Source: an uncultured virus (IMG/VR IMGVR_UViG_3300043256_000236) (Duplodnaviria; Heunggongvirae; Uroviricota; Caudoviricetes). From it: a DNA stretch of 64,000 nucleotides. The notes beneath the pieces were generated by a model, which was not told the DNA's origin, made no database searches, and saw only the letters and a list, made by a program, of their open reading frames with translations. The stretch spans positions 1-64,000 of the IMG/VR virus record IMGVR_UViG_3300043256_000236; one strand, written 5' to 3'. The position numbers and the translations under genes were made by a program. Of the stretch, positions 1 through 64,000 are shown piece after piece (position 1 is the stretch's first letter; each line of letters opens with the position of its first letter).

Positions 1-85
1 GTATCAGAGCGGTCAAGTGGGTGTCTAGGATTGTGGGCAAAATTCAAAAAATACTTTACTGGCTAGTATGTCAGGTGTCGGGTAG

Positions 86-117
86 GGTTATTTTCGGTCT
101 CGAAAATAATCTTTTTT
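86..117 (+). terminator. Rho-independent terminator-like hairpin
   Basis: GGTTATTTTCG-GTCT-CGAAAATAATC followed by a T-run. Confidence 0.5.
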
Positions 118-121
118 ATTT

Positions 122-150
122 GCAACAGAGGGCGTCTTTAGGCGTATAAT
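122..150 (+). promoter_or_regulatory. Class-I phage promoter (GCAACA-N15-CGTATAAT)
   Basis: Motif recurs 7 times in intergenic positions, each after a T-rich tract. Confidence 0.7.
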
Positions 151-188
151 ACAACGGCGGTGAAGAGGTACTTCGTTGTTGGTCTTGT

Positions 189-404
189 ATGAGAACTTTA
201 ATGGAATCCCACCTACATTTAAATCATTGGACCACTAACTGTTTCAAGCAGGTTGTTACGACTAAGCAGTATCAAGAGATTTTAGATAAGCATGGACCAT
301 GGGTCTTTAGGAGTGGTCAAAGGGCTAATATTAAGGGGAAGAAAATTGGGCTTGGGCGATATGAGGTTTGGCTGGACTTCCCAGGGAGTATGCATGATGG
401 ATAA
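189..404 (+). CDS. hypothetical protein
   Basis: First ORF after the promoter; GAGG upstream. Confidence 0.55.
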   Translation: MRTLMESHLHLNHWTTNCFKQVVTTKQYQEILDKHGPWVFRSGQRANIKGKKIGLGRYEVWLDFPGSMHDG

Positions 405-684
405 ATGTATTTGTTTCGGTTGTGGTAAAGAGTTGCAAATTGAGCCCGTGGACAACCCCGCTACTATACATCCTGTCTATGGTGGCTTGGTTTTTCGTTC
501 TTTGGGTAACTATGGGTCAACTGTTTTTGATCCGATAAGTCCTAGATTTGGTGGCTATAAAGGTGATTCATTGCTACAGATTGTAATCTGTGACGATTGT
601 GTGACCAAGGAGGGGAAAGGTGTCATGCATGTTTACAATATAGATGATACAGGATCTGCCGATATCCAGACGTTTCGAAGTTAA
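394..684 (+). CDS. hypothetical Zn-binding phage protein
   Basis: CxxC...CxxC; probable start ATG394 after GGGAG. Confidence 0.6.
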   Translation: MMDKCICFGCGKELQIEPVDNPATIHPVYGGLVFRSLGNYGSTVFDPISPRFGGYKGDSLLQIVICDDCVTKEGKGVMHVYNIDDTGSADIQTFRS

Positions 685-690
685 ATCTGA

Positions 691-1053
691 TTGAGGTACT
701 GTGCGATGAGTGATATTACATATTCATGGTGTGAGCGGTGTCGGAATAATTTTCCGCTAAGGACTTCTAAATATGATGCTTTGGAGTTGTCTGGTGAAAC
801 ATTTTATTGTGACGTTGGGCATCCGTTATTCATTACCCGGAAGAGTGTGGTATCTCGCATGAGGGGTGCTGGGCGTAGTTCTGACCGGAAGTCTCGCACG
901 ATTGATAGGTTGATGAAGAGTCTCGAATCTCAAAGGGGTGTAGCCACTCGCTGTCGTAATCGTTTAGTGCGTGGGTGTTGTCCCTATTGCGGAATCTTGA
1001 TGGATAATATTTGTCGCCATGTTAAGTTATACCATAATTTTAAGTCAAAGTGA
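691..1053 (+). CDS. hypothetical Zn-finger protein
   Basis: CxxC/CxxGH at the N-terminus, CPYC...HxxxxH at the C-terminus. Confidence 0.6.
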   Translation: MRYCAMSDITYSWCERCRNNFPLRTSKYDALELSGETFYCDVGHPLFITRKSVVSRMRGAGRSSDRKSRTIDRLMKSLESQRGVATRCRNRLVRGCCPYCGILMDNICRHVKLYHNFKSK

Positions 1054-1235
1054 TGATGGCATTCGAGACATGTCCAAACTGTAATGCGTGGCATACTGAT
1101 TATATGAAACCTATGGTTTTGTGTGGGCGAGACAAAGAAATGCAGTGTGACGTTTGTGGCCATAGTTTTAAGCTACCTGATTGTGATGCTGTGATAGAAC
1201 TGGCGAGACAACAGAGGGATAAGAAGTATGAATGA
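1050..1235 (+). CDS. small Zn-ribbon protein
   Basis: CPNC...CDVCGH; overlaps its neighbours. Confidence 0.55.
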   Translation: MMMAFETCPNCNAWHTDYMKPMVLCGRDKEMQCDVCGHSFKLPDCDAVIELARQQRDKKYE

Positions 1236-1884
1236 AATTAATATTGTTTCTTTAGACTTAGAGACCAGCGGACTAGATGTAGGCTTCCATGTGCCGCTGT
1301 CAATCGGTGCTGTTAAACTAGATTTGTTATCCAACGGTTATAATTCAGAAAATTCTTTCTATGTACAATTAGAATGGGATTCAGCACAAATAGATCCTAA
1401 GGCTCTAAAAGTTAACAAATTGGACATAGTTAATCCACCAGGTAAAACAGGTATGTTACACTGCAATAGTCTTCCCTCGGCTGAGGGTATAGAAGCTTTT
1501 AAGACTTGGTTGAACAACACTCCCCGGCCTTATGATGAAAAGATTGTGGCTTTGGGAAAAAATGTTGGTTCATTTGACTTGCCAATGTTGAGATCAGTGT
1601 GGAATCATGGATGGAATCGTGACTGGCCTTTTCATTACAGGTCTATTGATATTAATACCCTTTTGTTCACTGTGTGTGAAATTACTGGCTCGTCTTTTGT
1701 TGATATATCAAGGGCAGTCTCGGAACGCGCATGGGGTTTGCAGAGACGACTATTCGAGGATGTTCAAATAACTCACATGCCTCCTCATCACGCCCTTGCA
1801 GATGCGTGGTGGAATGTTTTCGCTAGACGGGAATGTATGGTATACTTTGGTCATAAGCTACAGGAAATTAAGGGGAGTAAATAA
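1228..1884 (+). CDS. DEDDh 3'-5' exonuclease (DnaQ/oligoribonuclease-like)
   Basis: DLETSG (ExoI), NVGSFD (ExoII), HHALADA (ExoIII). Confidence 0.85.
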   Translation: MNEINIVSLDLETSGLDVGFHVPLSIGAVKLDLLSNGYNSENSFYVQLEWDSAQIDPKALKVNKLDIVNPPGKTGMLHCNSLPSAEGIEAFKTWLNNTPRPYDEKIVALGKNVGSFDLPMLRSVWNHGWNRDWPFHYRSIDINTLLFTVCEITGSSFVDISRAVSERAWGLQRRLFEDVQITHMPPHHALADAWWNVFARRECMVYFGHKLQEIKGSK

Positions 1885-2114
1885 TGGCATCTAGAGGCCC
1901 TGTATATAAAGAGGAGAATGCGGTCATTGGCAAGGAATTCCTCGATGAATTGAATGAAGCGGTTGACGACTTAGCACAAAAAATGAAGGCTAGTTTGCCA
2001 ATTAAGAATGGTACTTGTAACATCGGTTTCGGTGTCAGCAAGGCGCATCGTAGTTTAGCTGCGGACAGGGTTATATCTATTGCTAGGGCAATAAAAAGTC
2101 TTAAGGGTTGGTAA
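1884..2114 (+). CDS. hypothetical protein
   Basis: TAATG coupling and GGGGAG RBS. Confidence 0.6.
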   Translation: MASRGPVYKEENAVIGKEFLDELNEAVDDLAQKMKASLPIKNGTCNIGFGVSKAHRSLAADRVISIARAIKSLKGW

Positions 2115-2115
2115 T

Positions 2116-2424
2116 ATGAGAGTTCCTCCGAATCATCCTTTAGCAGAACTGTTAGGCAAGTTGCTTTTCGGTATTGAGAATGTTCCTGTAAAAGAGCAGA
2201 CTCGGATGGTTCGCCGTGCTAGTAGGGAGGCTACAAAATGGCACGAGAATGAGGTGTCTAGAATGAGGTGGTGGATAAAGGACTTCGAGATAGATGCTGT
2301 ATTGACCGATATGAATTGTCCTGAATGCAATAACCGTCTTGGAGAATTTACCAGACCATATCATCCTGGTTGTCACAAGAGTGACTGTGATCTTGGCAAT
2401 ATGCTCTCTGACAAGAAGACATAA
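2116..2424 (+). CDS. hypothetical protein
   Basis: Operon-packed ORF with CPEC motif. Confidence 0.6.
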   Translation: MRVPPNHPLAELLGKLLFGIENVPVKEQTRMVRRASREATKWHENEVSRMRWWIKDFEIDAVLTDMNCPECNNRLGEFTRPYHPGCHKSDCDLGNMLSDKKT

Positions 2425-2979
2425 ATGTCTATTAAGGCACATAAAATCATTGTTGTTGATCTTGAATTGACATGTTGGGGTGATCCATCTCGTTATGAAG
2501 ATATGGAGATAATAGAGATTGGTTTGTGTGTACTTGATTGTAAGACGTGGGAAATAGGCAGGAGATCTTCCATACTGGTCAGACCCAGTCTTTTAGATAT
2601 TAGTGATTATTGTCGCGAACTCACTGGTTTAACCAAGGATAGATTAAAAGAGAACGGTGTACCATTGCACGAAGCTATTAATAGTATCGCTAAGCAGTAT
2701 TCCACAAAGAAGCTAGGATGGGCTGCATGGGGCAATGGTGACAGGAAGCGTATGGTTCAGGAATGTGCTGATAAAAATATACCATATCCATTTACAGATG
2801 AATATCTAAATATTTCCCATTTATATGCCATGTCTATTGGTAAAACTACTAGAGTAGGTTTACGAAAGGCGATCGGGCGGGCAGGTTTGGAATTTGAGGG
2901 TCGTCCACATAGTGCTGCCGATGATGCTTTTAACGCTGCAAGAATACTGCGTTGTATATTGGATAACAAAGGGCGTTGA
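2425..2979 (+). CDS. ERI1/KapD-like DEDDh 3'-5' exonuclease
   Basis: VVDLELTCW, EIIEIG, WGNGD, FEGRPHSAADDAFN. Confidence 0.88.
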   Translation: MSIKAHKIIVVDLELTCWGDPSRYEDMEIIEIGLCVLDCKTWEIGRRSSILVRPSLLDISDYCRELTGLTKDRLKENGVPLHEAINSIAKQYSTKKLGWAAWGNGDRKRMVQECADKNIPYPFTDEYLNISHLYAMSIGKTTRVGLRKAIGRAGLEFEGRPHSAADDAFNAARILRCILDNKGR

Positions 2980-2980
2980 T

Positions 2981-3244
2981 ATGAAGAAGAGTGGGTGGAA
3001 CAAAGCCTCGTCATACTACACGTATGTTTTTATGGGTAGTGTCTTATTGAGCTGTGGTCGTATTCGGCTCCGTTCTGGCAGATTTGTTTGGCGCAGTAGA
3101 TCTACTTTTGAAGGTAATTGTAAAATTGGTCCTGAGAGATCATCCCTTGAATTGGCCAAATATGATGCTGAGAGATTAGGTGCTGAATTATTAATTGATT
3201 GCCAAAGTGCACTGGATAGAGAAAAAGGAAATTTCGGACTCTAA
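2981..3244 (+). CDS. hypothetical protein
   Basis: Probable start ATG2981 just after the upstream stop. Confidence 0.5.
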   Translation: MKKSGWNKASSYYTYVFMGSVLLSCGRIRLRSGRFVWRSRSTFEGNCKIGPERSSLELAKYDAERLGAELLIDCQSALDREKGNFGL

Positions 3245-3277
3245 AATGTTTCTGTTCGATGCTATAGGCGGTTATTA

Positions 3278-3484
3278 ATGGCTGTTAGTTGGGATAAAGA
3301 AAATTGCAAACATTGTTCTTGTGTCAATTGGATATATCACGGGGATACTTCTGATTTAACAGTCCCTGATACTCTGGGTTATGTATGTTGTAGGTGTTTC
3401 GGTGTAAATTCATTTTGTGATGGTCTTGACATAGAAGACGACGACCCATCTCTATATGAATTGGGTTATGAAAATCCTTTTTGA
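3278..3484 (+). CDS. hypothetical Cys-rich protein
   Basis: CKHC...CCRC. Confidence 0.5.
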   Translation: MAVSWDKENCKHCSCVNWIYHGDTSDLTVPDTLGYVCCRCFGVNSFCDGLDIEDDDPSLYELGYENPF

Positions 3485-3504
3485 TTGGAAAGTGAGAGTG
3501 TGGT

Positions 3505-3711
3505 ATGAAGATTGGTAATAGGGTTCGAATAGTTAGGTGTGCACATTGTCCTGCTGTTGTGGGTAAGGAAGCTACGATAACAGATTTTAGAGTAGAGATG
3601 TGTGATACGTATGCTTGTTTACGGTTTGGTCGCGGTAGACCAATGAAGGATCGCCCTAAGTCTATAAAGATGGATGACCTGTCCTTAGTCGTGAGAGAAA
3701 TTGAAGCCTAA
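3505..3711 (+). CDS. small KOW/SH3-like protein
   Basis: MKIGNRVRI...GKEATI pattern. Confidence 0.5.
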   Translation: MKIGNRVRIVRCAHCPAVVGKEATITDFRVEMCDTYACLRFGRGRPMKDRPKSIKMDDLSLVVREIEA

Positions 3712-3766
3712 TCGGTTTGACTCAAGCAGGATGGTAGATAAGTAATATTGAAAAAAGGATAGATTC

Positions 3767-4975
3767 GTGAAAATAGTTGCATTGCAAGCTGAAAATATTA
3801 AACATTTGAAGGTTGTTAATATACGACCGGACGGTTCATTGGTTGTTGTTGGCGGGGACAATGAGGCAGGAAAGAGCAGTCTACTAGATTCTATCGAATA
3901 CGCTCTGGGTGGAGCCGGATCTATTCCTCCCAAACCAATTAGAGATGGAAAACAGAAAGCTCGTGTAGTGGTCGATCTAGGAGATATAGAAGTTACACGT
4001 ACTTTCACTGAGAAGGGTACTAATCTAACAGTAAAGAATAAGGACGGCAAATCATTTGCATCTCCCCAGACAATGCTCGATCAGCTAGTAGGTGAGCTAA
4101 CGTTCGATCCTCTGGAATTTGCCAATATGGATGCTAAGAGACAACGATCTGTTTTGAAGAAGCTTGTTGGGTTAGATTTCGACCAGCTAGATGCTGATTA
4201 CAAAAAGATTTTCGACGAGAGAACAGTAGTTAATCGTCGAGGTAAAGATCTAAAGTCTACACTGGATGGCATGGAAAGACATGATGGTGTGCCCGACATA
4301 GAAGTGTCCATAAAGGAACTGGGAGATAAATATGCTTTTGCTTTGGATCAAAATCAAAAGGTAGATGTTCTACAAAGTGAGATTACTGGTTCTCTGGAGG
4401 AGATAGATGGTCTGCAAAAAAGAATAGACATGTTGTTGAAAGATGTTAAGCAAAAACAGAAAGCTCTAGACAGCACGGCAGTTGTCGATGTCGCATCTCT
4501 TCAAAAGCAAATGTCTGACTTAGACGACACTAATGTCAAGGTTCGTGCTAATAAGAAGTTTGCACAGACAGAACTAGAACTCGTAGCCCTTAGAGAAAAA
4601 TCTCTATCGTTGTGTGAGGAAATGTCTGACATCGCAGGTACTAAAGAAAAGACATTGGCTAAGGCACAGTTTCCAATAGAAGGGTTGGATATTGACGGCG
4701 AGGGTGTTACTTTTGATGATCTGCCATTTTCTCAGTGTTCTTCTGGTCAAAAGATAAAAATATCAGTAGCAATTGGTTTAGCCATGAATCCTAAGCTTCG
4801 TGTTCTGTTGATCCGAGAAGGGTCTCTGCTTGATGCGAAGAACTTGGAGATGGTTGCGAAGATGGCAAAAGAGGCTGATGCACAGATCTGGATTGAAAGG
4901 GTGAGTAAGGGTAGTGAGTGTTCTGTTATCATAGAAGACGGGTCTGTTCTATCAAAGGAGGCAGCCAGTGTCTGA
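3767..4975 (+). CDS. SMC/Rad50-like ABC ATPase with coiled coil
   Basis: Walker A GDNEAGKSS, central coiled coil, signature CSSGQ, Walker-B region LLIREGSLLD. Confidence 0.85.
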   Translation: MKIVALQAENIKHLKVVNIRPDGSLVVVGGDNEAGKSSLLDSIEYALGGAGSIPPKPIRDGKQKARVVVDLGDIEVTRTFTEKGTNLTVKNKDGKSFASPQTMLDQLVGELTFDPLEFANMDAKRQRSVLKKLVGLDFDQLDADYKKIFDERTVVNRRGKDLKSTLDGMERHDGVPDIEVSIKELGDKYAFALDQNQKVDVLQSEITGSLEEIDGLQKRIDMLLKDVKQKQKALDSTAVVDVASLQKQMSDLDDTNVKVRANKKFAQTELELVALREKSLSLCEEMSDIAGTKEKTLAKAQFPIEGLDIDGEGVTFDDLPFSQCSSGQKIKISVAIGLAMNPKLRVLLIREGSLLDAKNLEMVAKMAKEADAQIWIERVSKGSECSVIIEDGSVLSKEAASV

Positions 4976-5351
4976 AACAGAAGACTTGGGCCTCAACCCG
5001 AATGGATCGCATTTATTTCGTAAACCGAATGGCGTAGGTGGGTATGTTTATATTTCCGACGAGATAGGTGGTGGCGTGGTGGTCTGGGATACCGCACTGG
5101 TATCTGAAGCTACTCTCTTAGCTGCTCTTGTGTCCGAACATCACAGGTTCTATATAGAATGCCAAGACAAAAGACGTTCACGACCACCTATGGCTAATAT
5201 AGATAATGTTGCGGTGATCAATAGCTTAGCTATACTGGATCGCAGTATAGATGACATTCGTGGAGGTAATACGCAATCGGCGAAATTGGCTATCCAGGAG
5301 CTTGCAGATAGTCTCAGCTTACAACTACCGAGGAAAAACGACAATGCATGA
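4968..5351 (+). CDS. hypothetical protein
   Basis: GTG start with AAGGAGG RBS. Confidence 0.6.
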   Translation: MSETEDLGLNPNGSHLFRKPNGVGGYVYISDEIGGGVVVWDTALVSEATLLAALVSEHHRFYIECQDKRRSRPPMANIDNVAVINSLAILDRSIDDIRGGNTQSAKLAIQELADSLSLQLPRKNDNA

Positions 5352-5577
5352 AGACAAAGACAATAAGGTTAATCTTGACATTTGTCATAGGATCGAGCGA
5401 ATGTGCCGTTACTCTTCGTTAGAAGGTGATGAGGTTTCTGATCAATCGATAAAGGATAGGCATATCGTCGCTGACCTATATGTTTTTTATATCAAGGAGG
5501 GTAGAGACACGGAGGAAGCAGAGAGATTCGCCAGAGCGAATGCTGTTAGGGTAATACTATTGGATGTGATGCCATGA
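5344..5577 (+). CDS. hypothetical protein
   Basis: Probable start ATG5344 after GAGG. Confidence 0.5.
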   Translation: MHEDKDNKVNLDICHRIERMCRYSSLEGDEVSDQSIKDRHIVADLYVFYIKEGRDTEEAERFARANAVRVILLDVMP

Positions 5578-6375
5578 GACCTGCTTGGTTAATTCAAACA
5601 AATATAGAAGGTATAGACACTGGACCGATGATATCAGAGGTTCGTGCTCAGGGCGTGGAGGTACGTGAATTCTGCCATAAACTCGGGATGTCGTTAGGTC
5701 TCAGTATTATGGATCATAAGTTGTCTACGATATGTTACGGAGACATTGATTTCGTGCGACGAGTACTTCTCAAATCACCATTCATTCCCGGTGCATGGTG
5801 TAATATCGTCAACATGAAATGCAGCACCTATTATGCTCATCTGGGAGAACACTTACTCAACGAACAATACATTATGTTGCCGTGTGGAGACTTACCACGA
5901 AGATGGACAGAGGTGGTTGATATACTAGGTGGAGGACCTTTGTTCGTTCGACCAGATAGCGGCATGAAACCATTTACAGGATATGTTGTTGACACAGACA
6001 GGGGGCACGAAATCGAATCGCTAATACGAGCGATTGGACCTGAAACCCTGGTCGTCGTTGCACCAAAGAAGACGCTTAAAAATGAGTGGCGATTTGTTGT
6101 TTGTGAACGCAAAGTCGTGGCAGGATGTAGATATCTCCCAGATGAATCTCAGTTTTTCACCCCCACCTCCTTGTCGTCTGGCAAAAATTGTGGCTACTAA
6201 TGAATGGCAACCAGATATCTGTTATACAGTAGATATAGCAGAAGAAACTAATGGTAAGATTTCTTTATTGGAAATCAACAGCTTTAGTTGCGCAGGATTT
6301 TATGATTGCGATATATCATCTATTGTCTCATCTGCAAGTAAAGCTGCTATCAACGAATGGAAAGAATATTTTTGA
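5574..6375 (+). pseudogene. ATP-grasp domain protein (DUF4343/R2K-like) split by a +1 frameshift near 6150-6170
   Basis: Frame 1 has LFVRPDSGMKPFTG and EWRFVV; the +1 frame has TVDIA...LLEINSFSCAGFY, completing the fold. Confidence 0.7.
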
Positions 6376-6388
6376 TTAGGAGAGAATA

Positions 6389-6838
6389 ATGTTTGGAGCA
6401 AAGAAAAGTATATATGACTTCTACGTAGGAGGTCCCATGAGGCACTATCCAAAGTTAAACAAGCCTATGTTCGATTTAGTGTCACATTTACTAAGAGAAC
6501 AAGAATTTACTGTTTGGAGTCCAGCAGAACACGAGAGTTATTTGAAACTATCGTTTGCACAGTGTATAACTGTTGATTTGAATATGGTTATCAATAAGTG
6601 TAGAAAAATTGCTTTGTTACCTGGATGGAGAAAGTCTTTAGGCGCTAATATGGAAGCGTTCTCTGCTTTTGCATGTGGGAAAGATGCTTTTGAGGTCATA
6701 CTGAATGATGAAAAAACTTCTATAGAATTAAATCCGCTAGATCTCAGTTCGTATCGTTTGCCATATCAGGACGGGGAAATACACAAGTTCGACCCACATT
6801 CATGTCCTGTTGATGCGGATAAACCATCTCAACAATAG
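6389..6838 (+). CDS. DUF4406 / nucleoside deoxyribosyltransferase-like protein
   Basis: YVGGPM...N...F, SPAE, LLPGWRKSLGANME. Confidence 0.75.
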   Translation: MFGAKKSIYDFYVGGPMRHYPKLNKPMFDLVSHLLREQEFTVWSPAEHESYLKLSFAQCITVDLNMVINKCRKIALLPGWRKSLGANMEAFSAFACGKDAFEVILNDEKTSIELNPLDLSSYRLPYQDGEIHKFDPHSCPVDADKPSQQ

Positions 6839-6931
6839 GTGCTATACATATGTGGTAGAATCTTCGCGTATCTCCATAGATAAAACACAATACTATTATA
6901 GTAACGACGCAGCATGCGATGGTTTTTTGTT

Positions 6932-7222
6932 TCAATCCATTCTCCCATCAGAATCGTCAGACTTGTCCTCTAATATACGTCTAAGGTCATCTCGTTCTCT
7001 TCTCGTAGCTTCTAGATCGAACAGAATGTATTTCAGACATATTCTTAGATCTGTCAATGAGTCATTAACTTTATCTACACTGTTTTTCATGTCTATATGT
7101 TTTTGTTCCATTGCTTTTCCAACTGGTTCTAGAGCTTTACGCTGATCTTCTGGCAATTTGGCTATTTCACGAATAAGATCCCTAATTTTAGAATGTACGT
7201 CTTCTTCTTTCATCTCAAACAT
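6932..7222 (-). CDS. small coiled-coil protein resembling a conserved Planctomycetota protein
   Basis: C-terminal SLTDLRICLKYILFDLEATRRE matches a motif I recall from planctomycete proteins (not searched). Confidence 0.6.
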   Translation of the reverse strand: MFEMKEEDVHSKIRDLIREIAKLPEDQRKALEPVGKAMEQKHIDMKNSVDKVNDSLTDLRICLKYILFDLEATRRERDDLRRILEDKSDDSDGRMD

Positions 7223-7881
7223 CCTTTCTGTTTCTGGGGGATAGGAGGCATAGGAGGTGGTGGTCCTACCTTTAGGCCAGTAGACGACCAGATTACTTTT
7301 AAATGACTCGCATTGACTATATCATCAGCGACTACTGTGTATCGTCCGAATCTCTTTTTCCCTATTATGCTGAAGATACTCTTACACCACGGTGCTCTGT
7401 TGTAGCAATGGCTAATTAATTCAGTACAACTGAATCGCAACGAATCATTGAACTCAAATGCAAAATCATATTCGCTACCAATTGTTTTTGGAGCCAATTT
7501 CAGAGCCCTGTCCCTATCCTTATCTGGCGCTCGTAACACTACAACATGATCTGTCCGCATAAAATCTATCAAATCGTCGACCACTACTCCGTCGCTTATT
7601 GCGTGGACGACCTGATGGTTTTTGTTATCAAGTTTGCCTATATATATTCCAGCGTGGTTCCACCAACCTGGGATTAGCCACTTGTCTACATACCCCTCAA
7701 ATCTTCGCACAAGCACATCCCCCGGTCGTATTAATTGTTCTACTTCTCTGTAGTGTTTCCCTTTTAATCTGAATGTCTGAGCGTTGATTGTCAACCACAT
7801 AGGGTGTAGAAATCCATGCCACCGGATATCGCCAATAAATGTAAACAATGCTTTCTGTATTCTGTATCGAAACTTACTCAT
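7210..7881 (-). CDS. permuted papain-like NlpC/P60 amidase (YiiX/YebB-like)
   Basis: PGDVLV, WNHAGIY (His before Cys), YDF...FSCTELI. Confidence 0.82.
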   Translation of the reverse strand: MSKFRYRIQKALFTFIGDIRWHGFLHPMWLTINAQTFRLKGKHYREVEQLIRPGDVLVRRFEGYVDKWLIPGWWNHAGIYIGKLDNKNHQVVHAISDGVVVDDLIDFMRTDHVVVLRAPDKDRDRALKLAPKTIGSEYDFAFEFNDSLRFSCTELISHCYNRAPWCKSIFSIIGKKRFGRYTVVADDIVNASHLKVIWSSTGLKVGPPPPMPPIPQKQKGCLR

Positions 7882-7909
7882 CAGGATAACCCTTTCTTAT
7901 TTTGTCTAG

Positions 7910-8335
7910 CTACTCTATTATACACCTATATTCAGTAGCCAATTCCTCCCATTTATCATAAGATAAATCTGCTATAATGTGACACTTTTTACATAGATAT
8001 AGTAAAAAGAAAGGTCTAGAATAATCCGGATGGTGTCCCTCCACGTATTCATCAGAGTCACACACCTCGCATAGCTCAGGGGGAGAGAATTTACCAGACT
8101 TGACAGCTTGTCTGACTAGATACCTGGCGTGATGTTTCTCTGGGAACTTTTCCTTGTCCCTGCGGGTATTAATAGCGTTTTTAGTGATAGGTTCTTGTTT
8201 GCGATCTTCGTTGGTTAACTTGGAGGCACAAGATTTAGTGCAGGCATGTTTCTTTCCCAGTTTTTTTGTTTGATTAATTCTTTTCTGTGGCTTAAGGAAT
8301 GATTTGCCGCACCATGAACATTCGACGAAAGCCAT
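7910..8335 (-). CDS. Zn-finger/HNH-like endonuclease
   Basis: CSWCGK..CTKSC; CEVC...EGHHPDYS...LCKKCH. Confidence 0.7.
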   Translation of the reverse strand: MAFVECSWCGKSFLKPQKRINQTKKLGKKHACTKSCASKLTNEDRKQEPITKNAINTRRDKEKFPEKHHARYLVRQAVKSGKFSPPELCEVCDSDEYVEGHHPDYSRPFFLLYLCKKCHIIADLSYDKWEELATEYRCIIE

Positions 8336-8355
8336 TTTACTCTATCCTCCAGCAA

Positions 8356-8712
8356 TTATTGGATCTGCATTTTTTGCATGACATCTTCTACTTTGCCGAT
8401 ACACTGATGGTGGTCGGATTCGAATACCTCAATGAAATCCTCCGGGTCCAGCGGTGCTGGTGCTTCGTATTCATAATTAATGAAACCTGCTTCTGGTAAA
8501 ATCATGGTTATGTGCTGTTTGATAATTTCTATCTGTTTACCAGGTAGGGCAATCGCCAATATTGGCATTTCAGGCTCTGGTTTCTCGTTTTTCTTTGCGT
8601 ATCTACACGATGCAATATACACCCTCTCTACGGCTGCGAAACAGATCATTCGTTTCCAGCGAAGAAGCAAGAAGGCAATAAGTTGCTTGCGACTAGATGG
8701 ATTTATTAACAT
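8356..8712 (-). CDS. hypothetical protein
   Basis: Operon-packed ORF. Confidence 0.55.
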   Translation of the reverse strand: MLINPSSRKQLIAFLLLRWKRMICFAAVERVYIASCRYAKKNEKPEPEMPILAIALPGKQIEIIKQHITMILPEAGFINYEYEAPAPLDPEDFIEVFESDHHQCIGKVEDVMQKMQIQ

Positions 8713-8714
8713 GT

Positions 8715-8975
8715 CTACGTCCTTACCTCAGTCTTGATTTCGTCTGCGCAGTCTTCTGCTAGACCATGCAGGTCTTTGGATCGTTGTTCAATCACATCTA
8801 TATTGAAATTGCGTTGTATTTTTTGACACGGTTCATCATTGGATCGTTCCACTTTAATAACAACAAATAATGTCGAACGAAAGTACGTGGTGCTAAATGT
8901 CCAGTTAGAAGGGGATTTGGCCCATAATAAGTTCTCAAATATTTGCATTACTTTCGGTTTGGAGATCTTAGACAC
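8715..8975 (-). CDS. hypothetical protein
   Basis: GTG start overlapping the NUDIX stop, GAGG RBS. Confidence 0.55.
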   Translation of the reverse strand: MSKISKPKVMQIFENLLWAKSPSNWTFSTTYFRSTLFVVIKVERSNDEPCQKIQRNFNIDVIEQRSKDLHGLAEDCADEIKTEVRT

Positions 8976-9414
8976 CTCTACTACACTCCGTCCATTGTTC
9001 TATCCATTCCCGTGGGTTTTGCTTATAATGTTGTGTTAAGTATGATATATATCCTAAATTATCGCTAACGACAGGGGCTAGACTTTTTTCTATCATATAG
9101 ATTTCAGATAATGTAAACCAACCCATGCCTATTATCTCTGGATCGCTGGGCCTTAATTCGCAGGTCCACTGGTCGCAATAAAAAATGTGAATGTGATATT
9201 GTGGTGTTTGTGTATTGCATAATAGCCTAAATCTTTGTCCCTTAACCCCAACTTCTTCGTACAGTTCCCTATAAACAGCATCTATAGTAGTTTCGTTATG
9301 ATTTATTTTTCCACCAGGGAAGGTCCATTTTCCCCCAAAGCCATCATCTATAGCTCTTTGTGCAAGCAGGAATCTATCATTTTGATATAATATCACCAGT
9401 ACGACATCTTGCAT
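8968..9414 (-). CDS. NUDIX hydrolase (MutT-like)
   Basis: WTFPGGKINHNET..DAVYRELYEEVG Nudix box. Confidence 0.9.
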   Translation of the reverse strand: MQDVVLVILYQNDRFLLAQRAIDDGFGGKWTFPGGKINHNETTIDAVYRELYEEVGVKGQRFRLLCNTQTPQYHIHIFYCDQWTCELRPSDPEIIGMGWFTLSEIYMIEKSLAPVVSDNLGYISYLTQHYKQNPREWIEQWTECSRGV

Positions 9415-9445
9415 TGTGATACCCCCTGCTTATGTTATACACCAA

Positions 9446-10021
9446 TTACCTGTTGTCGCCATCTCCTTTTAATACACCTCTGGCCTTCCTGCTGAATAGT
9501 TTGGCAATATTCTGTACACAAACATCTTCTAAAGTGAAACCACACTTAATAGCCATTTCTTCCACACAGGTGACCACGTGTGTTAGGTGGTTAGGAAGGT
9601 CACTAAATCTCGTGATTTCTCTAGGATCACATCTATATTTGTAGTGCCATGTCTCCAATAGTGCGGCAGCATTCGAAGCTTGTCTATTAAGATGCAAGAC
9701 TAGTCTCGGCAATATGAGACGCCGTATGTTGTGTGTTATGCGTGCAGTTCTCATATCATGTATCATACAAAGGTTAAGGTCACAATCGCAACACACATTA
9801 GCGCAGTACCACATTACGTCACCTAATTCTTTCTTAATATCTTCTCGTCTTTTAGGTGACATTTCGTTGTCATCATCTCTGATAAGCTTCTTTACTTTTT
9901 CAGAAACTTCTCCACATTCTCCAACCAAACCAAGTGCAGGGTATATCATAGTAGCACTTGGTGATTGTAGATATATTGCAACACTGCGAGCGTCTATTTG
10001 GTACTTTTTAAGATCAATCAT
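9446..10021 (-). CDS. mazG: MazG-like nucleotide pyrophosphohydrolase with an internal extra segment
   Basis: YPALGLVGECGEV..KVKK, KELGDVMWY, NIAKL.SR..RG...GDGDNR. Confidence 0.85.
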   Translation of the reverse strand: MIDLKKYQIDARSVAIYLQSPSATMIYPALGLVGECGEVSEKVKKLIRDDDNEMSPKRREDIKKELGDVMWYCANVCCDCDLNLCMIHDMRTARITHNIRRLILPRLVLHLNRQASNAAALLETWHYKYRCDPREITRFSDLPNHLTHVVTCVEEMAIKCGFTLEDVCVQNIAKLFSRKARGVLKGDGDNR

Positions 10022-10725
10022 TCATCTTCTCCTTCTGTGTATTCGTGTTTGCCTGATTTCATACCAGATTGCCACTTATCGTTTTGTTTGTTTGTTGCGT
10101 GGTACTTATATGGGTCTTGCATGGTTTCGAGAACCCAATCTGCAAGTCCATTATTTACAGCTTGCTCTGCTGTATATATAGTATCTTTTGAGCACAGTTT
10201 TTCTATTTTCTCTAACGTAATCCTAGGTTTAGCAGCTTTCATTCTACTATAATAAATACCATACATTAGTTTACGTGTTTTCTCTACGTGCTTAGCCCAT
10301 GCTTCAACGCTTTTGCATGTACCAGTTAAGTCTTCTGTTCCGTCATGGATCATAAATGTGCAGTGCGGAGCTACTATACGAGAGTCGCATGCTTGTATTA
10401 TTATTGATCCCATGGACATGGCGTGTCCCCAACAGATGCCATATACATGAGATCTTGAAGCTTTAATAGCATCGTACATACTCATGCCATGCAGCCAGTC
10501 GCCCCCTAGGTTGTTCATGTGTATAAAGATTGGTTTAGATGAGATGAGATTCAAATGCAACATGGCTTTGATAAAAAACTCTGACATCTGACAGTCAGTC
10601 CCAGACTCTCCATATCCGCCTTCTGTTTCTGCATCATGTGAACCAACATGGATCATCCGGTTCGATGGTAAGTAGCTGAATTCAAACCATCTGTCAATAT
10701 CCTCTTTAGTATACATGCCCATCAA
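10018..10725 (-). CDS. clpP: ClpP-like serine protease
   Basis: NNLGG, GHAMSMGS (Ser), FMIHDG (His), KDTIYTAEQAV..GLAD. Confidence 0.85.
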   Translation of the reverse strand: MMGMYTKEDIDRWFEFSYLPSNRMIHVGSHDAETEGGYGESGTDCQMSEFFIKAMLHLNLISSKPIFIHMNNLGGDWLHGMSMYDAIKASRSHVYGICWGHAMSMGSIIIQACDSRIVAPHCTFMIHDGTEDLTGTCKSVEAWAKHVEKTRKLMYGIYYSRMKAAKPRITLEKIEKLCSKDTIYTAEQAVNNGLADWVLETMQDPYKYHATNKQNDKWQSGMKSGKHEYTEGEDE

Positions 10726-11036
10726 ACTACCTTACTAACATTAATAGGTAAATCGCAATAATTACATTTTTCTATGTTTTGTATTAGACCAACACAATGC
10801 GGGCATAGGGTCTTTATGGGGCTATTGAGCACATAGAAAACTACTATACCACCAATACATTCGTCACATACGCATATGCCACCCATGACCTGTCGCATGT
10901 TTACAGTTGTTTTTATTTCGCCACAAATATCACACAACAAGTGTTTGTTTGACGATTCTGTTGAGTTTCTCGATAACAACGAGAAAGTGTCCGAAATACA
11001 GGTCGATAAAATCTTTGCGAGTCCATTCATATCCAT
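10722..11036 (-). CDS. ClpX-type C4 Zn-finger protein (true start probably further downstream)
   Basis: CDICG...GGICVCDECI plus CPHC..CNYC. Confidence 0.55.
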   Translation of the reverse strand: MDMNGLAKILSTCISDTFSLLSRNSTESSNKHLLCDICGEIKTTVNMRQVMGGICVCDECIGGIVVFYVLNSPIKTLCPHCVGLIQNIEKCNYCDLPINVSKVV

Positions 11037-11283
11037 CCATTATCTCCGGCTGGCTGCTAATTACATCTGCCCATTGCGGCAACTCTTTACATAAGGAGTC
11101 CTGAAGTGTCAGTTGTTTTGCGTGATATTCTGAATCAAAAATTACCGGTCTCCCAGTAGTGCGACGTATCCGCCCATCGATGCCACCTGGATTAGATTCG
11201 GCTTTTTCCTTAGATGTCTTTTTCCCATAGACCAACAAGTCTATCCATTGTTTAAGCAACTCTTTTACAGCTTTGTTATTCAT
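10930..11283 (-). CDS. hypothetical protein
   Basis: Overlaps the methylase stop; operon-packed. Confidence 0.6.
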   Translation of the reverse strand: MNNKAVKELLKQWIDLLVYGKKTSKEKAESNPGGIDGRIRRTTGRPVIFDSEYHAKQLTLQDSLCKELPQWADVISSQPEIMDGYEWTRKDFIDLYFGHFLVVIEKLNRIVKQTLVV

Positions 11284-11989
11284 AATTTACCCCAAGAATT
11301 TCTGCCGTTTTTGCAATACATGGTTCACTTATTTCTATGCCCACACAATCTAAGCCAAGTCTCTGACACACTATTTCCACAGTCCCAGAACCCGCGAACG
11401 GATCAAGTACACGTCCATTTGGTTTACAGTGTCCAGAAACTATTCTATTGACGAGATCCTCTGGTAACTGGGTTGGACAATGTTTTCTTTTTTCTTTAAA
11501 TGTGCCACAAATACGCGAGAATTCCCAAACATTTTCCGGCATCTTCCCATTCTTAGACGCCCTCTTGTCCTTATACTTTGTCTGTCTGGCGCTAGGCACT
11601 TTTATTTGATCCGGTCGGACATAGTCGGAGTTCAACCAGTATAACGGCCTATAGCACAATGCATATTTACCCTTACTTGTCTGATCTTGACCGAATGTAT
11701 AGTGCCACTGTAATCTTTGTATTAAAGGTAAACCTATCGATTTGATAGCGTTTTCTACTGTACGGGTCCATTTTTCGTTAAAAGTTATGAAAATAGGACC
11801 ATTTGTTATTTCGGCCATCTTAGTTAGCCATATCCAGATATTGTTCTCATAATCGTATGGATGCTGTTTATCTACAAATCCATCATATTTTAGACCTATA
11901 TTGTCTGGAGGATCCGAGACTATGAGATCAACAGGTCCTATTGTGGAATTAGGAATATCACTAAAATCTCCATGTATCAGTCTAATCAT
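11276..11989 (-). CDS. beta-class N6A/N4C DNA methyltransferase
   Basis: DPPD (DPPY variant) before VLDPFAGSGT; probable start ATG11989 with GGAG RBS. Confidence 0.88.
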   Translation of the reverse strand: MIRLIHGDFSDIPNSTIGPVDLIVSDPPDNIGLKYDGFVDKQHPYDYENNIWIWLTKMAEITNGPIFITFNEKWTRTVENAIKSIGLPLIQRLQWHYTFGQDQTSKGKYALCYRPLYWLNSDYVRPDQIKVPSARQTKYKDKRASKNGKMPENVWEFSRICGTFKEKRKHCPTQLPEDLVNRIVSGHCKPNGRVLDPFAGSGTVEIVCQRLGLDCVGIEISEPCIAKTAEILGVNYE

Positions 11990-12020
11990 CCGGTTAACTC
12001 CACATGTATCTTCATACCTC

Positions 12021-12049
12021 ATTATACGTGTGAACTGGCTACTTGTTCG
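12021..12049 (-). promoter_or_regulatory. Class-I promoter for the leftward operon (CGAACA-N15-CGTATAAT)
   Basis: Reverse complement matches the recurring motif, with T-tract upstream. Confidence 0.7.
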
Positions 12050-12132
12050 ATAAAAAAAAGAAAAAAAATGGAACACTTTTTCATAATGGCCCTCTCTATA
12101 TATATGGAGGGGTGTTGTTATAGGACGTTGTT

Positions 12133-12141
12133 GTGTATAAT
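12133..12141 (+). promoter_or_regulatory. Class-II (late-type) promoter GTGTATAA
   Basis: Same motif precedes portal, protease, tail tube and tail chaperone genes. Confidence 0.55.
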
Positions 12142-12149
12142 TTTCTTGG

Positions 12150-12338
12150 GTGATAAAAGTGTGTGATAAAAAAGGCAAAGCGAAAGTGCGTTTGATTACT
12201 TGCGGGACAGATAAAGCTGAGGCTAAAGCTGTTGTTGATCTCGACGTACCAGATCCAGAACCAGTTGTGGGTAAAAAGATTATTCAAGAAGCAATAGGAG
12301 ATTTAGAAGAGGATGACAGTAAGCAAAACGATTCTTGA
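12150..12338 (+). CDS. hypothetical protein
   Basis: Short ORF just after the promoter. Confidence 0.45.
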   Translation: MIKVCDKKGKAKVRLITCGTDKAEAKAVVDLDVPDPEPVVGKKIIQEAIGDLEEDDSKQNDS

Positions 12339-12858
12339 TGCAGCTACGCCCATAATAGAGGGACTAGCTAGATCTCGCAGTGTTAACGGTGCGTTTGCGT
12401 ATTACGAAAGCGGAGATGTTTCTCAGGAGGTTTGGTACTTGTGCCTTGAAGCATTGCAGCGGTATGATCCGAAAATAGGTCCTATTGAGAACTATCTGGT
12501 GAGACATGTGAGTAATCGTATCAAAAATTTGAGAAGAGATAAGTATTTTCGTCCTGGTTCAGATCTTCCAAGTTCTGGATTAGCTCTCACAAGGATGAAC
12601 TTAGTTAATGCTCTTCCTTTGGACAATGGGGATATAGCTGAAAACGGCACACTTTTAGGCTCGGAACAAGGCAACATTAATCCATTGGACGGTTTAATCA
12701 GGGATGAGACCTTGGCGTATATCAGGGTCAGGTTGCCAGATAATCTCATTGAACCATTCGATGATATCATTTGCAATAACAAGGTACGGAGTCCTCTGGT
12801 TGCTGAAGTCCGATATAAGGTTGCTGAGATTTTGGTAGAAAGAGATGATTGTGCCTGA
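12313..12858 (+). CDS. sigma70-like factor (region 2)
   Basis: DVSQEVW..CLEALQRYDPKIG.IENYL..HVSNRIKNLRR. Confidence 0.7.
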   Translation: MTVSKTILDAATPIIEGLARSRSVNGAFAYYESGDVSQEVWYLCLEALQRYDPKIGPIENYLVRHVSNRIKNLRRDKYFRPGSDLPSSGLALTRMNLVNALPLDNGDIAENGTLLGSEQGNINPLDGLIRDETLAYIRVRLPDNLIEPFDDIICNNKVRSPLVAEVRYKVAEILVERDDCA

Positions 12859-13762
12859 ACCAAAGAACAAAAGATTGTCTGCTAATCCAAAAGCACTAAA
12901 AATACTAGCGAACAGTATTGCTAGGGGCTTAAGTGATCCAGAAATTCAACAACTATTGGCTGATGAATGTGGGTATAAATGGGCGGTGGATACAATTGGA
13001 CGCAGACGTCGTGCTATGGGTGTGATTAAGAAGCCTGGGCATCCTGTTGATGTTAATGTTATCGATTCTCCGATGCTCACTTTGCCTCCATATGGACTTT
13101 CTGACGTTGAAAAGGCAACTTGGTTTCGAGACAAATTTAAGAGGACGCACCTGTATCAGACTGTTAAGCAGCAATTTGATACATCCGAGGTCTATGTTTA
13201 TCTAGAAGAATTTGGTCTTTTGTGTTGTCAGTTCGAAGACATAGTTGTTAGTGAATTCATGCAGATTGACGACTTTCTGAAACACAGGATTCTTGTTAAT
13301 AGACAACTGATCCTTACACGTTCTCTGCAGAAACAAATCACTATATTACAAGAATGGTTTATTGAGCATCCAAAGAAAGATGATGAAGGCAAGGAGACTA
13401 TCAAGTTCCGTATAGTACAACAGGGAATTTTAGATAAGAAATATCAGTATCTAAAAGTTTTTGATGATAGATACGACGCCCTTGTGAAAGAGAGACAAAA
13501 AATACATAGTAGCTTAGCTGCTACTAGGAAAGATAGACTTGATGAATTGAAGGGCGGAAAGGAAACATTTCTTGAGTTGGTAAGCAAGCTACAGCATTCG
13601 CAAGACGAAAGAGATAGGCATGGTCGTTTTGCGGAGTTAACAAAGATAGCAGCAGATGACATAAAAATTGAATTTCGTAAACCAAACGAGTTTCCAGATG
13701 GTAGCGTTGATCCGATAATCATGGACAGTAAAACCTCTTTTGATGAGATTGAAGATGAATAA
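12845..13762 (+). CDS. hypothetical protein with N-terminal HTH and coiled coil (possible terminase small subunit)
   Basis: GLSDPEIQQLL...TIGRRRRAMG HTH-like; upstream of terL. Confidence 0.45.
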   Translation: MIVPEPKNKRLSANPKALKILANSIARGLSDPEIQQLLADECGYKWAVDTIGRRRRAMGVIKKPGHPVDVNVIDSPMLTLPPYGLSDVEKATWFRDKFKRTHLYQTVKQQFDTSEVYVYLEEFGLLCCQFEDIVVSEFMQIDDFLKHRILVNRQLILTRSLQKQITILQEWFIEHPKKDDEGKETIKFRIVQQGILDKKYQYLKVFDDRYDALVKERQKIHSSLAATRKDRLDELKGGKETFLELVSKLQHSQDERDRHGRFAELTKIAADDIKIEFRKPNEFPDGSVDPIIMDSKTSFDEIEDE

Positions 13763-14864
13763 GTGCGCTCTGTGTATTCCACGTCCGGGTGTTAGTTCCC
13801 AAATGATACAGGAGGGGTACGTAGATGCCCTGCGACACCTTGGCTGGAAGGTGTACGTTGGAGATCCAAAGACCAAATTGTGTTGTAAGCAATGGATAGA
13901 GGCTCATGAAATAAGACTTATAATGACGCATTCTAGATTTGGTGTCAGACAATTGCCCATTAATACAATTAACGACAATGGCGTTGAAGTAATTGTAGAC
14001 GCTCTGCCGCTGAACGAAGGCAATAAAACTATTGATGGTCCATATGACTATGCTCACGACGACGAGCCAACCCTGATTAGAGAAATCAATAAAGCTACTG
14101 TGCATACTAAGCTGGGAAAGCATCTATGGAAAGAGTATATGAATGGATGGATAGACAAAGGCGTTGATCTTCTACACTTACCAGTTGCAGGGAATATAGT
14201 TAAAGCTATGCCTCCATCGTGCTCGCTCATGACAGACGTTGCAATGGTTGCTAATTTTACAAATAGACAAGGTGTGATGAATCACTTAATAGAACCTCTA
14301 TTCAACAGACTATCTTTGTTGGGATATTCGTACCAAGCGTTTGGTGATGACGCGTGGCAACTTGCTGGTTTAAACTATAATGGTCCGCTGTTGGGAGATA
14401 CCAATAAACTGGCTCATGTGTACGGTACTGCAAAAGTATGTCCGAACGTTCACACAGAAAGACAGATAAGTCTTCAGTCGCATATTAACGAAAGATCCTT
14501 TATGATCCCCCTTTGTGGCGGTACTCAGGTTTCTGACAATCCCATGACGACCAAGTATTTAGGGACAGACTGCGTCGTTGCAACGAGTATTACCGATTTT
14601 ATCCAGAAGGTTATCTGGTTGGCGGGAAGTAGCGAGAACAGGAATGAAATGGTCCGTAATTTATCAGAACACGTAGCTAATAATCACACATATTTTAATA
14701 GATTGTCGCACCTGTTTGATATTATGGGTTTACATGGACTATCTGACGAAGTGGATATCAAGGGACAAGCATTCGCGGTGAAACACGGTTGGGAATTAAA
14801 CGCTAGATTGAGTGCAGCAGAAAGAGGTGTAAGTTATGAAACAAAAACCTTCGGTAGTGCGTAA
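13755..14864 (+). CDS. glycosyltransferase (CgeB/GT-B-like)
   Basis: DVAMVAN, LAHVYGTAKVCPNVH, INERSFMIPLCGG.QVSDN, HTYFNRL. Confidence 0.75.
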   Translation: MNKCALCIPRPGVSSQMIQEGYVDALRHLGWKVYVGDPKTKLCCKQWIEAHEIRLIMTHSRFGVRQLPINTINDNGVEVIVDALPLNEGNKTIDGPYDYAHDDEPTLIREINKATVHTKLGKHLWKEYMNGWIDKGVDLLHLPVAGNIVKAMPPSCSLMTDVAMVANFTNRQGVMNHLIEPLFNRLSLLGYSYQAFGDDAWQLAGLNYNGPLLGDTNKLAHVYGTAKVCPNVHTERQISLQSHINERSFMIPLCGGTQVSDNPMTTKYLGTDCVVATSITDFIQKVIWLAGSSENRNEMVRNLSEHVANNHTYFNRLSHLFDIMGLHGLSDEVDIKGQAFAVKHGWELNARLSAAERGVSYETKTFGSA

Positions 14865-15108
14865 TATCGCTAAAAGGATAAGCGGCGTAACAATGCCAAT
14901 TGGCCGTAAACGTATGAGGTGGCTACGTAACTGGCCATGCTTATGTGGTAGTGAAAACAAATATAAGAACTGTTGCATGAAAGACATAGAGAGTCTAACA
15001 TCTTCGGATGGAAATGTGACTACTAAATCGCTACCGAAAGAAATTCAAGAAACAGTAGATGCGCTCCGTAAGGCTGCTGAAAAGAAAGGTTCTTGTAAAA
15101 ATGGCTAA
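14836..15108 (+). CDS. SEC-C motif protein
   Basis: RNWPCLCGSENKYKNCC. Confidence 0.75.
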   Translation: MKQKPSVVRNIAKRISGVTMPIGRKRMRWLRNWPCLCGSENKYKNCCMKDIESLTSSDGNVTTKSLPKEIQETVDALRKAAEKKGSCKNG

Positions 15109-16114
15109 GAAAGCTTTGATCACTGGCGTGACTGGACAGGATGGTAGTTATCTGTCTGATTTTCTACTAGAAAAAGATTATGAGGTGTACGGGTTGATAA
15201 GGAGGTCATCTGTCAGGAGTACCGAACGCATTGCGCATTTGCTGTGTAACCCTAACTTTACGTTAATAGATGGGGACATAACTGATTCCGCGTGTATGCA
15301 CAGATTGGTTTCCGGAATAAAACCAGATGAAGTTTATAACTTAGCCGCGATGAGCCATGTTGGGGTTTCGTTTGATCAGCCGATCACAACATGTGATATT
15401 GATGCAGTTGGTCCTCTTAATATATTGGAGGCTATCAGACAAACATCTCCGTCGACTAAGTTCTATCAAGCCAGCACCTCAGAACTATTCGGAGACACAG
15501 ATATTGCTCCGCAGTCAGAGAACACACCTATGATGCCAAATTCACCATATGCAGTAGCTAAGCTGTATGCACATCATATGGTAGCCCTTTATCGTCGTGC
15601 ATACGGTATCTTTGCATGTGCGGGTATATTGTTTAACCACGAAAGTGAGAGAAGGGGAGAGGATTTCGTAACACGTAAAATAACTAGGTATGTTGCAAGT
15701 CTTCTGAGATGGATGGATTTAAACGATGGTTTCCCGCGTAAAGATGTAGATGTTCCCCCTTTGGCCCTGGGCAACATTGAAGCTAAAAGAGATTGGTCAC
15801 ATGCGGCGGATATGGTAAGAGGCATGTGGTTGATGATGCAGCATGAAAAGCCAGATGATTATGTTTTAGGGTCTGGAGAAACTCGCACAGTTAAGGATTT
15901 TCTCAATGCAGCATTTGGTTCGATCGGATTGGATTACAGTGAGTATGTTATAATAGATCCAAAGTTCTATAGACCAGTTGATGTCAATTTGCTTCATGCA
16001 GACTCTAGTAAAGCTTTGGCAACACTAGGATGGGAACCAGTTATTAGTTTTGGAGAGTTGGTTGATCGCATGATACAAAGTGATTACGGATCGGTTATCG
16101 AATGCCCCGTTTGA
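15101..16114 (+). CDS. gmd: GDP-mannose 4,6-dehydratase
   Basis: ALITGVTGQDGSYL, YNLAAMSHV, YQASTSELFG, PYAVAKLY, NHESERRG..FVTRKIT, RDWSHA.D. Confidence 0.95.
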   Translation: MAKKALITGVTGQDGSYLSDFLLEKDYEVYGLIRRSSVRSTERIAHLLCNPNFTLIDGDITDSACMHRLVSGIKPDEVYNLAAMSHVGVSFDQPITTCDIDAVGPLNILEAIRQTSPSTKFYQASTSELFGDTDIAPQSENTPMMPNSPYAVAKLYAHHMVALYRRAYGIFACAGILFNHESERRGEDFVTRKITRYVASLLRWMDLNDGFPRKDVDVPPLALGNIEAKRDWSHAADMVRGMWLMMQHEKPDDYVLGSGETRTVKDFLNAAFGSIGLDYSEYVIIDPKFYRPVDVNLLHADSSKALATLGWEPVISFGELVDRMIQSDYGSVIECPV

Positions 16115-16617
16115 TTCTTCCTGAATACACCGTAATCCGAGACACTCGTGAAAAAGATAATCATGGGTGGACATTCGGTGCTCATATGCCAGAGCGTCGT
16201 CCTCCTCGATGTAAGGGGACAATGGTAGATACGCTACACACTGGTGACTATACCATGGTTGGATACACCGATATCTTGGCAATAGAAAGGAAGGCTGACT
16301 TTGCTGAGCTTTGGGGAAATTATAATAGTAAGCAACGTCCGGCGTTCGAGGCTGAGATGGAACGTATGTCCGACATAAAACACTCATACATTATCATAGA
16401 GTCATTGCTTACGCCAGATATTATGGAGTTATCTCCACCTCAATTCGCAAAGGGTGTTCCTGGGAAAGCTTTGATCAGGTGGTTAATGTATCTGTCTGTT
16501 AAATTTGGTGTTAAGATTATACCAGCGGGTGCATGTGGAAGGAAGATTGCTCAGTTGATTTGCGAAGAGGTCGTTCGTGTTGAAAAGGATCGCTGGGTTT
16601 ATCAGGACCCTAAATAA
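16102..16617 (+). CDS. ERCC4-type nuclease
   Basis: DTRE, TGDY, IERK. Confidence 0.8.
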   Translation: MPRLILPEYTVIRDTREKDNHGWTFGAHMPERRPPRCKGTMVDTLHTGDYTMVGYTDILAIERKADFAELWGNYNSKQRPAFEAEMERMSDIKHSYIIIESLLTPDIMELSPPQFAKGVPGKALIRWLMYLSVKFGVKIIPAGACGRKIAQLICEEVVRVEKDRWVYQDPK

Positions 16618-16631
16618 AGGTGACGATATAG

Positions 16632-19600
16632 ATGTCAAAAGTAACTCTTAATGAATTACTGCATGGTGATCAAGGAAAGTACGGATACTTATTCCCTTAC
16701 AGGGATCGGGTTCCAGACATAAAGAAACATCTTCTAGATGATTTCAAACAATCCAAATATCCACTAGACCAAACACTTATCAGTAAAATGATGGACATAG
16801 ATTACATCGGGTGGACAGCAAACGTTATACTGGGTATTGATTTGTTTCCTATACAAATTGCCATGCTCCAAATGCTATGGAACACTCCATTTCCAATGCT
16901 CGTAGCCTGTCGGGGAGGATCAAAATCATGGATGCTTGCTGTTTATGCCATTCTTAGGGGTCTTCTTGATCCGGGTTCAAAGATTATTATTATTGGTGCA
17001 GGTTTGCGACAAGCTAGATTGGTTTTCAATTATATAGACACAATATGGGCCAATTCACCAATACTTAGGGGGATTGTCGGTGGAGGAAAAAACGCTGGCC
17101 CAAGGCAGAATGTGGATCTTTGTTATTTTAAGATTGGGGATAGTATTATCTATGCACTTCCCACCGGGGACGGCACGAAAATTAGGGGCTTCCGAGCTTC
17201 TGTGATCATCGCGGACGAATTTGCATGTCTAGATAGAGACACGTTGGTAGAGACAAATAATGGATTAGAAAGAATATCGGATATATCTGATCATAAAACT
17301 AGTGTCATTAATAGATATGGAGATTTCGAACGAATAGATTCCTTTATTAAAACTCCTAAGACCGACGTACATGAAATTTCTACAAAATATGGATATGGAT
17401 TCAAGTGTTCTAGTATACATAAAGTAATGACCACCAATGGGTGGAAATTGGGAAAAGATTTAACTAATAATGATTTTCTAGTTATTAAAAATCAGTATGT
17501 TTTTCCGGAGTGTTCCGCTGATGATTCTATGACTGAAGATATTGCATGGCTGATGGGTTTACTGATCTCTGATGGGGATGTCACTCGCAAGCACGGTGTC
17601 AGCATCAAGACTATCGATCAGGACCTCGTAGAGCAGGTCATAACTAAGTTTGCGGGGTTAAGTCCGAAAGTTTATACCAGAGAAGCATATGTCGATAAAA
17701 GAGGATGGAAATGCCAAAAGTCATATGAGATACATATCCACAACACCCTTTTTAGGGAAAAATTATATTCATTAGGAATAGATTATGTGGGTGTGGCAGA
17801 TAAAGTGATACCATCTATTGTTTTAAAATCTCCGAAAAAGATAGTTATATCCTTCTTGAGTGGTTTGTTCGAAGGAGATGGTTCTTGTTTTTTATGGAAG
17901 GATCGCAACACGACAAAACTCGGTGTTGCTTATTATACTATTTCGGACGCATTGGCACAGGACCTTCAAACCCTCTTGCTGAAACTAGACATTATATCTT
18001 CCAGGCAGACAAGGAGAAGTAAATTAAGTGATAGAAAACAGTGGATGTTAAGATGTAATGGACGCCATGCTCTTAATCTTGCTGAATTATTGAACGTGCC
18101 AAAATGGGACGATATTATACCAAGAGCACAAACATATTTTCACTCAGACGATTACGGTATTACTTTTGACAATGGAAGGGGTAAATGGAGGGCGAATGTC
18201 GAGTATGGTGGAAAATTACATTACTTAGGTAGATATTTTGACAAAAATGATGCACTTGAGTCTGTTAAGAACTTCCAAGCTACGCATGACCCATGTGTTC
18301 GTGTAAAACTAGTAACCAAATTGCCACATCAAGATCATTTATACGACTTCTACTTGCCAATGACACATAGTTTCCATGGCAACGGTTTTATACAACATAA
18401 TTCTGTGCCCGAAGATGTTTTTGACATAGTTGTCCGTGGTTTTGCGGCTACCGCTAAATCTCCCATGGAAGAAGCTAAGAAAATTGCATTTGACAAAAAA
18501 TTGAGTCAAATGGATATTCCTTCCGACATAAAGCAAAAATTGATGGTAGATGATGGCAAGATGCATGGTAACCAAATAGTATATTCTGGTACTGCATATT
18601 ATGCTTTTAATCATTTCGCTAAGAAGCATGAAATGTGGCAGGAAATAATTCGCAGCAAAGGTGATCCAGATAAAATATCTCAAATATTCGGGGGAGACAG
18701 TCTTGTCCCAGATGATTTCAATTATAAGGATTATTGTATTATAAGAATTCCACACACTCATTTACCAGACGGACTATTAGATAAAAGACAATTGGCTCAC
18801 GCCAAAGCAACTCTTCCTCGTAATATATATCTTATGGAATATGGCGCAGTATTCGTTAAGGATTCTGATGGGTTTTTCCCCCGTAGTTTAATAGAGGGGT
18901 GCAGTGTTGGTCCCAACAAACCTTTAGACACACCAGATGGTGCTGTTACATTCTCTCCCGCAATGAGGGGGATTAAGGGTCCCAAGTATGTAATAGGCAT
19001 AGATCCAGCTGCAGAACGAGATAATCTTGCAGTTGTCATAATTGAAGTATGGGCTAATCATTATCGCGTTGTATATTGTTGGGCTGTGAATAAGAAGGAA
19101 TTCATCAAACGGAAAAAACGTGGATTGATTACAGACGATGACTACTACGCATACTGCTGCTCTAGGATCAGAGAGATAGTGCGTCTATTCAATCCTATTC
19201 GTGTTGAGATGGATAGTCAGGGTGGCGGGTATGCCATTGCAGAAATGCTTAGAAACCATAAATTACTAGATACTGATAAGGGCGATTTCCCTATCTATGA
19301 GGTGATTGATTTTGAGGATCCCAAGTCTACAGATGGTGAGACGGACGGACGCCACATCTTACACCTTATTAAACAGAGTTCTGAATTCAATCAAGATGCT
19401 AATATAGCCCTCCATAAAAGCTTTGAAACTCGTACTCTGCTATTCCCAGCTTTTGATAGTGTTAAAATGTACGCGGCCATCGAAGCAGAAAAGGCTTCTG
19501 GTGTAATTTTCGATACATATGAAGAGAATGTCTATAATATCGAAGAATTGAAAAACGAACTTTGTACTATACAAATGAGCGAGACAGCTACGGGTAGAGA

Positions 19601-19901
19601 AAGATTTGATACACCGCAGGTAGTTAGTCCTGGCGCAGTAGAAGGCAGGGCAAGGAAGGGTCGGTTACGCAAAGATAGGTACACGGCTGTTCTATTGGCG
19701 CACAAATATGTTTATGATACAGATATCGCTCCAGACGACAATATCGATTATAACGACGTTGCTGGCAATATCGTGAAAAGAACCAAAACAGGCAAGGATG
19801 AGCCTATGTACCGGGGTGCTGGGGTGGGTAGAATGAGGAATGCAGAGGCTGCGCGTAAAGGGACTATTTACAAAGCCATTAAGAGGGGTAAAGCTGTCTA
19901 G
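16632..19901 (+). CDS. terL: terminase large subunit containing an intein
   Basis: CRGGSKS Walker A, IRGFRA..IIADEF Walker B, IGIDPA RNase H-like domain, RKDRYTA; precedes portal. Confidence 0.9.
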   Translation: MSKVTLNELLHGDQGKYGYLFPYRDRVPDIKKHLLDDFKQSKYPLDQTLISKMMDIDYIGWTANVILGIDLFPIQIAMLQMLWNTPFPMLVACRGGSKSWMLAVYAILRGLLDPGSKIIIIGAGLRQARLVFNYIDTIWANSPILRGIVGGGKNAGPRQNVDLCYFKIGDSIIYALPTGDGTKIRGFRASVIIADEFACLDRDTLVETNNGLERISDISDHKTSVINRYGDFERIDSFIKTPKTDVHEISTKYGYGFKCSSIHKVMTTNGWKLGKDLTNNDFLVIKNQYVFPECSADDSMTEDIAWLMGLLISDGDVTRKHGVSIKTIDQDLVEQVITKFAGLSPKVYTREAYVDKRGWKCQKSYEIHIHNTLFREKLYSLGIDYVGVADKVIPSIVLKSPKKIVISFLSGLFEGDGSCFLWKDRNTTKLGVAYYTISDALAQDLQTLLLKLDIISSRQTRRSKLSDRKQWMLRCNGRHALNLAELLNVPKWDDIIPRAQTYFHSDDYGITFDNGRGKWRANVEYGGKLHYLGRYFDKNDALESVKNFQATHDPCVRVKLVTKLPHQDHLYDFYLPMTHSFHGNGFIQHNSVPEDVFDIVVRGFAATAKSPMEEAKKIAFDKKLSQMDIPSDIKQKLMVDDGKMHGNQIVYSGTAYYAFNHFAKKHEMWQEIIRSKGDPDKISQIFGGDSLVPDDFNYKDYCIIRIPHTHLPDGLLDKRQLAHAKATLPRNIYLMEYGAVFVKDSDGFFPRSLIEGCSVGPNKPLDTPDGAVTFSPAMRGIKGPKYVIGIDPAAERDNLAVVIIEVWANHYRVVYCWAVNKKEFIKRKKRGLITDDDYYAYCCSRIREIVRLFNPIRVEMDSQGGGYAIAEMLRNHKLLDTDKGDFPIYEVIDFEDPKSTDGETDGRHILHLIKQSSEFNQDANIALHKSFETRTLLFPAFDSVKMYAAIEAEKASGVIFDTYEENVYNIEELKNELCTIQMSETATGRERFDTPQVVSPGAVEGRARKGRLRKDRYTAVLLAHKYVYDTDIAPDDNIDYNDVAGNIVKRTKTGKDEPMYRGAGVGRMRNAEAARKGTIYKAIKRGKAV
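17226..18401 (+). mobile_element. intein (392 aa) with LAGLIDADG endonuclease and AP2-like domain
   Basis: ADEFA|CLDRDT...FIQHN|SVPE; GLLISDG and GLFEGDG motifs; GITFD..RGKWRA....KLHYLGRY. Confidence 0.9.
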
Positions 19902-19909
19902 TATTGTTG

Positions 19910-19918
19910 GTGTATAAT
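19910..19918 (+). promoter_or_regulatory. Class-II promoter GTGTATAAT
   Basis: Upstream of portal. Confidence 0.55.
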
Positions 19919-19970
19919 CAATTGGACCTCGTTTGTATTACGTTGCTATTGATTTTAGAAAGGGGATAAT

Positions 19971-22073
19971 ATGCCTGGGAAGAAACCTAAAGAGTCTCCA
20001 ACTGGTGGTGTTTTTTACACCAAGGGTTCAAAACCTCTTTCTAATCACGCTGTTGCAGATGTTTGTCACGTAACACATGGTAATAATAAAACGCTTGCGT
20101 CAGATCTAAATCTCAGGGCTGGCTTCAATCGTCACAATATGGATGCCGATCGTCCTGCAGACAGGATTCCAACCGATCACGCAGAAATAATTCAGGCATG
20201 TCAGTCTGTTTATCGAAGAGTGGGCATGGTCAGGAATATTATAGACTTAATGACAGATTTCGCGGCTGAAGGATTACAGTTACAGCATACAACAAAAACT
20301 CAGGAAAGATTTTATCGCGAATGGGCTAAGAGAGTCAATTTACAGGGTAGAGCGCATGACTTCATGAAGCTGTTGATGCGAGACGCAAATGTGATAGTTC
20401 GTCGCAAAAATGCACAAATCACTAGACCCGCTATTAAGGAGATGACCAGAGGTGGTGTTAGTGGTCTAGAATTATTAGATGAAACCAAGGTTGCCGAAAA
20501 ACCAGAGAAGATTAGTACGACCAAAAAGACCACTAAGAAGAATGAGATTCCATGGAGGTATGTTTTTCTTTCACCTGTTGTGATTGAAAAAATCAGTGGC
20601 GAAGTTGGTAAATTTTTTGGTTCTGATGCAATCGGGTTTAAAATTCCGAATTCACTGGCGACAGCAATTAACGCTCCCAAGACAAAGGCAGAAAAAAAGT
20701 ATATTTCTCAGCTACCGCCAGAGGTTGTCAGGGCAGCTCGTAAGAGTTCGCGATTAGTTGAACTAGACATGGATAAGATATACATAGACTATTACAAGAA
20801 AGATGATTGGGAGGATTGGGGAACACCATTTCTATACGGCGTATTAGAAGACATCATGTTTAAGGAGAAGATGCGATTAGCTGACATGGCTACGCTTGAT
20901 GGTGTAATTAATGTTGTTCGTATATGGAAACTTGGGAAATCAGAACAACAAATTCTTCCTGCACCAGCGATGGTTGATAGACTAATTGGTATTCTTCAGA
21001 GCAATGTTGGTGGCGGGGTCATGGATCTGGTTTGGGACGACATGATAGACCTACAGGTTGAGTATCCACCAACAGACAAAATTCTTGGACCAGACAAGTA
21101 TATTAGTGTAAATAGCGATATTGTGAGGGGATTAGGTATCCCAGATTCATTAGTAGGAGGGTCTGATCTGGGAACGAGGAATGCTCAATCTGCTTTTGTA
21201 CAACTCAAAACACTAGTAGAACGTCTTGAATACGTGAGAAGCAGGGCTATTGTATGGATGGAGGGGGAATTGCGACTAGTGGCTGATGCCATGGGTTTCA
21301 AGAAAATTCCTGCTATCAGCTTTGGTATAATGTCTTTGCGAGACGAAGCAGCAGAGAAGCAATTGATAATCCAGTTATTGGATCGTGGTATTATTTCATC
21401 CGAGAAGGTTACAGAAGTATTCGGAGTCAATTATATGATAGAAGTTGAGCGTTTGAAATCAGAACAGGCAACAAGAGAAGAAAATCCTGGTGTACTGGAA
21501 AAATCGAATCCGTATAACCGTCCATTTTCTGTTATGGATAGACAACAAGAACATGCTATTGAACTTGAGTTGGTTAAACAACAAAAAGACACGGGTGGTG
21601 GAGACGATAATGATGGTGGAGATAATCCAAGTGGTGATCAACCGAAAGATGAGGGAGTCAATTCTCCTGGCCGACCACCTTCAACAAAGGACACTAAGCC
21701 CAGAGATGAAAGAACACCTACTACACAATCTTCTATACTATATCTAACCGCAGAGGGGTTTTTAGACAAACTGGACGCGATACTAGACCCAGTTTATTTA
21801 GAACAAATAGGTGTCAAGAATGTACGGTCTCTAACCAAATCGCAGAAAACCGCACTTGACAGGACCAAACGCGGCATCTTATCTGTCTTGCAACCCAACG
21901 ACGTTGTTACAAAGGAATTGATTTCTGCTAGACTTGCTGTATCTAGCGATAATGACAGGGCCATGGAAAATCGTTTTTGCGAATTGCTTGCACTTCAGAC
22001 CACACACAGCGAAAAGACACCGACAGTAAAAGAGCGTCGTATGATAACGGCTTTTGCATGGGCCACTGGATAA
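19971..22073 (+). CDS. portal protein
   Basis: Follows terL; VRNIIDLMTDF helix, acidic/Gly tail with PGRPP typical of large-phage portals. Confidence 0.75.
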   Translation: MPGKKPKESPTGGVFYTKGSKPLSNHAVADVCHVTHGNNKTLASDLNLRAGFNRHNMDADRPADRIPTDHAEIIQACQSVYRRVGMVRNIIDLMTDFAAEGLQLQHTTKTQERFYREWAKRVNLQGRAHDFMKLLMRDANVIVRRKNAQITRPAIKEMTRGGVSGLELLDETKVAEKPEKISTTKKTTKKNEIPWRYVFLSPVVIEKISGEVGKFFGSDAIGFKIPNSLATAINAPKTKAEKKYISQLPPEVVRAARKSSRLVELDMDKIYIDYYKKDDWEDWGTPFLYGVLEDIMFKEKMRLADMATLDGVINVVRIWKLGKSEQQILPAPAMVDRLIGILQSNVGGGVMDLVWDDMIDLQVEYPPTDKILGPDKYISVNSDIVRGLGIPDSLVGGSDLGTRNAQSAFVQLKTLVERLEYVRSRAIVWMEGELRLVADAMGFKKIPAISFGIMSLRDEAAEKQLIIQLLDRGIISSEKVTEVFGVNYMIEVERLKSEQATREENPGVLEKSNPYNRPFSVMDRQQEHAIELELVKQQKDTGGGDDNDGGDNPSGDQPKDEGVNSPGRPPSTKDTKPRDERTPTTQSSILYLTAEGFLDKLDAILDPVYLEQIGVKNVRSLTKSQKTALDRTKRGILSVLQPNDVVTKELISARLAVSSDNDRAMENRFCELLALQTTHSEKTPTVKERRMITAFAWATG

Positions 22074-22126
22074 TTTGTATATTAACGGTTCGTTAATAAG
22101 AGTTTGGTTTATTTTAGGAGGTAGTT

Positions 22127-22456
22127 ATGTCTATTGTTAATGTTTCGCTTGACACCAAAAGTAGAGTTGTTGTTCTTACTATCGATGGGATACAAGTACC
22201 ACAAGATGGGTGTAGTATAGACAGATGGATAAATATGGATGGTGAAGAGCATATATCTTTTAGTTATACAAGAGAAAGTGTAAATGGTTCTGGGCTAACA
22301 GAAAGACACCAGTTCAGTCTTCCTACTCCCGAAGAATTAGCTGTAGTAACTATTGCTAATGTTGACAAGGATGGACTAGTATCAAAGATTGTGTATAATG
22401 ACGAAAAGGCTAAGGCGGATATTATTGATTTTCTTAAGAAAAAGCGTAATCCATAG
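22127..22456 (+). CDS. hypothetical head-region protein
   Basis: AGGAGG RBS. Confidence 0.6.
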   Translation: MSIVNVSLDTKSRVVVLTIDGIQVPQDGCSIDRWINMDGEEHISFSYTRESVNGSGLTERHQFSLPTPEELAVVTIANVDKDGLVSKIVYNDEKAKADIIDFLKKKRNP

Positions 22457-22533
22457 TAATATGTCCATGAATGGTCTTTTTGTTAGTATGTTCACGCATA
22501 CTTTATTCTTATATTTGTGTATAATGCATACGA

Positions 22534-23997
22534 ATGGAGGCTTTCTTGCGTATTTATCAATCTGAAAAAGAAGATGGCGTAGACGCCCAGATGTCGGCTG
22601 ATAAAAGTTCTGTTGCATTTGTTACAGCACCAGTTAATATAGGAGATATCAAGAAGTACTTCGACGGCATGTCTATGGAGGATATAATTAAAGCTACGTC
22701 TACCATTCAGACTGTGGAAGAATTATTGGGTCAAGTACAACCAGATTTAGCTCTAGTGGTTGCTATTTTAGTTAGTACAGGTTGGAACGACAATGATGAT
22801 ATCTTTACTCCAGCGGAAGTTTGGAAGGCCAGGTCAACTCCTCTACACAAACCCATGAATGATAATCATCAGGCCGAAAAGATTTTGGGCCATATTGTTC
22901 AAACCAGGGTTTTGGATAAATCTGGTGAAGAAATTGTTGTTGCAGAGGGCGGGTCTCCACCGGATGAGTTTGATATAGAAGTAGCTGGTGTACTTTACAG
23001 AGCATTCGATGTGTTATCGGATAGAATAGAAGAAATCATAACCAAAGCTCAAAATGGTGAGATGTTTGTGTCTATGGAGGCTTGGTTTCCAGATTTTGGC
23101 TATGGATTAACTAATACATCTACGGGGAAAACCAATCTCATTGACCGGACAGAATCCACTGCTTTTCTAACTAAGCACCTGAGGATCTACGGAGGCAGTG
23201 GTGAATATCAGGGATACAAGGTCGGTAGGGTTCTAAAAGATATAATTTTTGGTGCGCAAGGGTTTACTGAAAATCCTGCAAATCCTGAATCTGTAATTAA
23301 GGTTGCGGCAAGTCGGGGAGCCGCTTCTAAAGTGTTTGTTACTGCTGAATTGAATGGGTTATTGGAAGGGGGTGTAGAAGACATGGATAAGGATCAACTA
23401 AAAGAACTACAGGTGCAGCTAGATGAGGCCAAGGCCAGTCTGGAGAGCAAGACGCAAGAGGTTAGTGAACTACAAAAAGCCGCAGATGACTTTAAAGCTA
23501 AGGATTATGATGGTCAAATTACTACTCTTAATACGAAGTTAGAAGAGATGACTGTAGATGCAGACAAAGCAACTGAAACAATGAAGGTTATCTCAGGTCA
23601 GAAGAATGAACTTCAGAAGCAGTTGGATGAGGTGACGAATCGTGCCGATAAGAGCGAAGCGGAACTAGAGGTGATTCGTAAGAATGAAGTAGCTCGTGAC
23701 CGTTTTGCGCAGTTGTCTGAAGTCAAACAGATTGATGACAAGGATGCAACTCTAGCGGAACTTTGTTCTATGAGTGACGAGACGTTCGCATTGGTTCTGA
23801 AGTTTGCTGGTGATACAGACAAGTCTGATAATAAAGAATCAGAAAAGACTGAAGCTGCTTTGGATGACGTTAAGACAGACGATAGTGCTGATTTTATTGC
23901 TGATGCAAGTTCTGCCGAGACGGCGAAAGAGAGTTGGAGAACGTTGGCGAATGTGCTGACTGGACACGAAACAAAGAAAGATGAAGGGGGTGAATAG
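22534..23997 (+). CDS. prohead protease-scaffold fusion
   Basis: N.NDDIF, KPMNDNH..ILGH, VSME, NPANPES protease domain plus acidic coiled coil; GTGTATAAT at 22517. Confidence 0.7.
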   Translation: MEAFLRIYQSEKEDGVDAQMSADKSSVAFVTAPVNIGDIKKYFDGMSMEDIIKATSTIQTVEELLGQVQPDLALVVAILVSTGWNDNDDIFTPAEVWKARSTPLHKPMNDNHQAEKILGHIVQTRVLDKSGEEIVVAEGGSPPDEFDIEVAGVLYRAFDVLSDRIEEIITKAQNGEMFVSMEAWFPDFGYGLTNTSTGKTNLIDRTESTAFLTKHLRIYGGSGEYQGYKVGRVLKDIIFGAQGFTENPANPESVIKVAASRGAASKVFVTAELNGLLEGGVEDMDKDQLKELQVQLDEAKASLESKTQEVSELQKAADDFKAKDYDGQITTLNTKLEEMTVDADKATETMKVISGQKNELQKQLDEVTNRADKSEAELEVIRKNEVARDRFAQLSEVKQIDDKDATLAELCSMSDETFALVLKFAGDTDKSDNKESEKTEAALDDVKTDDSADFIADASSAETAKESWRTLANVLTGHETKKDEGGE

Positions 23998-23999
23998 GG

Positions 24000-24479
24000 A
24001 TGGCTTTAAAACCAGATCGTGAAATTAATGAAGTTACTGACATTACTAACTTTTGGACTACTATTGCTGCTGAAAAGGGTGGTTGTGCTAGTAATGTGAC
24101 CCAGGGCTCTGGCGCCTCTATGGGTACCAACATAGTTGATGAAGCTAATGTGGTAGGTTATGTGGCCAATCCTTCGGGAGCAATAGCAAAGGGTATTTTG
24201 CTGCAGCCAGTAAACGCACCGATGAGTGCTACCAGAGACTTCCTGAATTTTGAAAGTGGTGAAATTCGTCCTGGTGATAAGTGTACTTTGGTGAAAAAGG
24301 GGTTTGTGGTTACAGATATGATCGTTGGTAGTACACCGACTGCTGGTGCTACGGCGTATTTGGCTGCAAGTGGTAAGTTGAGTATGGCAAACTACGGTAG
24401 TGCGTCTCCAGCAATTGGTCGTTTCGAGACAACTGTAGATGGTAATGGGTTTGCTAGAGTTTCTATTGATATTACATAA
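24000..24479 (+). CDS. head decoration/cement protein
   Basis: Small Gly/Ala-rich beta protein between scaffold and capsid genes. Confidence 0.6.
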   Translation: MALKPDREINEVTDITNFWTTIAAEKGGCASNVTQGSGASMGTNIVDEANVVGYVANPSGAIAKGILLQPVNAPMSATRDFLNFESGEIRPGDKCTLVKKGFVVTDMIVGSTPTAGATAYLAASGKLSMANYGSASPAIGRFETTVDGNGFARVSIDIT

Positions 24480-24497
24480 GGGGGGTGAAAAAGTACT

Positions 24498-25514
24498 ATG
24501 CGTAAAATAACCAAACCAACACCTGAACAGATTGAGCTTTTAAGGCGAACTGGTTCTTCAAATAAGGCAGAAGCCCTAGAAGCGATGCATTCTTTGGCTC
24601 AGGCTCTACAAATTCCTTTGAGATCAGCATTGATCGATGGCGATATTCTAGGTGGGATCTTCGCACCCGAGGTGCTAGACCCGAGTGCAACGGCTGAGTA
24701 TCCGCTTGATTTTTATCAGACCGCACAAGAAAACGACTACGTTGCATATACGCTTCCAAGCGAAGGTGCATTGCCACAGCGCAATGTCTCCGGTGATGCG
24801 GTTACCGTTCAGACCTACGACGTAGGTAATGCCATAGACTGGCCGCTTAAGTATTCTTTTTCTGCACGTTGGAATATTGTCGCTCGTGCTATGGAGGTAC
24901 TTGAGGCAGGATTTGTCAAGAAGATGAATACTGATGGTTGGCGTGTAATCATAGCTGCTGGTGCTGGTCGAACAGACTATGCAGGTGGGGCTCCATTGGT
25001 GTATGACAGTGCGGCTACTGTTGGTCAGTTTACGAAGCGTTTGATTTCTCTGATGAAAACTACGATGACTCGTCTGGCAGGTGGAAACAGCGCTACTGCT
25101 AATCGTGGTAGGCTTACCGACTTGTATATGAGTCCAGAAGCGCTTGAAGACATTCGTGAATGGGATCACGACGAGGTTGATGATGATACTCGTAACAGAA
25201 TCTTTAATGCTACTGACGAAGTTCTGTCTAGTATCTATGGGGTCAATTTGCATGTACTGGACGAACTTGGTGTAGGCCAGGAGTTCCAGACGTTCTTTGA
25301 GACACTTGGTGTTAGTATGGGTACTGACGATGAGGAAATAGTCGTGGGTCTTGACTTATCTCATGGAGATTCGTTCGTTATGCCAATCAGGCGTGAGTTG
25401 GTAATCTTTGAAGACGACGCCCTGCACAGGAAACAGCGCGCCGGATTTTATGGATGGCAAGAGCACGGTTTTGCGTCATTAGATGGTAGAAGGTGCCTCG
25501 TCGGATCTTTTTAG
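24498..25514 (+). CDS. major capsid protein (HK97 fold, inferred)
   Basis: 338 aa; position; C-terminal GFYGWQEHGF; followed by a strong terminator. Confidence 0.8.
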   Translation: MRKITKPTPEQIELLRRTGSSNKAEALEAMHSLAQALQIPLRSALIDGDILGGIFAPEVLDPSATAEYPLDFYQTAQENDYVAYTLPSEGALPQRNVSGDAVTVQTYDVGNAIDWPLKYSFSARWNIVARAMEVLEAGFVKKMNTDGWRVIIAAGAGRTDYAGGAPLVYDSAATVGQFTKRLISLMKTTMTRLAGGNSATANRGRLTDLYMSPEALEDIREWDHDEVDDDTRNRIFNATDEVLSSIYGVNLHVLDELGVGQEFQTFFETLGVSMGTDDEEIVVGLDLSHGDSFVMPIRRELVIFEDDALHRKQRAGFYGWQEHGFASLDGRRCLVGSF

Positions 25515-25530
25515 GATGGTTCTAATAAGA

Positions 25531-25565
25531 AAACAGGGCTGACGATTAGTCAGCTCTGTTTTTTT
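25531..25565 (+). terminator. Rho-independent terminator
   Basis: AAACAGGGCTGAC-GATTA-GTCAGCTCTGTTT plus T-run. Confidence 0.85.
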
Positions 25566-25591
25566 GGGACTATATAAATTATTTTTTCCAT

Positions 25592-25620
25592 GCAACAGAA
25601 CACACTTTGTAACGTATAAT
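25592..25620 (+). promoter_or_regulatory. Class-I promoter
   Basis: GCAACA-N15-CGTATAAT. Confidence 0.7.
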
Positions 25621-25639
25621 AATGGGGAAGGAGACTGTT

Positions 25640-26890
25640 ATGTTAAAAAAGCAAATTGATATTGAGAAAGCAATTAGACTTTATCGGGACGAGGGTAAAC
25701 ATACTCCAGAAGTATCAAAAGCTGTTGGATGTTCTGTTCAGACATTAATCACTCGATTAAGAGATGCTGGTGTGACGATTAGGACGGCTGGAGAGTCTCA
25801 TCAAAAAATTGATTTTGAGACAATACGACACGAATACGAAGATTTGAAGATGTCAACGTCAAAGATAGCTTCAAAGCATGGAATGAGTCAAGTTTCTATG
25901 TGGGGAAGACTGGTGAATGGGGGTGTTCAGATGCGTGATAGAAAAGAAGAGGCAAGAAAAGCTTGTATTACGATTCCTGTGTCGGATCATCTATCCATTT
26001 GCGAACGTTATAAAACCAACAAGCACGAAAGCTGTGCTGATATAGCCGAGGATTATGGAGTTCACAGAACTACTATAGCTGCTGTTCTCAAGAAAAACAA
26101 TATAACCCCTGAACATTCGGGTGCTCGCATTAAATCATACAAAGGTGGTATCACTAAGCTCCACACAAGAATACGCAATTGTGAAAAGGCCGAATTTTTG
26201 CGGCGTGCCTGTATGGAAAGAGATGACTATAAATGTCGTATCTCAGGAGAAGTCGGCAAGTTAGAAGTCCATCATTATCCCAAAGTTTTTTCTAAGATGT
26301 TTAATGAATTCCTTGCTTTACATACGGATTTGAATCCCATCGAGGATTGTGATGAACTCTTACTATTATCTCAGGATTACGAATCATTTTGGGAAATAGA
26401 TAATGGCATGACAGTTACGGAAGAAATGCATAAAAGATTGCATATGCACAATGGAATCAAAGATGAAGAGTTGATATCCTTGCATGATAAAGGGTGGTCA
26501 TGTCAGCGTATTTCCAAGTATTTCGGCAAATCAGCGTCATTCGTTCGCGCCAGATTCTTGGCTATTGGACAAGCTAGGAAAAGTCCAGGATTTTATAACA
26601 AGATGCGATCAGAAATAAGTGAAGAAACCCAAGCGGGAGTTTTAGAAGCTTATGTTCGTGGTGATGTTGTCAGGCAGATATGCAACAGATATGACATTGC
26701 AAGTAGTACATTATACAAAATTCTGCGAGATAATCAGATCATTCCAGGTAATCGTAAAAAGTCTACAGAAAGTAAAGCTAGACAAGAAAGCACCAGAGTT
26801 CACCAGCTACGAGATTCTGGGGTTACTGTCCAAGAATTAGCGAGGATGTATGAAGTGAGTGACACAACAATTCGCAACATTCTATTGTAA
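25640..26890 (+). CDS. multi-HTH protein with central degenerate HNH domain (homing-endonuclease-like)
   Basis: RDDYKCRISG...LEVHH...NGMTV...H...H flanked by about 6 HTH-like repeats. Confidence 0.65.
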   Translation: MLKKQIDIEKAIRLYRDEGKHTPEVSKAVGCSVQTLITRLRDAGVTIRTAGESHQKIDFETIRHEYEDLKMSTSKIASKHGMSQVSMWGRLVNGGVQMRDRKEEARKACITIPVSDHLSICERYKTNKHESCADIAEDYGVHRTTIAAVLKKNNITPEHSGARIKSYKGGITKLHTRIRNCEKAEFLRRACMERDDYKCRISGEVGKLEVHHYPKVFSKMFNEFLALHTDLNPIEDCDELLLLSQDYESFWEIDNGMTVTEEMHKRLHMHNGIKDEELISLHDKGWSCQRISKYFGKSASFVRARFLAIGQARKSPGFYNKMRSEISEETQAGVLEAYVRGDVVRQICNRYDIASSTLYKILRDNQIIPGNRKKSTESKARQESTRVHQLRDSGVTVQELARMYEVSDTTIRNILL

Positions 26891-26931
26891 TACTTAATAC
26901 TTTCTGTATATAATTAGTTGAGTTCACATCT

Positions 26932-26972
26932 AAGGAGTCGGAAGCTGCGTATGCGGTTTCCAGCTCCTTTTT
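26932..26972 (+). terminator. terminator hairpin
   Basis: AAGGAGTCGGAAGCTGC-GTAT-GCGGTTTCCAGCTCCTT plus Ts. Confidence 0.65.
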
Positions 26973-27030
26973 CTTTTAATTCTTGGTGTATAATTTAGTG
27001 AAAGGTCTTTTTTCTGGAGGTTCTACGTCC

Positions 27031-27408
27031 ATGACTGATGCCCAGGTAGCAGAATTATATTCTAGTGGAAATAGCTGTGCAGAGGTTGCCAGACTAGACA
27101 AGTGTAGTGAGACGTGCATGTATAATCGCTTAATATCCTTGGGTGTGGTTCTGAGGAGCAGATCGGAAGCTAACAAGATTTTCCCTGATACTATTTTTAT
27201 GATTCTGTACAACATGGGCCTGTCTACTTCTCAAGTCGGAAGAGTTTTGGGTATCAATTCATCGACGGTAACCAAAAGATTACACTCCCTTCATTATCCT
27301 TTGCGGTCTCGCACACTAGCTCAAAAGATAAGATACACAGAAAAAGAATTCAAGAAGTATTTTATGGTTCCACAACTGTTGGATAGATTAGTAGAATGGG
27401 TGAATTAG
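27031..27408 (+). CDS. tandem HTH protein
   Basis: Two LY..G.S...V.R.L...S.T...RL...LRSR repeats; GGAGG RBS. Confidence 0.65.
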   Translation: MTDAQVAELYSSGNSCAEVARLDKCSETCMYNRLISLGVVLRSRSEANKIFPDTIFMILYNMGLSTSQVGRVLGINSSTVTKRLHSLHYPLRSRTLAQKIRYTEKEFKKYFMVPQLLDRLVEWVN

Positions 27409-27439
27409 TAATTTTTATATTGTTTAAGGAGGATGGGGT

Positions 27440-27781
27440 ATGTCTTTAATAGGCCAATCTATAGTGGAATTTGATTTCTTTCCAGATTCGCCACCGTCTA
27501 TTGTGGGAGAACTAGTTACTGGACAGTCTGTCAATATAGAATTATGGGAAAATGACAATGCAGTGTCTATAGGCTCCAGTGGTTGTGGAGAAATTGGTTC
27601 GACTGGCAGGTATAGCTGGTCTACCGGTGGTATCACGACTCTTACAGCTAGCCGTCAACAATTCCATTGGCGAATGTCTGATGGGTCAAATACTGACGAA
27701 GGCGACTTTGTGCTTATATCTCACGAAAATCGTGATGGTGGCATGCCATCATTAAACGACAAGCCTTCCTACATAGTCTAA
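27440..27781 (+). CDS. virion protein; stand-alone copy of a domain shared with 27838 and 30208
   Basis: VNIELW...SSGCGEIGSTGRYSWST. Confidence 0.6.
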   Translation: MSLIGQSIVEFDFFPDSPPSIVGELVTGQSVNIELWENDNAVSIGSSGCGEIGSTGRYSWSTGGITTLTASRQQFHWRMSDGSNTDEGDFVLISHENRDGGMPSLNDKPSYIV

Positions 27782-27837
27782 CCTACATTGATGTTTGTTG
27801 CAAATAAACATTGTTTGCAACATAAGGAGTACACAAA

Positions 27838-29586
27838 ATGGCAACCGATATTATATTTGGTGAACAAGCTACGTTTCGGGGGAGTGATTCCCGTTACGGT
27901 AAAGTTGTTGCTCTGAATGATGAAACGGTTGTCGTGGCGTATAATGATGTAGCTGATTCCAATCACGGAACAGCTAAGGTGGGGTCAGTCTCTGGTAGCG
28001 ATGTAGTATTTGGTGCGGAAACTGAATTCATGTCTAGTGGTACTGGTGGTGTCACAACACTCGATATAAAGAAGATTGATGATGATAGATTTCTTTTAGC
28101 ATATAGAGACGGTCCAAGTGATAACAATGGAGTGGCTGTAGTAGGGACAGTCAGTGGTACTACAATAACTTTTGGTGATGCGTCTGGATTTATGACTACA
28201 TTAGGTGGTTCGGTAATAGATATAACTTTGTCTATGTTCTCTGAGACAAAATTTGTAGTCGGATATGCTGATTCCGGTCAGGGTACACAGGGGTTTGCAA
28301 GGATAGGTACTATAAGTGGTACTACGGTTACGTTTGGTGATGAAACGAGGTTCTTACTGGGTCATGCAGATTGGATTGATGTAGCAACTATAAATGAATC
28401 TGGATTTGTGGTTTCGTATCAAGATGGAAGAACTAATCCAAAAACAGCTCAGTCAAAAATCGGAACAGTTGATGGAACAGCCATAACTTTCGGTGCCGAA
28501 TCAGAATTCGACAATGATGGTGATTTTGCTTATATTTCTATAGCTAAGCTTGACCCAGATAGGGTCGTGATTACGTACAGAGGCAAGAGTGCAACCTATC
28601 TAGGAAGAGCTATAGTTGGTACCATTTCGGGCACAACTATTACGTACGGAGATCAGTTCACATACAACAATGGTGCCTCTTTTTACACCTCTGTCACGAC
28701 GGTGTCTGCTACTAGATTTATTGTTGGTTGCTGGGACAACAGCGATGGTGCTCATGGGACTGTTACAGTTGGGACAGTGACAGGAACAGATATAGAATTT
28801 GGTACCGAAAATACGTTTGTAATTGGCGCAGCTAGTTACGTCTCGGTTGATCTCATAAATCAAAATAAATTTATTGTTGGATATAGAGATGACAGTGATT
28901 CAAACAGAGGAAAAGCCAATATAGGATTATTATACGCACAAACTATCGATGAGTTTGATCTATTCATAGAGGGACTAGGGGGTATATTAAAAACTGGCGA
29001 GCTAGATCTGTTCACAAAAGGATGTGCATCAATAACTGGTGAGATAGATCTATTTGTAGGAGGGTACGAGTTAACCACTGGCGAGATAGGGCTATTCATA
29101 CCGGCACCGCCACCTGATCTTTACGCAAGTAAATATATGTTTGTCGGTGGTTATCAAAATATCTGGGCATCCGGAGCACTATTTATAGAAGGGTTCGGTT
29201 TAACAACTGGAGAGATGGATCTATTCATAGCAGTGGGTGCCACACAGGCGGCCGGGATACCCTTAAGAATTGTTCACCGTTTGGTAAAAACTGGAGATTA
29301 TGATCCGCAGTTAATTGGTATATTCGACGACATACCAGTTAATGTAACAATAGAGGTGTGGGACATCGTAGGTGGAAGTAACACATCGATGATCCTTACT
29401 GACAACAATTGTTACGCAATAGGAAATACTGATAAATGGGGATGGTCTACAGCTCACTTGCGTCATACTGGACAAAAAAAGAAATACCAATACTATTTTA
29501 GGATGACTTCGAATGAATTGGAAGAGGTGTATGGTGAATTTTTTATAACCGTACCAGAACGCGGACGTTTTTCGTACCCAGATTAG
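27838..29586 (+). CDS. virion adhesin-like protein: beta-propeller-like repeats, stalk and C-terminal shared domain
   Basis: About 7 repeats of 'FVV.Y.D....G.A..GTVSGTTITFG'; DLFI.G repeats; CYAIGNTDKWGWST. Confidence 0.65.
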   Translation: MATDIIFGEQATFRGSDSRYGKVVALNDETVVVAYNDVADSNHGTAKVGSVSGSDVVFGAETEFMSSGTGGVTTLDIKKIDDDRFLLAYRDGPSDNNGVAVVGTVSGTTITFGDASGFMTTLGGSVIDITLSMFSETKFVVGYADSGQGTQGFARIGTISGTTVTFGDETRFLLGHADWIDVATINESGFVVSYQDGRTNPKTAQSKIGTVDGTAITFGAESEFDNDGDFAYISIAKLDPDRVVITYRGKSATYLGRAIVGTISGTTITYGDQFTYNNGASFYTSVTTVSATRFIVGCWDNSDGAHGTVTVGTVTGTDIEFGTENTFVIGAASYVSVDLINQNKFIVGYRDDSDSNRGKANIGLLYAQTIDEFDLFIEGLGGILKTGELDLFTKGCASITGEIDLFVGGYELTTGEIGLFIPAPPPDLYASKYMFVGGYQNIWASGALFIEGFGLTTGEMDLFIAVGATQAAGIPLRIVHRLVKTGDYDPQLIGIFDDIPVNVTIEVWDIVGGSNTSMILTDNNCYAIGNTDKWGWSTAHLRHTGQKKKYQYYFRMTSNELEEVYGEFFITVPERGRFSYPD

Positions 29587-29595
29587 GAGGACAAC

Positions 29596-30141
29596 ATGAC
29601 TTGGGATACTGACCTAGTTTTGATGACGAGAGTCCTGATAAGCGACATCAATACTCCACAGACATACACGGATACATATTTGGAGCGAGTTCTCGTCACA
29701 GCAGGCATACTTGTTGATGCAGAAATGGTGTTCGTATATACTTATGTGTATGATATCAACGCAATTACCATAGTACCAGATCCAGTCGTTAGCGAAGATT
29801 CGGATTTTATGGCCCTGGTGCCATTAAAAGCAGCGTGTATTCTTACACAAGCAGAATTCAATAAGGCTCTGGGCCAAGGTATAAAGGTGCGAGACGGAGA
29901 CAGTGCTATAGATACAAGTGTGAGTTTTAGAGGGTACCGGGATATTCTGGAATTAGGTCCTTGCGCGGCATATGAGAAGCTTAAATGGACTATGTTGGCG
30001 TCTGGAAGTAATAGTGGAGGCGGTGTTGGCAAGGCAGTTCTTGGACCACATAGTAAGCCGGGGAGCATCGCTCTTAGTACCATCTCGTGGTATTACGATC
30101 AGTACGCAACGAATGCAACAGGTAGAAGAGATCGTTCTTAG
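29596..30141 (+). CDS. putative head-tail connector/adaptor
   Basis: RVLISD...YTD..L N-terminus; position after head genes. Confidence 0.5.
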   Translation: MTWDTDLVLMTRVLISDINTPQTYTDTYLERVLVTAGILVDAEMVFVYTYVYDINAITIVPDPVVSEDSDFMALVPLKAACILTQAEFNKALGQGIKVRDGDSAIDTSVSFRGYRDILELGPCAAYEKLKWTMLASGSNSGGGVGKAVLGPHSKPGSIALSTISWYYDQYATNATGRRDRS

Positions 30142-30207
30142 TATTATATCAATAAACTACATACAGTTGTGTTGAGATTGTGTCAGTTACATGGAATGGA
30201 AGAATGA

Positions 30208-31398
30208 ATGTCCATATTAAGATCTGATAATGTAATCTATTATCATCCATGCGATTCTGTTGTTGATTACAACAGTGTGGCATGGACTAATCCAAACTTG
30301 TGGGTTCCTACTGGTACATTTACAAGTGGGCTCATAGATAATTCTTATCACAATGGAGACATGGGGGTTGGCGGTGTTTACACCAACAGTAATGGAGCTA
30401 GTAGGATAACCGTTTGTTTTTGGACCTATGATCAACTTTCGCCAGCCAGGATAAATGTTGGTTTTGTTAATCATGCACCAGAGCAATATCAAATCATACA
30501 ACTAGATGCTGTCACAGACAGGGTGGTACTGTTCGCCGGAGGTAATACTGCAGATGTGGTCTGGAGTGGTGTCGTCACGCAGGGTTCAGGTTGGCATTTT
30601 CATGTTCTCGACATGGAGCGTGCTTGTGGTTCTTGGATCCTGAGGCATTCAAGGGATGGTTCCGACTGGACATCAGAACCAGCTGAGGTAGGTCCTGATC
30701 TTCATGGTATTCATAGTGATTCTCACATAGCTGGTGGGGACGTAACTACTACCAATGCTGTTGACGAAGTTGTTTTGTGGAGGAACGCAAGGCTGTTTAC
30801 TTCAGGAGAGTTATCAAATTTATATGAGCTATTCAATACACATGGAACCACTATGGACCAATACACTAATGTTTTCGGTATAACAGGTTTTACTGAACCA
30901 CTACCAGACACATATTCTGCCGTGTCATTATATATTACTGGTCCTTCAGGGGTTAACTGTGGAATCCCACTTTATATGCGATGCCCCGAAGCAGCCAGTG
31001 GTTCTTTTGATATTTCTATAAGAGGTATAATTCCTGCTACTCCATCGTCCGATCAGACAGGTAAACCGTTCGACTGGCTTATAAGAACATCAGATTACTA
31101 TCCACAGATAGTCGGTACCCTACTTGCTTCGTCTGGCGTCAACATACAAGTATGGGATACTACTGATGGCAACAATGTGTTGGTGGACGTAAGCAGTAGC
31201 GGTTGCTATGACATAGGGAATACTGGACGCTGGGGATGGTCTACCTCTGGTTTGCCACTGGCGCAGGGGCATGCCAGGCAATACTTCTATATGATGACGT
31301 CTGACGCGGGTGAGAAGTTCGATGGACAGTTTGTTATGGATATTCCAGAAAGAGCGAAGTGGATACATCCAGACAATCAAAATGATTACATATTATAG
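30208..31398 (+). CDS. LamG/ConA-like virion protein with shared C-terminal domain
   Basis: ITVCFW, GWHFHV, VDEVVLW...LFTSGELSNLY; GCYDIGNTGRWGWST. Confidence 0.65.
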   Translation: MSILRSDNVIYYHPCDSVVDYNSVAWTNPNLWVPTGTFTSGLIDNSYHNGDMGVGGVYTNSNGASRITVCFWTYDQLSPARINVGFVNHAPEQYQIIQLDAVTDRVVLFAGGNTADVVWSGVVTQGSGWHFHVLDMERACGSWILRHSRDGSDWTSEPAEVGPDLHGIHSDSHIAGGDVTTTNAVDEVVLWRNARLFTSGELSNLYELFNTHGTTMDQYTNVFGITGFTEPLPDTYSAVSLYITGPSGVNCGIPLYMRCPEAASGSFDISIRGIIPATPSSDQTGKPFDWLIRTSDYYPQIVGTLLASSGVNIQVWDTTDGNNVLVDVSSSGCYDIGNTGRWGWSTSGLPLAQGHARQYFYMMTSDAGEKFDGQFVMDIPERAKWIHPDNQNDYIL

Positions 31399-31437
31399 TT
31401 GTTAATGTATTTTTGTTCGACAGAAGGAGTTAATTTT

Positions 31438-31692
31438 ATGCCTTTGACACATGGAAAAATTTTCGCTATAAACCAATTCGTGGATGGGTACGCTGATGAA
31501 GTGGATCCTCACATACACCACAAAGGACTTAATGATTACATTAATACTCTGGTGGATGCCAGAGAGGATGTGCTAGCCTTAATTCGTATCAACGAAGATA
31601 TAGCTGATGGGAATGTTGATATGATACTAGTAAAGGCCAAGCTAAGAATTAGGAATGCAGTCACACAATTGTTGGAGTTGATACCAGAATGA
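31438..31692 (+). CDS. hypothetical protein
   Basis: AAGGAG RBS before ATG31438. Confidence 0.55.
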   Translation: MPLTHGKIFAINQFVDGYADEVDPHIHHKGLNDYINTLVDAREDVLALIRINEDIADGNVDMILVKAKLRIRNAVTQLLELIPE

Positions 31693-31961
31693 AGATAACT
31701 ATAGAACCAGAACAAGGTGACACGAACGATGTGGTTGTGTTAAAAGGTGTATATCAATTTTCTTTGTACGGATGCCTAAAGAGCGAGTGTATACTGAAAG
31801 ATATTTTTAGGATGAGTGTCGTTGACGATCCAAACGAATTATTGGGGCTGTTACGGATGACGGAGTTAGACATAACAGACTTTAAGATAAATAAGAATAA
31901 TTCACAGGATAAAGGTTGCAATAAAGCGAACGATCCAGCACACCTTAAAAATACTTCTTAG
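31689..31961 (+). CDS. hypothetical protein
   Basis: ATGA overlap. Confidence 0.5.
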   Translation: MKITIEPEQGDTNDVVVLKGVYQFSLYGCLKSECILKDIFRMSVVDDPNELLGLLRMTELDITDFKINKNNSQDKGCNKANDPAHLKNTS

Positions 31962-31987
31962 TGGTAAAGTAATAAAAGAGGTGTGTC

Positions 31988-34900
31988 ATGTCCTTAATAC
32001 CAAATGATGGTAGATTACTGTGGGCAGGCACAGACGCAACCATTCCTTCTGGTTGGTTGCGAGATACATCTTTTGACGGCAAACAACTTCAAGGAGGCGG
32101 TTCTGGCTTTACCAGTCCAGGTAATGGGGGAGGTGCGTCTCATGATCATGTTATGCCAGCGCATACTCATGGTGGAAGTTCCCATAGTCATTCAGTTACT
32201 AGTAGCACCTATACACAAGTAGGATTTGCAACGGTTAATGGTTCGGTTCTTCCAACTATATGGAGTCCAGCTGCAAAGCAGGCTCATTTTCACAGCAGAC
32301 AATCGTCCGTTACTGCTACACTCGCTTATCTAGATAGTGCTGCCATAACATTGTCAACCGAGAGTCACGGCGCTCCTTCTGTTCAACCAGTTTTAATTAA
32401 GCCTACTGGAGCGACGAGTCCACAATACATCCCCAGTGGAACAAATCTATTTACAGACGAACCCACCCCTCAAGTTGGATTTGCGGTTGATATCGCATTC
32501 AGTGGCTATTTCGTTTCTATAATGACTGGGGGGAATGACGCATCTACAACTGGTATTTATAGCGATACTCATCAACACACGACAAGTGGTCACAGTCATG
32601 CATTCCCCACACACACACACGGTTCCATAACGGGTACTGCTGCAAACCCTAGGCAAGAAATTACTGCAAGTTCACCCTCACCTCCAAAATCATATATAAC
32701 CCGTAGTCATCATAGGTGGCTTCTGAACAGTGCTAATGCCGGTATAGCATCCATTGAATCTCCTGGTTCAGATGCAGTTGCAAATGATCCTTTGTATACT
32801 AGATTATTGGCAATACGAAATACAGATGGCGACATAGAGCCGCCCAGTGGCGTTGTGATTATGTTTGTTGGGGATGTTGGTGACATTCCTGATGGCTGGA
32901 CATTAATGGATGGTACTCTCGGTAGTTTGGTTAGTTGTATAGACAGACAAGTAAAATGTACTAGCGATTCCAGTGAGATAGGTGACACGGGGGGATCTAA
33001 CGAGCATACACACGTCATGGCACACGTGCACAGTATGGTTACTAGTCATAATCACGCGATAGCCGTATCTTATATAGGCACAACTTTGTATGCAGATGCT
33101 GGTTTTACTCCCATATTGAATAATGCTATACATGCACACTCCTGGACTGTGACCAGTACTACTCCTCCGGATTCCGACAATAATAATGCCGTGACCGACG
33201 CTAGTGATATAAGGGTAGACTACAGAACTATATTATACATCAAGAAAGTACCCCTATCCACAGAAGCTGTAGAGTACTTTGACGATACGCTATTGTACAT
33301 AAAAGGCCATATGCCCTATTCTGGAGATGTGTCGCTATTCGTAGGAGGAGATACCACTAGTTCTGGTAATGTTGAGTTATACATAGGAGGTCGCAAGACA
33401 CAAGAAGCATCTGGTAGTTTGTTCATATCTTCTTTTGATGAGACAACGGGAAACACACCCCTATTTGCAACTGGATACGCAGAGTCGTCAAGTAATGTTG
33501 ATCTATTTGTCCATGGATTATCTGATGCATCAGGACAAATATCCCTGTATATTTCAGGGCCAGAAACGGTATCTGGAAATGTTAACTTATACACAGAGTC
33601 ATTTGATACCACGGTTGATAATTGTAGTTTATTCATGTATGGAGGACACGATCTCTGGTTGTTCACGCTTGGTGGGACATGGGCAGACTCTGGTGTGCAC
33701 TTATACTTATCTGGCAGTGGTGCTGTTGGTTCTATAAACCATACTGTTGATACATATCTACAAGGTAAAGATGGCACTAATTCATCAATAGGTTTATATT
33801 TGTCTGGAAAAGATGAAATTAACTTATCTGTAAATTTGTATGAGTATGGATTTGCTAATGAATCAAACAATTGCAGCTTATTTATATATGGAGGATATGA
33901 TCTCTGGCTATTCATAGAAGGGATATCTAGTGTCGCAAATTCCCTAAATGACACAATCGATTTGTATATCTCAGGTAGAGATGAAACTAATGCATCGGTA
34001 GATTTGTATGTATCAGGTCGTGATGCAACGAATTCATCTGTAGACTTATATCTGTATGGTAAAGATACAGATGATTCATCTATAGATTTATACATCTCTG
34101 GTAGAAATGAAACTAATGCCTCAACAGATTTGTACATATTAGGTAATGATGCAACCAGTTTATCCATAGACTTATATTTATTGGGACACAATGATGTCAA
34201 TTCATCAGAAGATTTTTATCTTTCAGGCCAAGACAGCGTTAATACATCTGTGGATTTATTCGTCAGCGGATCTATCACTGGTTCGTCATGGACCCAGTAT
34301 TCAGGTAGTACGGCACTGTATCTAGGCGGGCATGGCTCTATATCTGGTGAACGCTCTCTATTCGTAGATGGGTACGTTGCTTTCTATAATGATATTTCAT
34401 TGTCTATCAATGGTTATCTCGACGCCAGTGGTAACATAGATTTATTCATCTTGAGTCACGAAGATAGTACCTATGAAACTGATTTATACGTACGCGGCAA
34501 CAACAATAGCAGTGGTTCTGTAGATTTATTCACCAATGGGTCAGTTGCTGAGTCAGGACAAGTATCGTTATTCATAAACGGATCCGCAAACATTACCAGT
34601 TCTGTCGACGTTTATCTGCAGGGATATGCGTTGTTTTCTGGTGACGTACCACTTTATATAAACGGACACATCAACGCAAGCAGTGATGTTGACTTATTCA
34701 TACCTAGTATAGATACAGTAGTCGGAAATATAGCTTTATTTATAGGTGGATATGGAACCAATCTTAGCAATATATCACTATATATAATTGGACATATGTT
34801 TTCGTCTGGCAACACTCCATGCGTCATAGGAGGACTAGACTCATCTTCTTACGATCAGACATTGTTCATAGAAGGATCCCTTGCGGTATCTGGTGGTATT

Positions 34901-35557
34901 AGCCTATACATTGGTGGCAGTGTATCAACCGATAGAAGCGTATCGCTATACGTAGCGGGATCTGGGATCTCTTTCGAAACAAATACCATGTCTCTCTTAA
35001 TAAATGGATTAATATCTAGAGAGTCGGTTACGTGTCCAACCTTAGACCCAACGGCATCAGTTCAAATATCAGACAGAATAATTAATATTTACAAAAACAG
35101 CATAGATGCCCTAATAAACCAGTTAGGGAAAAATACGACATTAATTTTCCAGCCACAGATTGTGTCGTGTCCTAATTGCTCATACGATGCTCAAGGGAAG
35201 ATATCTACTGGGGTGTATAATATAGGTGGACCGAGACCTTTTGCGAGGGGGAGACAATGTCCGTATTGTAAAGGGGCCGGAACATTAAAGACAGAATCTG
35301 AACAATGTATAAAGTGTCTTGTTAAATGGAGTCCCAGGGACCTTGAAAATTATGGAATTTCGATAGAAAATACGGATAATGTAGTTAGGCTTAAAACATA
35401 CATAACCCATATGGATGACCTTATGAGGGCTGACAACGCTATTGTATTGCGGGATTCTATCGGGATTGCCAAACTTAAGACACGTAGAATTATACCACCA
35501 GTCCCTGTTGGATTACGTTATGATAGATATTGTATTAGTTTTTGGGAATTAATTTAG
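31988..35557 (+). CDS. fibre protein: collar-like/HxH modules, 14-aa repeat stalk, C-terminal neck-protein-like Zn domain
   Basis: IPSGW and IPDGWTLMDG collar motifs; many HxH; about 40 'S.DLYI.G' repeats; C-terminus paralogous to 36986. Confidence 0.7.
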   Translation: MSLIPNDGRLLWAGTDATIPSGWLRDTSFDGKQLQGGGSGFTSPGNGGGASHDHVMPAHTHGGSSHSHSVTSSTYTQVGFATVNGSVLPTIWSPAAKQAHFHSRQSSVTATLAYLDSAAITLSTESHGAPSVQPVLIKPTGATSPQYIPSGTNLFTDEPTPQVGFAVDIAFSGYFVSIMTGGNDASTTGIYSDTHQHTTSGHSHAFPTHTHGSITGTAANPRQEITASSPSPPKSYITRSHHRWLLNSANAGIASIESPGSDAVANDPLYTRLLAIRNTDGDIEPPSGVVIMFVGDVGDIPDGWTLMDGTLGSLVSCIDRQVKCTSDSSEIGDTGGSNEHTHVMAHVHSMVTSHNHAIAVSYIGTTLYADAGFTPILNNAIHAHSWTVTSTTPPDSDNNNAVTDASDIRVDYRTILYIKKVPLSTEAVEYFDDTLLYIKGHMPYSGDVSLFVGGDTTSSGNVELYIGGRKTQEASGSLFISSFDETTGNTPLFATGYAESSSNVDLFVHGLSDASGQISLYISGPETVSGNVNLYTESFDTTVDNCSLFMYGGHDLWLFTLGGTWADSGVHLYLSGSGAVGSINHTVDTYLQGKDGTNSSIGLYLSGKDEINLSVNLYEYGFANESNNCSLFIYGGYDLWLFIEGISSVANSLNDTIDLYISGRDETNASVDLYVSGRDATNSSVDLYLYGKDTDDSSIDLYISGRNETNASTDLYILGNDATSLSIDLYLLGHNDVNSSEDFYLSGQDSVNTSVDLFVSGSITGSSWTQYSGSTALYLGGHGSISGERSLFVDGYVAFYNDISLSINGYLDASGNIDLFILSHEDSTYETDLYVRGNNNSSGSVDLFTNGSVAESGQVSLFINGSANITSSVDVYLQGYALFSGDVPLYINGHINASSDVDLFIPSIDTVVGNIALFIGGYGTNLSNISLYIIGHMFSSGNTPCVIGGLDSSSYDQTLFIEGSLAVSGGISLYIGGSVSTDRSVSLYVAGSGISFETNTMSLLINGLISRESVTCPTLDPTASVQISDRIINIYKNSIDALINQLGKNTTLIFQPQIVSCPNCSYDAQGKISTGVYNIGGPRPFARGRQCPYCKGAGTLKTESEQCIKCLVKWSPRDLENYGISIENTDNVVRLKTYITHMDDLMRADNAIVLRDSIGIAKLKTRRIIPPVPVGLRYDRYCISFWELI
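33959..34270 (+). repeat. 42-nt/14-aa tandem coding repeat (core of the fibre stalk)
   Basis: DLYISGRDETNASV/DLYVSGRDATNSSV/DLYLYGKDTDDSSI/DLYISGRNETNAST... Confidence 0.75.
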
Positions 35558-35574
35558 TTTTGACGAGGTGAACG

Positions 35575-36063
35575 ATGGCGTCTAAAGTTTACGTAGCACG
35601 TGAGGTTACAATAGTGTGGACCGACACTACCGGGGATTTGGGTTTAACTCTAAATAATCTTGCTGCAGGGGTTGCCAGAATAGGGGCTCAAAAGGACTGG
35701 GGAGCAGGTTCAACTGCAGAATGGTATGAGTGGAGACTTACTATTCAATTTGCCACAGCTCCAGTAATAGGTGAAACCGTTGACGTCTACTTGTCGACAT
35801 CTGATGGAACAGAAGAGGATGGACAAGAAGGTATAATAGATGCTGTCCTTGGTGGAACTGATTCGTTAAAAAATATGCATTTTATTGGTAGTTTGGTAGT
35901 AACAAGTACTGATGCGGATCATAGTATGACAGTAAGCGGTATGTGTCGCATAAATACCAGATATGTTTCAGTAGTAATACATAATAATACCGCAGACAAC
36001 CTGAAAGCCTCCAATAATATAAGTAAATTAACCCTCACACCATCGCCTCCAGAGGTACAGTAA
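35575..36063 (+). CDS. virion beta-sandwich protein
   Basis: Beta-rich, Thr/Ala-rich; structural operon. Confidence 0.55.
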   Translation: MASKVYVAREVTIVWTDTTGDLGLTLNNLAAGVARIGAQKDWGAGSTAEWYEWRLTIQFATAPVIGETVDVYLSTSDGTEEDGQEGIIDAVLGGTDSLKNMHFIGSLVVTSTDADHSMTVSGMCRINTRYVSVVIHNNTADNLKASNNISKLTLTPSPPEVQ

Positions 36064-36986
36064 TGAATAGAATCGTCCCAGGATATTCGCAGGGCTTTGC
36101 CAGATCGTCAAGTGAATCTCAATCACCAGAATTATGGGATGGTTTGGTTGGAGCATGGGTTCCTGGCTTAGGAGTAACCGGAGATACACTGTTCGACTGG
36201 AGCGGTAAGCGACGTCACGGGATTTTTGGCGGAACTAAGGGCGGTGAGTATTTTACCTGGGGAATGAATCAAGGGGGTTATTCGCTACTTGGACCTGCAC
36301 CTGTAGGGAATGGGGCTCTTGCTAACATCGCAATTGGTGATTGGGTTATCCCAACTGGACGCATATCAATAGTGGCTCGTGTGTCTAAGATCACAGGTGC
36401 GAGCCCCACTGATAGACGAATTATTTCTCGTGCAAGTAGCACTACCAGTGATGATCATGACTGGATGATTGGCAGTGTCGGATCCCAAGCAACTCAGTTC
36501 CGATCTCGTTTTTTTATAGATGGGACAACGCACACAGATATATCAGATGGTATCGTATTCGATAATGATCATAATCGATTTTTAGCAGCGACATATGATG
36601 GGGCCAATGTACACCACTATCACTACAGGCAAGGTGCGTCCTCCGATTCCACTCCTGTCGTTCACAAACAATGGGCAACAACAGGGGATTTGATTGACAC
36701 AGACAGAGGGCCTCAAACTGTAGAGATAGGCAGAAACCCCGGAGGCACGCCCTATGGTAACTGGGAAGGTTTAATTTACTTTGTTTATGTTTACGATCGT
36801 GCCTTATCTCCAGGTGAAATAGACTCGCTATTCAGTGATAATTATGCACCTTTCAGAATGCGTAGACAACTTGTCGCTCGTGGCATAGGAAGTACAGGTA
36901 TAAATGCAGCTATGGATACAGTTGTGGTGGGACATAAACTCTTTGCTACTAGTTGGCACCCCAACACATGGAAAGGGAGACCATAA
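36063..36986 (+). CDS. LamG/ConA-like domain virion protein
   Basis: GLVGAW....G.TLFDWSG, ATYDG, VYVYDRALSPGEI. Confidence 0.75.
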   Translation: MNRIVPGYSQGFARSSSESQSPELWDGLVGAWVPGLGVTGDTLFDWSGKRRHGIFGGTKGGEYFTWGMNQGGYSLLGPAPVGNGALANIAIGDWVIPTGRISIVARVSKITGASPTDRRIISRASSTTSDDHDWMIGSVGSQATQFRSRFFIDGTTHTDISDGIVFDNDHNRFLAATYDGANVHHYHYRQGASSDSTPVVHKQWATTGDLIDTDRGPQTVEIGRNPGGTPYGNWEGLIYFVYVYDRALSPGEIDSLFSDNYAPFRMRRQLVARGIGSTGINAAMDTVVVGHKLFATSWHPNTWKGRP

Positions 36987-38671
36987 TGACCCCTCTTGCT
37001 AGTTCGTGTAACTTATTTACCAATGGATACGAACCTAGACCAACTCTGTCGTGTCCAACACTAGACCCATCAGCATCTATACAGATAACAGATACGTTGA
37101 TAGGTGTTTATCAGTCCAGAATAGATGCAGTAATAAATCAGTTGGGCAAAAGTGTGTTACTTGATTTTGATCCGAACAGGGAGGACTGCCCAAATTGTTG
37201 GACTTCTGGGGCAATGATTTCTACACCAAACGGACCGCAACAAATACAGGATATTAAACCCGGAGACTATGTTTTTTCTCCTAGTGGTAATATCCGTAAG
37301 GTTAATGGTGTATTTACCTCACAGTATAGTGGGAGATTATTCAATATTAAATGTTATGGGATAAGTGCTCCGGAATACATGACAGCAGATCACAAATTGC
37401 CCGTTGTTCGAAAAATGAGATCCTTATATACGCAACATCAATGGGTTGATCACGACTATATCCTAGCCAATCCATGTGTCGAGTTAGTTAAGACAAAAGA
37501 TATAGAGATAGGTGACGCTTTAATTATGCCAAATGTTCCGCATAATGACAATGATCTAAAAACAATTTATATAGATGGATTTGGAGATATTGATTGTACT
37601 GATGATCTTTTGAATTTTCTTGGTTGGTGGTTGGCGGAAGGATGTATCCATAAATCTGAATATCCACGAGAAATAAATTTTTGCCTATGTGCTTCAAAAG
37701 AAAATGAAATAGCAGATTATTTAATAAATATTGGGAGAAAAATATTTGATTTAAAGGGCACAAAAACATTCAGAACCAATGCTGATAATCTATTGGTGAA
37801 TTTCTATTCCACTAAATTAACAAAATTTTTGATGAAATTTGGGTTATGTGCGTGGAATAAATCTATTCCAAATAATTTGTTTACAAAACTATCTCAAAGA
37901 CAACTTCGTATTTTATTCGATGCATATAGAAATGGTGATGGGAATATTTATACAAATTCAGAATTTTCAATTTATAATCGTTATTCAATAATTACTACTA
38001 GTAAAATTTTAGCATTTCAAATATTTGAATGTTTAACACGAGATAATTTGATACCATCTATCTGTTATAAAAAAGGCAGAACTACTATGGATGGAGTCAA
38101 ACATAGAGAATTTTGGGTAGTAGTTTGGTTACCAGATAGGAAACAACAAAAAAGTTGTGTCAGGGAAAGTAATATTGGACAACTCTCAATGGTAAGAAAT
38201 ATAGAACAAATAGAGTCTACCATCATTGTATATAATATTGATGTAGATGTAGACCACCAATACGTAGTTAACGGCATAGCTTCTCAAAATTGTAACTTTG
38301 ACATGATTAGAGGAAGATCACGCAACGTATATACACCTGGTGGGCCAAGACCTTTTACACTAGGTCGTCAGTGCCCCTATTGTAAGGGTAACGGATTTCT
38401 AGAAACCCCAGTTCAGAAGTGTATCAGGTGTTTAATACGCTGGAATCCAAAGGATGCTATCGATTACGGCATCTCTATTAGTCGCGGAACAAATGTAGTA
38501 CGATTTAAGACATATCTATACAACTATCCTGATTTGGTACGAGCTAAATTTGCTATATCTAATTACGCTAGCCAAGATATAGCTAAATTAAAAGTTCGAA
38601 GAATAAAGGATCCAATCATAACAGGATTGAGAGATGACAGGTATTGTATTAGTTTTTGGGAAACCATATAG
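36986..38671 (+). CDS. putative head-closure/neck protein (CxxC...CxxC) interrupted by an intein
   Basis: Exteins align to the C-terminal domain of 31988; TAATG-coupled start. Confidence 0.7.
   Translation: MTPLASSCNLFTNGYEPRPTLSCPTLDPSASIQITDTLIGVYQSRIDAVINQLGKSVLLDFDPNREDCPNCWTSGAMISTPNGPQQIQDIKPGDYVFSPSGNIRKVNGVFTSQYSGRLFNIKCYGISAPEYMTADHKLPVVRKMRSLYTQHQWVDHDYILANPCVELVKTKDIEIGDALIMPNVPHNDNDLKTIYIDGFGDIDCTDDLLNFLGWWLAEGCIHKSEYPREINFCLCASKENEIADYLINIGRKIFDLKGTKTFRTNADNLLVNFYSTKLTKFLMKFGLCAWNKSIPNNLFTKLSQRQLRILFDAYRNGDGNIYTNSEFSIYNRYSIITTSKILAFQIFECLTRDNLIPSICYKKGRTTMDGVKHREFWVVVWLPDRKQQKSCVRESNIGQLSMVRNIEQIESTIIVYNIDVDVDHQYVVNGIASQNCNFDMIRGRSRNVYTPGGPRPFTLGRQCPYCKGNGFLETPVQKCIRCLIRWNPKDAIDYGISISRGTNVVRFKTYLYNYPDLVRAKFAISNYASQDIAKLKVRRIKDPIITGLRDDRYCISFWETI
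37196..38290 (+). mobile_element. intein (365 aa) with LAGLIDADG endonuclease
   Basis: CPN|CWTSGAMI...block B TADH...LGWWLAEG, AYRNGDG...VYNIDV...IASQN|C. Confidence 0.88.
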
Positions 38672-39370
38672 ATGTCAAAAATAAAATTTACAATAGAGAC
38701 TACGAAACAAACCCTCTCCCAATTAGCAAAGGGCGTAAGGAGAGAAGGTTCTAGATTATGGGGACGTGCTGCTATAGTGAATGGCCCTGCAGTCAGTTTG
38801 GGGATAGGAACAATGCTTGTCAAAAAATTTGAGAGCACTGCTGTGGCAAAATCTTTGCGTGGACAAGGTTCCGAAGATCTACCAGCTCATTTCGGATTGA
38901 GTGACGGTATGGCTAGTGCCTTGGTCGACGGCATGGGTGAATTGATTAGATCATCTGTGCAAATTATTAGTAAAAGAGACGGTCATTCAGTTTATCTTAG
39001 GATACGGGCTGTATCAACTGACTGGAACGAATATCTTTCTTTGCCTGGTGCTCAGTATATATCCAGTCCATCAAATATCACGATTCCAGTAGCAAAATGG
39101 CTGCTGATTGATCCAAGTATAGATATAGGACAAGCGGCATACGATATAGTATTTAAGGGAGAGGACTCAAAAGTAGACGCCCAGATAGAGAAAGTATCTC
39201 GCAGTGGACGAGCAATCATGGTGTCTTTGGAGAAACTCGGTGGCAGTGGTGGCTATGTTTTACCCAGCATAGTCTCTGGTCAGGCTGGTCAGAACTTTAT
39301 CGAATACACCTTGGGGCAAAAAGGGGTAGCGATAGAGGCTGCTAATATACTAATGAAAAAGGTGGGATAA
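38672..39370 (+). CDS. putative neck/tail-completion protein
   Basis: Position between head closure and tail terminator. Confidence 0.45.
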   Translation: MSKIKFTIETTKQTLSQLAKGVRREGSRLWGRAAIVNGPAVSLGIGTMLVKKFESTAVAKSLRGQGSEDLPAHFGLSDGMASALVDGMGELIRSSVQIISKRDGHSVYLRIRAVSTDWNEYLSLPGAQYISSPSNITIPVAKWLLIDPSIDIGQAAYDIVFKGEDSKVDAQIEKVSRSGRAIMVSLEKLGGSGGYVLPSIVSGQAGQNFIEYTLGQKGVAIEAANILMKKVG

Positions 39371-40156
39371 ATGGATATTAAAGATTTCCTTATTGAGGTG
39401 AGACAGGGTAATATTCCTGGGTACTCGATAGAGCACAAATTTGGTCGCAACGACAATATCCAAAACGGTATTTGGGGGTTAGTATCTCCAATCGGTGGTT
39501 CTGGAGTATTTAGAACATCCGCAATTCAAATGAGAGTCAAATCAGGAGGCAGTGTTGATGACACCGTAGATGGCGATGGCGCTCGCGGGATTACTGTTAT
39601 TGGTATTGATTCATCACTGACAGAGATATCTGAAACAATCGTCACATCTGGCGCAGGTGTTAGTTTGCCTACTACTGCTAGATTCTGGAGAGTATATCGT
39701 TCCTATGTAGCTGATGGTGCAGTTGGTACATATGGTGGAAGCAATGTAGGTAATATTATCATAGAAGACTCTGGGGGTGCGGATAATATAATACAGATAT
39801 CAGAAGACGAAGGACAATCACAGCATGGTGCATATTCCATTCCTGCTGGAAGAACTGGATATCTTTTAACCGTACACCTAACAACAGATGCTTCAAAAGC
39901 TGCTGATTTTAGGTTATTTACTCGCGAAGACTTTACTAATGTGTTATCGTCGATGTCTCCAAAGAGACTAAGACTTTACTGGGATGGTATACTAGGACAC
40001 GTCGATGCATATATTCCTCACTCTCCAGGTATATCACTACCTGCCTTAACTGATGTTTGGATAGAAGCGGAAGGTGGAGGAGCGAACACTGAAGTATCGG
40101 TGGATTTCGAAATTTTATTAGTAGACAATCCTGTGTCACATATCAAACGTATCTAG
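39371..40156 (+). CDS. virion structural protein
   Basis: HKFGRN, GARGITVIGID, YSIPAG.TGYL; beta-rich phage protein. Confidence 0.55.
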   Translation: MDIKDFLIEVRQGNIPGYSIEHKFGRNDNIQNGIWGLVSPIGGSGVFRTSAIQMRVKSGGSVDDTVDGDGARGITVIGIDSSLTEISETIVTSGAGVSLPTTARFWRVYRSYVADGAVGTYGGSNVGNIIIEDSGGADNIIQISEDEGQSQHGAYSIPAGRTGYLLTVHLTTDASKAADFRLFTREDFTNVLSSMSPKRLRLYWDGILGHVDAYIPHSPGISLPALTDVWIEAEGGGANTEVSVDFEILLVDNPVSHIKRI

Positions 40157-40176
40157 TCTTTGTTGGGAGAAACAAT

Positions 40177-41112
40177 ATGTGTGCATTAAACTTCAAAGGA
40201 ACAAATATTGGTGGATTCGGAGGATACGAATTAACTGATCAATTACAGTATAACGTTAAATGGTTTTTGGATTGGAATTTTTTGAACAATGGTGCTTATG
40301 GAATTTACGAGTATGATTCGGCAAGCTGGTATGATGACGACGAATCTAAATTACATCTTGTCCCGGATGAGAGATATGTTGAAGGTAGTGTGTGGGAGGG
40401 CGCGGGACGAGAATGGTCGTGGGAAAGTGGAGTTTCATTAGGTAGTGGTGCCATAGATCCTTTCCGTGTCTCAGGGGTCTACATAGAGGGGGATTTCTAT
40501 CCAATTAGTTCTGTAGGTATTAATCGCCATCACGTTGATTATCTCAATGGTAGAATTATATTCGACGAACCCAAAGATGCTAGCGATGATATCCGGGCTG
40601 AATACACTAGACGATCAGTCCATGTCGGGTTTGCTGATGATTCTGAATTTAGACGACTCATGTTGAATGCAGTGGAGGAGTTCTTGACAGACTCTTTGCC
40701 GTCTGGCACAACCTCTAGGGAACACCAGATTTGGCTACCGAGTATTTTCATTGAGGCAGTGAATGGTGAACAGAGGGGTTTGCAGCTCGGTGGAGGTCAG
40801 ATAAAAACGAGGTATATAACTTTTCATATATTCGCAGATAATCCACAAGATCGCAACTTGTTAAAAGATTGGCTTGATTATCAGAGTAGAACAACATTTT
40901 GGATGGCAGATCTCAATAGTCTTACATTTCCATTCGACGAGTATGGAGATATTATTCCTGGGGTAACCAATTGGGTAGACATGACTATTGATCATCCATG
41001 GAAGAAACTACGGGTTATAGACAGTAATTCAGCCACAATAAATTCATTAAATTCACAACTGTTTAGGGCTCGGGTGACATGGGAAATCGAGATAGATTTT
41101 GGTTCAATTTGA
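40177..41112 (+). CDS. putative tail terminator/completion protein
   Basis: LPSIFIE...GLQLGGG...FHIFA; precedes tail tube. Confidence 0.55.
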   Translation: MCALNFKGTNIGGFGGYELTDQLQYNVKWFLDWNFLNNGAYGIYEYDSASWYDDDESKLHLVPDERYVEGSVWEGAGREWSWESGVSLGSGAIDPFRVSGVYIEGDFYPISSVGINRHHVDYLNGRIIFDEPKDASDDIRAEYTRRSVHVGFADDSEFRRLMLNAVEEFLTDSLPSGTTSREHQIWLPSIFIEAVNGEQRGLQLGGGQIKTRYITFHIFADNPQDRNLLKDWLDYQSRTTFWMADLNSLTFPFDEYGDIIPGVTNWVDMTIDHPWKKLRVIDSNSATINSLNSQLFRARVTWEIEIDFGSI

Positions 41113-41182
41113 ATTTCTGGTGTATAACACAATAGTTGGACAGTTGTTTGGATAGTTCTAATTGAAGGGAGAATGACAAGAA

Positions 41183-42295
41183 GTGTCTCAGAATAGAATT
41201 TTTTACGCGATTCAATCATTGGGTTTCGCCCCGCATAATACGCTGTGTCCACTGGACGCAGGTGCATTGCATGAGGGTTCTGGAACACATCCGTCTGGAT
41301 TCATAACTGCACACGGTGTACAAAGTGTTGGACTCAATACTACGTTCAATCTTGAGCAAGTATTTGAACTTGGTCAGCTGGAGCTTTACGAGAATATCGA
41401 AGGTATCCCCGACATTGAGTTGACTGTACAGAAGGTGTTGGACGGATATCCATTGCTATACCACTTGTCTACGCCAAATGCGTCGTCTGCAACCTTGGTT
41501 GGTCGCTCAAATGAACGATGTTTTGCTGCCCTAAATATATACCCAGATACTTTCGATAACGCTTCTGGTGTACCACTTCAATCCGTAGGAATGTCTGGAA
41601 TGTATGTTTCGGCCCTATCTTACACAATGAACGTAGAAGGCAGTTCCACGGAAGACGCCACTTTTGTAGGTAACAACAAAGAATGGGTTGCTTCGGGCCT
41701 TACGCACTTTGCCCCATCTGTCTTTGATGGTTCTGATGCTCCCCTATCACTTGCTGCGTCTGGTGGTGTGGCACAACGTGAAAATATTCTGATGGGCTCT
41801 GGGTGCTCTATGGACAATGCTGGTGTTATTACTGGAGTTAGTGGCAGTCTCTGGCCGACAGAGATCGGTGGTATAGATGCGAATGGATGGAACCTTGTAT
41901 CTGGGGATTCTTATCTTGCTCACCTTCAGACAGCTACGGTTGCAACAGACCTTGGTCGAGAGGAATTATTCGAACTGGGCCGTAGAGGTCCCTATCATAG
42001 ATTCGTATCGTTTCCAACTGAAGTTACCTGCTCAATTGATACAACTTCGTCTGAGGGCGATCTAATTGACGCTCTTGCTGATCCTGTAGGTGGATCTAAT
42101 CTCAGCAATCAGAAGATTTTCATCTGGGTTGAAGAGGGGACGCGAATCAATCTTGGGGCGAAGAATAAGTTGGCATCTGTTACTTATGGAGGCGGAGATG
42201 CTGGTGGCGGAAATGTTAATGTAAGTTACAACTATTCGAATTTCAACAGCTTACGCGTCACTCATACAGCAGATCCAGCAGGACTTGCAACGTAG
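41183..42295 (+). CDS. major tail tube protein
   Basis: Duplicated beta domain (GVQSV...EQVFELGQ / REELFELGRRGP); own late promoter (41120) and terminator. Confidence 0.7.
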   Translation: MSQNRIFYAIQSLGFAPHNTLCPLDAGALHEGSGTHPSGFITAHGVQSVGLNTTFNLEQVFELGQLELYENIEGIPDIELTVQKVLDGYPLLYHLSTPNASSATLVGRSNERCFAALNIYPDTFDNASGVPLQSVGMSGMYVSALSYTMNVEGSSTEDATFVGNNKEWVASGLTHFAPSVFDGSDAPLSLAASGGVAQRENILMGSGCSMDNAGVITGVSGSLWPTEIGGIDANGWNLVSGDSYLAHLQTATVATDLGREELFELGRRGPYHRFVSFPTEVTCSIDTTSSEGDLIDALADPVGGSNLSNQKIFIWVEEGTRINLGAKNKLASVTYGGGDAGGGNVNVSYNYSNFNSLRVTHTADPAGLAT

Positions 42296-42322
42296 AATAC
42301 ATGGTTTAATTTGTTATCAGTT

Positions 42323-42357
42323 AATCGGGGTGGTTTTCGGACCATCCCGATTTTTTT
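42323..42357 (+). terminator. Rho-independent terminator
   Basis: AATCGGGGTGGT-TTTCGG-ACCATCCCGATT plus Ts. Confidence 0.85.
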
Positions 42358-42366
42358 ATTTTATAC

Positions 42367-42395
42367 GCAACAAATGTGTTACCCATACGTATAAT
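42367..42395 (+). promoter_or_regulatory. Class-I promoter
   Basis: GCAACA-N15-CGTATAAT. Confidence 0.7.
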
Positions 42396-42411
42396 AGTAT
42401 AGGAGAAAAAT

Positions 42412-43188
42412 ATGGCAACTGACCCCAAAACATTAGCGTATCGCAAAGAACACAATTTGTGCCCAAGAGACGGCAGGGCAAATAAACCTGGACGCAAGAT
42501 GTGTGATTATTGTCTGCAGAAATCTGCAGAAAAGACTGAGCGACACAGACAAAAGAAGAAGGCTGAGAGCCTTTGTTTATCTTGTGGCAAAATAGTGGAT
42601 AATGTTAAGTTTTGTGATACATGTAAGAAGAATGTAGCTATTACGTTGCACAAATCGCACATTAAAAGATATGGTTTGCGAAAAGAAACAGGTCGATGCA
42701 TTCATTGTTGTGCGGATACTGCTCCTGGCAAGGCTGCTTGTCAACCATGTTTGGATAAGAGGGGATCTCTTCAAAACGCTAAGCACGACAAAAATAGACT
42801 GAATGGTAGATGCTCGCAATGTGGCGGTGATCGTGGTGACTCAAAGGGTAAAAGGTGTCAAATATGTATCGAAAAACGCAATAACTGGTATCAAGGATCA
42901 CCTACTCAGGCCAAAGATAAAGTTAGGAGAGATGAAAACCGTGAAGCTGTTATCAAACATTATGGTGGTAGGTGTGTTTGTTGTAACGAAGATGAGCCGT
43001 GCTTTTTGGCTATAGACCACATAGACGGTGACGGCAATACTCATCGTAAACAGATAAAAAAGTATGGGTCCGGATTTTTCAAATGGTTGGTTGACAATGA
43101 TTTCCCGACAGGATTTCAGGTCCTGTGCCACAATTGCAACGTGGGCAAACATCTTAACGGTGGTATATGTCCACACCAAGTCCCATAA
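42412..43188 (+). CDS. HNH endonuclease with four N-terminal CxxC-CxxC repeats
   Basis: YGGRCVCC...LAIDHIDGDG..HR...QVLCHNCN. Confidence 0.8.
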   Translation: MATDPKTLAYRKEHNLCPRDGRANKPGRKMCDYCLQKSAEKTERHRQKKKAESLCLSCGKIVDNVKFCDTCKKNVAITLHKSHIKRYGLRKETGRCIHCCADTAPGKAACQPCLDKRGSLQNAKHDKNRLNGRCSQCGGDRGDSKGKRCQICIEKRNNWYQGSPTQAKDKVRRDENREAVIKHYGGRCVCCNEDEPCFLAIDHIDGDGNTHRKQIKKYGSGFFKWLVDNDFPTGFQVLCHNCNVGKHLNGGICPHQVP

Positions 43189-43207
43189 CCACAATTTTAT
43201 TTTTAAT

Positions 43208-43235
43208 GGAACAGCCCCTTTGTCCAACGTATAAT
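43208..43235 (+). promoter_or_regulatory. Class-I promoter
   Basis: GGAACA-N14-CGTATAAT. Confidence 0.6.
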
Positions 43236-43253
43236 GTGTATGGAGGAATTTAG

Positions 43254-43691
43254 ATGTATTTTCACGTAACCGTTGCTGTAATGCCAGGTGTTCCAGATCC
43301 TATACACATAACTCTTGACATTGGCGATAAGACGGCTTTGATGGATCTCTCAAAGACAGATGCGCGTGAACTTATGCATTTCTTGGCTGAACCATGCGGC
43401 ATTACACAAAATGGCAACACAATACTTTGGTTCAAGGCTGGTTATGGTCGGGAGTGTAGGTTTCTATGGAGTGGCTGTATGTTCGTTCTCATGAAGGTGT
43501 GCACACCCCCTGGTATCGACCAAAAATATGTAGTAGATCTTGTTCTAGAAAGAGACGCAGCTACATGTTTATCAAAGGGAATATCCAATGCACTTAATGC
43601 TGACACCAAAACTGATTTGATCAATCCTACGGATTTACTAGCCGGTGCGGATAAGAGGCTGGACGACAACTTGCGTTCAGTTTTTACATAG
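43254..43691 (+). CDS. hypothetical protein
   Basis: GGAGG RBS. Confidence 0.6.
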   Translation: MYFHVTVAVMPGVPDPIHITLDIGDKTALMDLSKTDARELMHFLAEPCGITQNGNTILWFKAGYGRECRFLWSGCMFVLMKVCTPPGIDQKYVVDLVLERDAATCLSKGISNALNADTKTDLINPTDLLAGADKRLDDNLRSVFT

Positions 43692-43701
43692 GACGAGAAA
43701 A

Positions 43702-43914
43702 ATGGTTGAACAACATGCTTGTCCTACGTGCGAGAAAGATGGGTTTGTACGATGTGAGTGGGCTAAGACCTATGACGTACAGAGTGGCTATATAAGGTGC
43801 AATAACAAAGCAGAGTATTACATGAAAACAACGATGAAGGATTTTGGGATACAAACAACTACTTATTTGTGTACTACCCATTACAAGATGACAAAGGATG
43901 ATACAAATAGATGA
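43702..43914 (+). CDS. hypothetical Zn-binding protein
   Basis: CPTC...C...LCTTH. Confidence 0.45.
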   Translation: MVEQHACPTCEKDGFVRCEWAKTYDVQSGYIRCNNKAEYYMKTTMKDFGIQTTTYLCTTHYKMTKDDTNR

Positions 43915-44278
43915 AGGAATTAGAAAAGTGATCTATTTCGTAGTTGCTCAAAAAGAACAAGATGGAGAATGGAAGTTGTTCGGTCCAGATGAACGTATAG
44001 AAAAGGCTGATGAGAAGATCGCCGAATTAGAGAATGACCCCGCGTATTCTCAAGTTGAGCTGGCTAGGGTGTTGACAGACGAAGATGGGCCAGATTGGCT
44101 GCGTGATCCTCCGTCAGTACCATGGAATGTAATATATCCTGATCATTGGCCTTCACACTATAACGGTAATTCAGAACCATGTGGCATGATAGAGGGGCCA
44201 TGTGGTTGTGGGGCCTGGCATTCCATGGATGAAAATTGGGTTAAAGAAATGATTGACCAGTATGGTTTGCCTGAGTAA
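43898..44278 (+). CDS. hypothetical protein
   Basis: Operon-packed; C..I.GPC.CGAWH. Confidence 0.55.
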   Translation: MIQIDEGIRKVIYFVVAQKEQDGEWKLFGPDERIEKADEKIAELENDPAYSQVELARVLTDEDGPDWLRDPPSVPWNVIYPDHWPSHYNGNSEPCGMIEGPCGCGAWHSMDENWVKEMIDQYGLPE

Positions 44279-44284
44279 ATTACG

Positions 44285-44926
44285 ATGCCAAAATTAGTCG
44301 ATTTAATTGGGCAAAGATTTGGAAGATTGCTGGTAATAGAACCTCATTATAGTAGCAAATACAAAAGAGTTCTATGGCTATGTCAGTGTGAATGTGGGAA
44401 AGAAAAAATTGTTTTGGGTTATAATCTCAAAAGTGGCAATACACAAAGTTGCGGGTGTTTAGGTAAAGAAGGAAATCATGCAATACACGGTCACCATAGA
44501 AGAGGGAAAGCAACCAGAGAGTACAAATCATGGGCTTCCATGAAAGAACGATGCACTAATCCCAACCACAAATATTGGAAGAATTATGGTGGTCGTGGAA
44601 TTACGGTTTGTAAGAAATGGATGGAATTCTCTAATTTCCTTATGGATATGGGAGAAAGACCTTCAGGATGTACGCTCGAACGGATAAAAAACGAAAAGGG
44701 ATATTTTAAAAAGAATTGCTATTGGGCAACACGAAATCAACAACAGAGAAACACACGAAGGAATCTCTATGTTTCATACGCAGGGGAACGATGGCTTTTT
44801 ATAGAATTGTGTGAAAAATTTAATATGCCTCGTCAACTTGTGTATGGTAGATATTATGGGCTCTATTGGACTCTGGAAGAAGCCCTAATAACCACCGTTG
44901 GGGAAAAGAGAAAAAGAAATGATTGA
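44285..44926 (+). CDS. free-standing HNH-family homing endonuclease-like protein
   Basis: DLIGQRFGRL, WLCQCECG, SCGC, YGGRGITVC, TLER..N..GY...NC.WA. Confidence 0.8.
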   Translation: MPKLVDLIGQRFGRLLVIEPHYSSKYKRVLWLCQCECGKEKIVLGYNLKSGNTQSCGCLGKEGNHAIHGHHRRGKATREYKSWASMKERCTNPNHKYWKNYGGRGITVCKKWMEFSNFLMDMGERPSGCTLERIKNEKGYFKKNCYWATRNQQQRNTRRNLYVSYAGERWLFIELCEKFNMPRQLVYGRYYGLYWTLEEALITTVGEKRKRND

Positions 44927-46811
44927 TATCAAACGATTGGAAAAAGCGTCAGAAGCCTATTATTCTGGTAATCCACTAATGACCGATGCAGAATTCGATA
45001 TGGCCATTGCCGAATTACAGGAAAGTGATCCTGATAGTTATTTTCTTAAACGTATCGGAGCGCCCGTTCCTGGTGTGTCGAAAGCTAAGCATGCCATACA
45101 GATGGGGAGTCTGAATAACATACATGACGAAAAAGAATTTCGAACTTGGGTGCCTAGCGATGGACCCTATATTTGTTTGTCTCATAAACTTGATGGTTCA
45201 TCTTTGGAATTAGTTTACAAGGATGGTCACTTTATACAGGCAATAACACGTGGGGATGGTGAAGTCGGGGAAGACGTTACCAGAAATGTCCTAGCCTCGA
45301 AGAATGTCCCATTGTCTATCAATCCACTGATTGTATCTGTTCGATGCGAATGTTTGATACTTAAGGACGATTGGGAAAACCATTTCGAGGGAGACGCTAA
45401 TCCTCGCAATTCTGCTGCAGGTACACTCCGTCGCCACGATGGTCGCAATGCTGAATATCTTAGGTTCTATGCTTTTGATGCAATAATAGATGAGGCAAAA
45501 AAAACCCCAGGGAATTCGCTCTTTACTGTGTCTGATATGGATACATTAGATATGCTGTCTCTATGGTTCCTAACTCCATCTCGTAAATGGTCCAATGATC
45601 CATCGACTATGATAAGTTGGTATAAAAAAGAAGAAGAACGTAGAGACTGTCTATCGTATGAGATTGATGGTATAGTGGCTAAAATTGATGATCGCCAGGC
45701 GTCTTTTAAAATGGGCATCGTAAATGGTCACCCTAAAGGACAAGTAGCTATAAAATTCAAACCCCGTGGTGGTGAGACCGTATTGAGAAGTGTAACGTGG
45801 CAAGTTGGTCATACGGGGGTTTTGTCTCCGGTAGGTATAGTTGATCCAGTTGGTGTTGGAGGGACTACCATACGACGTGTTACATTATGCAATATGGATG
45901 AGATAGATCGTCTTGGTATAGCTATTGGGGATACTATAGAGATCATCAGAGCTTGTGATGTTATCCCAAAGTTATCTAAAATGATAAAAAAAGGTTCTAA
46001 TAGAAAACTTATTCATCCTCCCCTTTCTTGTCCTGCATGCTGCCTGGCAACAACAAGAGATGGTGCGCATATTCGATGTAGAAATCATGAATGTACCCTC
46101 AAATCTTATCATCGCGTAATGAATTGGGTTAAAAAACGCAACATCCTCAACGTAGGAATAAAACTGATAATAGCAGCAAAAATAAAAACCATTTCTCAAT
46201 TGTATAAAACTAGTATGGATGAATGGGAAGATGTAAGAATTAGTAATCGTATATTTGGTGAGAAGAGGGCAAAGAAGGTAATTGATGCTCTAGAAAAATC
46301 CAAAATTGTTTCATTGCCAGATTTCTTGGGGTCTCTTGGAATCAAGGGGGTCGGTAGATCTTTGGCGTCTGGTTTGTGCGAGCATTTTAGTGGTCTTCCA
46401 GATAGTCAATTAACACTTAAAGATATTTTTTGGCTTAAAGAGCAGGATGTTGCAGGACACGAGAAGTTTGGTAAGATCAGAGCATCTGATTTCTGTGATT
46501 GGTTACAACAACATAAGGTTGAGATTGAGGTATTAGCTGATATGATGGATATACAGTATGAAACGAATGACGAGAAGGGTATTTTTGATGGAGAGGTAAT
46601 TTGTTTTACTGGTAAGTCGCCAAAACCTCGCCCAGAAATGATCCGTTTAGCGGAAGCTGCTGGTGCATTAGTGTCTAACTCTGTTAATAGCAATACCACC
46701 ATATTAGTAGTGGCTGATACGAACAAGAAGTCGTCTAAGTCTATTAGGGCGGGTCAATTTGGAATCAGAATTATGTCAACCCAGGATTTCATGATTCAGG
46801 TAGATGGTTGA
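44919..46811 (+). CDS. ligA: NAD-dependent DNA ligase
   Basis: AYYSG..TDAEFD, HKLDG, TRGDG..GEDVT, NPRNSAAG, IDGIV.K, Zn finger, HhH, BRCT. Confidence 0.95.
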   Translation: MIDIKRLEKASEAYYSGNPLMTDAEFDMAIAELQESDPDSYFLKRIGAPVPGVSKAKHAIQMGSLNNIHDEKEFRTWVPSDGPYICLSHKLDGSSLELVYKDGHFIQAITRGDGEVGEDVTRNVLASKNVPLSINPLIVSVRCECLILKDDWENHFEGDANPRNSAAGTLRRHDGRNAEYLRFYAFDAIIDEAKKTPGNSLFTVSDMDTLDMLSLWFLTPSRKWSNDPSTMISWYKKEEERRDCLSYEIDGIVAKIDDRQASFKMGIVNGHPKGQVAIKFKPRGGETVLRSVTWQVGHTGVLSPVGIVDPVGVGGTTIRRVTLCNMDEIDRLGIAIGDTIEIIRACDVIPKLSKMIKKGSNRKLIHPPLSCPACCLATTRDGAHIRCRNHECTLKSYHRVMNWVKKRNILNVGIKLIIAAKIKTISQLYKTSMDEWEDVRISNRIFGEKRAKKVIDALEKSKIVSLPDFLGSLGIKGVGRSLASGLCEHFSGLPDSQLTLKDIFWLKEQDVAGHEKFGKIRASDFCDWLQQHKVEIEVLADMMDIQYETNDEKGIFDGEVICFTGKSPKPRPEMIRLAEAAGALVSNSVNSNTTILVVADTNKKSSKSIRAGQFGIRIMSTQDFMIQVDG

Positions 46812-46909
46812 CGAACAAAGAATTGTTGATTTTGTACACCCTGACTTTTTGTGTCTTGCCACCCCCAGGCCAAAGGCCAGAATTAATATGGTTCAATTAT
46901 CATATTTAG

Positions 46910-47024
46910 GTGTATAAGATAGATGGACGGAAGCCATGAGCAGGCGTCAAACAAGAGTTACGCCATCCTTGCGCGTCGTTCGCTACCTTAGTACTCGGGA
47001 CCTGAAACACGGTCCCGCTTTTTT
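46910..47024 (+). other. small stand-alone transcription unit (about 100 nt sRNA or 22-aa peptide)
   Basis: GTGTATAA at 46910 and terminator CGGGACC-TGAAACAC-GGTCCCG plus Ts. Confidence 0.45.
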
Positions 47025-47033
47025 ATTTCTTGT

Positions 47034-47062
47034 GGAACACGGGGTGCGGTTGAACGTATAAT
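47034..47062 (+). promoter_or_regulatory. Class-I promoter
   Basis: GGAACA-N15-CGTATAAT. Confidence 0.7.
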
Positions 47063-47121
47063 AGATAACGACATAGTGTCGTTCTCGGGGGTGAGCCCGG
47101 CGATCTGTGGGAGAAAAGCCA

Positions 47122-47277
47122 ATGGCAGATAAGATTGAGATGATTTCTATTCCTCAAAAGGAATATGATCAGCTAGTAAGTGATCAAAGATGGTTGGCAG
47201 CTCTGGAGGCTGCTGGGATTGACAACTGGGATGGGTGCGACATAGCGCGTGAAGCCATGTCCGAGTATGGTAATTGA
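47122..47277 (+). CDS. 51-aa acidic phage protein (T3 gp5.9-like motif), absent from the ORF track
   Basis: MADKIEMISIPQKEYDQLVSDQRWLAALEAAGIDNWDGC...; GGGAG RBS. Confidence 0.6.
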   Translation: MADKIEMISIPQKEYDQLVSDQRWLAALEAAGIDNWDGCDIAREAMSEYGN

Positions 47278-47292
47278 AGTAGGAGAAAAAAT

Positions 47293-47397
47293 ATGTGGTA
47301 TAATAAGCCGAAGCCAAAGCTACGGGGTGTAGCACTAATAGATTCTGTGGCCAATCGTTTCAATGATATGGTCGATGAACTGGAAGTTGGTATGTAG
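47293..47397 (+). CDS. 34-aa hypothetical peptide
   Basis: AGGAG RBS; ends 6 nt before tmRNA. Confidence 0.4.
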   Translation: MWYNKPKPKLRGVALIDSVANRFNDMVDELEVGM

Positions 47398-47403
47398 ATA
47401 TAA

Positions 47404-47755
47404 GGGGCTGAAAGGTTTCGACAGGGTAAGTGAAGATTATGTGGCGTGCCGAGGTTGTCAGTGGGCCTCGTTAAACAACTGATAAAAAAGTCTTAAACGG
47501 CGAATCCAAGTTCAAATTGGCTGCGTAGCAGCCCGTCAACCAGAAGACGCCTACTATTCTGCAAGACGACGACCAGTTGGCTAGTGTTTGTTTGATACCT
47601 AACCGAATTAACGCGAAACAATAGTTGGGCATGGAAAAACAAAAGCCTGTCGATTGGCGTTTGTGGCTTCGAGATTTAAACAATCGAATATGCACGTAGA
47701 AGGCATGATTTAATCTATTCCTGGACCCGACTTTCGAAAGTCGGCAGCTCCACCA
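47404..47755 (+). ncRNA. ssrA: tmRNA, tag (A)GESKFKLAA*
   Basis: GGGGCTG...TTCGAC 5' end; CAGCTCCACCA 3' end with G3:U70; PK1 CGAGG/CCTCG; tag ends LAA. Confidence 0.92.
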
Positions 47756-47834
47756 GGGCAGTTAGTTCAATAGGTAGAACGCAACCCAGCAGGACCAAGG
47801 GTTGAGGTTGTAGGTTCGAATCCTTCACTGCCCA
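47756..47834 (+). ncRNA. tRNA-like RNA with enlarged (11-13 nt) anticodon loop
   Basis: GGGCAGT/ACTGCCC, GTTC/GAAC, CAACCC/GGGTTG around AGCAGGACCAA, GGTTCGAATCC. Confidence 0.7.
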
Positions 47835-47851
47835 TTGTTTGGAGGTATATT

Positions 47852-48136
47852 GTGTTCAATCTCATTGGTTTCCGGACAGATTATGAATATGGTTATGGTG
47901 GATATACTGGTGTAACTAATTCTGTCGAAAAAATAGTAGCTACTTTTGACTCAGAAAATGATGCGAGAGTATATATTAAAAAATCCAAACTGAAAAATGC
48001 CACCACATGGACCGAAAGACCATTCAGAAAAAATAGTCTTTTGTGTTATTTTCAGGACGCAGAGGTTAAAGAGGTGGTCAAAGATGATTCGCCTCCACAC
48101 AACCCCACGCTTAGAGAGGGAAAGAGGAAGATATGA
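47852..48136 (+). CDS. hypothetical protein
   Basis: GGAGG RBS, GTG start. Confidence 0.55.
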   Translation: MFNLIGFRTDYEYGYGGYTGVTNSVEKIVATFDSENDARVYIKKSKLKNATTWTERPFRKNSLLCYFQDAEVKEVVKDDSPPHNPTLREGKRKI

Positions 48137-48489
48137 ACTTAGAACAAGCAAAAGCAAAGTTGGACACTATTAGCAAGTCTACAGCGATTCAACACCCTAA
48201 GGTCCTGGTTAGTGAACTATGCGTAGTGGTAAAGTTTTTGTTGGACGAAATAGAGAGGGTGAAGTCGCCTAATATGGTATCACTTTTGAAACAACCTCTT
48301 GATCCAAATCAACCAATACATACGCCACCGCCAAGTACTAATAAGCCGGATATTCCATTTATTCCCCACAAACATCCATGGCCAGATACGCCCAAAAGGA
48401 CGGTTTGCCCCGATACACCGCCCACACGTCGCGAAGATCCAAGTGTGCCGCCCATACGTAGAAAGGGAAACGCAGGGGACGCTACGTAA
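48133..48489 (+). CDS. hypothetical Pro-rich protein
   Basis: GAGG RBS. Confidence 0.55.
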   Translation: MNLEQAKAKLDTISKSTAIQHPKVLVSELCVVVKFLLDEIERVKSPNMVSLLKQPLDPNQPIHTPPPSTNKPDIPFIPHKHPWPDTPKRTVCPDTPPTRREDPSVPPIRRKGNAGDAT

Positions 48490-48513
48490 ATTAGTGAGAC
48501 AGGAGGAAGCATT

Positions 48514-49479
48514 ATGATGGAAGTTTCTGAACATACATGTGATGTCGTTGAAATTAAGCTACGAATCCACTCAAACGCAGATGCGTTGAGCCTGGTTCAT
48601 GTGGGTGATTTTCAGTGTGCCGTAAGAACTGCTGATTGGAAAGATGGCGATCTTGCTATCTATATTCCACCAGACAGTATTGTGCCAGACACAAAAGAGT
48701 TTGAATTCTTGGGCGAACACAAAAGGATTAAAGCTAGGAAATTGCGTGGTGAGTGGTCTGTCGGATTGTTAATACCTGCACCGTCCGATGCCAAGATTGG
48801 TGACGATTACATGGAAAAGTTGGGGATCACGCATTATGAACCACAAATCCATGGACATTTTAGTACAGGTGGAGACAATGTTACACCCCCAGAGGGATTT
48901 TTCCCTAAATATGACGTATTGAACTTCCGTAGATATTCCGAGTTTTTCGAGGAGGGTGAAGAAGTAATTGTTACCGAAAAATTACACGGAGCTAATGCTC
49001 GCTTTGTTTGTATAGACGATCTTATATATTGTGGATCTCGTAACCATTGGAAAAAAGAAGATCCCAACAATCTATGGTGGAAAGCACTGAAGAACTGCCA
49101 AGTGTTAGATGCGTGGCTTAGGCATCATCAGAATCTAATAGTATACGGAGAGGTGTTCGGTCAAGTCCAGAACTTGAAATATGGAGCTTTGCCTGGAGAG
49201 GTTAAGTTTGCAGCTTTCGATATTCTCAGGGGTGATAAGTGGCTAGATTTTGATGAAGCTCATGAGGTTGGTGCTCCATTGCCATGGGTTCCACTTGTCT
49301 ATCGTGGTTCGTTTGACAAAGAGCAAATTCTGACATTAGCCGAAGGAGACTCTAGTTACCCAGGTGCGCAGCATCATCGCGAAGGTGTCGTAGTTAAACC
49401 AATACACGAACGTACGGAAAGAAAAATAGGAAGGCTGCAACTTAAAATAGTTGGAAATAGGTATTTGTCAAAATCATGA
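48514..49479 (+). CDS. RNA ligase, Rnl2-like/DRB0094 family with N-terminal OB-like domain
   Basis: HSNADAL, IYIPPDS, KLRGEWS.GL; TEKLHGAN, VYGEVFG, FDI, REGVVVK, LK. Confidence 0.85.
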   Translation: MMEVSEHTCDVVEIKLRIHSNADALSLVHVGDFQCAVRTADWKDGDLAIYIPPDSIVPDTKEFEFLGEHKRIKARKLRGEWSVGLLIPAPSDAKIGDDYMEKLGITHYEPQIHGHFSTGGDNVTPPEGFFPKYDVLNFRRYSEFFEEGEEVIVTEKLHGANARFVCIDDLIYCGSRNHWKKEDPNNLWWKALKNCQVLDAWLRHHQNLIVYGEVFGQVQNLKYGALPGEVKFAAFDILRGDKWLDFDEAHEVGAPLPWVPLVYRGSFDKEQILTLAEGDSSYPGAQHHREGVVVKPIHERTERKIGRLQLKIVGNRYLSKS

Positions 49480-49503
49480 TATCAATAGAAAGGTAGGTAC
49501 ATA

Positions 49504-49782
49504 ATGCCATATATTCCAAGGGAGGACAGGGCCGTTTATGATGATGACATCAATAGTTTGGGTTCATCATTAGATTGCTTGTCCAATGACCAGTTAGCCG
49601 GTCATCTTAACTATATCTTTTTCCGTCTGGCAGGCAGCATGTGTACTGGAGATGATATGTCGTATGCAAGAGCTGCCGTTGTTTCATCTGCTCTTAGTGA
49701 AGCACAAGCTGAATTCCGTCGTAGGGTTATGGCTCCTTATGAAAATGAAAAAATCAAAGAAAATGGGGATATTGAATTTTGA
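49504..49782 (+). CDS. conserved phage hypothetical protein
   Basis: MPYI...G.LNY...EF.RR..APYE..KI.ENGD. Confidence 0.65.
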   Translation: MPYIPREDRAVYDDDINSLGSSLDCLSNDQLAGHLNYIFFRLAGSMCTGDDMSYARAAVVSSALSEAQAEFRRRVMAPYENEKIKENGDIEF

Positions 49783-49786
49783 TATT

Positions 49787-49859
<73 letters not shown>

Positions 49860-49863
49860 TTTA

Positions 49864-50015
49864 GGCGACGGTTTTTGTGTTTATTTTGTTGGGGCAGCAC
49901 ACGACAGGTAGTCGGCTGAGGCGGGGTGTCCCTAAAACCGCCAAGTCCAGATATTATGGACCTATGGACTAAAGTCACAGACAGGGGGCCGCTGGTCGAA
50001 TCCAGCCCGTCGCTA
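49864..50015 (+). ncRNA. tRNA-like RNA (acceptor stem and T-arm) with a pseudoknotted insert
   Basis: GGCGACGG/CCGTCGCT-A, GCTGG-TCGAAT-CCAGC, internal GGGGCA/TGTCCC and GGCGG/CCGCC. Confidence 0.55.
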
Positions 50016-50043
50016 TTGTATTGGCAACTAAAAGGAGAAAGAT

Positions 50044-50349
50044 ATGTTAAGGTTAGTGTTTGGAAAGCAAAATATCGCCATTAAGTTTTATCATAAAAAA
50101 TTAGAGGCTAAAGAGATACTGGATATGCATGGTGCGCGAGTAGATGGACCTCGTAGATGTACTATGGCTAGAATAAGCTTTGATGGAGAAAAGGCAGATG
50201 ATACATACGGACTATCTGTGTGTAATCCAGTGGATAATTTTAATAGATCTATTGGACGTGAAAAGTCGCTAGCAGATTGTCTGAGGAGATTCGACAAAAG
50301 GCTAAGGAGTAAAGTCTGGCAAGAATATGAAGTGCAATTTGGTTTTTAA
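50044..50349 (+). CDS. hypothetical phage protein
   Basis: AAGGAG RBS; CNPVDNFNRSIGR motif. Confidence 0.6.
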   Translation: MLRLVFGKQNIAIKFYHKKLEAKEILDMHGARVDGPRRCTMARISFDGEKADDTYGLSVCNPVDNFNRSIGREKSLADCLRRFDKRLRSKVWQEYEVQFGF

Positions 50350-50372
50350 GATGGTTATGTGTTATAATATGT

Positions 50373-50444
50373 GCCCGCTAAGCATAGATAGCGATGCGCG
50401 GGTTTTGTAAACCTGGGAGGTTAGTGCATGTCTAACAGTGGGCT
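50373..50444 (+). tRNA. tRNA-Thr (TGT), non-canonical D/T loops
   Basis: GCCCGCT/AGTGGGC, CGGGT-TTTGTAA-ACCTG, T-loop TGCATGT. Confidence 0.75.
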
Positions 50445-50513
50445 TTTTCTACACAATACTAGTTGGCAGTGTCCACAGGGCGTTAACAACGCCAATAAGA
50501 AAAGGAAAAATAA

Positions 50514-50751
50514 TGTGACTAGAAAAAATACAAAGCCAACACAACAAAGACAAACCATTGTCGAATCACCCAATGAGAAGATATTATCTTTTATCAATAG
50601 TCCCAATGTTTGGACGCCACAGAGAGAGAACGTTTGGTTAGAAGAGTTGTTTAAAATATCAGCTGTGGAGATTTATAGAAGGTACCCTCCGATGAAAAAG
50701 CCACCTAACGTTCGGAGTAGAGGAAAAAGTTCTGGATGGTTCGATAAGTAG
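50514..50751 (+). CDS. hypothetical protein (start approximate; the ORF track start overlaps the tRNA)
   Basis: AAGGA upstream of a GTG near 50515. Confidence 0.4.
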
Positions 50752-50825
50752 TGTTCGTCTTAGGTTTTCAGGAAAATAGGGGCTGTGCCCAATATCAAAA
50801 CTGTAAAAACGTGGAGGTGTGTTGA

Positions 50826-51047
50826 GTGAAATCGTATTGCAATGTTATAGCTGCTTTTTTGATTATAATTGGTCTATTGTTGTGTTCTGGATGCAGACTG
50901 TTGGAAACCGTAGCTAGCGATGTCGGTGGGTGGGATATGTCGGCTTGTGTGTCTAGTTTTGACACATGTTGGGAACTTTTCACAGACAACACAGACAAGT
51001 TCGAAGGAGGATTCGTTGATGCTATCGGTAGTATATCGCCAGAATAG
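50826..51047 (+). CDS. putative lipoprotein
   Basis: Hydrophobic N-terminus ending CSGC; GGAGG RBS. Confidence 0.55.
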   Translation: MKSYCNVIAAFLIIIGLLLCSGCRLLETVASDVGGWDMSACVSSFDTCWELFTDNTDKFEGGFVDAIGSISPE

Positions 51048-51134
51048 CCTCAGAACCTCCTGTGGTGCCCTCTACTGCACTTTGTCGTCTTGCATAGGGC
51101 TGAAGACCCGTAATGTCTCAGAAAGGATTGTCGT

Positions 51135-51509
51135 ATGATACAACACTTTAGAATCTGTAATTTGGACAAGAAAGAGTTCATAGACCCCGCTACGTTCAAC
51201 GAGCATGCTTCGGGAAGTCGTATTTCTGATTGTGGTACTGATTGGCATAATACTTTGAATTTTTTAACGACTCTATTGCACGATTGGAGACCAAAGGACC
51301 AAAAAGCGATTGCTGGTCATTGGGCTGGGGATAGGGTGGTAGTTGCCAATAGCTGGGGATCTCCAGAATCTGATGCTCCTATCAATCCAGATGTGAATGA
51401 CGAACACGCTACTGAACCAGAACATTATAACGCTTATGGATGGTCTAAGCTTCCTGGGTGGACTGAACTAACCGCTTCTGTATTGTTCGGTGGATTATGT
51501 CCGGAGTAG
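51135..51509 (+). CDS. conserved phage hypothetical protein
   Basis: NLDKKEFIDP...GHWAGDRVVV. Confidence 0.6.
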   Translation: MIQHFRICNLDKKEFIDPATFNEHASGSRISDCGTDWHNTLNFLTTLLHDWRPKDQKAIAGHWAGDRVVVANSWGSPESDAPINPDVNDEHATEPEHYNAYGWSKLPGWTELTASVLFGGLCPE

Positions 51510-51596
51510 GTTTACTAAAAACAAAGGCTTGTCCACTGAGCCCGTCTGATAAATCAGTGGTTTTTTAGCTCGCCCACCATGTGTGGAAGGAGTAAC

Positions 51597-51636
51597 GGTG
51601 TCGTCATTATTGGCGACACTAGATTTTTTATTTTTT
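51597..51636 (+). terminator. terminator
   Basis: GGTGTCGTCA-TTAT-TGGCGACACT plus T-rich tail. Confidence 0.7.
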
Positions 51637-51638
51637 GT

Positions 51639-51667
51639 GCAACAAATACTGTTGTTCGGGGTATAAT
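51639..51667 (+). promoter_or_regulatory. Class-I promoter
   Basis: GCAACA-N15-GGTATAAT. Confidence 0.65.
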
Positions 51668-51673
51668 GATATT

Positions 51674-51815
51674 GTGATGAACATACATAGACAATATTTG
51701 GCCACCGGAGTATTCCACCATCTTAATCCATGCGCATTTGGTAGTGGTGCGGGCTAAGGTCTGTTTGTTATTTGATAGATCTTTTGGCCCGTGAGAAATA
51801 CTCACGGGGTTTTTT
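51674..51815 (+). promoter_or_regulatory. putative attenuator 1: 26-aa leader ORF (51677-51757), antiterminator (51749-51792), terminator (51788-51815)
   Basis: Mutually exclusive hairpins share CCCGT; leader stop lies in the antiterminator 5' arm. Confidence 0.65.
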
Positions 51816-51830
51816 ATTGGATATAGGACT

Positions 51831-52118
51831 ATGGCAAAAACTACTGTTGTTAATATTCGTACAAATAAATATGATGTGTATATCGGCAGGGCGGGATATG
51901 GTCATGATGGTTATTTTGGTAATCCTTTCTCGGTAATAAGAGATGGTGGTCGAGAAAACGCTGTTCGCTTGTATAAGGAATATTTTCTCAATCGTATAAA
52001 AATCGATCCAGAATTTGCTCTTAAGGTTCAAGAGTTGAAAGGAAAGAAGCTTGGGTGTTTTTGTGCTCCTGAGCGATGTCATGGTAATGTGATTATTGAA
52101 TATTTGGAGAAATTATGA
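51831..52118 (+). CDS. DUF4326 domain protein
   Basis: YDVYIGR, FGNPF, LKGKKLGCFCAP..CHG. Confidence 0.85.
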   Translation: MAKTTVVNIRTNKYDVYIGRAGYGHDGYFGNPFSVIRDGGRENAVRLYKEYFLNRIKIDPEFALKVQELKGKKLGCFCAPERCHGNVIIEYLEKL

Positions 52119-52462
52119 AAGTGTTAGTGTGTGGTAGTCGTTATTGGATCGATATAGAAATTATACTAAAACGACTAGATAAGCTTCCTTGTGATACAAT
52201 AATAGTAGAAGGAGGATGCTGTGGAGCTGACCTTCTGGCACGTAACGTAGCATTGGAGATCGGCTTAGAAGTGATTGAGTTTCCAGCATCTTGGAAAAAA
52301 CATGGTAAAGCTGCCGGTATAATACGAAATTTTAGAATGCTAGAGACAAAACCGGAATTAATTATTGCTTTCCATGATAATATGGCTAAGTCAAAAGGGA
52401 CAAAACATACAGTATCAGAAGCTCGTAAAGCTGGAATTGAAGTTGAGATAATTAGTCATTGA
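52115..52462 (+). CDS. SLOG-family (YspA/DUF2493-like) protein
   Basis: VLVCGSR, EGG..GAD.LA, W..HGKAAG..RN..ML, SKGT. Confidence 0.85.
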   Translation: MKVLVCGSRYWIDIEIILKRLDKLPCDTIIVEGGCCGADLLARNVALEIGLEVIEFPASWKKHGKAAGIIRNFRMLETKPELIIAFHDNMAKSKGTKHTVSEARKAGIEVEIISH

Positions 52463-52463
52463 A

Positions 52464-52539
52464 CGGAATGTAGCTCAGTCTGGTCCAGAGCACTGCGTTT
52501 GGGGCGCAGAAGTCGAGAGTTCGAATCTCTCCATTCCGA
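52464..52539 (+). tRNA. tRNA-Pro (TGG)
   Basis: CTGCG-TTTGGGG-CGCAG, canonical cloverleaf. Confidence 0.92.
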
Positions 52540-52543
52540 ATCT

Positions 52544-52616
52544 TGCGGGATAGCTCAATTGGTAGAGCTGGCGGCTGTTAACCGCTGTGTTGCAGGTTCA
52601 AGTCCTGCTCCCGCAG
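52544..52616 (+). tRNA. tRNA-Asn (GTT)
   Basis: GGCGG-CTGTTAA-CCGCT. Confidence 0.92.
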
Positions 52617-52629
52617 TTGGGGGTGCTGA

Positions 52630-52821
52630 ATGGAAATTATAGTTGTAGTTGGAATGATGCTTTGTTTTACATTTTTCGGAATGTGTGTAATACTGAAAGT
52701 CATTCATCAGCAATATTTGGATAGAAAACCAAGGCATGTGGATGCTGATATTACCATGGGCGACAAGGTTGCCAGAATGAGAAAGACGTATGGAGATATG
52801 CTAAAAAGGTTGTCTAAGTAG
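52630..52821 (+). CDS. small membrane protein
   Basis: N-terminal TM segment. Confidence 0.5.
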   Translation: MEIIVVVGMMLCFTFFGMCVILKVIHQQYLDRKPRHVDADITMGDKVARMRKTYGDMLKRLSK

Positions 52822-52842
52822 AAACAACCATAAGTAGTTGTC

Positions 52843-53397
52843 TTGGAGATTGGTATGTCATTTGGTCCATTCAGTATTCATCAAGCCACTGAGGAAGTCG
52901 TAGCAACAGGTTGTGATGTGTCTGAACTAGACGTGTTGGTTGTCAATGAAGATGATTGGCTTGAACTGATTAATGCAAGTCCCATGTTTCAAAATGGAAA
53001 TTCTGGTGATGGTGATATCAGGGTGTATGGTGTTAAAATTGTAACTAGTCGCCATACAGAACGAGGAACTATTCTAAAGGTATTTCATAACGATAATCAA
53101 ATGCTATCTAAAGAGTGGACTTACAAGCGCAGCCATATACCATATGTTCCTACAATGCCTGAAAATGATTATCTACTTGCAGACAAGGTCGTATCAAGTA
53201 TTGCTGATGCAGCTAATGGTATGAACAAGTTCAGTACTTCAACCAAACAAGCCGCCGATGCGATAAAAAAGTTCGAGTCTGCTACAGCTAATGCATTTGG
53301 CATAAATAACAATAATGAAACGACAGAACATACTCCTGATATAAAAAAAGAACAGGAACCAAGACATAGTGAGATACGAAAAGTGGAGCTAGGCTAA
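52843..53397 (+). CDS. hypothetical protein
   Basis: GGAG before ATG at about 52855. Confidence 0.55.
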   Translation: MEIGMSFGPFSIHQATEEVVATGCDVSELDVLVVNEDDWLELINASPMFQNGNSGDGDIRVYGVKIVTSRHTERGTILKVFHNDNQMLSKEWTYKRSHIPYVPTMPENDYLLADKVVSSIADAANGMNKFSTSTKQAADAIKKFESATANAFGINNNNETTEHTPDIKKEQEPRHSEIRKVELG

Positions 53398-53411
53398 AAG
53401 GGAGATACAAT

Positions 53412-53606
53412 ATGTTAGAACGTAGAAATCTTACACAAGAAGTTAATGGTAATCAGGCTAAGCTTGATGACTGCGATCATCCACACAACTTCGAACCGGT
53501 TAGACTTGAGGATGGATCTGCCAGCTTCTATCGGTGTTCAAGGTGCGGTGGTTTAGTTGACGCTTTTAGTGGATTAAGGTATACGCTCAGTGGTAGTTTT
53601 GAATAA
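53412..53606 (+). CDS. small Zn-binding protein
   Basis: C..PH.F...CSRCG; GGGAG RBS. Confidence 0.55.
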   Translation: MLERRNLTQEVNGNQAKLDDCDHPHNFEPVRLEDGSASFYRCSRCGGLVDAFSGLRYTLSGSFE

Positions 53607-53621
53607 GGATATAACAGTAAA

Positions 53622-53694
53622 GCCCCGGTATCCCAACGGCAGAGGAACGCGGTTTAGAACCGTGTTAGTGTAGGTTCAAATCCTACTCGGGGCA
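53622..53694 (+). tRNA. tRNA-Leu (TAG), short variable loop
   Basis: CGCGG-TTTAGAA-CCGTG; 5-nt variable region. Confidence 0.8.
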
Positions 53695-53698
53695 TTGT

Positions 53699-53771
53699 GG
53701 GCCGGTAACTCAGTGGACAGAGTGGGGATCTTCTACATCCTTAGTCGTAGGTTCGAATCCTACTCGGCCTA
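53699..53771 (+). tRNA. tRNA-Arg (TCT)
   Basis: GGGAT-CTTCTAC-ATCCT; A20 in the D loop. Confidence 0.88.
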
Positions 53772-53775
53772 GTCG

Positions 53776-53848
53776 GGGAATGTAGCTCAGTCGGTAGAGC
53801 AACGGCCTTTTAAGCCGTGGGTCCTGGGTTCGAGTCCCAGCGTTCCCA
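53776..53848 (+). tRNA. tRNA-Lys (TTT)
   Basis: ACGGC-CTTTTAA-GCCGT. Confidence 0.92.
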
Positions 53849-53862
53849 ATAGGAGTATGGAT

Positions 53863-54498
53863 ATGAAATTGATCGATTTGGTAGGGAAAAGATTCGGAAG
53901 ATTGGTTGTCCTGAAAAGAGTCGATGATGATAAAAATAAAAACAGGAGATGGTTATGTCTGTGTTACTGTGGTAAAAAGAAAATTGTTCATGGCAGCAGC
54001 CTTTATGCTGGCAGAACAAAAAGTTGTGGATGTTTACAGAAGGAAATAGTGAGAAAACTGTTCACTAAACATGGGCACAGTAAATGTGCAATCTACAACA
54101 TATGGGCAAGCATGAATCAGAGATGTATCAATCCAAACAACAAAGAATACCACAATTATGGTGGAAGAGGAATTAATGTCTGTAAACGATGGAGAAATTC
54201 GTTTCCTAATTTTTTAAAGGATATGGGAGAACGATCAAATAAAAAATACACACTTGAAAGAACTAATAACAATCGGGGATATTGTAAATCTAATTGTGAA
54301 TGGGCGACATCGAAACAGAATAGCAGGAATAGGCGAAACAACAGGCCATTAACCCATAACGGTAAGACACAACTTCTAATAGAATGGGCTGAAGAAACCG
54401 GGATCGATAGACAAACTATTGCTACAAGAATAGATAGATACGGGTGGTCTATAACAAAGGCTTTGACGACTCCTATCAGAAAGAAGAAAAATTTATGA
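53863..54498 (+). CDS. free-standing HNH-family homing endonuclease-like protein (paralog of 44285)
   Basis: DLVGKRFGRL, WLCLCYCG, SCGC, YGGRGINVC, TLERTNNNRGY...NCEWA. Confidence 0.8.
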   Translation: MKLIDLVGKRFGRLVVLKRVDDDKNKNRRWLCLCYCGKKKIVHGSSLYAGRTKSCGCLQKEIVRKLFTKHGHSKCAIYNIWASMNQRCINPNNKEYHNYGGRGINVCKRWRNSFPNFLKDMGERSNKKYTLERTNNNRGYCKSNCEWATSKQNSRNRRNNRPLTHNGKTQLLIEWAEETGIDRQTIATRIDRYGWSITKALTTPIRKKKNL

Positions 54499-55541
54499 TA
54501 TTCTCCGAAATAGAAAAACGAGATAAGCTAGTTGAAGAAAAATTACTTAGGTGTGATGACCAAGGTGACTTGCGAGTATATTCCTACACTAATTGGTGCA
54601 AAATATGGAATGATATTACCATGAATAGCAGAGGTATTATTTTTAATCGCAAAACCGGTGAAATAATTAGTAGGCCATTTCCTAAATTTTTCAATATGGA
54701 TCAGACAGCCGAGACTCAGGAGAGAAACCTTCCGTGGCAAGACGGATTTAGGATTTTCCAAAAATACGATGGATGGCTAGGAATATTATACAGGGATGGA
54801 GGACAATACAGAATAGCTACTAGGGGGTCGTTCCAAAGCACAGGGGCATTGTGGGCTACTGAATTCCTGAAAGAATATGACCTTACTGGATTGCCAGACG
54901 AGGTAACGTTGCTGTTCGAACTTATCTGTCCTGCGACCAAGATCGTCGTCGACTACCATAATAGGGAAGAATTAGTATTGTTGGCTGCTTACAATAGACA
55001 TACCGGTGAAGAGTATGGGTGGGAGCAAGTTGAAGCGTGGGGTGACAAGTTCGGATTTGGTGTAGCTGATTCTTATGATAGTAATCACCTTAAATATTGT
55101 CGTTTGCAAATCGAATCTACATCTGGTCTGGAACTTGAGGGTTTTGTCATTAGGTTTAATAATGGCTTGCGAGTAAAGATCAAGTCGGACGACTACTTCC
55201 GTAGAAGTAAAATGCGGAGCCATTTGACTTTGTTGACAATTTGGGAAAATATGGTGTGCGGAGAAGTTCCTCAAGAATTCTGGGACGCAATAGATGACGA
55301 TTATCATGATGCTTTGAGTAAGATAACAGTAGCGATGGAGTCTCGCTATTTCGAGATTCGACAAGAAATCAATCATCAGTTTGTAAGTATAGTTGACATT
55401 CAAGATCGTAAGGAATTTGCTATCGCAGCTCAAAAGTTGAGCCATACACCTGCGATGTTCGCTCGCCGAGACAAGCAAGAGAAGCGTGTTGACGATTACG
55501 TTATGAAATTTATTCGTCCACATAACAATATAATAGGGTAG
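54495..55541 (+). CDS. T4 Rnl1/RnlA-family RNA ligase
   Basis: RGIIF...SRPFPKFFN, motif I QKYDG, ATRGSF, TLLFE, EGFVI, RVKIKSDDY. Confidence 0.88.
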   Translation: MIFSEIEKRDKLVEEKLLRCDDQGDLRVYSYTNWCKIWNDITMNSRGIIFNRKTGEIISRPFPKFFNMDQTAETQERNLPWQDGFRIFQKYDGWLGILYRDGGQYRIATRGSFQSTGALWATEFLKEYDLTGLPDEVTLLFELICPATKIVVDYHNREELVLLAAYNRHTGEEYGWEQVEAWGDKFGFGVADSYDSNHLKYCRLQIESTSGLELEGFVIRFNNGLRVKIKSDDYFRRSKMRSHLTLLTIWENMVCGEVPQEFWDAIDDDYHDALSKITVAMESRYFEIRQEINHQFVSIVDIQDRKEFAIAAQKLSHTPAMFARRDKQEKRVDDYVMKFIRPHNNIIG

Positions 55542-55550
55542 TTTGATTTT

Positions 55551-55622
55551 GTCTCTGTAGTGTTAACGGCAGCACATTAGCCTTCCAAGCTAAAAGTCTC
55601 GGTCCGAATCCGAGTAGAGATA
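55551..55622 (+). tRNA. tRNA-Gly (TCC)
   Basis: TTAGC-CTTCCAA-GCTAA; T-loop TCCGAAT. Confidence 0.82.
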
Positions 55623-55625
55623 TTT

Positions 55626-55721
55626 GATAGTGCATGGCGATGAGTAGCTCTCGGGGTGTATGGTTCGAATCCATACGTATAAATTGGCACCTGAATCCGG
55701 TTCAAGTCCGGGTCGCTATCA
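55626..55721 (+). ncRNA. tRNA-like RNA with two T-arms and no anticodon arm
   Basis: GATAGTG/CGCTATC-A; GTATGG-TTCGAAT-CCATAC and CCGG-TTCAAGT-CCGG. Confidence 0.55.
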
Positions 55722-55725
55722 TTAA

Positions 55726-55797
55726 GGGTCTGTAGCTCAGTGGTAGAGCGCTGCCTTGAAGCGGCAGGCGTCGTTGGTTCGAATCCAACTGGACCCA
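55726..55797 (+). tRNA. tRNA-Phe (GAA)
   Basis: CTGCC-TTGAAGC-GGCAG. Confidence 0.85.
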
Positions 55798-55923
55798 TTG
55801 AACAGAAATACCGTCACAACTGAATAAGTGACGGTAAAAGTTCCAGTACACTTCGTAATAAGTGACTGTGTACAAACATCGGTACTTTGTGATATATGTC
55901 GACATTATTGTGTATAATGTATT

Positions 55924-56121
55924 GTGATGTCAGAATTTATTGAAATACATCGTGAAACAGGAATTCCATGTTTTGAGTGTGGTGAACGATCTGGTATGGA
56001 TTGTCCAGGTCGGAGACCAGATGAGGCCACACGTTGTACAGTCTGTCTGGAAAAATTCATGAAAATCGAGCAGCAACTACAATCATCCCATGATCAACGG
56101 TCTAAGGATCGTCTGGGGTAG
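55924..56121 (+). CDS. leaderless Cys-rich ORF with C-terminal Gln cluster (putative attenuator leader)
   Basis: Starts 6 nt after GTGTATAAT; CAG CAA CTA CAA...CAA near its end. Confidence 0.55.
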   Translation: MMSEFIEIHRETGIPCFECGERSGMDCPGRRPDEATRCTVCLEKFMKIEQQLQSSHDQRSKDRLG

Positions 56122-56178
56122 ACTGTGTAGACTGAGATACGCAGAACCGGATGGTCCAATGGACTGTCCGGTTTTTTT
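56106..56178 (+). promoter_or_regulatory. putative attenuator 2 (antiterminator/terminator)
   Basis: GGATCGTCTGG can pair with CCGGATGGTCC, the 5' arm of terminator CCGGATGGTCC-AAT-GGACTGTCCGG-T7. Confidence 0.65.
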
Positions 56179-56219
56179 GTGCGCATTGGAAGGTACTGAT
56201 CCTCTTCCTTCCGTTATTC

Positions 56220-56290
56220 GGCCCTGTGGTGTAATGGTACCCCGCCTGCCTTTGGAGCAGGAGAACTAAGTTCGATTCTTAGCCGGGCCG
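56220..56290 (+). tRNA. tRNA-Gln (TTG), somewhat divergent
   Basis: CCTGC-CTTTGGA-GCAGG, CTAAG-TTCGATT-CTTAG; weak D stem. Confidence 0.75.
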
Positions 56291-56397
56291 TTTTCCTTGC
56301 CTTTTGGTGTATAAAAATAAGGTAGATGAATCTGTATCGCCTTCAGTTTTTGTGAACTGGAATCTTTACAGCCTTATTTTAAGAAAGAGGTAAAGTT

Positions 56398-56949
56398 ATG
56401 AGTTTAGTAACAGACAATTGGGCGGCGAATCTTAATCCAGTACCGAAACCAGGTCAGATGTACAGGACACTCAGTGCTACAGCCGTATCAGGTTCAGCCG
56501 TAACAGATACAGAAGCGTTCTTCACTAAAAGTTGCCCTTTTCCAATCAAGATTGTTGGATTTGAAGTACAAGCTGTTTCGATGTCCGGTGGAGGATTCAG
56601 CGGTAGCGGTTCTGCTCTGACTGTCGCCCTACAGAGTTCCAATGAAGTTGATGTCTCTCCAGCAGCTCCCACTGCTGTTGTATGGGATACTGTGGTATCT
56701 GTTGACGCATCTGGTTCCGCGCAAAGTACTGATAAGCTAATGTTCTCTGCTCCTGGCAACGTCAGTGGCTTGTTAAATCCTGATATGGACCAGTCGTTTG
56801 TTGCTGTACCCAAGGGTGGTTCTTTGAGGGCAACTCTTTCCGCCCAAGCTGCCGATGCTCTAGGTGTCGCAGGTTCTACTCCAGTTGAACTTCTTGCTGT
56901 TGTAGATTTTGTACCAACAGATTTAAAAACACAACGATATAGTTGGTAG
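56398..56949 (+). CDS. putative virion structural protein
   Basis: Ser/Ala/Val-rich beta protein, late motif at 56307, own terminator. Confidence 0.55.
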   Translation: MSLVTDNWAANLNPVPKPGQMYRTLSATAVSGSAVTDTEAFFTKSCPFPIKIVGFEVQAVSMSGGGFSGSGSALTVALQSSNEVDVSPAAPTAVVWDTVVSVDASGSAQSTDKLMFSAPGNVSGLLNPDMDQSFVAVPKGGSLRATLSAQAADALGVAGSTPVELLAVVDFVPTDLKTQRYSW

Positions 56950-56972
56950 TCATTCATCACATAAATATTCAA

Positions 56973-57007
56973 AGGGCCTGGAGTGAAAAACTCTGGGCCT
57001 TTTTTTT
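56973..57007 (+). terminator. Rho-independent terminator
   Basis: AGGGCCTGGAGT-GAAAA-ACTCTGGGCCT plus Ts. Confidence 0.8.
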
Positions 57008-57094
57008 AATTGCACGTGGTGTATAACCTAGTAGGACAGGGCTCAGGCCTGGATAGACAGTACCATTGCAAAATTTGGGACTGGGAGAAATAAG

Positions 57095-58171
57095 ATGAAT
57101 ATGGCCGAAACAGAACGGTTAATAGATAAAATTAATTGGGGATATATCTCTGCGACCGTGAGAACCCAAGATAATTCAATTCTAATATTCACTCTACGTC
57201 CTCCCACACCAGAAGAACGAGGCAAATCAGCAATAACTTATGATAGAGAATACAAAAGATGTATTCACATGGGCTTATCTAATGAAGTGGATGCGATAAC
57301 AGATTTTATAATAACTGATCAATGGGATCCAGAGATAGACATCCAAATAGAAGGATTGCAAAAAGATATTCATAACATTCGCAAGGGTTTAATAGATTTT
57401 GTGTTTAATAGAACTAAACTAGAACAATCTCGCTCCCTTTTGCGTCGTGCAGAAAAAGCTCTCATGGATCGTCTAAGTAAAAGACATGTTTTATTGCAGA
57501 ACACAGCAGAAGCTAGTGCTACAATTACACAACAAAGATACTTAATAAGCGTAGTGACACAGACTAAAACTGGTGAACCTTTTTGGGCAACTGAAAAAGA
57601 TTTCGAAAAATTTGACGACATAGGAATTGTTGTGCAATTGTGTGAATTATTTTTTACACAATCTAAATTACCTACAGCATTAATACGTGAATTAGCAAGA
57701 TCGCAACAATGGAGAGTATACTGGGAAGTGGCGAAACATACAAGTGATTTATTTGAGAGTAGTATTACTTCGTGGTCTAATAATCAGAGAGAATTAGCTT
57801 ATTGGTCTTCTATATACGACTCAGTTTATGAAGCATATGAGAGACCAGCTAAAGATATTATTATAGATGATGATTTACTCGATTCTTGGTTCATAAAACA
57901 AGGTGAGAAAGTAGCGAACAACAAGAATAATGAGACAGTACCTATCAAACCTGGAAGTAATGAAGTTTTTGTGATGGCTGATGCGGAAGGGGCTAAACGT
58001 GTTTATGATATGAATGATCCTACATCTAGAACTAAACTAAGGGCTCGTCAAAGATTTTTACAGAAACACGGTGATACAAAAGAACAAAATTTGCCAGACA
58101 GTAAAAGGGAGATTAAACAACAAATTATGAAAGCTAGATCCCAAAAGGCAAAAGATATTAGTAGAAGATAG
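57095..58171 (+). CDS. putative tail assembly chaperone-region protein
   Basis: YE...ERP..DII.DDD.LDSW motif; upstream of tape measure. Confidence 0.5.
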   Translation: MNMAETERLIDKINWGYISATVRTQDNSILIFTLRPPTPEERGKSAITYDREYKRCIHMGLSNEVDAITDFIITDQWDPEIDIQIEGLQKDIHNIRKGLIDFVFNRTKLEQSRSLLRRAEKALMDRLSKRHVLLQNTAEASATITQQRYLISVVTQTKTGEPFWATEKDFEKFDDIGIVVQLCELFFTQSKLPTALIRELARSQQWRVYWEVAKHTSDLFESSITSWSNNQRELAYWSSIYDSVYEAYERPAKDIIIDDDLLDSWFIKQGEKVANNKNNETVPIKPGSNEVFVMADAEGAKRVYDMNDPTSRTKLRARQRFLQKHGDTKEQNLPDSKREIKQQIMKARSQKAKDISRR

Positions 58172-58179
58172 GGGGTAAA

Positions 58180-58545
58180 ATGTTTGAGAAGGAACAAGAG
58201 TTGGCTAGTCTACAAAAAGAACTGCGTAAATCACACGAATCTCGTATAGATGATAAATCAAGGGGGAGATTGAAGAAGATAGCCAGTAAAAAGTTCAGGA
58301 CTTGCTTTATTTCAGCGTTATCTGAGTTTGAAAATGAATTTGGTCCTGAAATCTGGGGTCATAATATGGATAATGAGACATTGACGGAAAAACAAAGAGA
58401 TAACCGCATTAGATGGAATGGTGTTAGGAAAAAAATTCTTGATAAGGGCAATGTTCAGCTGCGTGCGCTGAATATGGAAATGGATCTACACGACATACGA
58501 TTCAGGGGTTATGTTGTTAATTTCAGGAGAATAGATGATGGATAA
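58180..58545 (+). CDS. hypothetical protein
   Basis: Operon-packed. Confidence 0.6.
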   Translation: MFEKEQELASLQKELRKSHESRIDDKSRGRLKKIASKKFRTCFISALSEFENEFGPEIWGHNMDNETLTEKQRDNRIRWNGVRKKILDKGNVQLRALNMEMDLHDIRFRGYVVNFRRIDDG

Positions 58546-59398
58546 TACGTCAAAAGAGATAGTTGTTGAAACAATTGATAAGGAAGGTAATAAACTCAAG
58601 TTACAAATCAACTCGATAGGACATAATATTCTACAAGATGCGCAAATGGTCTATAGCATAAAGCTTACATCATTGATCAAACAAAGTACAGTAGCTGGTA
58701 ACGAATTATTATCACGACAACAACTGGAACAGCATCTTGACACTATGGGGATATGGACAGAGGAGGACAGCAAAAAGTTTCTTGAGATTCAAATAGAACT
58801 AAGGGAGATGGAGTTACAGCTCAAGAGTGGCGGGATACGGGTTGCCGAAGCTAAGCAAATAGCTATATCCATGAAGACAAGAAGAGCTATTTTGTTAGCT
58901 CTTTATAATAGGCGTTCACAATTTGATGGTATAACGATGGAATCAATAGCAGAAAATCAGAAGTTTAAGTTCTTGCTGGTTAGATGTGTAATGAAGGATA
59001 ATCAGCCATTTTTCAAGAATATGAGTGATTATGATAGTAGACAAAATGAAAAGTCTTCGGTTGATGTGGCTGATGCCCTGGCAACTAAGTTATATGGATA
59101 TGACAGTAAAACTGAATCCAATTTGACAGAAAATCAGTGGTTAAAACAATTTGAGTTTGCTGATGATAGTGGTCGGTTGATCGACCTGGAAAAACGTTTG
59201 ATAGACGTGGATGGTAATCTGATAAATGATGAGGGACGATTGGTAGATGCAGCTGGTAGTCTAGTTGATAACAAGGGACGACCAGTAGATGAAAATGGTG
59301 AGTTTATAGTCGAGGCAAAGCCTTTTTTGGACGATAAAACAGGCAAGCCAATAGAGTCGGATTGTAAGAAATCTGCTAAGAAGAAGAAAAAAAGATAA
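58535..59398 (+). CDS. hypothetical protein with C-terminal 'G.L.D..' heptad beta repeats
   Basis: GRLIDLE-KRLIDVD-GNLINDE-GRLVDAA-GSLVDNK-GRPVDEN. Confidence 0.55.
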   Translation: MMDNTSKEIVVETIDKEGNKLKLQINSIGHNILQDAQMVYSIKLTSLIKQSTVAGNELLSRQQLEQHLDTMGIWTEEDSKKFLEIQIELREMELQLKSGGIRVAEAKQIAISMKTRRAILLALYNRRSQFDGITMESIAENQKFKFLLVRCVMKDNQPFFKNMSDYDSRQNEKSSVDVADALATKLYGYDSKTESNLTENQWLKQFEFADDSGRLIDLEKRLIDVDGNLINDEGRLVDAAGSLVDNKGRPVDENGEFIVEAKPFLDDKTGKPIESDCKKSAKKKKKR

Positions 59399-59413
59399 TT
59401 GAAGGTGAGTTGA

Positions 59414-62400
59414 ATGGCACAGGGTTTCGTTGTTGGTGTCGATTTACGTATACAGCGGGTATTGGGCTTAGACAAGGTCAAGCAACAGCTGTCTAGTATC
59501 CAGGGTGTTAGTGGTGGTACGGGTGCTGTACCTGCACAGTTCGATAAGATATCAAGTTCTGCTTCGAATGCGGCTATAAATACAGCAAAAGTTAACAAGG
59601 TTATAGCAGACACTGGGAACAGCGCCCAGACTGCTGGGGGTAAGATAGGTAATGCTGGAAATAAAGTACAAGGTTTCGGGGATCAACTAGCTCTAGCTGG
59701 TAGGCGATACGCTGCTTTCATCGGAGCTACTGCTGTAGCATTCAAGGCCGTACAATTCATAAGTGCTGGTACCAAGGCTGTCATAGAATTTGACAAATCT
59801 ATGGTCTCTCTGTCTCAAATACTCAGGGTTTCTACCGATCAGTTAGGTGGATTGTCTCAACAATTCTTGGACCTGTCGGTATCTACTGGAACTAGTGCTG
59901 CTGAAATTGCTAATGCCGCTAAGCTGTTAGCTCAAGCTGGTTTCAGAGGTGCGGAATTAACAGAAGCTGTTTCTCAGCTATCCAAAGTACCACTAACCCC
60001 CATCTTCGAGAGTATGGATCAAGCTGTTGACGGTGCCATCGCTGCAATGAGACAGTTTTCTAACGAAGGGCTAACCGTCGAAACAGTGTTTGATAAAATG
60101 ATAAATGTATCTAATACATACGCTGCTTCATTCCCCGATATCATAGAAGGACTCAAGAGGGGTGGTTCAGCATTCCAGGCTATAGGTGGCACTTTAGATG
60201 AGTTTATCGCTGCTTTTACAACGATAAGATCCGTCACTAGAGAGAGTGCTTCTGCTGTTGGTACTTCACTGAAAACACTTTCTACAAGACTGGCTGATCC
60301 CAAGATTCTCAAATTCCTAGAAACTAAAAATATTCGCTTACTAGAAAAGGGTCAATTTGTTGGTCCCTTGGAGGCACTTAAAAGAATCGGAGACGGTCTT
60401 GAGAGAACTAAAAGTGTGCAAGAGAAAGTTAGTATAGCTGTACGGCTGGGCGGTAGACGTCAAGTCAGCCGTTTTCTCGCCTTGTCTCAAAATATGGAAA
60501 AGAATAACAAGATTTTAGAAACATCAAAAAATTCATACGGAGCATTTAGTGAAGTCGCAGAAAAGGGATTACAGGCCATCAGTGTAAAAATTGATATTCT
60601 TGTAGCAAAATCCAAAAAATTAGCCATAGAATTAGGCGAAAATTTATTCATACCATTTGTTACTGGTTTAACGAACGCCTCCACCGCAGCTATAGCGCTA
60701 CTTTCGGCACTACAACCACTCCTTCCTATATTAGCCACTGTTGGTACACTAGTAGCCGGGACAGCTATTACAAAAGGTATAGGAAAGTTTCTTGGACCTC
60801 GCATAGCCAACCTTGCTGGTCCTGCAGCTTTTACCGCCGCAGGTGGTGGCATCAAAGGAGCTAAAACGGCCTTGGGTTCTAGTCCATTTGTTCAGGCTGG
60901 TTTACTAATTGCCGCAGCTGAAGTTACTGCATCGTTTTTGCGAACATCCGATGGTGCGGATACTTTTGCTTCGACACTAGTATCATCTACGGCGCTTATA
61001 GCTGCTGCCATTGCCATCTTCAGACAACAAACAATAGCACAATTTGCTACCGGTGGAGGATTATTACCTAGTTTGGGTAAGTTTGGAGCAATCGCTACTA
61101 TCGGGGCTATAGCTTTGCCGTTGGCAATAAATGCTGCTCACAACAGTGCCCAGGAATTATCTAATAAAATAATTGAAAGTGCTGTGTTATCTATAAAAAG
61201 GATCGATATTCAACCAGCTGATCCCCAGTCACTTCAAAAGGGATTAAGTGATTTATATAATAGTATAGGGCAAAGTGTCCGAGAATTAACCAAAAGCGCT
61301 AATGTAAATAGCGAACCAAGTATAAAAAAATCTCTCGCAAGTGTTGGTCGTTTGGTTTCGAATATTGTCGAAGGAGATTACGCTACCCTTGGGAAACTGG
61401 GAGGTCTAACTGAGCGTAATGTTAGAGATCAAGTTAAGGAAATCATAGATAAAAGTCCAAAGATAGTTGAAGATATTCTGAAGGGTATCAGTCAGAGTAT
61501 GGTTGACATAACAGGAAGAATTGATACGACAGAATCAGCAGGACGAGATAGGTTGATTGGCCAAGGGTTGAGACTCGGATTAAACAGAAAACAGGCTGGT
61601 AATTTTTCCGAAGTAATCATAGAGTCTGTCGGTGGGTTGGAAACTTGGTTGAAATTAATTCGTAAGAATACAACATCTATACAGAACGAAATACGATCTA
61701 GAGAGCAATTAATACAATTAACCAAAATTTTTATACCACCAAAACTAGTTGGACAACTACAGCAATTTTCACACGCTGTAGATAAAACCGTCAGGGCTAT
61801 CAGTACATCTTCTAGGGCATTTTCGTCACAAATATCTGAAATATCAGGGGGAGTCAGGCCTCCTTCATTTGATTTTGATTTTGGGGCAGAACAAATTCGA
61901 GGGCTTATTAGTTCGAATGGTCTTAAGGATGTTTTTTCATTGACTCCAGATATCCCTAAATTTGTAAGTGGTATGAAAGATATCGATAATCTAATAGATC
62001 AGTTCATATTAACGATTAGTAGTCTGCCGTCTGATGCTGATTTTATTGGAGAAACTGATAGGTTTTTGGATGTCAGAGCCCCTCAGGCTATCAAAGATAA
62101 TTTCGGTAAATTTTTCGATACTATTGCCCAGGATCTTGTAGAAGTTTCTGAGGGAAAGTTAATAACTGCTGATGAAATTAAGGATAGATTCCGTAAAGAA
62201 TTTGCTGATTTAGGCACGGGAGCTAGTGATGCTGTCGTTGAAAATGTTAGAAAATTCTTGCAAGGTACTTTCGCACAGATACAGGATGAACTTAGTCGGT
62301 TAGGTACCATTAGGGGATTTGAAGCTGCCGTCTCCGTGAGACCAGAAAGTCAGGCAGATTTTCTAAGGACACAATTAATGCGTTCTGGGATAAATGCAGG

Positions 62401-63664
62401 AGGTGTTTCCGCGGCAGATCAACAAGTGAGACAAAGAGGAACTATCAGTGAACTAGATCTGATAAGGAGGGAACAGAATGCACGTGTTGGTGGACGTAAC
62501 CGCTTGAGTCTTCCCACACCAGAACAAGGATTCTTCGAGGGTAGAGGACAAGGTCTAGTCGATATAGCAGGCGACGAATCAGTTCGTCGACAAGTTCGTG
62601 AGAGTTTTGCGAGTATGACCATAGTATTATCGGAAGCACGTAAAAGTTTGTCTGGATTAAAACCAGGTGCTGAAGGATTTGTTTTTGCTGCGGAAAGAGC
62701 CAAGGAATTAGGACGTCAAGTGATAGAACTACAGGTTAGTTTACAAGCATTGGATCAAGCGACAAGTGCCGCTGCTGCGTCAGAATTAGAAACGTTAAAA
62801 AGAAGGCAAAAATTTGATGTTATACAGAAGCAGGCCGGTCTTGTCGGGAGAGTAACACCCCTAAGAGGCGAAAGAATTATATTCGACCTACAGAAAAAAC
62901 ACCTACAGGAACAAGCGGAATTACAAAACAGATATGATGTTATCATAGAAAAAGATCACGCTCTCAGAGTAGACTTAGCTAGAGAGATTAGCGATATCAA
63001 CCAGGTTGAATCACAAGAATTTGGAAGGTCAGTGAATTCTTTTGCTGAATCTACCCGCATACATATTACTGCTGCCGAACTAATGCACAAATCCATAGCT
63101 GATTTTGGACAATCAGTTATTGATTTCAAAAATCTCAGCACAAATACATTACCACTAGGGAATGATTCTACTAATAGCATCACTAATGAACAAATAAGGT
63201 CGGGTGGTTTTAGCAGATCACAAGATACATCAAATGCTCAGATAATAGGTGAAGATACCGACCAGGCGATACAACAAGAAATGCTAGATATTATGAATCG
63301 CGTCATAGAAGGACAAAATAAAGAATCTAGAGAATCTATTGACAGAGAAACTACTAAAGCTACTGGCTCGGACAAGTCGCGTGACGAACAAGGTGTGAAA
63401 ATTGCACAACTGACAGAAAGTTTGAACAACCTACACGGTATTCTTAGTGAACCAAATGAGTTAAAGTTGGTAACAGATCAACGTATAGATTTAGATATAT
63501 CGACCCTACCATCAGATATATCCGCTGAGATTCGTCCCCTCCTAGTAGCTGCTGCTACGCTTGCTGCGGAGACAGTATCTAGAAAAGTTATGGAGAGCTT
63601 AGCATCTAAGGGCGATTCTGAATTGTCGATAGCAGCGACAGATGTAGCGCAGGAGTTAGAATAA
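59414..63664 (+). CDS. tail tape measure protein (TP901-like core)
   Basis: 1416 aa, helical and Ala-rich; EFDKSM, LAQAGF, TRESASAVGTSLKT; hydrophobic segments. Confidence 0.88.
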   Translation: MAQGFVVGVDLRIQRVLGLDKVKQQLSSIQGVSGGTGAVPAQFDKISSSASNAAINTAKVNKVIADTGNSAQTAGGKIGNAGNKVQGFGDQLALAGRRYAAFIGATAVAFKAVQFISAGTKAVIEFDKSMVSLSQILRVSTDQLGGLSQQFLDLSVSTGTSAAEIANAAKLLAQAGFRGAELTEAVSQLSKVPLTPIFESMDQAVDGAIAAMRQFSNEGLTVETVFDKMINVSNTYAASFPDIIEGLKRGGSAFQAIGGTLDEFIAAFTTIRSVTRESASAVGTSLKTLSTRLADPKILKFLETKNIRLLEKGQFVGPLEALKRIGDGLERTKSVQEKVSIAVRLGGRRQVSRFLALSQNMEKNNKILETSKNSYGAFSEVAEKGLQAISVKIDILVAKSKKLAIELGENLFIPFVTGLTNASTAAIALLSALQPLLPILATVGTLVAGTAITKGIGKFLGPRIANLAGPAAFTAAGGGIKGAKTALGSSPFVQAGLLIAAAEVTASFLRTSDGADTFASTLVSSTALIAAAIAIFRQQTIAQFATGGGLLPSLGKFGAIATIGAIALPLAINAAHNSAQELSNKIIESAVLSIKRIDIQPADPQSLQKGLSDLYNSIGQSVRELTKSANVNSEPSIKKSLASVGRLVSNIVEGDYATLGKLGGLTERNVRDQVKEIIDKSPKIVEDILKGISQSMVDITGRIDTTESAGRDRLIGQGLRLGLNRKQAGNFSEVIIESVGGLETWLKLIRKNTTSIQNEIRSREQLIQLTKIFIPPKLVGQLQQFSHAVDKTVRAISTSSRAFSSQISEISGGVRPPSFDFDFGAEQIRGLISSNGLKDVFSLTPDIPKFVSGMKDIDNLIDQFILTISSLPSDADFIGETDRFLDVRAPQAIKDNFGKFFDTIAQDLVEVSEGKLITADEIKDRFRKEFADLGTGASDAVVENVRKFLQGTFAQIQDELSRLGTIRGFEAAVSVRPESQADFLRTQLMRSGINAGGVSAADQQVRQRGTISELDLIRREQNARVGGRNRLSLPTPEQGFFEGRGQGLVDIAGDESVRRQVRESFASMTIVLSEARKSLSGLKPGAEGFVFAAERAKELGRQVIELQVSLQALDQATSAAAASELETLKRRQKFDVIQKQAGLVGRVTPLRGERIIFDLQKKHLQEQAELQNRYDVIIEKDHALRVDLAREISDINQVESQEFGRSVNSFAESTRIHITAAELMHKSIADFGQSVIDFKNLSTNTLPLGNDSTNSITNEQIRSGGFSRSQDTSNAQIIGEDTDQAIQQEMLDIMNRVIEGQNKESRESIDRETTKATGSDKSRDEQGVKIAQLTESLNNLHGILSEPNELKLVTDQRIDLDISTLPSDISAEIRPLLVAAATLAAETVSRKVMESLASKGDSELSIAATDVAQELE

Positions 63665-63665
63665 A

Positions 63666-64000
63666 ATGCCTTCTGGATTGTTACATGACGAAAATGTAAT
63701 CTTCTATCATCCATTGGATGATTTTACTGAATATACCAAGGGTCTAGCGTGGACTTCCCTGGATAGCAGCTCAAGTTTCGTTCCTGGAATATTGGTCAGT
63801 GGTATCAAGCTTGATCCAGGTGAGGCGTTTGAAAGAATAGTATACCCTGCTTCTACGTATGATTCAATAGAAAATGCAAGTGGTCTAACTGCCTCTGTTT
63901 GGGTTAGTGGTTTCCTGACCTCAGACACCGTCCAAAGATTAGTAAATATAGGAATAGCCGACGACACTATCCCCGCCGAAAGAAACGACGCAATATTATA
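63666..64000 (+). CDS. partial LamG-like virion protein (paralog of the 30208 N-terminus), runs off the window
   Basis: MPSGLLHDENVIFYHPLDD...AW vs MSILRSDNVIYYHPCDS...AW. Confidence 0.6.
   Translation, partial: MPSGLLHDENVIFYHPLDDFTEYTKGLAWTSLDSSSSFVPGILVSGIKLDPGEAFERIVYPASTYDSIENASGLTASVWVSGFLTSDTVQRLVNIGIADDTIPAERNDAIL

Follow-up and report, generated by a model that had tools for sequence, protein, structure and literature searches.

What kind of gene, if any, is the tRNA-shaped stretch of 152 nt that follows a tRNA-Met(CAT) gene in the uncultured virus IMGVR_UViG_3300043256_000236? A preliminary description had presented it as a tRNA-like RNA holding a tmRNA-type pseudoknot, and had suggested an undescribed mini-tmRNA-like or decoy RNA. 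We studied the locus in the window, a stretch of 64,000 nucleotides that forms the first 64 kb of the 122.9-kb record of this virus (completeness estimate 74%), and compared it with related loci from other phages and from metagenomes. Our analysis indicates that positions 49864 to 50015 very probably hold a real structured RNA gene with the fold described below. The predicted RNA joins the top half of a tRNA, with an 8-bp acceptor stem on a T arm and a D-like arm carrying GGG, to a compact pseudoknotted domain.

Genomic Setting of the RNA

The region from 44.9 to 56.3 kb of the window is an island of genes for tRNAs, RNA repair and translation (Table 1). It contains at least 11 tRNAs, namely tRNA-Met(CAT) and ten more (ARAGORN, Rfam), and a canonical tmRNA of the same phage is located 2.1 kb upstream of the 152-nt RNA. 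The discriminator A of tRNA-Met(CAT) is at 49859 and, counted from there, the RNA begins 4 nt later, in agreement with the spacing originally noted. The GC content of the phage is ~41%. Its structural genes are highly divergent, with no close cultured phage found for them, and the phage that hosts the RNA is not T4-like. Genes for TROVE, SmpB and a CCA-adding enzyme were sought in the 122.9-kb record and none was found. The locus of the 152-nt RNA is identical base for base in a near-identical contig of 165.5 kb. The only DNA run listed as containing the window sequence carries the label marine sediment metagenome.

The small open reading frame (ORF) directly downstream encodes a protein of a large family (2340 matches at E ≤ 0.001), for which no match was found in the cultured-phage collection. 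Its structure model is good (pLDDT 86.9) and its likeness to Acb4 is borderline only; that likeness is uninformative about the 152-nt RNA. An odd tRNA beside the tmRNA was sought in the relatives and not found, and a 14-nt identity to such a tRNA in the relative G003 was rejected, as it falls in coding sequence.

Table 1. Features in and around the predicted 152-nt RNA, in window coordinates.
Feature	Position	Strand	Description
NAD-dependent DNA ligase gene	44.9-56.3 kb island
Rnl2-like RNA ligase gene	44.9-56.3 kb island
Rnl1-like RNA ligase gene	44.9-56.3 kb island
DUF6899 protein gene	44.9-56.3 kb island
HNH endonuclease genes (two)	44.9-56.3 kb island
Canonical tmRNA	47404-47755		352 nt; 124 bits; G3:U70; CCA encoded
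tRNA-Met(CAT)	49786..49860	+	ARAGORN; Rfam tRNA, 68.5 bits; directly upstream of the 152-nt RNA
Whole RNA gene (predicted)	49864..50015	+	G1 to unpaired discriminator A; CCA not encoded
Acceptor stem, 5' strand	49864..49871	+	GGCGACGG; pairs with 50007-50014
Acceptor stem, 3' strand, and discriminator A	50007..50015	+	CCGUCGCU and A; UU follows
D-like arm	49876..49901	+	UGUGUU (49876-49881) / AGCACA (49896-49901); 14-nt loop with conserved UUGUUGGGG
Hairpin 1	49902..49914	+	CGAC-AGGUA-GUCG; anticodon-arm position; 4-bp stem, 5-nt loop
Hairpin 2	49920..49942	+	GGCGG (49920-49924) / CCGCC (49938-49942); loop GUCCC (49928-49932) and UAAAA
Hairpin 3	49944..49970	+	AGUCCA/UGGACU; 15-nt loop with conserved GGACC (49958-49962)
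Hairpin 4	49974..49982	+	GUC-ACA-GAC; small, variable
Pseudoknot, 3' strand	49985..49989	+	GGGGC; pairs with GUCCC 49928-49932; followed by C 49990, then the T stem
T arm	49991..50006	+	GCUGG-UCGAAU-CCAGC; 6-nt loop in the window
Acb4-like small protein ORF	50044-50349		Directly downstream of the 152-nt RNA; strong ribosome-binding site

A Family of Homologous RNAs

Synteny with an RNA ligase gene led to a 166-kb phage (ligase 66% identical) with a related RNA directly after its own tRNA-Met, and a first pattern scan added an RNA from a 161-kb phage. A covariance model built from these first three sequences recovered a fourth among 80 sources, that is, 79 loci with the DUF6899 gene and the window. 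Two later pattern scans gave 8 viral stretches, five of which were real, and 14 metagenome stretches, ten of which were strong model matches. Members of the family matched model R2 over their full length with 87–165 bits, while the next best match among 89 sources reached 12.4 bits. The search patterns contained the loop motifs UUGUURGGG and GGYGGGGUGUYC, and the invariance of the D-loop and hairpin-2 loop motifs is therefore partly imposed; helices were absent from the patterns.

After removal of identical copies, the family comprised nine distinct sequences of 135–173 nt that are 54–99% identical, two of them at 99% and three at 90% or more. All homologues come from uncultured phage or metagenome contigs, always within a tRNA cluster and on the tRNA strand, and each of the five carrier phage records has a single copy. 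A tRNA directly precedes the RNA in four of the nine (the window, L094, L097 and L102) and another non-coding stretch does so in four more; in L105, a short ORF lies between tRNA and RNA. The RNA has been retained while flanking proteins diverged to 33–66% identity. A complete related phage keeps the flanking genes but is without the RNA, which fits an accessory gene and not a leader sequence.

Searches elsewhere added nothing to the family. The cultured-phage collection returned the tRNA-Met part only; for the 152-nt query it yielded 22 short matches, with E about 6. Three pattern matches came from a scan in which each prokaryotic species was represented by one genome, and seven new loci from viral contigs scanned with a 3'-half pattern, and none of these was real. 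Several candidates were rejected on closer inspection. The weak model matches L022, L069 and L080 are tRNAs or coding sequence, and L096 (16.6 bits) is a GC-rich stretch with no T arm. L095, L099 and L008 are chance pattern matches in coding DNA; L117, from a Ferrimonas genome (27.3 bits), is a terminator with coding sequence and has no tRNA call; and a second model match in G002 consists of two adjacent tRNAs.

Comparative Support for the Fold

The folding energy of the single sequence is unremarkable (z = -0.87; 41 of 200 shuffles fold as well), and therefore whether the fold exceeds chance was decided by comparison among the homologues. In the nine-sequence alignment A9, which was fitted to a model (R2) already bearing most of the proposed structure and which favours nested helices, the 42 proposed pairs were 93.9% paired, compared with 83.2% in shuffles (none of 500 reached the observed value) and 25–46% when the partners were slid. 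Both sides had changed in 22 of the 42 pairs, against a shuffle mean of 9.0 (again 0/500). This covariation argues that the family is more than a product of chance. In the window, the nested consensus fold has -49.1 kcal/mol, compared with -51.9 kcal/mol for the MFE fold, and the duplex of the pseudoknot contributes about -10.6 kcal/mol; the MFE fold alone already contains the acceptor stem and T arm as well as GGCGG/CCGCC and CGAC/GUCG. An alternative outer helix proposed by RNAalifold around hairpin 1, GC(A/G)GC/GCUG, was rejected, as it conflicts with the better-supported D-like stem and, on inspection, fails in L098 and L102.

At the ends of the RNA, the 8-bp acceptor-like stem with an unpaired A that had been described for the window was borne out by the homologues. 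Its eight pairs are paired in 98.6% of cells and covary, with four of the eight changed on both sides. The discriminator is A in seven sequences and G in two, and the trailer begins with UU in eight of the nine. Pair 3:70 is C-G in eight sequences and U-G in the ninth, while pair 2:71 varies; G3:U70 occurs in none of the nine, and the lack of this pair reported for the window thus extends to the family. The five pairs of the T arm are likewise 100% paired, with one compensatory change. The T loop has 6 nt in five of the nine sequences, the window included as first described, and is the canonical 7-nt UUCGAAU in L094, L102 and L097 and AUCGAAU in L112. The acceptor stem and T arm close the ends of the RNA, and the term tRNA-like is apt.

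Inside the acceptor stem, after a linker of 1–5 nt, comes a D-like stem of 5–7 bp. This stem was scored by script because A9 mis-registers its 5' strand; its five scored pairs were formed in all 45 cells, and compensatory change is seen in four of these pairs (variants GUGCC/GGCAC, GUACC/GGUAC, GUGUC/GACAC, GCAUU/AGUGC and GCACU/AGUGU). Its loop of 10–14 nt (six of the nine have 11 nt) follows the consensus NNUUGUURGGG and carries the GGG. The presence of this arm alters the earlier view that a pseudoknot stands in place of both the D and the anticodon arms: judged by its position, a D-like arm is present, and that view holds only in part. Overall the tRNA-like core is loose, given the variable linker, the 6-nt T loop of five members and a D-like stem longer than that of a tRNA.

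Where the anticodon arm would be, the predicted structure has a short capped hairpin, hairpin 1, with 4 bp and a loop of 4–5 nt in all nine sequences; its four pairs are 100% paired, three with compensatory changes. At the position of the variable arm lies a compact inner domain with two to three hairpins, which an H-type pseudoknot holds together. The five pairs of the hairpin-2 stem, the GGCGG/CCGCC helix that had been recognized in the window, are paired throughout, with one compensatory change (C-G to U-A in two of the nine). In its loop GGUGUYC is invariant, in part because the search patterns required it. Hairpin 3 is found in all nine with a stem of 4–7 bp and differing sequences, and five of its six pairs are compensatory; GGACC occurs in every loop. 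Both hairpins singled out beforehand, CGAC/GUCG and AGUCCA/UGGACU, thus proved to be features of the family, covarying or present in all nine. Hairpin 4 is longer in L092, L105 and L098 and missing in L102 and L097. The invariant single-stranded motifs of the inner domain are GGUGUYC, GGACC and AAAG.

From 5' to 3', the pseudoknot consists of the first strand of the hairpin-2 stem, the loop strand, an A-rich crossing loop, the second strand of that stem, ~42–70 nt containing hairpins 3 and 4, and finally the partner strand. Its helix of six pairs is 100% paired, with three pairs changed on both sides, and the 3' strand was absent from every search pattern. The variants are GUCCC/GGGGC (window), GUUCCC/GGGAAC, GUUCCC/GGGGAC, GUUCCG/CGGAAC and GUCCU/AGGAC. 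A single pyrimidine, U in eight of the nine and C in the window, separates the pseudoknot from the T stem. The internal, H-type pseudoknot of the preliminary description is therefore upheld, although with another partner for the loop: GGGGC at 49985-49989 rather than GGGGCA. The stem GGGGCA/UGUCCC is possible in most members and is 88.7% paired, but this reflects invariant G's and many G-U pairs, and it overlaps the D-like stem. The connecting helix UUUGUG/CACAGA also had to be abandoned. It is complementary in the window sequence only, and its alignment columns are mostly gaps or unpaired; its 5' half falls instead in the covarying D-like stem and its 3' half in the variable hairpin 4. Taken together, GGGGCA/UGUCCC and this helix do not rise above shuffles (46/500 and 77/500).

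The RNA Compared with Known Gene Classes

With Rfam, there was no match at gathering scores, none at E ≤ 10 on positions 49700-50150 and none at E ≤ 1 on the relatives; at the locus only the neighbouring tRNA-Met was recovered. ARAGORN at its default threshold called no tRNA at the locus and nothing in eight of the nine homologues, and its tmRNA mode gave nothing in any of the nine, lowered threshold included. An anticodon arm with a 5-bp stem and 7-nt loop was found in none of the nine. An intron-containing tRNA was rejected, as ARAGORN at the lowered threshold named five amino acids in eight intron calls with sites and spans that differ among the nine sequences.

A coding gene was rejected as well, since the length differences among the nine are not multiples of three and none of their reading frames is conserved. 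The short frame ending in TAA noted in the window does exist, but it is not conserved among the homologues: it stops after 5–17 codons in six of the nine and never in three, and the peptides are unrelated. A tmRNA tag frame, a resume codon and an in-frame stop were sought in the nine sequences and none was conserved. Judged by these searches, the 152-nt RNA is neither a tmRNA nor a tRNA, with or without an intron, and the label mini-tmRNA-like, which would call for G3:U70, a conserved tag frame, a covariance-model match or an ARAGORN tmRNA call, does not apply.

The RNA may still be called undescribed, as there is no Rfam match at E ≤ 10, no homologue in the cultured-phage collection or the representative genomes, and nothing alike in the literature searched. 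Of the checks that had been suggested at the outset, the one against Rfam matched no family, and covariation among the homologues exceeded that of shuffles. The family is missing from Rfam, and it may already be listed as a motif in the supplementary tables of a 2023 catalogue that presents ~10,000 candidate viral structured RNAs (PMC10690425). The alignment and model from nine sequences offer a seed for such a family.

Possible Origin and Function of the RNA

The reading that we put forward, which we regard as evenly poised, is that the locus encodes a stable RNA, non-coding and from a family not yet catalogued, which would be built on a tRNA scaffold, be processed as a tRNA and act as a tRNA mimic. 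Excision in the manner of a tRNA is probable. The genes for the RNA and for the phage's own tRNA-Met both lack an encoded CCA and have a UU trailer. No convincing promoter or terminator was found near the RNA, which is weak evidence that it would be co-transcribed with the neighbouring tRNAs. From such a transcript, RNase P of the host would cut the 5' end and the pathway for CCA-less tRNAs would trim the 3' end; CCA would then be added, and the RNA would accumulate like a tRNA. RNase P is reported to process pre-tmRNA as well as tRNA-like structures that contain pseudoknots (PMC11143913).

As it has no 7-nt anticodon loop, the 152-nt RNA cannot decode, and its tRNA half is therefore most plausibly both a scaffold and the point of contact for a tRNA-binding factor, the specific part being the pseudoknot domain. 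We propose that the half formed by acceptor stem, T arm and elbow would be recognized by a tRNA-binding protein and that the pseudoknot domain would give specificity or block catalysis. Within the phage's island for translation protection and RNA repair, the RNA would then have the role of a decoy or adaptor. A mimic or decoy function is favoured because of the neighbourhood (the tmRNA, the tRNAs, two RNA ligases and the Acb4-like gene) and because phage tRNAs have been proposed to counter tRNA-targeting defences (PMC10264068). It is nonetheless a tentative assignment, and somewhat doubtful. To work as a decoy against an enzyme, the RNA would have to be highly abundant.

An unlikely variant is that the RNA is a natural tRNA-scaffolded effector, which its pseudoknot domain would turn into either a high-affinity trap for a tRNA-targeting immune enzyme of the host (e.g., an anticodon nuclease or an acceptor-modifying toxin) or an anticodon-less, chargeable tRNA that would deliver an amino acid outside normal decoding. 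In that case the tRNA half would ensure cleavage by RNase P, the addition of CCA and the stability of the RNA. If true, the trap or chargeable-RNA reading would represent a novel class of phage RNA, used for counter-defence or for hijacking translation.

Other explanations have to be weighed against the tRNA mimic. The RNA might be a reduced tmRNA-like or other aminoacylated, non-decoding RNA, charged by a synthetase indifferent to the anticodon and used for stalled ribosomes or for amino-acid donation away from the ribosome. Its closure by acceptor stem and T arm like the tRNA-like domain of tmRNA is consistent with this, as are the H-type pseudoknot with its A-rich crossing loop, a helix one base from the T stem (compare helix 2a in the Rfam tmRNA consensus), the strictly kept acceptor pairing, an always-purine discriminator, and the occurrence of the RNA in a complete relative (G001) that is without a tmRNA. 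However, G3:U70 is absent from all nine sequences, and the variability of the discriminator and of pair 2:71 leaves no fixed identity set, which argues against one fixed synthetase. There is furthermore no conserved resume codon, tag or stop, no match to the Rfam tmRNA clan at E ≤ 10 and no ARAGORN tmRNA call at the lowered threshold. A canonical tmRNA is also present nearby in three of the five records with the small RNA (the window's phage and two relatives), and the record has no SmpB gene, so that we consider an aminoacylated RNA improbable. We give similarly little credence to a cis-acting element of the downstream Acb4-like gene, a leader or tRNA-like processing signal that would fix the 5' end of the mRNA or govern its translation and do nothing in trans. 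The distance from the end of the RNA to the next ORF, which has a strong ribosome-binding site, is 17–39 nt; in seven of the nine sequences the RNA is directly followed by an intact ORF of this protein family (in L107 the frame opens but is not intact), and no terminator-like site lies between the two. However, another gene separates RNA and ORF in one relative (G004), and in two more, the complete genome G005 and G007, an ORF of this family is preceded by a tRNA or a different gene and the RNA is missing, on which grounds the leader was rejected. For punctuation an ordinary tRNA would suffice, yet here a pseudoknot domain is conserved with compensatory changes.

That the locus is the decayed remnant of a tRNA or tmRNA gene, a tRNA with an intron, or a set of chance hairpins appears very improbable. 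The RNA does take the position of a tRNA in the array, its folding energy is unexceptional, and ARAGORN at a lowered threshold proposes intron-containing tRNAs; those calls are, however, inconsistent, and eight of the nine sequences are blank at the default threshold. Against decay or chance also stand covariation that in every helix greatly exceeds that of the shuffles and the slid controls, and conservation across phages whose proteins are only 33–66% identical. A self-cleaving ribozyme was considered too, as HDV-like 'theta' ribozymes of gut phages sit after tRNAs and shape the tRNA 3' end, and the present RNA begins 4 nt after a tRNA and has a pseudoknot. This we find barely credible. No Rfam ribozyme family was matched at E ≤ 10 in 49700-50150, in four of the nine homologues no tRNA lies directly before the RNA, and the 5' end, as read from the sequence, would pair with the extreme 3' end beside the T arm, which is not HDV-type nesting.

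Comparison with Known Systems

Of established RNA families, YrlA (RF02553), a Y RNA of bacteria and phages with a tRNA-like module, is likewise non-coding and imitates the upper half of a tRNA. The ends of YrlA form a Ro-binding stem and not an acceptor stem. YrlA was rejected as an identity for the present RNA, as it gave no match at the locus and no TROVE/Ro60 gene was found in the 122.9-kb record. The principle proposed here is also that of the 'tRNA scaffolds' engineered for recombinant RNA.

The likeness to tmRNA (RF00023) lies in the closure by acceptor stem and T arm, the H-type pseudoknot with an A-rich loop and the helix one base before the T stem. The differences extend beyond size (152 nt versus 352 nt) and the missing G3:U70, tag frame and model match: the D-like arm is closed by a stem in the family and is an open D-loop in tmRNA, and in the family it is the pseudoknot itself that abuts the T stem.

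Class II tRNAs, tRNA-Sec and allo-tRNAs have an 8/5 or 8/4 acceptor/T geometry, a long D stem and a long variable arm. Most members of the family similarly have an 8-bp acceptor stem with a 5-bp T stem, and a D-like stem of 5–7 bp; the insert falls exactly at the position of the long variable arm and is followed by one pyrimidine like Y48. They differ from these tRNAs in having no 7-nt anticodon loop, a D-like loop of ~11 nt, a pseudoknotted, multi-hairpin 'variable arm' and no match to the tRNA model.

The nearest analogues are the species 1 RNA (rnaC, 139 nt, NC_000866 70908-71046) and species 2 RNA (rnaD) of phage T4. Ever since the work on T4, small stable RNAs that partly resemble tRNAs have been known from the tRNA clusters of phages, and to our knowledge the function of the T4 species 1 and 2 RNAs is still unexplained. 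T4 rnaC, which lies two genes after tRNA-Arg and is named 'small, stable RNA' in the record, is also a small RNA gene that shares its strand with the tRNAs of a phage cluster and lies a few bases past one of them. Its ends also pair, with a canonical T arm just 5' of the 3' strand, and long hairpins replace the decoding arm. It differs in its weak closing stem, a rod-like arm in the MFE fold and the absence of a D-like arm and of such a pseudoknot. Model R1 revealed no homology to either rnaC or rnaD, with rnaC scoring 7.2 bits (E 0.21, filters off), no better than background.

The family described here is a variant of these little-understood, tRNA-like small RNAs of phage tRNA clusters. It provides a clear example, with a fold that is defined and validated by comparison, in which the top half of a tRNA and a D-like arm are combined with a covarying pseudoknot that abuts the T stem. 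Its setting among a tmRNA, tRNAs and two RNA ligases makes the role of such RNAs testable on a small construct. Should the RNA act as a tRNA-scaffolded effector, it would give a first handle on the purpose of the T4 species 1 and 2 RNAs.

Other RNAs of the tRNA clusters

The window contains a canonical one-piece tmRNA with the G3:U70 pair and an encoded CCA, and directly 3′ of that CCA lies the first base of a tRNA. Neither RNA was called by ARAGORN. The loop closed by the anticodon stem of this tRNA is 11–13 nt long, as against the usual 7 nt, and it contains AGGACCA, a motif that is kept in the hairpin 3 loop of the pseudoknotted tRNA-like RNA family. Homologues of the tmRNA occupy the same relative position in two related phages; none was found at the corresponding place in a third, whose record is complete. 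No counterpart of the tRNA was found among four related records.

A separate conserved non-coding stretch, absent from the window, was observed between tRNA-Met and the tRNA-like RNA in four related contigs. It has three hairpins with compensatory changes (e.g., GCGGU...ACCGC versus GUGGU...ACCAC), and Rfam gave no match to it at E ≤ 1.

Features of the window and of related loci (L-numbers)
Feature	Location	Strand	Match
HNH endonuclease gene	44285-44923	+	phrog_374, E 2e-67
tmRNA	47404-47755	+	Rfam, 124 bits
tRNA, 79 nt	47756-47834	+	Rfam, 58 bits
ORF, 101 aa	50044-50349	+	
Small ORF, first of pair	51831-52118	+	
Small ORF, second of pair	52115-52462	+	
HNH endonuclease gene	53857-54498	+	phrog_374, E 1e-72
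ORF, 155 aa	L003:5213-5680		
ORF, 155 aa	L005:312-779		
Non-coding, ~135 nt	L092:1345-1482	+	
Non-coding, ~135 nt	L107:1280-1420	-	
Non-coding, ~135 nt	L112:1280-1420	-	
Non-coding, ~135 nt	L098:1561-1700	-	

Protein-coding genes

The tRNA and RNA-ligase island is flanked by two paralogous HNH endonuclease genes. Immediately 5′ of tRNA-Pro are two adjacent small ORFs with DUF4326 and YspA/SLOG-type domains, which match longer PHROG profiles only in part. Related phages have, between the RNA ligase and DUF6899 genes, an ORF without a counterpart in the window, whose product looked like a putative macro (ADP-ribose-binding) domain.

Directly 3′ of the tRNA-like RNA is the 101-aa ORF. Small phage proteins related to its product are numerous (2340 matches at E ≤ 0.001) and form a large family, distant members of which weakly match Pfam Rv2632c-like and Phage_gp49_66. 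The product of the 101-aa ORF was modeled confidently (pLDDT 86.9), and its resemblance to the SPO1 anti-CBASS protein Acb4 is borderline (Foldseek probability 0.87, E 0.16; profile E 0.048).

Follow-up and report, generated by a model that had tools for sequence, protein, structure and literature searches.

The window, a stretch of 64,000 nucleotides, comprises the first 64 kb of a virus record of 122,944 bases with a CheckV completeness of 74%. Ten tRNA genes were clustered at 49.8-56.3 kb of the window, and the cluster also included a gene for a T4 Rnl1-like RNA ligase. The element analyzed in this study was composed of the following features, where regions 1 to 4 are the RNA strands of the predicted helices.

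55889..55918, + strand: predicted promoter, with a -35-like GTGATA, an 18-nt spacer, and GTGTATAAT at 55910-55918 (10/12 in the consensus scan)
55927..56121, + strand: fused ORF of 65 aa, in which a zinc-ribbon-like protein (CxxC…CxxC) continues in frame into the leader
56059..56121, + strand: leader part of the ORF, MKIEQQLQSSHDQRSKDRLG and stop, beginning at the in-frame ATG opposite the start codon of free-standing leaders (alignment A4, codon table)
56071..56097, + strand: regulatory codon run CAG CAA CTA CAA TCA TCC CAT GAT CAA (codon table)
56077..56102, + strand: region 1, the 5' strand of the anti-antiterminator helix 1:2, overlapping the Gln/Ser codons (minimum-free-energy folds)
56106..56130, + strand: region 2, the 3' strand of helix 1:2; the antiterminator strand occupies its first 11 nt (56106-56116), and the TAG at 56119-56121 lies inside region 2
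56123..56144, + strand: bridging hairpin, CTGTGTA (56123-29) with TACGCAG (56138-44)
56143..56178, + strand: intrinsic terminator, with a 13-15 bp stem, an AAT loop, and seven T at 56172-56178
56147..56157, + strand: region 3, the terminator 5' arm, with region 2 or region 4 as its partner
56188..56212, + strand: remnant of a tRNA-Ser(UGA) gene, with the 5' acceptor and the 3' T-arm/acceptor ends and about 60 nt lost internally (pairwise alignment to the intact gene of locus L036)
56219..56291, + strand: tRNA-Gln(UUG) (ARAGORN; Rfam tRNA model 52.7 bits, L001 1921-1991)
56307..56314, + strand: next GTGTATAA promoter motif, heading a gene for a 183-aa protein and marking the end of the putative regulated unit; conserved in all relatives examined

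An earlier sequence-only reading of this locus had placed a promoter near position 55910, and GTGTATAAT was found there. The GTGTATAA motif occurred in 16 copies in the window, where 2.95 were expected and 0 of 100 shuffles reached 16, and the copies nearest to the leader were at 55910, 56307, and 57019. Judged from its sequence, it is a recurrent promoter motif of this phage. In the relatives, a motif of this type was located upstream of the leader or of the leader's upstream ORF, and in 17 of 17 aligned loci the 183-aa gene had a conserved GTGTATAA promoter to itself as well as a structured 5' UTR. The tRNA-Gln(UUG) was also borne out as the only RNA gene before the next promoter. A promoter belonging to the tRNA itself, which the sequence-only reading had named as an observation that would speak against it, was absent from the region between the terminator and the tRNA-Gln: neither a promoter-like site in the sigma-70 consensus scan nor a GTGTATAA motif was found in 56179-56218.

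The ORF list starts the fused ORF at GTG 55924, and ATG 55927 corresponds to the start of its homolog in locus L042 (MEFIEIH). No Shine-Dalgarno (SD) sequence accompanies this ATG, which is nine nucleotides past the -10 hexamer, and it is plausible from the sequence that the window ORF is leaderless. No Pfam family was found for the zinc-ribbon ORF, and its PHROG match was weak (E = 0.016). The four Gln codons (CAG 56071, CAA 56074, CAA 56080, and CAA 56095) cluster near the end of the ORF as claimed earlier, all of them in the last 16 codons. The window leader holds four Gln and three Ser codons ahead of the tRNA-Gln and lacks an AGT AGT pair, and no SD is present in front of the internal ATG of the leader.

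Relatives were collected by using the 65-aa protein and the conserved protein of 183 aa encoded downstream as queries, which yielded eight viral and 34 metagenome loci. The Gln-rich element was present in 16 distinct loci after the removal of duplicates. Among cultured phages, a blastn search in distant mode with 55800-56400 and a tblastn search with a 358-aa neighbor found no match in the phage collection. In most relatives the element took the form of a free-standing mini-ORF that usually had an SD and a start codon of its own, and a strong intrinsic terminator came next. The leader was exactly 23 codons long in 14 of the 16 loci, with the consensus M-K-L-Q-Q-Q-S-S-Q-S-S-S-Q-R-x-x-x-R-L-G-x-x-V-stop. 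Nine of the 12 free-standing leaders having upstream sequence showed an SD core (GGAG, GAGG, or AGGA), and the start codon was either ATG or GTG. For example, in L003 the zinc-ribbon ORF stops at 3177 and is followed by a separate 23-codon ORF at 3188-3259. The 65-aa ORF described by the sequence-only reading was present, but it is a fusion whose Gln-rich tail is a separate 23-codon mini-ORF in most relatives. The zinc-ribbon ORF was fused in frame to the leader in the window, in L002 (a nearly identical twin of the window), and in L042, and a different upstream ORF was fused to the leader, likewise in frame, in L058; the fusions were thus in the leader's frame at 3/3 loci (window, L042, and L058).

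The regulatory run of the relatives reads CAA CAG CAA TCA TCC CAR TCN AGT AGT CAA. Its nucleotide sequence was strongly conserved, including positions predicted to be unpaired, and the variation within it was confined to third codon positions and was synonymous throughout (CAA/CAG and TCG/TCT/TCA), from which the Gln/Ser run appears to be constrained as codons. In the diverged subgroup of L042 and L058, the run was reordered to QSQSQSSQS or SQSQSQ with its Gln/Ser composition kept. Gln and Ser account for 3.5% and 7.4% of the codons of the phage, respectively, and leaders have up to 10 consecutive Gln/Ser codons; among 276,590 bases translated in six frames, all runs of at least eight Gln/Ser residues are leaders. 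The peptide encoded above the inner hairpin of helix 1:2 was variable (QRPRGRLG, QRSLDRLG, QRLKSRLG, and also RSKD). Because this peptide varied freely and the hairpin was retained, this part of the leader appears to be constrained as RNA.

Pattern scans extended the search beyond these relatives. A first scan of viral contigs returned 23 stretches, of which 19 were chance matches in unrelated coding DNA. A stricter leader pattern returned no stretch in 185,579 species genomes and four stretches in viral contigs, three of them on contigs already among the relatives. The fourth (L069) was the viral-collection record of the metagenome contig L044.

The RNA structures proposed by the sequence-only reading were recovered in the window. 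The terminator hairpin (56143-56175) had a folding energy of -24.8 kcal/mol with a z of -5.8, which none of 200 shuffles matched, and it is followed by seven T; a simple terminator scan did not list it. The antiterminator was composed of GGATCGTCTGG (56106-56116) and CCGGATGGTCC (56147-56157), which form 11 pairs, three of them G-U, in a duplex of -18.3 kcal/mol that 0 of 500 dinucleotide shuffles of the leader reached. The CTGTGTA/TACGCAG hairpin that was said to bridge them was also present.

Conservation of these structures was assessed in MAFFT alignment A4 of 14 leaders. The best duplex between leader and terminator arm fell at the same place in all 14 sequences, with energies of -15.5 to -21.0 kcal/mol reached by 0-31 of 500 shuffles. 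In the antiterminator (columns 49-58 with 103-112), 139 of 140 cells were paired compared with 15-50% in slid controls, and loss of the pairing in homologs, which would have spoken against the earlier reading, was thus not observed. Among 500 shuffles, 10 reached this percentage of paired cells and seven reached the covariation score, and one pair was compensated on both sides. L042 and L058 retained the antiterminator with a different sequence (GGUCGC:GCGACY). The terminator helix (columns 99-113 with 118-132) was 97.6% paired, and the bridging helix (columns 65-71 with 80-86) was 87.4% paired.

The RNAalifold consensus for the same alignment included the terminator and a long helix of region 1 with region 2, which carries the inner hairpin ACGGYC/GRYCGT. 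The 1:2 helices were located at columns 12-15:65-68, 22-26:56-60, and 39-44:49-54, with three covarying pairs in the inner hairpin. For the terminator conformer including helix 1:2, 97.4% of 418 cells were paired and six pairs were changed on both sides; 0 of 500 shuffles reached either the percentage or the covariation score, and slid controls gave 31-49%. The window row is gapless in this alignment because its leader has six extra nucleotides upstream and six fewer in the run. It is therefore mis-registered in columns 12-36, and the 1:2 helix of the window was assessed in a separate fold of that sequence, where it was kept in a shifted register and was weaker.

Individual positions that take part in more than one helix were informative. 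At the linked columns 42:51:110:121, the bases are G-C-G-C/T in 11 sequences and A-T-A-T in L043 and L066; the window has G-T-G-C, with the pairing kept by a G-U pair. Hence, all four positions have changed in one lineage without loss of pairing in helices 1:2, 2:3, and 3:4. The neighboring chain 43:50:111:120 occurs in six combinations, each compatible with all three helices. The covariation amounts to few events in related sequences, where the double change at 51:110 belongs to one lineage and kinship alone can beat shuffles. From these alignments, three mutually exclusive predicted helices are conserved, namely 1:2, 2:3 (the antiterminator), and 3:4 (the terminator).

The leaders were also compared to known RNA families. 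An Rfam cmscan of L001, L003, L007, L009, and L011 with E up to 1 found no T-box and no glutamine riboswitch (glnA RNA or Downstream-peptide). At this threshold, leader-bearing loci matched tRNA models only, besides two sub-threshold matches to tRNA-Sec and sau-5971. The latter, on the L007 leader, scored 30.9 bits against a threshold of 90 and was taken as a chance match.

The tRNA genes between the terminator and the next GTGTATAA promoter were called by ARAGORN in the 16 loci, with the following contents.

Ser(UGA), Ser(GCU), and Gln(UUG): L036, L044, L047, L067
Ser(UGA), Ser(GCU), Gln(UUG), and Gln(CUG): L042
Ser(UGA) and Gln(UUG): L043, L066
Ser(UGA) and Ser(GCU): L053
Ser(GCU) and Gln(UUG), behind an inserted ORF: L062
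Gln(UUG) alone: window, L003, L011, L064
No tRNA: L007, L057, L058, where the leaders look intact

This slot was highly fluid, ranging from three tRNAs down to none, and it never held a tRNA of another type: Ser(UGA), Ser(GCU), and/or Gln (UUG or CUG) followed 13 of the 16 leaders. Ser or Gln tRNAs without a leader were not seen in the slot at any scorable locus (L039 and L048 are cut upstream and are unscorable). In L009 and L045, the terminator persisted with both the leader and the tRNAs missing. The remnant at 56188..56212 of the window received no ARAGORN call. L011 and L064 contain degenerate Ser-like sequences as well, and the one in L011 is the tRNA-Sec model match noted above (32.2 bits, below the gathering score of 47).

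The position and the identity of these tRNAs linked them to the leader. In eight loci the T-run ends 15-16 nt before tRNA-Ser(UGA), and because of this distance there is no room for a promoter ahead of the first tRNA. A T-run was present in the 160 nt upstream of 10 of 13 heads of the Ser/Gln slot, compared with none of the 16 heads of the clade's other tRNA groups. A search for similar leaders before the other tRNA groups, in the window as in the relatives, found none. The leader codons are those read by the downstream tRNAs, with the exception of TCC, which is in every leader and is the standard codon for none of Ser(UGA), Ser(GCU), and Gln(UUG). Codons and tRNAs did not co-vary tightly, since L003, L043, and L066 have lost tRNA-Ser(GCU) and kept AGT AGT. 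From the distribution across loci, the ancestral regulated genes appear to be tRNA-Ser(UGA), tRNA-Ser(GCU), and tRNA-Gln(UUG). The earlier proposal took glutamine alone to be sensed, but the run is made of Gln plus Ser codons and the ancestral targets appear to include two tRNA-Ser genes.

The effect of a translating ribosome on the two conformers was modeled with a footprint mask (-18 to +12 relative to the A site) placed at each codon in the 14 sequences. For transcripts ending before the terminator 3' arm, all 14 sequences had an antiterminator probability of at least 0.80 when the A site was at codons 10-13. The probability fell to 0.00-0.59 at codon 14 and was 0.00 in every sequence from codon 15 to the stop. 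With no ribosome on the same shortened transcripts, 11 of the 14 sequences stayed at or below 0.28, and the window (0.95), L036 (0.99), and L067 (0.61) were higher. This model suggests that read-through may depend on the position of the ribosome over the regulatory codons. For full-length RNA at equilibrium, the terminator prevailed despite a stalled ribosome in 11 of 14 sequences. L007, L036, and L044 alone exceeded an antiterminator probability of 0.5, with the ribosome at Gln/Ser codons in each case, and in the window the probability peaked at 0.25. The two conformers put forward by the sequence-only reading thus switched in the shortened-transcript model, but full-length equilibrium favored the terminator in most homologs. 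As the terminator dominates at equilibrium, any switch must be kinetic, and folding calculations therefore cannot prove one. Classical attenuators such as trp are understood to switch kinetically.

Taken together, the element is best read as a ribosome-mediated leader-peptide transcription attenuator of the trp/his type that responds to two amino acids and would control phage tRNA genes, a reading to which we assign a probability of roughly 0.65. The element has a short ORF, a cluster of cognate codons, an intrinsic terminator without an intervening promoter, exclusive helices 2:3 and 3:4, and a codon-bearing helix 1:2, all features of known attenuators. It departs from them in its target range, which in known cases consists of genes for amino-acid biosynthesis or aminoacyl-tRNA synthetases and here consists of tRNAs. 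The core of the sequence-only reading, a trp/his-type geometry gating a phage tRNA gene, was upheld, with the antiterminator pairing kept in the homologs and no promoter between the terminator and the tRNA. This architecture, its conservation and covariation, and the identity link between leader and tRNAs are seen directly in the loci compared.

Under the attenuator reading, transcription would begin at the GTGTATAAT promoter, and a ribosome would translate into the short stretch of Gln/Ser codons that forms region 1. If these codons are read fast, the ribosome at the stop codon would cover region 2, the 3:4 terminator would form, and transcription would end about 15-45 nt ahead of the tRNA genes. 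When charged tRNA-Gln or tRNA-Ser is scarce, slow reading would stall the ribosome on region 1 and leave region 2 free to pair with region 3 as the antiterminator. Read-through would then produce tRNA-Ser(UGA), tRNA-Ser(GCU), and tRNA-Gln(UUG), which read most of those codons, and the extra tRNA would close a negative feedback loop on decoding capacity. The translation of the leader, the stalling, the conditional read-through, and the physiological trigger are deduced here from the sequence. The purpose may be the sensing of tRNA depletion or of a defense, and simple autoregulation of decoding capacity fits equally well as the depletion or cleavage of host Gln-tRNA put forward by the sequence-only reading. 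More tentatively, the element could be a phage-borne, codon-by-codon sensor of Ser (UCA, UCG, and AGU) and Gln (CAA and CAG) decoding that activates replacement tRNAs once host shut-off, codon mismatch, or tRNA-cleaving defense nucleases have lowered the host pool, and it could be one of a larger, so far undescribed group of codon-matched leader attenuators gating tRNA arrays in phages and some bacteria.

The feedback logic of leader codons is established for genes of amino-acid synthesis. The attenuators of amino-acid operons (trpL, hisL, leuL, thr, and ilvGMEDA) likewise have a translated leader, regulatory codons over region 1, exclusive 1:2, 2:3, and 3:4 helices, and a terminator before the genes, and the multivalent thr and ilv leaders also sense more than one amino acid. 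In contrast to these, the putative targets here are tRNA genes in a phage genome, and three of the leaders are joined to a longer upstream ORF. With tRNA genes as targets, what is sensed and what is made would be molecules of one class, and an attenuator written in the codons of the downstream tRNAs would amount to direct feedback on tRNA supply. The pheM attenuator of pheST, which encodes phenylalanyl-tRNA synthetase, similarly combines a leader peptide with a target in the translation apparatus that raises charged tRNA; however, it is chromosomal and controls the synthetase, whereas the tRNA itself would be controlled here. T-box riboswitches also switch between terminator and antiterminator in response to tRNA status, but they bind uncharged tRNA directly without a ribosome, and the leader described here is far shorter. 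The his attenuator responds to tRNA level and modification besides amino-acid supply. For trp, a response to tRNA level or modification is likewise pointed to in one report (PMC13434334).

The role of phage tRNAs is debated, with codon supply, host shut-off, and escape from tRNA-cleaving defense as the main proposals. Early papers on the sequences of the E. coli tRNA-Phe genes (pheU and pheV) may discuss attenuator-like leaders. A full-text literature search, with older scanned papers outside its scope, found no description of a leader-peptide attenuator of tRNA genes, in agreement with the earlier statement that no description of such control of phage tRNA genes was known to the sequence-only reading; as far as was found, control of phage tRNA gene expression seems to be undescribed. 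As presented in the passages concerned, a T5 tRNA counters the PARIS defense (PMC11464382), and variants in the anticodon loop of phage tRNAs are a counter-measure to tRNA-targeting defense (PMC10264068). These passages resemble the case proposed here in that phage tRNAs replace or supplement host tRNAs during infection. They differ in treating the function of the tRNAs and not the control of their expression, and they describe no sensing circuit. Nothing on Ser or Gln tRNAs was found in a paper on defense nucleases. If the attenuator reading is true, the timing of the phage's need for its own tRNAs becomes testable with a simple reporter, and the element would be a natural, compact sensor of codon-specific decoding capacity.

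Other explanations stay alive because three leaders are without tRNAs, Ser codons and tRNAs co-vary loosely, and TCC is unmatched. The element could be an ordinary terminator at the end of a unit, following a small protein gene whose Gln/Ser peptide has its own function or none, with the tRNAs transcribed by constant leak-through. Such an arrangement would suit the persistence of the terminator alone in L009 and L045, the three leaders without a downstream tRNA (L007, L057, and L058), and the equilibrium preference for the terminator under nearly all ribosome masks. We nevertheless consider it unlikely, as it leaves unexplained the conserved antiterminator with its four-way covariation, the hairpin conserved beneath a varying peptide, the exact match of leader codons and downstream tRNAs, and the excess of terminator-preceded heads among the Ser/Gln tRNAs (10/13 versus 0/16). 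The three tRNA-less loci, where leader and terminator are directly upstream of the 183-aa gene, would equally suit a true leader-peptide attenuator that senses Ser/Gln supply or general translation stress, has the downstream block from the 183-aa gene onward as its main target, and carries the tRNAs as passengers. The fluidity of the slot also speaks for a passenger role. This seems very unlikely, given the conserved promoter and structured 5' UTR that the 183-aa gene has of its own in 17 loci and the restriction of the slot to Ser and Gln tRNAs that match the leader codons.

Similarly, a switch independent of translation was weighed, in which a protein, a tRNA, or a metabolite selects between 2:3 and 3:4, or in which the element is a small RNA gene whose product is the terminated RNA of about 130 nt. 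The alternative helices would serve any trigger that frees region 2, the nucleotides of the run are highly conserved even where predicted to be unpaired, and attenuator RNAs can act in trans according to one report (PMC6614838). We regard this alternative as very unlikely, since no Rfam family matches the leader, T-box and glutamine riboswitches included, the start codon and SD are conserved with an exchange of ATG and GTG, and variation in the run is restricted to synonymous third positions. Additionally, the reordered but still Gln/Ser-rich runs of L042 and L058 argue for codon content over an RNA motif, and all three fusions are in frame.

For the leader-peptide attenuator of tRNA genes, which we prefer, the window is not the most complete representative. 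By comparison with its relatives, the window element is a derived, decayed copy: the leader is fused to the zinc-ribbon ORF, the two AGT Ser codons are gone, tRNA-Ser(UGA) is reduced to a remnant, and tRNA-Gln is the sole survivor. That regulation still works in this copy is less certain than it is for the full versions. In several loci, a palindromic insert was also observed between the two Ser tRNAs, and it could hold a promoter.

Downstream of the proposed attenuator, a hairpin in the 5' UTR of the conserved 183-aa gene was found to be common to the window and to all 17 relatives aligned around that gene. RNAalifold predicted 17 pairs from this alignment, 9 of which carried two-sided compensatory changes, and the hairpin is flanked by the repeated motifs GAATC…GCCTT. 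Further features were identified in and around the tRNA cluster of the window and at related loci from viral and metagenome contigs (L-numbers):

Window 56315-56397: conserved hairpin of the 183-aa gene (RNAalifold), directly 3' of a GTGTATAA promoter
Window 51655-51815: second promoter (GGGGTATAAT), small ORF and terminator-like hairpins
Window 54444-55541: T4 Rnl1-like RNA ligase gene (PF09511, E = 6.9e-21; phrog_562)
Window 55634-55720: tRNA-Ser(CGA), as called by ARAGORN
Window 49865-50015: stretch resembling the 3' end of a tRNA (T-arm plus acceptor-like sequence), directly 3' of tRNA-Met
L044 795-895, L047 420-520 and L035 1320-1400: GTGTATAA promoter and, 3' of it, a conserved 60-nt unit (approximate length)
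L062 500-700: inserted ORF with a sigma-70-like promoter (TTGACA…TATACAAT)
L011 2190-2235: AT-rich, near-perfect palindrome of about 28 nt (TTCTATGG-GTATATATAC-CCATAGAA)

The unit of about 60 nt is a possible small RNA gene, with a hairpin and T-run at its 3' end. The Shine-Dalgarno sequence of the leader lies immediately 3' of this unit in L044 and L047, while in L035 the unit stands on its own and the leader and tRNAs are deleted. Within the window, the GGGGTATAAT promoter opens with TATTGTGATG, as does the promoter at 55910. After it come the small ORF and a pair of hairpins resembling terminators, one at 51749 and one at 51788. This stretch may represent a further small unit of the leaderless type, or else a gene for a small RNA.

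Insertions near the Ser and Gln tRNA genes were also seen among the relatives. The ORF of L062 separates the Ser/Gln tRNAs from the terminator of the attenuator and brings its own promoter, such that these tRNAs would be uncoupled from the leader in that phage. The palindrome of L011, also present in L044, L047, L053, L064, L039, and L048, was inserted between tRNA-Ser(UGA) and tRNA-Ser(GCU), where it could act in RNA processing as a hairpin, bind a protein, or provide a promoter.

The site called as tRNA-Ser(CGA) had no match to the Rfam tRNA model at E-values up to 1. It contains two T-arm-like hairpins and its sequence is kept in L035. The site may represent either a tRNA of unusual form or some other structured RNA. 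No tRNA was called by ARAGORN for the tRNA-like stretch next to tRNA-Met. Additionally, the RNA ligase gene is located inside the tRNA cluster, with its 3' end 8 nt upstream of tRNA-Gly, and it is a candidate for a function in tRNA repair.
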